A DNA stretch of 63,760 nucleotides, counting the filler, from Octopus bimaculoides (taxonomy: Eukaryota): the NCBI RefSeq assembly GCF_001194135.2. It is 7 parts of 7 records of this genome, joined end to end, with 100 filler letters (N's around TTAATTAATTAA, not from the genome) between each part and the next. Parts side by side here need not be neighbours in the genome. Positions count along the whole stretch, not along the records: positions 57,981 to 62,354 come from NC_068996.1; 6 more parts are not named here. One strand, 5' to 3'. Shown in pieces: positions 1 to 63,760 of this stretch. The first letter of the stretch is position 1, and each line of letters starts with the position of its first letter. The notes beneath the pieces are model-generated. The model was not told where the DNA came from and searched no databases. It saw only the letters and a program-made list of their open reading frames with translations. A program made the translations under genes and the position numbers.

Positions 1-40115: not shown

Positions 40116-40460
40116 AGGCGGCGAGCTGGCAGAAATGTTTAAAAATGCTGAGCGAAATGCTTAGTGGTATTTCGTCTGTCTTTCCGTTCTGAGTTCAAAT
40201 GCTGCCGAGGTCGACTTTGCCTTTCATCGTTTCGGATCGTTAAATTAGGTACCAGTTGCGTACTGGCTCGATCTAGTCGACTGGTCCCCTCCCCAAAATT
40301 GTCGGGCCTTGTGCCTTTTACGCTCTGAGTTCAAATGCTGCCGGGGTCGACTTTGCCTTTCATCGTTTCGGGTCGATAAATTAGGTACCAGTTGCTTACT
40401 GGAGTCCATCTTGTCGACTGGCCTCCTCCCGTAAAATTTTGAGCCGTATGCCTAGAGTAG
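40116..40460 (+). mobile_element. SINE family A copy with internal tandem duplication
   Basis: The body segment gttctgagttcaaatgctgcc...gtcgactgg occurs twice (about 40187 and 40322). Confidence 0.8.
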
Positions 40461-40882
40461 AAAAGATTATTTTTTTTTTTTATAAAATATGCACTCAGCA
40501 TCAAACTGCCTACAAATTACAGAGCATTGTGGTTTTGTTATGACTAAGCCAGCATTTACGATGGTCTTGCTGATATTTTCAGTTTGTTTGTTTTTTCTTT
40601 CTTTTTTTTTTCTTTTTTTTCCGTTTACTCTTTTACTTGTTTCAGTCATTTGACTGCGGCCATACTGGAGCACCACTTTTAGTCGAACAAATCGACCCCA
40701 GGATTTATTCTTTGTAAGCCTCATACTTATCCTATCGGCATCTTTTTTTCCGAACTGCTAGGTTACGCGGACGTAAGCACACCAACATTAGTTGTCAAGC
40801 GATGGGAGTGGGGACAAACACACACATACACACACACATACACATATATATATATACATACGACGGGCTTCTTTCAGTTTCC

Positions 40883-41109
40883 TTATTTCTTTATTGCCCA
40901 CAAGGGGCTAAACATAGAGGGGACAAACAAGGACAAAGGGATTAAGTCGATAACATCGACCCCAGTGCGTAACTGGTACTTATTTTATCGATCCCGATAG
41001 GATGAAAGGCAAAGTCGACCTCGGCGGAATTTGAACTCAGAACGTAACGGCAGACGAAATACCGCTAAGCATTTCGCCCGGCGTTGCTAACGTTTCTGCC
41101 AGCTCGCCG
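40883..41109 (-). mobile_element. tRNA-type SINE family A copy inserted into a family B SINE, with target-site duplication
   Basis: Head ggcgagctggcaga...gagttcaaattccgcc (A/B-box like). gcttctttcagtttcc is duplicated at 40867-40882 and 41110-41125. Confidence 0.85.
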
Positions 41110-41285
41110 GCTTCTTTCAGTTTCCGTCTACCAAGTCCACTCACAAGGCTTTGATCGGCCTGAGGTTATAGTAGAAGACACATGCCCAAGTGCCACGCTG
41201 TAGGACTGAACCCGGAACCACACAGTCACTCCTTTGTTTTTCTCTTTTCGTTTGTTTGTTTGTTTCTCAATGCAGAGGATATAAA

Positions 41286-41405
41286 ATGCCAGAGAATATA
41301 CTACTTGCTGCTCAGATACAGTCTTCTGTCCAAATCTACTGCAGATGTTTTGTTGCATATACGACAAGATTGCTTTATTTCTATTCAACTCAAAGAACAT
41401 ATCAG
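41286..41405 (+). CDS. Candidate upstream exon (41276-41405), ATG at 41286, phase-0 donor
   Basis: Long polypyrimidine tract ending tgcag at 41275, donor CAG|GTGAGG at 41405/41406, and an aaaATG context. 40 codons (MPENILLAAQ...QRTYQ) are in frame with the 60676 exon. No homology recognised. Confidence 0.35.
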
Positions 41406-41988
41406 GTGAGGGAATATGCACTGAATCTACTGGGTTTTGTTATCCGTGATAGACAGCTATTTTACACATAGAAAGCGTATTTTTTATACTCACCTCACGA
41501 GCTGTTATATAATCCAGAGTTAAACAGTGTTTCTCGGTGTATATTTTCTCAGAGTAGCATTTTCCATTTACCGATAGTATAAATTACTCATTCTCCACCA
41601 ATTCTATGAAGCTGGTGTGTTTTGTGAAAAATGACTGATTTTTTTTCTTTTCTTTCTTTGTTTTTTTGTTGTTGTTTTTTTTTTGGTTCCGTATTTATTA
41701 TTCTTTGTATTTTCGAGCAATTTAGCAAGAGGTTACATGGGGTTTACTGACACCAGCTTTCAAGCTCTTGTTTGCTTCGCATTTATATGCAGTTCTCGTT
41801 TACATTTCAGTGTGTGTGTGTTTTTCTATCTCTCTCTACACACACAGACACACATTATATATATATATTTCTATATAAAACACATTCATTCAATCCTATG
41901 GGAAGTTCTGTGAGATCAACATGTAAAGATAGATACGTGTGTGTGTGTGTGTTTCTATCGCTCTGCTACTCTCTTTCTCTCTATTTCT

Positions 41989-42019
<31 letters not shown>

Positions 42020-43119
42020 TTATATATATATATTTGTATATAAAACACATTCATTCAATCCTATGGGAAGTTTTGTGAGATTAACATGTAAAGATAGAGA
42101 GATAGATAGATAAGTGTGTGTGTGTGTGTGTGTCGCTTTGAGTATGTATACAAGCATACACACATATGTACTTATATGGAGTCTGGTTGCACGCGCGTGT
42201 GTTTATATATGCGTGTATATGTATTTGTGTGTAATTTAAAGATGCATTCATCCGGCGGACAGGCTTTAACGCGAAAATAGCCTTAACCAAAAGGTCTGGA
42301 TATATACGTCTCTCCGCGTCTCTGTGTGTGTGGGGGTGGGTGCCTGCATATTTAATAAAGATCCTATCGGTCGACCTTCAAAGTATTATTTTTCTCTATT
42401 GTCAACATTCGCTTTCTTGCTTCTTTTATTTTTTTTTTTTATGTTCTCGTTATGTCACAGGAGAGATTTCAAAGTTAGTTCGTATGCTTTGTCGAAAATG
42501 TTTTGTATAAAGCCAGCACATTGCTCCCTCACCAACGAGGACACTAACGTGCATCTGTTCTATTTTACATAAATATATTTATATATATATATATATNNNN
42601 NNNNNNNNNNNNNNNNNNNNNNNNNNNNNNNNNNNNNNNNTTAATTAATTAANNNNNNNNNNNNNNNNNNNNNNNNNNNNNNNNNNNNNNNNNNNNGGGA
42701 ACGATGAGAACACCGAACCCCACACACAATGCTAAACTAAGAACCTTTAAACACCCATACACACAAAACAATTCAAGAGTTTAACATCACCATCCATCAG
42801 ACCCAAATCCCTACTTTTACACGGACAGCTCTTACTAACACAAACAACAACCATCATTTTATAGCCCCAGAACAGGGAAAACGGGACACATTTTGGAACA
42901 TACACAATACCAGCCAAAGAACCCCTAGACATCTATACACGCAAAGCAACCCAAGACAACAAAATCACCATACAATCCAACCTTAACTCCAACTTGTCCA
43001 CGGAGTTTCATGCCAACACAACCACAACCAACATTTTTTGGCCCCAGACTAGAGAAAACGGGACACAGGTTGGAACTTGATACACAGGAGAAACAGAAGG
43101 TAATTAACTTGTCATAATT

Positions 43120-43940
43120 AACCGAAGGTAATTAACTCTCTCATCCACAAAGATCAATATCCTATCTAAAGGGTTAAAATTCACCCCAACACCACGCAGA
43201 GCCAACTAAAATGAAATCAAGGACAATGTTTCAGACTTCTGAAGGAGATTAAGGCTTATAGAAACACTGACTGATTATAATAGCGAAGACGATTCACTCG
43301 TCAAAAACAGAAGTGAACACATCCCCCTACAAAGAAATAAATAAAACATCTCGACGAATTCTGCTACTACATCGAAAATTTCCCCTACCACGCCCTGCAC
43401 AAACAAAAAATTACTTCAAATTTCAGCATCACCCAAATGGAAAGAACTAACTGAACTACAAAACAATGAAGAAATAACAAAGAAGCAGATAAAAGAAGTG
43501 CAGTAGTGGTAATGGACACATTTTTCTACAAAAATCTAGTAGTATCCATACTTAATAATGACGAACACTACGAAAAAACCTCAATAATTACCCCGTCCCC
43601 CGCCAAAAAGAAAAAAATTATGAAAAACCTCTTTTTACTTATCCAAACCCACGGAAAAGCCATTGTAAACCCAGCCTATTCTATGATCTACCTAAAATTC
43701 ACAAAAACCAAACTATAAACGAAGCCATCAAAAAATCTCCAAAGGCATACATACATACACCAGCACCAGGAGACCTTAAGTTACGGCCCGTTGAAGCTGG
43801 ACCATCCTGTGAAACACATTGATTAAGTTGCCTCATGGACATTCTCCTAAAACCATTTCTAAAACATACCAAGGGTCATATTAGAGATGACTTAGACATG
43901 TTAAATCACCTTCCAGGAAGGGTTGAGGAGGAAACAATCA
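43120..43940 (+). mobile_element. Decayed Penelope-like element, N-terminal RT region
   Basis: LSKGLKFTPTP, EADKRSAVVVMD, YDLPKIHK and LRPVEAGP..THxLSCLMDILLKPFL...HIRD motifs across frameshifts. Confidence 0.8.
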
Positions 43941-43949
43941 TAGTCCCAA

Positions 43950-44864
43950 AGACCCTTCTCTTTGTTAAGTGAACTGTGGAAGATAATCCTCATTGCATGG
44001 CCTCTGACATAGCAGAACACGTTGATGTCAGTCCCAGAACAGCTGCTAGGTATCTCCACAAACTTGGCTACTATGGCAGAGCAGCAAGAACGAAGCCACT
44101 TCTTTGACCGGCCAATATCAAGCGGAAAAAAAATTGGGCCAGTGAGATGATGGAGTGGTCGCTAGCATTTTGGGACACTGTCATATTCTTCAGTGAGTCC
44201 AGATTTGCTTTATTTTCTGACACTGGTCGAGTGTGGGTCTGGAGATTCTGTGATCAAGAATTTGACACGAAAAGATTGCAGCCAACAATGAAATATGACA
44301 GCTATCCTGTGATGGTCTGGGGAGTAATTTGGAGCAATGGTCATTCAGAGTCGGTGGAGTGTGAGAGTAACGTAAACTCAGATAAATATGTGTGCATATT
44401 GCAGAAAGGGCTCCTTCCAATCTTCTCCAGTGATGAAATGATTAAAGAAGACTTTATTTATGGAAAATGGGGCTCCTTGACACACGGTTAAAATGACCCA
44501 AGATTTGTTGGATGAGAATGGCATTAAAAAGCTTCCATGGCCAAATCAGTCACCAGATATGAATCCTATTGAACACCTCTGGGGCATAATGGACAGGGCA
44601 CTTCACAAAAAGAACAAGAAAGCATCTTCAAAGCCAGACCTTTTGAGATTATTGCATGAAACTTGGCTAGAAATTCCTCGACAGAATATTGGTCATCTGA
44701 TCATTAACATGCCTAATAGGGCCCTTGCATTGAAGAATGCAAGGGGCATGTCCACCAAATATTAAATATTCACATTATAACAATTAATAAATAATTTGAA
44801 TATATAATTTTAGATTTAAAAAGTTTTAGCGATTATAAGGGTGTCTATTTACTTCTGTCATGTA
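43950..44864 (+). mobile_element. Tc1-family (DD34E-type) transposon remnant, 5' truncated
   Basis: VIFFSESRF, VMVWGVI, KLPWPNQSPDMNPIEHLW and NMPNR..ALKNARGMSTKY, with a stop and frameshift. TIR-like gggtgtctatttacttctgtcatg followed by TA. Confidence 0.9.
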
Positions 44865-46224
44865 TATATATATATATATGGATCTATTTTAAAACGGGGG
44901 CCACATTTTTCATTAATGTTTTACGTAGTGTTTTTGGTACGGAAAGACTTTCAAACTTCGTATACTTATCTATTTTGTGTTATAGAACAGAAAAATATTT
45001 TTGTATTCGAATTTATTTCATGTAAAAAATTGTCTTATTTCGATAATTTCAACCAATCACTGACAAGTATTCAGTTGTTTATATTTACTCCTTTAGCTGN
45101 NNNNNNNNNNNNNNNNNNNNNNNNNNNNNNNNNNNNNNNNNNNNNNNNNNNNNNNNNNNNNNNNNNNNNNNNNNNNNNNNNNNNNNNNNNNNNNNNNNNN
45201 NNNNNNNNNNNNNNNNNNNNNNNNNNNNNNNNNNNNNNNNNNNNNNNNNNNNNNNNNNNNNNNNNNNNNNNNNNNNNNNNNNNNNNNNNNNNNNNNNNNN
45301 NNNNNNNNNNNNNNNNNNNNNNNNNNNNNNNNNNNNNNNNNNNNNNNNNNNNNNNNNNNNNNNNNNNNNNNNNNNNNNNNNNNNNNNNNNNNNNNNNNNN
45401 NNNNNNNNNNNNNNNNNNNNNNNNNNNNNNNNNNNNNNNNNNNNNNNNNNNNNNNNNNNNNNNNNNNNNNNNNNNNNNNNNNNNNNNNNNNNNNNNNNNN
45501 NNNNNNNNNNNNNNNNNNNNNNNNNNNNNNNNNNNNNNNNNNNNNNNNNNNNNNNNNNNNNNNNNNNNNNNNNNNNNNNNNNNNNNNNNNNNNNNNNNNN
45601 NNNNNNNNNNNNNNNNNNNNNNNNNNNNNNNNNNNNNNNNNNNNNNNNNNNNNNNNNNNNNNNNNNNNNNNNNNNNNNNNNNNNNNNNNNNNNNNNNNNN
45701 NNNNNNNNNNTATATATATATATATATATATATATCTGTGTGTGTGTGTGTTTGTGTGCGTGTGATGGGCTTACGCGCATCTACTAAAGGTACCAGGCGG
45801 TGGACGCGAGCCCGGAACTACGTGGTTGCGAAGTCAACTTCTTAAACAGTCGTGCTTATAAGCATATTTTTACTCTTGTCATAACAGTTCTTCTTAATCC
45901 ACGACGATGCGAGATCATAAATATTCTCAGCAGTCAAGCGAAAAAAACATAACAATTGTTATTGCTAACTCATTGACTGAGATGTGTAGCTAGAGACGTT
46001 ATATTAGCTTTTGCTCCAACGTCTGTGGTAAGCAAAACAGTGATGTATGGGGGTGTGCATGTGTATTATATATGCATATTCACATACGTGTGTACGTTTG
46101 TGCTTATGTGTATGTCTGTGCGGTGTATGTGCATGCGTACGTGTGTGTGCGCGTCGTCATGGCCATTACTATTATTACCGAGAGGAAGCTGCTGTAAGTC
46201 ACTCGATCTGCTAAAGATAGCAGC

Positions 46225-46277
<53 letters not shown>

Positions 46278-47563
46278 CCATCTCCACTTTACTACCTTTT
46301 AAAAAGAACACATTGCTTAATGTACTCCCGAATACACAATGCTGAAAAATAAATAAATAAAGACGTGATGGCCATAGCTGGAACAACAAATAAATGCTAT
46401 ATTTTGGTGAGAGAAAAGAGATGGCGTTAGTAGATTAGTAATATCACGGTTATTTATGTTGTGGAGTCGGTTTAGAGCCCATATTATTTATCCTTATCGA
46501 GTAGATCTGTGACAAAAGATAATCAAACCGTGACCATCAAGACATAGTATATAACAAAATACTTTATCAAGTGTATCTTGAACTCTATCTTCTCTATTAT
46601 CATACCTTTTACTTGTTTCAGTCATTAGACTGCGGTCATGTTGGAGCACCGCCTTCAAGAATTTTTAATCGAATGAATCGACCCCAGTACTTATTTTTAA
46701 AGCCTGGTACTTATTCTATCGATCTCTTTTCCCGAACCGCTAAGTTACAGGGACGTAAGCACACTAACACCAGTTGTCAAGCGGTGGTGACGAAACAAAC
46801 TCAGACACAAAGACACACATGCTTTTTAATCAGGCCGTGTACAAAAGACACACACACACATAAATACATACATACATACATATATACGACAAGCTTCTTT
46901 TCAGTTTCTATCAACCAAATCCACGCACAAAGCTCTGGTCGGCCCAAAGTAACGCGCAGTGGGACTGAACCGGGAATCATGTGGTTGGGAAGCAAGCTTC
47001 TTACTACAGAGCTACTCCTGCGCCTATTAGTCAAATGTTTTATTCCTCTTTTTTGATATGGCAGATGTGACTTGAGGGAGATTTGGTTGCTAATTTTTGA
47101 AGATCGAATAAACGCATCTATCGTTGGCTAGTCTACGTTATAGTCATTGCTTTTCCTTGCTAGAAAAGGCAGCCAAATCTCCCCACCATCAAGAAAATGG
47201 ATGACACGTTGAACAGTGTAATTCTGGATATAAAAACACCGGATGGTTCCGACTGGAATGTCTCTAAATGTGCGTGCTTATTCAGTCACGCCTGACCTAG
47301 GGCTAAACAACCACAAAAACTCTCCGTCGACGAAAGCAGCGAGGGTTTAGGAGAAGTTAAGAAGGCTTCGTTAATAAATGATGCGTTTAATAGTGACACG
47401 CGTGCTGCCCACGCGCCATTTTCCCTCCAATGTCAGCCTACCATATTTATAAAACCTTTTCTTTTTCTTTCTAAACAGCAATTATCTATAAACGTGTCGA
47501 AAAAGCATGGTTAAAGGCCAGATATAATGGTGGCCAAACATTTGGCAAGTTGCTTTCTCAGCA

Positions 47564-47577
47564 GTGCCACCTGCTGG
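47564..47577 (-). promoter_or_regulatory. CTCF consensus site
   Basis: Reverse strand reads CCAGCAGGTGGCAC, a 14/14 match to CCASYAGRKGGCRS. A YY1-like CGCCATTTT lies at 47414-47422. Confidence 0.45.
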
Positions 47578-47692
47578 AGTATACAGCTCGTTATTGTCCT
47601 ATTTTCCCCCTTTCCTTTTATTTTATGTCGCTAACGCCATCAACAAGCAAGAGGCATTTTCGATGATGTTGTTGTTGTTGTAGTCGTCGTCG

Positions 47693-47756
<64 letters not shown>

Positions 47757-47824
47757 CATTGTTGTTGTTGTTGTCGTCGTCGTCGTTGTTGTTGTTGTTG
47801 TTGTTATTATTATTGTTATTATTA

Positions 47825-47905
<81 letters not shown>

Positions 47906-48769
47906 TTATTATTCAGTGAATGGCGACAGAGAACTCGCGTCTCGTAATTATGTCGTTTATCTGATTTACTATAAACTATAATTTTGGCAGCAGGTGACTG
48001 CAGGTGGCAGCAGATGCTGACGATAAAAGTGATCGATATAGGAGATGACGATGATGATGACGATGGTGATGATGGTGATGGCAGTGTTGCAGGTGGTGGT
48101 AGCGGTGGTGGACATCGTGATGGTGATGACAGCTTGGAATGGTGACTGATTTGATGATGATGGTAACAATTACGACGACGATGTTAACCACATCGATGAT
48201 GATGATGACGATGGTAGCAGTGGTGGTGATGGTGGTGGTGGTGGTGGTGGTGATGGTGGTGGTGGGGTGGTGGTGTTGAGGTGATGCTTTTATTTTGAAA
48301 AGGAAGCGGCATCCATTACATAAAATATCTTATTTGGCTTTTACTCTAGTAATCCTAGCGAGACAGAGATGCAACGTTACCCTCCTGCAAAAACTGATCT
48401 CGGTGCACAATAGAGTTTATTTTAAAAAATTATTGGCACGCATTGCGTGGAAAGAATTTTTTAAGAATACTGTTTAAAAGTTAGAAATTAAAAAATATAT
48501 ATCTTTTATCGTTTACTAGTTTCAGTCAATTTTGATTGCGGCCATGTTGGCGCACCGTCTTGAAGGGGTTTTGTTGAATGAATCGACCCCAGCACTTCAT
48601 TTTTAAGCCTGGGACTTGCCGAACCGCTAAGGACGTAAACACACCAGTTGTCAAGCGGTAGTGGAGGACAAAAACAGACACAAAGACAAGCATGCGAGCG
48701 CGTGCACACACATATACACACACACGTTCTTAATCAAGCCCTGATTTATAGCATAAAAAATTCCGTTTG

Positions 48770-50300
48770 TCCCGACGCGAAATAGATATACTTGCCGCAC
48801 GAGCCACTCTGGTAGATTTTGATGGTAGATTATGGAGTAGATTAGATAAGGAGAATGCATTTGGTATAGAAATGGGCTCATGCGATTCTGCTCTGGTCAC
48901 TGATCTAGTCGGAATATATATCCTTTCATTAATCCAGTCTTCCCAGAAGTAACAGGGGGTCTATACAGGGATGGCGCCTTATTTTTTCTGGACAGAATTA
49001 GCAAAATACAGTTAGAAAGGAATAAGAAAATTTTCTTTACACTTTTTAAAAATTTAGGACTAAACATTACTATGGGTAAAGATTATCGTAGAGTGAATTT
49101 TCTTGACACTACCTTCTGTCTTGATACTGGATTATTTGAACCATTTCATAAGCCAAACGATCATATTAAGTACATTAACGTAGCCTCCAACCATCTACTC
49201 CCGATAATACGGAGATTAGTTAAGAATATTTCGACAAGAATTTCTAGATTATCAGTTAATAATAAAATTTTCGAATCACATGCAACTTATTATAATGCTG
49301 CTCTAGCTAGGGCTGGTTACCGTGAAAAAATTCAATATATACAAGAAGTAGGCATACACAATACAAGTAATTCCTCTAATTGTAATACACATTGTACACC
49401 ACCACAACATCACGGTTTGAGAACTCACTCAGATAAAGAATACAGGCCAGGAAGAATTGGTCATATCAATGAACTACCAACGAAAACTCTTAGACACACG
49501 CGGCAAAATAATCCAACTACTTGTAGAAAACACTTGATCAAATAAGCATGTTTCAGCCAAGATCGCTGGAAAAGTTTTTGCTGCTTTGGACAAATGTTTT
49601 CCTAAAACTAATCGGTATTATGTTATTTCTAATCGGCACACTGTGAAGGTATCCTACGCCAACTCTGCTAATTTAGAGCAGCTTATGCATCGCATAAACA
49701 ATAGCAAAATGCGACAAAAATTCAGTAACCAACCTACTGGATCTAGCAAACATATGCATCTAATACCAGCCAAGGAGATGTAAACCGCAATGATAAACAC
49801 CAATTACGACCAAATTGTAGCAGTAGAAATACTTATGATACAGCTAACACGGCAACAACGTCGGTAAATGGAGTAGGGACTGCCTTATATACAAATAAAT
49901 ATGATAAATACTCATGCAGAAAAAGAATCAAAATGTCCTTGTATATAAATCTTGCATATAAATGTACCGTGCACACAAGGTTTACAATGGGTAGACGGCT
50001 GATTCATTTAAGAATCGTTATCGTAACCATGTCGCCAGCTTTAAGACAATCAATAAGAGACATTCAACATCTTTGGCAGATTTTGTATGGCGACTGAAGG
50101 AGGATAAAATGAAGTACAGCATAACTTGGTCCATAGTAAGGCAAGCGAAACCATACAATATAATTTCCAGGATATGTCGTCTCTACTCCGAGGAATCCTG
50201 TTTATTGTGTGTACTAACGAGAAGATCTTTAATAGAATTTCTGAACGACCCTCGAACTGCCTACACGAATATAAATGTACTTTCGCACAATGCATTGCAA
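48770..50300 (+). mobile_element. Decayed Penelope-like element (RT plus C-terminal GIY-YIG endonuclease)
   Basis: Broken frames give MGSCDSALVTDLVGIYIL, GLYRDG, VNFLDTTF...KPND..YINVASNH, KCFPKTN...NRHTVKVSY and FKNRYRNH..SF...TSLADFVWRLK...YSITWSIVRQAKPY, all typical of PLE polyproteins. Confidence 0.85.
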
Positions 50301-50990
50301 ATGAATTTTGAGTAACCGTTAAAATAATTTAATTTACTTAAAGGTATGGATAACTTAAGTTTACTTTTAACCTCTCAATTCTTACAAACACCAAGTAGGT
50401 AGTTAACTCGCTTTGTGATCATGAGTGCATCAAACCTCACGTGCGCGTATGCTCACATTTTCACGGATGCATATATGAGTGAGTGTGCTTGCGCCATGCA
50501 GCTTGCTCGAGGGCGTTTATACATCCATATTTGTTAACGGTTATTTCTAATACTTTTGTCGCTGGATTGCACGTTCGTTTCTCTTTTTTTTTACATCTGC
50601 GATTTTATTTTTGATGTTCTATATAAATAGAGATATTTCCCCCCGTCTGGCTGCTTTTCTTTCTACAAAACGAGCTGTATCTATTTATCACCCCACGAGA
50701 TACATCTGCACCACTGGATGCTCCTGAACTAGTTGTTGAGTGTCCCACCCATGAAGGATCCATGCTAGATGTGTCGAAACAATTGTCGTGATTAATAATA
50801 GATTCTTGTATATTCCATCTTCCGTCTTTCATTTGCCATATATATAGGAGTGGCTGTGTGGTAAGTAGCTTGCTTACCAACCGCATGCTTCCGGGTTCAG
50901 TCCCACTGCGTGGCACTTTGGGCAAGTATCTTCTACTATAGCCTCGGGCCGACCAAAGCCTTGTAGACGGAAACTGAAAGAAGACCGTCG

Positions 50991-51023
<33 letters not shown>

Positions 51024-51045
51024 ATCTCACATGTCTATATATGTG

Positions 51046-51127
<82 letters not shown>

Positions 51128-52279
51128 TATATAGCAAATAAGTAACAAGGATGTTCCCGTATCAGTGCATTACGGCTGTTTCAATTGATCAATGAAAACA
51201 TTGCATCAATTTGAAATAAACCGCTCTCCTCAGAGCAGACGACCATATAGATTTCTTACATACAAGATACACCATTATAATTTTTTAGCGAATTTTTCGT
51301 CAGTATGAGAGACTAAAATAATTACATTGCTTCTCTTTGCAATTTTTGTGGCTGAAGGAACTTAGGGAAAAAATACTTAAAGCCTACTATAATTTAGAGT
51401 GGCAAAAGAAAGTAATGGGGATCAAGAAAGAGGAATGGTGATATAGCTACATTCATCTTTATCCTTATCACATTCAAAATACTCAATGCAGCATGTAGTC
51501 TACAACCCCTTAGAATTAAATTCATAAGGGAATTGACAGTTAAGTTCTTGATGGTGGTGATAGATTAATTAATGTCAGATACTCTCCCCTACCCCTAATT
51601 TTACTAGGACAATAAAACCAGCGATATCTGCATAAAAGAATGCCTCAGAAGTTGCTAATAAGATAATGATATATAGAGAAGAGGTGATAACCACAAGGAA
51701 GAAGGACAGGGGTGACTTAACATATTATAATTATCAAATAAAAAGGACAGTAGATGGAAAACAAAAGATATCACAATGAGATCTAACTATGGGAACTAAA
51801 GGTACGAGAAAAGATATGCATCCACACTTATCAAAATTTATATAATTAAATATTAAAATTTAGAAAAGGATTTCAAAACCAAGTAAGAGAAGAAGGATAG
51901 ATAAATCAGCCTAAGCCATAAGAGTGGGGTACTTTTATAAATAAGAGAAACCTAAATACGCTTCTTCCTAGCATAATGCTAAGGTGGTCATGCTAAAACT
52001 ATTCAACAATGAACCTATACTTAAATTCACATATCATCCGAGTAGGGATACACATTTTCTATTGAATCAAAACCAAAGATTAAATGCTAAAAAAAATAAC
52101 ATAATTTTTATATCAGATGAATAAGATAAAGATATCAGATAAATAAGATAAAATTTCAATATCAGATAAACTTATTTAAAAACCGTGGAAAAAATATATT
52201 TGTATAAAAATTACCAACATTATGAAAAAAATCTGAAATGATATAAGAAGGTATAAAAAATGCCACATACATAAAAATA

Positions 52280-52315
<36 letters not shown>

Positions 52316-52356
52316 GTATATATATATGTGTGTATATATATATATATGCATGTATG

Positions 52357-52389
<33 letters not shown>

Positions 52390-52457
52390 GTATATATATA
52401 TATATATATATACATATATAAATGTATATATATGTATATATATGTTATATATATATG

Positions 52458-52529
<72 letters not shown>

Positions 52530-52534
<5 letters not shown>

Positions 52535-52775
52535 GAGAATGTACGAAAAAACAACAACAGACGAGGACAGGTGGTGTAAATAACAAAAGGGGCATTACTA
52601 CAGAATAATGCCACACACTGAACTTCCCAAAATAAACACATTTAGTACCGAATGCGAGGAAAAACAACCAACAGAAGAAGACCAACTTTCTTTTAAATAA
52701 CTCAACTATGTATCGACCGATTTTGCGATTACTAGAATGAATCTAGATTTCGCTCATCAGCATAGTATTGTTAAA
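52530..52775 (-). mobile_element. Family D-related element with a different hammerhead module
   Basis: Same about 55-nt terminal segment next to (TA)n as 20490-20545, then unrelated middle sequence and a CUGAUGA hammerhead. Confidence 0.5.
52705..52766 (-). ncRNA. Type I hammerhead fold with canonical CUGAUGA, long stem II and G12 replaced by A
   Basis: Minus strand: actatg CTGATGA gcga-aat-ctaga-ttcat-tctag-taa-tcgc AAAA tcggtcga TA catagt. 6-bp stem I, short stem III, AUA triplet. Confidence 0.5.
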
Positions 52776-53218
52776 AATATATATATATATATAAATAAAC
52801 AGAATTCTCACCTCACCAAAAACGAACACTCTACGTATCCGACAAAGCAAAAGAAATGAAGTTTATCTGTATATATCTTCATCAAAGAAGTGGGAATACT
52901 TCTGGGTTGTTTTTGGTACACGTGTGGAGACAGGAATAAAAATTCAGCATTGAATATATTCCGTGTATATATTTGATTAATAAATTCAAAAAAGGATAAA
53001 AATCTTTTACAAGAATTTTATCAGGAAGCCAGTGTGTAAAAAATTCATAAGGGAAATTTCTATTTCCAAGAATATAATTATTCGTTTATATTTATATAAG
53101 GGGCATTACTACAGAATAATGCCACACACTGGACTTCCTGATAAAAAATACTACAGAATAATGCCACACACTGGCTTCCTGATAAAATTCTTGAATTTTT
53201 CGTTTGTTAGTTGTCTGT

Positions 53219-53376
53219 TTCTTCTTCTTCTTCTTCTTCTTCTTCTTCTTCTTCTTCTTCTTCTTCTTCTTCTTCTTCTTCTTCTTCTTCTTCTTCTTCT
53301 TCTTCTTCTTCTTCTTCTTCTTCTTCTTCTTCTTCTTCTTCTTCTTCTTCTTCTTCTTCTTCTTCTTCTTCTTCTT
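53219..53376. repeat. (TTC)n/(GAA)n microsatellite, about 52 units
   Basis: Direct reading. Confidence 0.95.
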
Positions 53377-53399
53377 TCTCCTCCTCCTCTTCCTCTCCT

Positions 53400-54300
53400 G
53401 CTGTACGTTCATTCCGAATGTGGCCCAAATCGCCACAATGAAAACATCGGGGCTTTCAGCCCTCCACAAAGACTATGAGGGCCGCCTCCCCTATTTTAAT
53501 TTTCTCTGGAATATCTTCCAGGATTTTGGACTCCGCTTGTATCGAAATGTTGACAGTTTGTACAGTCCAGTTTGCTTTCTTTGTGGCTGAAGCCTGGAGG
53601 AGCGTAATCTTCTCCTCCTGGTTCATTATCACAGCCACCACCAGCCACATAGGATAAATCTCTGGAGGAAACCTCCCGATTCTTATCCTTGATGTCCTCG
53701 TCCCCATGTACATGGAGATGAGCACCACATCTGTTTTCAGCGTTTCCACTGAGGGTTGCCTTGCCTTCTCTTCATTTCTCATCCTCACCTCTACCGTTTC
53801 AAATTTCTGTCCTCTTGTGATGTAATCAATATCACTCCAAATGGCTTTCAAACATTTTCCTTCTATCTCTTCGGATATTTCATCAATTTTGTGACTTTTT
53901 TAAATTATAGATTTTGTAAATTATTACCTTTTTCTTTTCTTGTAGTAGTCTCTCAGGGGATTGCACTTTTGCCACGTTTCCATCTTTTTCTATTATTTCG
54001 TTGTACTTCCTTATATCATTTTTATTTGTTGAGAGTTGCCGAGTTCTACCCCCGGCTGCTAATGCAAAACTCTTCTTCTCTTCATTATTCTTTTCTTTTT
54101 GTACACTTGGTACGTCAATTATTCTTTTCGACATTATATTTGACTTTTCTTTTGTGGTGCCAGACGGCAGACTTGGAAATTATTCCTCTGTATCTGAAGG
54201 AGATCCTTCAGCTGCACTTGATACGTCTTCAAACATATTTCCTTTTGGCTTATCGCCACATGACATTTCTATTTTTCCGACCACAATAATTGTAATTATT
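53400..54300 (-). mobile_element. Decayed gag-like ORF1 of a retroelement (RRM-like region plus CCHC knuckle)
   Basis: RTSRIRIGRFPPEI, ALIVFVEGxKPRCFHCGDLGHIRNER (last knuckle Cys lost) and upstream SFALAAG. Abuts a long (GAA)n tract. Confidence 0.6.
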
Positions 54301-54649
54301 ATTCCCCCCCCCCCGACGAGAGAATGAATAACAAATGCATTTAACAAGCAATACACAGTTTATGGTAACAATTAAACAATGTTAATAATTGCCGCAAGGC
54401 AGTATAACAAATTTAAACAACAAATTTAACCAATTAATCAATCTCTAACTCACCAACTGCACGACAAGAATCAATGTGTGATCCATTAATTCTTTATTGT
54501 CCGCAGAGGGGACAACACAAAAACATGTGGGGACACATAACACGAAAACAAATAAAATTAAAAATTAAAATAAAACGTATGATAATATGAATGATAACAT
54601 GGAAATGATAATGAAAATGTGCTGCTTGCTCCACGTCAAGCAACATCAC

Positions 54650-55582
54650 TTTGCAGTGTGGGATCGCGCATTGTCCTGATGAAACATTAGTCCTTTTCGA
54701 TTCACTAAAGCCGGTCTTTTTTTTCTTCAAAGGTTGGTTCAAACGCTCTAATTGCTGACAGTAGACTTGAGCATTGATTGTTGCATTAGGTGGTAAAATT
54801 CAAAGTCAATTATTCCTTTGCAATCCACCAGATAGAGAGAAGAACCGTTTTTTCCATGAAGTTCCATTCTCGGTTGTGGTTGAGCTTTTTCCCTTTTACC
54901 AAGCCACTGTTTACGACGTTTAATATTTCGATAGAAGATCCATTTTTGTCACCAGTCACATGTCTATAAAAAAAAGGGTGAAATGAGTTCGTGAGAATGG
55001 AGAGAAGAGCAGATGTCAACTCGGGATTTGCTGTTGCTTTCGGACAATTCATGAGGCACCCATTTTCCAAATTTAGGAACTTTTCCAAGTTGTTGAAGAA
55101 GACGATGAACAGTTGTATGGTTTGAACTAAGCNNNNNNNNNNNNNNNNNNNNNNNNNNNNNNNNNNNNNNNNNNNNNNNNNNNNNTATCATCAAACTCAA
55201 CTGGACATCCTGTTCGATCTTCATCTTCAAGGCTGAAATCTCCACTTCTGAATTTTGCAAACCATCTTCTGCAAGTTCTTTCATTCAAGCATTCTTTCCC
55301 ATAAACTGAGTGTATGTTTCGAGTCGCTTCGGCTGCAGGGTTTCCTTTTTTAACTCATAAAGCATTATGTGCCTTAAATGCTCTTTGGATACTTCCATGT
55401 TAGAAAGGGTTTTAATCAAAGAAATTTTAATTCTATTATTCTGTAAAATAATATTTAATTAGTTTAAATGTACACAAATGCATAAAAATAATTTTTAATT
55501 CCATTAGACATTCTAAAATACTATTAAATTTCATTCAATTTTAAAAAAGGTAAAATCGGACAGAACTTATGAGACCTGATAT
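54650..55582 (-). mobile_element. mariner (Mos1/SETMAR-like) transposon remnant, 3' truncated
   Basis: ATG at 55398: MEVSKEHLRHIMLYE.KKG.PAAEATRNI..VYG...RTCRRWFAKFRSGDFSLEDE.RTG, then WVPHELS, VTGD and FHQDNARSHTAK. Left TIR tcaggtctcataagttctgtccgatttt follows a TA. Confidence 0.9.
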
Positions 55583-56443
55583 AATCATTAAAGTTTGTTT
55601 AAATCTGAAATTATACATTCAAATTATTTAACAATTATTATAATGTAAATATCTAATATTTAGTATACATGCCTTTTGTATTTTTCAATTCAGGAATCCT
55701 ATAAGGCATATTACTGATCAGGTAACGAATATTCTCTTGTTTTGAAGATGTTTTCTTATTCTTTTTACGAAGTGCTCTGTGAATTATGTATTCAATAGGG
55801 TTCATATCCGGTGTCTGGCTTGGCCATCGAAGTGTTTTCCAACCAATCTTTCCCAATCAATTCTTGGGGTTTTTAGCCGTGTGACGAGGAGTTCCATCTT
55901 CCATGAATAAAGTTTTCTTCAATCATTTCACCATTAGGGATTGGAAAGAATCCTTCTGCAATATACACACATATTTATCTGAGTTTATGTTTCCCTCCAC
56001 CAACTCTGATTGATCATTGCTCCCTAGATCATCACAAAATAACTGCCTTGTTTCATTGTTGGCTGCAATCTTTTCATGTCAAATTCTTGATCACAGAATC
56101 TCCAGACCCACACTCGACCAGTGTCAGAAAATACAGCAAATCTGGACTTATCAGAGAATATAACAGTGTCCCAAAATGCTAGCGGCCACTCCATCATCTC
56201 ACTGGCCCAATCTTTCCTTCACTTGATATTAGCTGGTCAAAGAAGTGGCTTCCTTCTTGCAGCTCTGCCATAGTAGCCAAGTTTATGGAGATACCTGACA
56301 GCTGTTCTGGGACTGACATCAACGTGTTCTATGTCAGAGGCCATGCATCGAGGACTATCCTCCACACTTCACTTAACAAAGTAAAGGTTACTGTCAGAGG
56401 GCCTTGATCGAACAGGGCAAGGTGACGTGGACTCTTTCTTCTC
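55583..56443 (-). mobile_element. Second Tc1-family copy, inverted relative to the first
   Basis: WPSQTPDMNPIE...NMPYRI..LKNTKGMYTKY. Collinear at nucleotide level with 43950-44836. Confidence 0.9.
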
Positions 56444-57132
56444 NNNNNNNNNNNNNNNNNNNNNNNNNNNNNNNNNNNNNNNNNNNNNNNNNNNNNNNNN
56501 NNNNNNNNNNNNNNNNNNNNNNNNNNNNNNNNNNNNNNNNNNNNNNNNNNNNNNNNNNNNNNNNNNNNNNNNNNNNNNNNNNNNNNNNNNNNNNNNNNNN
56601 NNNNNNNNNNNNNNNNNNNNNNNNNNNNNNNNNNNNNNNNNNNNNNNNNNNNNNNNNNNNNNNNNNNNNNNNNNNNNNNNNNNNNNNNNNNNNNNNNNNN
56701 NNNNNNNNNNNNNNNNNNNNNNNNNNNNNNNNNNNNNNNNNNNNNNNNNNNNNNNNNNNNNNNNNNNNNNNNNNNNNNNNNNNNNNNNNNNNNNNNNNNN
56801 NNNNNNNNNNNNNNNNNNNNNNNNNNNNNNNNNNNNNNNNNNNNNNNNNNNNNNNNNNNNNNNNNNNNNNNNNNNNNNNNNNNNNNNNNNNNNNNNNNNN
56901 NNNNNNNNNNNNNNNNNNNNNNNNNNNNNNNNNNNNNNNNNNNNNNNNNNNNNNNNNNNNNNNNNNNNNNNNNNNNNNNNNNNNNNNNNNNNNNNNNNNN
57001 NNNNTACACATGTACTCGGGTATATTGAGTACATGAGTACTCAAAATACCCTGTATATTGAGTGAGTACATGAGAGCTCAAAATACTCGCTTACATGAGT
57101 TCATATATATATGCACTCATGTACCAACAAGC

Positions 57133-57176
<44 letters not shown>

Positions 57177-57980
57177 TTAACCCAACACTATTGAAAACTG
57201 AAATGCAGACAAAGAAAGAATAAAACGTACCCCACTAACAAAAGTATGGTATTTCGTAAAGCCAACACCTGTTGCAAATAAATAGAAGGTGTTACATGCT
57301 GGAAAGCAATAACAATATTATTTTGTGTTGAAATGAAAGAGTAGTTATATGGAACTAAATTATACTTAAGTGCACAGAAGAAAAGGACTTTTATTGAAAT
57401 TAAGAAAATTGCACAAGTGCGAACAATTATATCTGCCTGCATGCTGAAATGATATTGCATAAATATATATGTGTGTGTATACGTGTGTAGATGTATGCTA
57501 ATATCGATATATGTGTAAGTGCTAGCGCATATATGTACGTATGTTTCAATGCATGTATACATGTATGTGTGTGTGTGTGTATGTTTGCATGTATGTATCC
57601 ATCTATACACGCATAAACACAAGTGTGCATATCTTTTATCTTTTACTTGTTTTAGGCATCAGACTGAGGCCGTGCTGTGACACCACCTTGAACTTTTAAT
57701 CGAATGAATCGATCCGAGTACTTACATTTTAAAGCCTGGTACTTTTAAGTTACGGAGATATAAACACGCCAACACCGGTTGTCAAGTTGTGGTGGTGGTG
57801 GTAGTGGGACGAACACAGACATCACACACACATACACACATATATACATATACATATACACACACACATTTATATATATANNNNNNNNNNNNNNNNNNNN
57901 NNNNNNNNNNNNNNNNNNNNNNNNTTAATTAATTAANNNNNNNNNNNNNNNNNNNNNNNNNNNNNNNNNNNNNNNNNNNN

Positions 57981-58507
57981 TATTAGCGCTTGCATCTATT
58001 CTAGTAGACTCTCCAGATTTAATTTTTCTTGAGAGGATTTGTCTCTTTTTATAATATTATTGAGTGTGTAGGGGTGGAGAGAGAGATATAGGATACTAAA
58101 AGAGGGTGACGAATGGGGAGAAAGTGAGAGAGAGTGTGTGTTTCTGTTTTTGTGTATGTGTGTGTGCCTCTGTATCTGAAAGGAGTGTCAATGGGAAAGA
58201 GAAGGAAAGAAAGAAGGAAGAGAGAAAGAAGAAAGAAAATTGTGTTTACAGCTGGTCAGTTCTTTCACTCTTCATTCTTTCTTTCCTTCTCTTTCCCATT
58301 GACACTCCTTTCAGATACAGAGGCACACACACATACACAAAAACACACACACACTCTCTCTCACTTTCTCCCCATTTGTCACCCTCTTTTACTATCCTAT
58401 ATCTCTCTCTCCACCCCTACACACTCAATAATACTATAAAAAGAGACAAATCCTCTCAAGAAAAATTAAATCTGGAGAGTCTACTAGAATAGATGCAAGC
58501 GCTAATA
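57981..58507. repeat. About 250-bp near-perfect inverted repeat (fold-back)
   Basis: 57981-58230 is the reverse complement of 58260-58507 with roughly 7 differences and a 29-nt spacer. Confidence 0.95.
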
Positions 58508-58577
58508 TATGATTTTTAAAAACAGGTGACATATTAGTAAATGTACAACCATCCAGATCTCTGAGTACCTTATTATT

Positions 58578-58628
<51 letters not shown>

Positions 58629-58629
<1 letters not shown>

Positions 58630-58698
58630 GAATAAAGAGAAAATGGAGAGATAATTAGTAAAATTTTATCAATTACCTTTCCATTTTCTCTTTATTCT
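58629..58698. repeat. 70-nt hairpin with a perfect 19-bp outer stem
   Basis: agaataaagagaaaatgga / tccattttctctttattct. Confidence 0.8.
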
Positions 58699-58699
58699 T

Positions 58700-59870
58700 T
58701 GTCATATATTTTGCGATGGTTTTCTGTATTGCGTTCAGAAATTGTAGATATGGTGTTTACATCCATTATCGAACCTCTGGCAGCATATTTAATATCAGGC
58801 GCTTTGCTGCAAAAACAAAAGTATTTACCTCTATCATAAGAGACCTTTTGTATGCAGATGATTGTGATTTAGTAGCGCACACAGAGATTGATATGCAACA
58901 CATTTTGAATGCATTCTCTGATGCTTGCACTGCCTTAGGAATGACAGTCAATCTCAAGAAAACCACTGTCATGTACCATCCTGCCCCTGGTAAGCAGTAT
59001 ATTGAACCAAATATCTATGTGTATGGTAGAAGACTTGGTGTAGTCGATCAGTTTGTCTACCTGGAAAGCACTGTTAATAGATACGGCAATTTGGACAATG
59101 AAATTCCATACAGAATTAGGAAAGCAAGTGATGCTTTCGGAAGGCTAGAAAGGCGTCTCTGGGCTCGGCGAGACATATGCAGGAAGACAAAGATAAAGGT
59201 GTACAAGGCGTGAGTACTCTCTTCTCTTCTTTATTCCTGCGAGACCTGAGTCACATATCATTACCACCTTAAACAACTGGAACATTTCCATCAGATGTGT
59301 CTCAGACGGATCTATGGCATTAAGTGGGAGGACCGCATCAGTGATCTTGAGATATTGGAAAACTCTCGGTGTGAAAGTTTAGAAGCTCTTGTGTTGAAGC
59401 AAAGGCTCAGATGGAGTGGTCATCTGGTCAGGATGAAAGATTCAAGGATGCCAAAACAACTCTTTTATGAAGAGTTAGCTAAAGGAGAATGACCTCCACA
59501 TAAGCCAACAAAGAGGTATAAAGGCTTGCTGAAGGTTTCCTTGAGAGATGCTAGCATCTCTCCTGACACATGGGAGGGCATAGCTATTGACCGTAGCAGG
59601 TGGAGAAGGATTGTGCATGAGGGGAAAGCTACTTTTGAGAAACCTTGAGTTGCGCATGAGAAAGTAAGGAGGGATGTCAGGAAGGACATCGTTGTTGCAC
59701 TTCCAGACAGTAAGGGTCTTCCTATGACGCTGACATGCAGTGTCTGTGCAAGACACTGCCCCAGTAAAGTTGGTCTCAAGTGTCATCTTCATATTCATAT
59801 CTGTGAAGCATGTGGAAGGGAGTGTGATTTGGCGGGAGGACTTAAACGGGATGCAAAGGTACATGAAGCC
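58700..59870 (+). mobile_element. 5'-truncated RTE-clade LINE (RT C-terminal half plus C2H2-like tail)
   Basis: IRDLLYADDCDLVAH, VNLKKTTVM, RIRKASDAFGRL, RLRWSGHLVRM..SRMPKQLFY.EL and DRSRWR; several in-frame stops. Confidence 0.9.
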
Positions 59871-60121
59871 AATTACAACAACAGCCAGCTATTGCCAGTA
59901 AAGGTTTTAGCTGCCAATTCCGTATATATGTATATATATGTGGATATGTATATGTGTATATACACATATACATATATGTGTATATATATATGTATATATA
60001 TATGTATATGTATATATATGTNNNNNNNNNNNNNNNNNNNNNNNNNNNNNNNNNNNNNNNNNNNNNNNNNNNNNNNNNNNNNNNNNNNNNNNNNNNNNNN
60101 NNNNNNNNNNNNNNNNNNNNN

Positions 60122-60596
60122 ATTTATTTCCTTGGTAAAGCCGTGTACTTTGTTCATTCCTGTCAGGTATTTTAACCAGAAGTTGGGGATCTTGTCATGC
60201 CTAGGTGCCTTCCAGTTGCTTAGTCTTTGCAGTGCCTGGCTGACCTCTTCAGTTGTTATAGGGAAGCAGAGTTGCTCAGGTGCTAAGTTCGTTGTTTTAA
60301 TAGTCCATTCTGAGGTTGCTCCTTCACCGACCATATTTCTTTCCAAAATTCTTCCACTTCTTCTGCTGTTGGTGCTGCAGTAATGTCTATTTTATTTTTT
60401 CCCAGTTCTTGGTAGAATTTTTGGGGGTTGGATTTGAACTGTTTGTTTTGTTCAAAGAAACGTTGGCATTTCTCATACCAGCGGATCCTTTGTGCTTTGG
60501 CAAGGATATCTTGCTTTAGCTTTTCTTTTGCCTCAGGTAAATCTTTTTCTGTAATGTTGTATTTGTAGAATATTTTTGTTTTCTTCTTGTTACTTA
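60122..60596 (-). mobile_element. R4/Dong-type LINE fragment (pre-RT region)
   Basis: KLKQDILAKAQRIRWYEK..RFFEQNKQFKSNPQKFYQEL and NWKAPRHDKIPNFWLKYL. Starts in a (TAA)n tract about 80 bp from the 60676 acceptor. Confidence 0.8.
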
Positions 60597-60675
60597 TTAT
60601 TATTATTATTATTATTATCATTATTATTATTATTATTATCATCATTATTATTGTTAATTTTTCTATATTTTGCAG

Positions 60676-62286
60676 AGACCCGAATCGGAATTGCGGTTTG
60701 ACAATAGGGCAGCACAAGGAGAGCCATCAAATAGAATAGCCGAAACTATGATTGAGAACAGTCGGAATTTCCCCTCTTCTGGAAATACTGCATTTCTCGT
60801 GCCTTCCATTTCAGCCACTCCAATGCCACCATCATTGACATCATTTTCTCAGTCACAGTCTATGACAGCACCCCTTCTTACAACATCATCTATCGATGGA
60901 GCCCTGTCCTATTCAGACAACAAACACCACCCTTACCCTCCGATACCTCTTAGACAAAGAGACTTACCAGCTTCCTTTTGGCAGGAGCCAAACTCACAAA
61001 CCAGGCAACGCTGTCTTGACCACTTAGCAGCAGCTGCTGCTGGACTATCTCATACCTCTCTCCAATCTCGTTCTTCCACACTTTCAGGATCTTCTCAATT
61101 AGCATCAAATTCTTTCCTGTCTTCATCTCCAATGTCTTCCAGTAACTCTCATTTCCTCCCCTTCCTTGCACTCTATCCAGATCTTATGTTGTCCAACACT
61201 GCTTTTAATCGTTATGTGCGCCGACCCTCTCAGCTGAATCCAGCAGGAGATCTTGCATCATCAACTCCCTTGAATAGACTCAAGGGTGGAACTTTAAACA
61301 GTAGCATTGGTGATGCTGTCCAACAGAATGGAAGATTAAATCCATACAGTGCTCAAAGGACTCAGTCACGTTTCCCAATTACAGAATATCTTTACAATAT
61401 GTACGGTTCTAAATATCGCTATGCAAACCCTGTTGTTTTACAACAAACTCCACCACTTTCTGAGAAAACCTGGGATGATGTACGTATCAAAATGATTGAA
61501 GCTAATAGCAGGAGTAATACTCACCACTCCACTGAAGCCAATGAGAAGTTAAACTCTAATAAAAACTCTAAACATGACGACATAGTAAACAACCCTATTA
61601 ACAGCCAAATATATTTGAAACGGAGGGCTTCTGATAACCACATCAAGTCATTGGATGACAGCGTTCTGCCATTATTGTCTTTGCAGTCATTGCAAACTTC
61701 ATCCTCCTCTTCCTCTCCAACTGATAAAAATGCTACTATTAAAACAGCTGGCACTGCTCTCTCTGAGAGAGCTGCTGACTTTAGTTTGCGGCTGTCAGAC
61801 TGTTATAAATCATCAACCAAACATTCGCCCCATTCTCGCCTTTCTGATGGCATGCTCTTTGATAATTCTGTAAATGACAGTGACCAGCTGAACAATGCTC
61901 GATGCGTCTGCTGTGATGTTCTGAAAGATTCCTGTCCAAATCAACCGAAAAGAAACAACAGTAACAGCCTTAGCCAGACCAATAATGGAACATCTGTGAG
62001 CACAGCCACAAATGACAATGCTACTCTTGCTACCACTAATAATTCCTCAAATCCTGGTGAACTTGGCTTTCTTCCATATTTCCAGGTTTTCCCCCACCTG
62101 TGGCCACCATTTCCTCCCCCTCTACCTCCTTCAGCAAGTCTATCTTTAGCAGCAACAGCTACAGCCAGGGAAAGATATCTTCCAGATAATATATATGCCT
62201 ACAGTAATCAAGAACGTAGCATCCGTTTAATGAGGCCCAGAAGCACTCTAGGAGCTCGCTACCATCCATTTGGTGATGTTCGTTAA
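60676..62286 (+). CDS. Terminal coding exon of a putative TEAD/Scalloped cofactor (FAM181/PERCC1/YAP-type omega-loop protein), otherwise low-complexity and probably disordered
   Basis: 536 uninterrupted sense codons of non-repetitive sequence ending in TAA at 62284-62286. Preceded by a pyrimidine-rich acceptor (ttttctatattttgcag|AGA, phase 0). Contains PLRQRDLPASFWQEP. First in-frame ATG inside the exon is at 60748. Confidence 0.85.
   Translation, partial: RPESELRFDNRAAQGEPSNRIAETMIENSRNFPSSGNTAFLVPSISATPMPPSLTSFSQSQSMTAPLLTTSSIDGALSYSDNKHHPYPPIPLRQRDLPASFWQEPNSQTRQRCLDHLAAAAAGLSHTSLQSRSSTLSGSSQLASNSFLSSSPMSSSNSHFLPFLALYPDLMLSNTAFNRYVRRPSQLNPAGDLASSTPLNRLKGGTLNSSIGDAVQQNGRLNPYSAQRTQSRFPITEYLYNMYGSKYRYANPVVLQQTPPLSEKTWDDVRIKMIEANSRSNTHHSTEANEKLNSNKNSKHDDIVNNPINSQIYLKRRASDNHIKSLDDSVLPLLSLQSLQTSSSSSSPTDKNATIKTAGTALSERAADFSLRLSDCYKSSTKHSPHSRLSDGMLFDNSVNDSDQLNNARCVCCDVLKDSCPNQPKRNNSNSLSQTNNGTSVSTATNDNATLATTNNSSNPGELGFLPYFQVFPHLWPPFPPPLPPSASLSLAATATARERYLPDNIYAYSNQERSIRLMRPRSTLGARYHPFGDVR
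60946..60990 (+). other. TEAD-binding omega-loop motif (PLRQRDLPASFWQEP)
   Basis: Aligns without gaps to YAP PMRLRKLPDSFFKPP and FAM181A PMRKRQLPASFWEEP (both recalled). The equivalents of YAP M86, R89, L91, P92, S94, F95, F96 and P99 are conserved or conservatively substituted. Confidence 0.8.
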
Positions 62287-63760
62287 GACAAATTATATTT
62301 ATAAGATAACAAATCGATATATGTGTGTAGGTGTGTGTTTGTGTGGTTGCCTCTNNNNNNNNNNNNNNNNNNNNNNNNNNNNNNNNNNNNNNNNNNNNTT
62401 AATTAATTAANNNNNNNNNNNNNNNNNNNNNNNNNNNNNNNNNNNNNNNNNNNNATATATATATACACGCGCAAGCGTGTGTCTCTCTTTGTGCTTGTTC
62501 TGCACCTGCACCATTACTTGATAACCGGTGTTCGTTTATTTACAAACACATAATTTATCAGTTAGGCAAAAGAGAACGATAGAATAAGCACCAAATTTAG
62601 AAAAAAATAACACCAAGTATTGGAGTCGATTTGTTTGAGTACATTTTTAAAGGTGGTGCATCAGCATGGCCGCAGTCCAACGACCGAAACTCGATAAATG
62701 ACAAAAGATAAAAGATAAAAGCTGATATTTCAATAACAGGATCATTAACTGGAACGAAAGTTTGATAAGCTTTTCTAAAAAAAAATTTTACCATTATTTC
62801 TTTAGACTGGCATCGTATTGCTTCGTCAGTTCTTCCCTGTCACCACCGCAGAACGCTATCTTATAAAACCACCACACGGCATTGTCACACGAGGTCAGAC
62901 GCAATTGTGTCGTTGACTTTTCTCAATAAAAATCCATTCCTGCGGGAAGTACATAGACAGATTCCAATTATTGAGTTCCACTGTTTGCAGAGCCATCGTC
63001 TTATCTTTCATGACGCATCATCTATTCTCGTGTTGGACACTTCACACGTTTTTAGTTAAAATCTCGTGGGAAAACATTTAATCTGACGTGAGGTCACGCC
63101 TTGTCCACGAGACTGTTGCAAGTTTTTGCAAGTTTGCCCTGCACGCATTAGAGTTTCGTTTTCTCTTGTTTTCATAGAAGAGGAACATTAAGCCAACATG
63201 GAAGAAATATCATACAAAGAAAACATTGTAATGAAAAAAGGAAAAAAAAAAAACGAAAGTAAATGAGTGAATGAATAAAAAACAAAAAAGAAAGAGCCAG
63301 GAAAATACACCCCAAAAAACAAACGAAAAAAACAAATCAAAGATCTGAAGGAGTGTCTAGAATGAAAGAAGGTTATCAAAGACTCTGTGCACTATAGCGT
63401 AGTATGATGTATTTGGCAGACGTACATTAATATAAATTGCCTTAAAGGTTAAAAAATAGACAACTACCGCTTAAACGCAAATTCTGGGTTAAAAATGCGA
63501 CTGTTTCCAAATAGGTATTGAGTATTTAACATAGATTAGCAGCAGCAGAAGCAGCAGTAGTAACAGCAGCATATTGTGGTTGAGTTGATAGTGAGAGTAC
63601 ATATGTAAATACAAGTAAGAGTAACAATATATTTGTATGTATATACATCAGACACAACAATATAAATACATATATATATACTCTATACTAAAGGCACAAG
63701 CCTGAAGTTTTAGGGGAGGGAGACTAGTCGATCACATCGACCCCAGTGCGTAACTGTTAC

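What the first reader, a model, noticed from the sequence alone, without database searches (positions are those of the whole stretch)
60676..62286. Putative cephalopod TEAD/Scalloped cofactor with a FAM181/PERCC1-type omega-loop but no recognisable YAP or VGLL domains
Seen: the only long host ORF carries PLRQRDLPASFWQEP (60946-60990). Established: YAP/TAZ, FAM181A/B, PERCC1 and Vestigial/VGLL2 bind TEAD through an omega-loop of form [ML]xxRxLPxSF[FW]xxP, and the W-x-E-P ending is the FAM181/PERCC1 flavour. No WW domain, Tondu motif or FAM181 N-terminal helix is visible in this exon, and the other roughly 500 residues resemble nothing I recognise. Inference: this is a lineage-specific Hippo-pathway competitor or co-activator that may use the omega-loop alone.
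Basis: partly seen in the sequence, partly recalled or inferred. Interest (0 to 1): 0.78.

Follow-up and report, generated by a model that had tools for sequence, protein, structure and literature searches.

The report
Octopus FAM181-like TEAD-docking disordered protein
This is the main coding exon of an uncharacterised octopus gene whose disordered protein carries a textbook TEAD-binding "omega-loop"; it is probably a stripped-down relative of the known FAM181 TEAD cofactors, not a wholly new invention.

Summary
Window 60676-62286 (+) is the large last exon of Octopus bimaculoides LOC128249600 (XP_052829528.1, "uncharacterized", 541 aa). PLRQRDLPASFWQEP lies exactly at 60946-60990. It passes Pfam's TEADIR3 omega-loop model (28.8 bits, cut-off 26) and matches every determinant position of the YAP/FAM181A loop.

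The gene is under purifying selection (omega 0.19 against Argonauta). The 37-codon island holding the loop has 14 synonymous and 0 non-synonymous changes. The protein is otherwise predicted disordered. It has no WW domain, Tondu motif, LxxLF helix, LATS site or FAM181 N-terminal helix, and no N-terminal helix is encoded in 53-71 kb of the orthologous octopod loci.

The loop is 15/16 identical to a family of about 280-aa proteins on invertebrate-host metagenome contigs. It is 14/16 identical to a bona fide invertebrate FAM181. All of these also end in the same RYHP[F/Y] C-terminal tail.

Best reading: a divergent FAM181-superfamily protein that docks on Scalloped/TEAD through interface 3 only, as FAM181A does.

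Caveat: its nearest non-octopod homologues (taxon unknown) keep the other conserved islands but have lost the loop's critical Arg and Ser.

Verdict: new variant of a known kind, modest interest.

The parts
60651..60675 (+). Polypyrimidine tract and AG splice acceptor of the last intron. The first coding exon (ATGGTTGTTGTAGCG|GT = MVVVA) is not in this piece.
   Evidence: The sequence reads ...ttctatattttgcag|AGA. The same acceptor is present in O. vulgaris and Argonauta. Their MVVVA exon lies 49.6 kb and 31.6 kb upstream of the big exon.
60676..62286 (+). Terminal coding exon of O. bimaculoides LOC128249600 (residues 6-541 plus the TAA stop). The protein is predicted to be intrinsically disordered.
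   Evidence: 100% identical to XP_052829528.1. dN/dS is 0.19 against Argonauta and 0.07 against O. vulgaris. AlphaFold2 mean pLDDT is 35, with 507 of 541 residues below 50.
60748..60750 (+). Internal ATG (Met30). It is the start of the older single-exon gene model and aligns with Met1 of the distant homologues.
   Evidence: P0006 (512 aa) starts here. P0003 and P0004 start at the aligned position, with an in-frame stop and a splice acceptor just upstream.
60943..60990 (+). Omega-loop (TEAD interface 3), IPLRQRDLPASFWQEP, residues 95-110. Mapping to human YAP: I95=V84, P96=P85, L97=M86, R98=R87, R100=R89, L102=L91, P103=P92, S105=S94, F106=F95, W107=F96, P110=P99.
   Evidence: Pfam TEADIR3 28.8 bits against a cut-off of 26. 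FAM181A peptide 6l9f_C is the best PDB hit. hhalign to vertebrate FAM181A gives 89% probability, E 2e-6, over the loop only. Residue roles come from PMC7784741. Identity to the annelid-like proteins is 15/16 and to L022 is 14/16.
60991..61056 (+). Post-loop conserved segment NSQTRQRCLDHLAAAAAGLSHT. It is the only confidently predicted helix (residues 112-126). FWQEPN..TR..CLDHLAAAAAG is invariant even in the homologues that lost the loop's Arg and Ser.
   Evidence: Alignments A1 and A6. pLDDT reaches 56-72 only for residues 101-130. No non-synonymous change in the island.
61366..61455 (+). Island 2, a Tyr-rich conserved motif SRFPITEYLYNMYGSKYRYANPVVLQQTPP (residues 236-265). Partner unknown.
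   Evidence: The stretch PIT.YLYNMYGSKYRYANPV is invariant in all six cephalopod-type sequences. dN/dS is 0.03. It is detectable at the DNA level against L001 and L002.
62221..62283 (+). Island 3, the C-terminal tail IRLMRPRSTLGARYHPFGDVR (residues 521-541). RYHPF lies at 62257-62271.
   Evidence: dN/dS is 0.03. RYHP[FY] occurs 19 times in 331,560 six-frame residues of all fetched loci, against 0.3 expected. Every occurrence is in the last 5-11 residues of an omega-loop/FWQEP ORF, including the FAM181 protein of L022 and the annelid-like family. BLASTP of the tail against L022 gives E 0.061.

Best explanation
Window 60676-62286 is the large last exon of Octopus bimaculoides LOC128249600. It encodes almost all of a 541-aa intrinsically disordered protein built from short conserved motifs separated by fast-evolving Ser/Asn-rich spacer.

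Shown here:
- It is a real gene under purifying selection.
- Residues 95-110 form a canonical interface-3 omega-loop. Every position known to matter in YAP or FAM181A is satisfied.
- There is no interface-1 or interface-2 element, WW domain, Tondu motif, LATS site or FAM181 N-terminal region.
- The same loop plus the same RYHP[F/Y] C-terminal tail occur in a bona fide invertebrate FAM181 and in a family of about 280-aa proteins from invertebrate-host metagenomes.

Inferred:
- The protein is a divergent member of the FAM181 superfamily that has lost, or never had, the N-terminal helix and the LxxLF helix.
- It docks on the YAP-binding domain of octopus Scalloped/TEAD through the omega-loop alone, as FAM181A does. 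It would occupy the pocket used by Yorkie and Vestigial and so compete with them.
- The post-loop helix, the Tyr-rich island and the RYHPF tail recruit other, unknown partners to TEAD-bound chromatin.
- The full loop is the ancestral state, because it is present in octopods and in both outgroup families. The P0003/P0004/P0007 lineage lost it secondarily.
For: Gene reality:
- 100% match to XP_052829528.1. Orthologues exist in O. vulgaris (3 amino-acid differences) and Argonauta (73% identity).
- Conserved two-exon structure.
- dN/dS is 0.19 overall and 0-0.03 in the three islands.

Loop:
- TEADIR3 scores 28.8 bits (Argonauta 29.8). This is the same range as FAM181A (34-35), L022 (30) and the annelid-like proteins (32).
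- The best PDB hit is the FAM181A peptide crystallised with TEAD.
- Arg89 and Ser94 are each worth more than 3 kcal/mol. Pro85, Pro92 and Pro99 are near-universal. Met86 to Leu and Phe96 to Trp are tolerated (PMC7784741). All of these are satisfied here.
- Precedent for interface-3-only binding: FAM181A (PMC10146773).

Family link:
- The L022 ORF has the FAM181 N-terminal region (HMM E 1.7e-23; hhalign 99.1%). It also has LQQLF, IPLRDRSLPASFWQEPN and a ...SRYHPFAGVH* end.
- Loop identity is 15/16 to the annelid-like proteins and 14/16 to L022.
- RYHP[FY] is found only at the C-termini of these ORFs: 19 observed against 0.3 expected.
- The loci were retrieved by loop patterns only, independent of the tail.

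Absent elements:
- Pfam finds only TEADIR3 at E<=10.
- No LxxLF, HFxRA, WW, PPxY, HxRxxS or HRKY in any orthologue.
- FAM181A Nt-F, mid and C-terminal HMMs find nothing in the six-frame translations of the piece or of the 53-kb and 71-kb octopod loci.

Context: the Hippo core pathway is reported present in O. bimaculoides (PMC10164948).
Against: - There is no binding or expression data of any kind.
- FAM181A/B bind TEAD, but no effect on TEAD transcription has been demonstrated (PMC12672301). So 'competitor or co-activator' remains open even for the closest known proteins.
- The nearest non-octopod homologues keep FWQEPN, the helix, island 2 and the tail. They have lost the equivalents of Pro85, Arg87, Arg89 and Ser94, and they fail TEADIR3. 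The constraint on the island is therefore not solely due to TEAD binding.
- Within octopods alone, ten identical loop residues are only weakly significant against 77% background identity.
- The FAM181-defining N-terminal region is absent.
- Unbiased HMM tests of the tail were not significant. The cephalopod-tail HMM ranks the L022 C-terminus first, but at E 0.41; the annelid-tail HMM does not find the octopus tail.
- The taxa of L005-L023 and of P0003/4/7 are unknown.
Confidence: 0.55

Rival explanations
1. The conserved core of this protein family (FWQEPN plus helix, the Tyr-rich island and the RYHPF tail) works independently of TEAD. The omega-loop in octopods is a vestige of FAM181 ancestry that is dispensable, or used only weakly.
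For: P0003, P0004 and P0007 retain all three islands and the overall gene structure. They lack the positions equivalent to Arg87, Arg89 and Ser94, and they fail TEADIR3 even at E<=10. No transcriptional effect is known for FAM181A/B.
Against: The loop is 15/16 identical between octopus and the annelid-like proteins, in otherwise unalignable disordered sequence. It shows 0 non-synonymous changes. A vestige would not be frozen like this.
Confidence: 0.2
2. It is an ordinary FAM181 orthologue whose N-terminal helix (and perhaps its LxxLF helix) sits in an unannotated upstream exon.
For: The loop and tail are shared with a canonical FAM181 (L022). The intron upstream of this exon is 30-50 kb long. 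Published FAM181 members exist in molluscs (PMC9710580).
Against: Six-frame HMM scans of the whole Argonauta (53 kb) and O. vulgaris (71 kb) loci, including 10-kb flanks, found no Nt-F match (best E about 1). The tiny MVVVA first exon with its GT donor is conserved between the two genera. In L001, L002 and the annelid-like loci the CDS starts just after the acceptor, and in L001 an in-frame stop precedes it.
Confidence: 0.1
3. It is a PERCC1 orthologue. PERCC1 is the other TEADIR3 family reported from molluscs and annelids.
For: The FW-x-EP loop flavour. PERCC1 homologues are reported in molluscs and annelids (PMC9710580).
Against: No LxxLF interface-2 helix, which PERCC1 is described as having. 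The loop lies near the N-terminus rather than in the C-terminal third. The tail links it to a protein with the FAM181 N-terminal region instead. No verified PERCC1 sequence or model was available, so this is weakly tested.
Confidence: 0.05
4. The motif is a chance match in a low-complexity ORF, or the ORF is not a gene.
For: A bare regex match is expected about 0.4 times per proteome of this composition.
Against: Annotated orthologues exist in three octopods. dN/dS is 0.07-0.19 and 0 in the island. The Pfam score is above the gathering threshold. The same 16-mer occurs in unrelated invertebrate loci.
Confidence: 0.01

Closest known systems
FAM181A (vertebrate; PDB 6l9f and 6SEN in complex with TEAD)
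   Same: Omega-loop of the P-[LM]-R-x-R-x-L-P-A-S-F-W-x-E-P type, 11/16 identical. It is the best PDB and hhalign match. It binds TEAD at interface 3 only, with no recognisable interface-2 helix (PMC10146773; PMC9710580). Otherwise largely unstructured.
   Different: FAM181A has the invariant N-terminal region (LLNFVNLAS.DIKAALDK...HRKYLQKQLKRF) and a KPIPTKP...FNVFGY C-terminus. The octopus protein has neither. The octopus protein has its own post-loop helix and Tyr-rich island, and it is nearly twice as long.
Invertebrate FAM181 represented by L022 (GenBank WGS contig JAAUXW010110392.1; organism unknown)
   Same: IPLRDRSLPASFWQEPN is 14/16 identical, including the FWQEPN ending. The C-terminus ...LWRP...SRYHPFAGVH* compares with ...LMRP...ARYHPFGDVR*.
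   Different: L022 has the canonical FAM181 N-terminal region (E 1.7e-23) and an LQQLF motif upstream of the loop. The octopus protein lacks both. CLDHLAAAAAG and island 2 are not seen in L022.
Annelid-like 250-320-aa proteins of loci L005-L021 and L023 (host DNA in JGI host-associated metagenomes; undescribed as far as I could find)
   Same: The same N-terminal-helix-less architecture. The CDS starts just after a splice acceptor. The omega-loop is 15/16 identical. The C-terminus ends in RYHPY*.
   Different: Roughly half the length. Their middle motifs (FNFDV, FVRHFAHLSPW, EELAASAAVVAAYLRWR) are not alignable with the octopus islands.
PERCC1
   Same: A TEADIR3-type loop with an FW-x-EP ending. 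A disordered, poorly annotated protein predicted to bind TEAD (PMC9710580).
   Different: PERCC1 is described as having an N-terminal helix homologous to that of FAM181, an LxxLF interface-2 helix and its own C-terminal box. None of these was found here.
YAP/Yorkie and Vestigial/VGLL2
   Same: They use the same omega-loop pocket of TEAD. The key Arg, Leu-Pro, Ser and Phe positions are shared.
   Different: YAP/Yki have an interface-2 LxxLF helix, WW domains and LATS HxRxxS sites. Vg/VGLL2 have the Tondu helix. All are absent here. Loop identity to human YAP is only 8/16.

Membership tests
Pfam PF15238 TEADIR3 (omega-loop, TEAD-interacting region 3) | Score at or above the curated gathering threshold (26 bits) over the full 16-position model | tested here: met
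   28.8 bits, model positions 1-16, E 1.3e-6. Argonauta scores 29.8. The family is also on record for this protein in the precomputed annotation.
Omega-loop TEAD binders (structural and functional class) | Residues equivalent to YAP Pro85, Met86 (Leu or Phe allowed), Arg87, Arg89, Leu91, Pro92, Ser94, Phe95, Phe96 (Trp allowed) and Pro99 | tested here: met
   I95-P96-L97-R98-Q-R100-D-L102-P103-A-S105-F106-W107-Q-E-P110. Criteria come from PMC7784741.
Omega-loop TEAD binders (structural and functional class) | Physical binding to the TEAD/Scalloped YAP-binding domain | not testable with these tools
   No complex prediction was possible: structure prediction accepts only window or search-derived single chains. 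No wet-lab data exist.
FAM181 (as defined in PMC9710580) | Conserved N-terminal region (Nt-F; core ...LLNFVN.AS.DI...HRKYLQKQ...) | tested here: not met
   hhalign aligns only the loop. There is no HRKY motif. The Nt-F HMM finds nothing in six-frame translations of the piece or of the 53-kb and 71-kb octopod loci, yet it scores E 1.7e-23 on the positive control L022. Caveat: the HMM was built from vertebrate FAM181A.
FAM181 (as defined in PMC9710580) | Interface-3 omega-loop | tested here: met
FAM181 (as defined in PMC9710580) | Interface-2 LxxLF helix upstream of the loop (FAM181B-type; not significant in FAM181A) | tested here: not met
   No LxxLF or [LIVM]xx[LH]F in any of six orthologues. 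AlphaFold predicts no confident helix N-terminal to the loop.
FAM181 (invertebrate form seen in L022; not a published criterion) | C-terminal ...[LM][WM]RP...RYHPF-x(4)-stop tail | tested here: met
   BLASTP of the tail gives E 0.061. The RYHP[FY] positional test gives 19 observed against 0.3 expected, always C-terminal. HMM tests were not significant.
PERCC1 | N-terminal helix (Nt-P), contiguous interface 2+3, and the C-terminal conserved box | tested here: inconclusive
   Interface 3 is present and LxxLF is absent. Pfam holds no PERCC1-specific model: only TEADIR3 hit a sequence I recalled from memory. No verified PERCC1 sequence was available.
YAP/TAZ/Yorkie | WW domain(s), LxxLF interface 2, LATS HxRxxS sites | tested here: not met
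   Pfam finds no WW at E<=10. The regexes for W-x(19-24)-W-x-x-P, LxxLF and HxRxx[ST] are all empty.
Vestigial/VGLL | Tondu (Vg_Tdu) motif | tested here: not met
   No Pfam Vg_Tdu hit at E<=10. No HFxRA motif.

The most novel reading that the evidence does not exclude
Lophotrochozoans may carry a previously undescribed FAM181-related subfamily that lacks the family's N-terminal helix. It would be defined by a near-frozen PLRxRxLPASFWQEPN omega-loop plus an RYHP[F/Y] C-terminal tail. The tail, which is also present in a canonical invertebrate FAM181, would be the family's unrecognised effector motif. The cephalopod branch added its own helix and Tyr-rich island. One sub-lineage (P0003/4/7) then dropped TEAD docking while keeping everything else. 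That sub-lineage would be a natural separation-of-function allele, showing that the protein has a TEAD-independent role.
Probability: 0.3. Interest if true: 0.5.

Novelty: new variant of a known kind. Interest (0 to 1): 0.35.

Why it matters
TEAD/Scalloped output depends on which cofactor occupies its interface-3 pocket. FAM181 proteins are the least understood occupants: they bind, but no function has been assigned.

An octopus protein that keeps only the loop and a conserved C-terminal tail points to the parts of the FAM181 superfamily that selection actually maintains. So do its annelid-like counterparts and the sister lineage that lost the loop. Together they offer natural positive and negative peptides for binding tests.

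For cephalopod biology it adds one candidate modulator of Hippo/TEAD transcription. It does not overturn anything, because the motif class, the binding mode and the family are already known.

Tried and rejected
1. Full HMMER profile search of 1.84 billion representatives with the four-sequence alignment returned only the family itself (P0002, P0003).
2. A concatenated-islands alignment search returned '3 candidates, none scored'. The result is uninformative and is probably a limitation of the word index with short queries.
3. A search with human FAM181A, written from memory and validated by a 97%-identity, 100%-coverage hit named FAM181A, found 898 hits. Only the top 120 were listed and all were vertebrate, so no invertebrate FAM181 came from that route.
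4. hhalign and PDB profile searches found nothing beyond the loop.
5. AlphaFold2 on the six-sequence alignment gave a disordered model (pLDDT 35). I did not run fold search because it would be meaningless on such a model.
6. The taxon of P0003/4/7 and of the metagenome loci could not be established:
   - the accession literature search was empty;
   - cluster look-ups gave no names;
   - blastn and tblastn of flanks and a repeat ORF against octopod loci showed only the coding islands.
7. Tail HMMs were not significant. I rely instead on the positional regex test and say so.
8. Resemblances considered and dropped as non-collinear or unsupported:
   - the Vg/VGLL2 N-terminal 'SCLDVMY' motif;
   - FAM181B 'SLQSRS';
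   - a Tondu-like reading of ELRFDNRAA;
   - an interface-2-like reading of CLDHLAAA.
9. Weak second 'omega' hits in L014, L017 and L019 (MRYRQVPKSSWNEP) were judged spurious.
Full report
WHAT IS THERE

The piece (57981-62354) holds one long ORF, 60670-62286 on the + strand. A polypyrimidine tract and AG end at 60675, so the exon begins at 60676 (AGA, Arg). The stop TAA is at 62284-62286.

The exon is 100% identical to residues 6-541 of Octopus bimaculoides XP_052829528.1, 'uncharacterized protein LOC128249600'. The missing five residues (MVVVA) come from a tiny first coding exon, ATGGTTGTTGTAGCG|GT. That exon is conserved in O. vulgaris and Argonauta hians, where it lies 49.6 kb and 31.6 kb upstream. 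It is not in this piece. An older single-exon model starts at Met30 (60748).

IS IT REAL AND CONSTRAINED?

Orthologues exist in O. vulgaris (3 amino-acid differences) and Argonauta hians (73% identity). Nei-Gojobori estimates for this exon are as follows.

| Comparison or region | dS | dN | dN/dS |
|---|---|---|---|
| O. vulgaris, whole exon | 0.035 | 0.002 | 0.07 |
| Argonauta, whole exon | 0.72 | 0.134 | 0.19 |

Three islands are far more constrained (against Argonauta):
- The 37 codons from the loop through ...CLDHLAAAAAGLSHT have 14 synonymous and 0 non-synonymous differences.
- The Tyr-rich island at 61366-61455 has omega 0.03.
- The C-terminal 21 codons have omega 0.03.

AlphaFold2 on the family alignment gives mean pLDDT 35, with 507 of 541 residues below 50. 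The only region above 50 is residues 101-130, with a helix at 112-126 directly after the loop. The protein is therefore intrinsically disordered and made of short linear motifs.

IS THE MOTIF AN OMEGA-LOOP?

Pfam-A returns a single family at E<=10: PF15238 TEADIR3, 'Omega loop, TEAD interacting region 3'. It scores 28.8 bits against a cut-off of 26, over model positions 1-16. For comparison:

| Protein | TEADIR3 bits |
|---|---|
| O. bimaculoides (this exon) | 28.8 |
| Argonauta | 29.8 |
| Vertebrate FAM181A | 34-35 |
| Invertebrate comparators (below) | 30-32.6 |

Against PDB sequences the best hit is the FAM181A peptide of 6l9f (QVPMRKRQLPASFWEEP, E 3.5e-4), followed by YAP.

Mesrouze et al. 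(PMC7784741) give the determinants:
- Arg89 and Ser94 are each worth more than 3 kcal/mol and are invariant.
- Pro85, Pro92 and Pro99 are near-universal.
- Met86 may be Leu or Phe.
- Phe96 may be Trp, as in FAM181A.
- Arg87 stacks on residue 96.

The octopus sequence I95-P96-L97-R98-Q-R100-D-L102-P103-A-S105-F106-W107-Q-E-P110 satisfies every one of these.

A bare regex match would be expected about 0.4 times per proteome of this composition, so the regex alone is weak evidence. The profile score and the conservation are not weak.

WHAT IS ABSENT

None of the six cephalopod-type sequences has an LxxLF or Tondu-like helix, a WW signature, PPxY, LATS HxRxxS, or the FAM181 'HRKY' core.

Profile-profile comparison with a 16-species vertebrate FAM181A alignment matches 23 columns, the loop only (89% probability, E 2e-6). 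I built HMMs of the FAM181A N-terminal, middle and C-terminal regions. I ran them on six-frame translations of the piece and of the whole Argonauta (53 kb) and O. vulgaris (71 kb) loci. They find nothing (best E 0.4-1), while the loop HMM finds the exon at about 1e-6. A hidden N-terminal-helix exon is therefore unlikely.

RELATIVES

The family is tiny in the databases. The word-indexed search found four clusters. A full HMMER profile search of 1.84 billion representatives found only P0002 and P0003.

P0003 (ENA metagenome assembly), P0004 and P0007 (Logan assemblies) are about 34% identical to the octopus protein. They share the gene structure: an acceptor just upstream of the ATG in both loci, with an in-frame stop before the ATG seen in L001. 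They keep three motifs invariant:
- FWQEPN..TR..CLDHLAAAAAG
- PIT.YLYNMYGSKYRYANPV
- RPR.....RYHPF

Their loop region reads HFSPVPLTTTFWQEP or HFSPVPLPSMFWQEP. In the ungapped DNA-supported alignment the hydrophobic positions (86 = Phe, 91 = Leu, 95 = Phe, 96 = Trp) remain, but Pro85, Arg87, Arg89 and Ser94 are gone. They fail TEADIR3 even at E<=10. Their taxon could not be determined.

THE DECISIVE COMPARISON

A scan of metagenome contigs with loop-derived patterns ([AST][SMT]FWQEPN, CLDHLAAA) returned 19 loci.

Eighteen loci (L005-L021, L023) encode proteins of about 250-320 aa. From the IMG accession series I believe these are gutless marine oligochaete symbiosis metagenomes; this is from memory and unverified. 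In the nine loci with complete ORFs that I checked, the protein starts just after a splice acceptor. These proteins contain ...LPSPSTPLRQRRLPASFWQEPNVPRR... and most of them end ...RYHPY*.

One locus, L022 (GenBank WGS contig JAAUXW010110392.1, organism unknown), encodes a protein with four features:
- a canonical FAM181 N-terminal region, VKSLLNFVNSATSDIRATLDRTASCKRTVDHRKYLQKQLQRF (Nt-F HMM E 1.7e-23; hhalign 99.1% to FAM181A);
- an LQQLF motif;
- IPLRDRSLPASFWQEPN;
- a C-terminus ...SLWRPIPTKTFSSLPSRYHPFAGVH*.

The octopus loop is 15/16 identical to the annelid-like consensus and 14/16 identical to L022. It is 11/16 identical to human FAM181A and 8/16 to human YAP. The octopus C-terminus...RLMRPRSTLGARYHPFGDVR*, matches L022's tail (BLASTP second HSP, E 0.061, both at the extreme C-terminus).

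RYHP[FY] occurs 19 times in the 331,560 six-frame residues of every locus fetched, against 0.3 expected. Every occurrence lies in the last 5-11 residues of an ORF carrying the omega-loop or its FWQEP remnant. Because the loci were retrieved through the loop alone, the tail is an independent shared character.

Unbiased HMM searches with the tail were not significant. The cephalopod-tail HMM ranks L022's C-terminus first of 2,664 segments, but at E 0.41. I therefore treat the tail homology as strongly suggested by position, not proven by score.

INTERPRETATION

The loop plus the tail tie the octopus protein to the FAM181 superfamily. It lacks that family's defining N-terminal region and any interface-2 helix, as do the annelid-like proteins.

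The full loop is present in octopods and in both more distant groups. The incomplete loop of P0003/4/7 is therefore most parsimoniously a secondary loss, not evidence that the octopod loop is a chance gain.

The mechanism I consider most likely is docking on the YAP-binding domain of Scalloped/TEAD through interface 3 only. This is the mode reported for FAM181A (PMC10146773), and it would compete with Yorkie and Vestigial for that pocket. The post-loop helix, island 2 and the RYHPF tail would act as handles for other partners. The Hippo core pathway is reported present in O. bimaculoides (PMC10164948).

All of the binding, the competition and the effector role is inference. Even for FAM181A/B no transcriptional effect has been shown (PMC12672301). 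The loop-less sister lineage shows that much of the constraint on this protein is TEAD-independent.

COMPARISON WITH THE KNOWN, AND NOVELTY

Sanchez-Pulido et al. (PMC9710580) already place FAM181 and PERCC1 members in molluscs and annelids. They define FAM181 by its N-terminal region plus interfaces 2 and 3. Pfam's TEADIR3 model is on record for this octopus protein in the precomputed database annotation.

The motif class, the binding mode and the superfamily are therefore known. Three things appear not to have been described:
- the architecture without the N-terminal helix, shared with the annelid-like proteins;
- the RYHP[F/Y] tail as a conserved feature linking them to a canonical FAM181;
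- the cephalopod-specific islands and the natural loop-loss lineage.

I rate it a new variant of a known kind, with interest 0.35.

Noticed in passing
window 57981-58507: A near-palindromic structure of about 527 bp. The outer arms are 57981-58164 and 58324-58507 (184 nt, 95% complementary). A nested pair lies at 58117-58230 and 58260-58373 (114 nt, 91%). It is rich in GA/GT low-complexity sequence. It could be a foldback element or an assembly artefact at the edge of the piece.
   Followed up: partly
window 58716-59700 (+): A degenerate non-LTR retrotransposon fragment. The ORF at 58716-59213 hits RVT_1 at 26.2 bits, below the 29.6 cut-off (YADDCDLVAH...). It is followed by frame breaks and a C2H2-like CSVCARHCPSKVGLKCHLHIH. 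It looks like a dead LINE copy in the intron.
   Followed up: partly
window 58585-58629, 59917-60021, 60022-60121, 60595-60650: (TA)n and (TA/TG)n microsatellites flank a 100-N assembly gap. An (ATT)n run lies immediately upstream of the splice acceptor. The minus-strand ORF 60283-60717 (...FWKEIWS...) runs through the (ATT)n run and overlaps the exon start. By eye it looks like the 5' part of a LINE ORF, but Pfam gave no support.
   Followed up: partly
L001 1299-2804; L002 79-1593 (P0003, P0004, P0007): The closest non-octopod homologues (taxon unknown, AT-rich genomic contigs) keep FWQEPN, the helix, island 2 and the RYHPF tail. They have replaced the loop's Pro85, Arg87, Arg89 and Ser94 equivalents (HFSPVPL[TP][TS][TM]FWQEP). 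This looks like a natural loss of the TEAD-docking determinants.
   Followed up: partly
L005-L021, L023 (e.g. L011 1719-2552, L013 2824-3594): A family of proteins of about 250-320 aa on host-associated metagenome contigs. They carry an invariant P.P.TPLR.RRLPASFWQEPNVPRR, further conserved boxes (FNFDV, R..HLSPW, ELA.SAAV.AAYLRWRA), and in most members an RYHPY* end. They have no FAM181 N-terminal region. I found no description of such a family in the literature searched.
   Followed up: partly
L022 173-2032: A canonical invertebrate FAM181 with the N-terminal region, LQQLF and the omega-loop. Its C-terminus combines the vertebrate-like 'RPIPTK' with the RYHPF tail. This suggests the tail is an ancestral FAM181 feature that vertebrate FAM181A replaced with ...FNVFGY.
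   Followed up: partly
L005 (both strands): The 1.7-kb contig carries the omega-loop ORF fragment on both strands. It is probably an inverted duplication or a palindromic assembly artefact.
   Followed up: no
L001 5279-5581: An ORF with '...LFNGISTFVDYLMPK...PFPKGIYPKVNVIVSLEFELTYFEATVQHF'. From memory this resembles a repeat seen in many invertebrate genomes. It has no counterpart in the octopod loci.
   Followed up: partly
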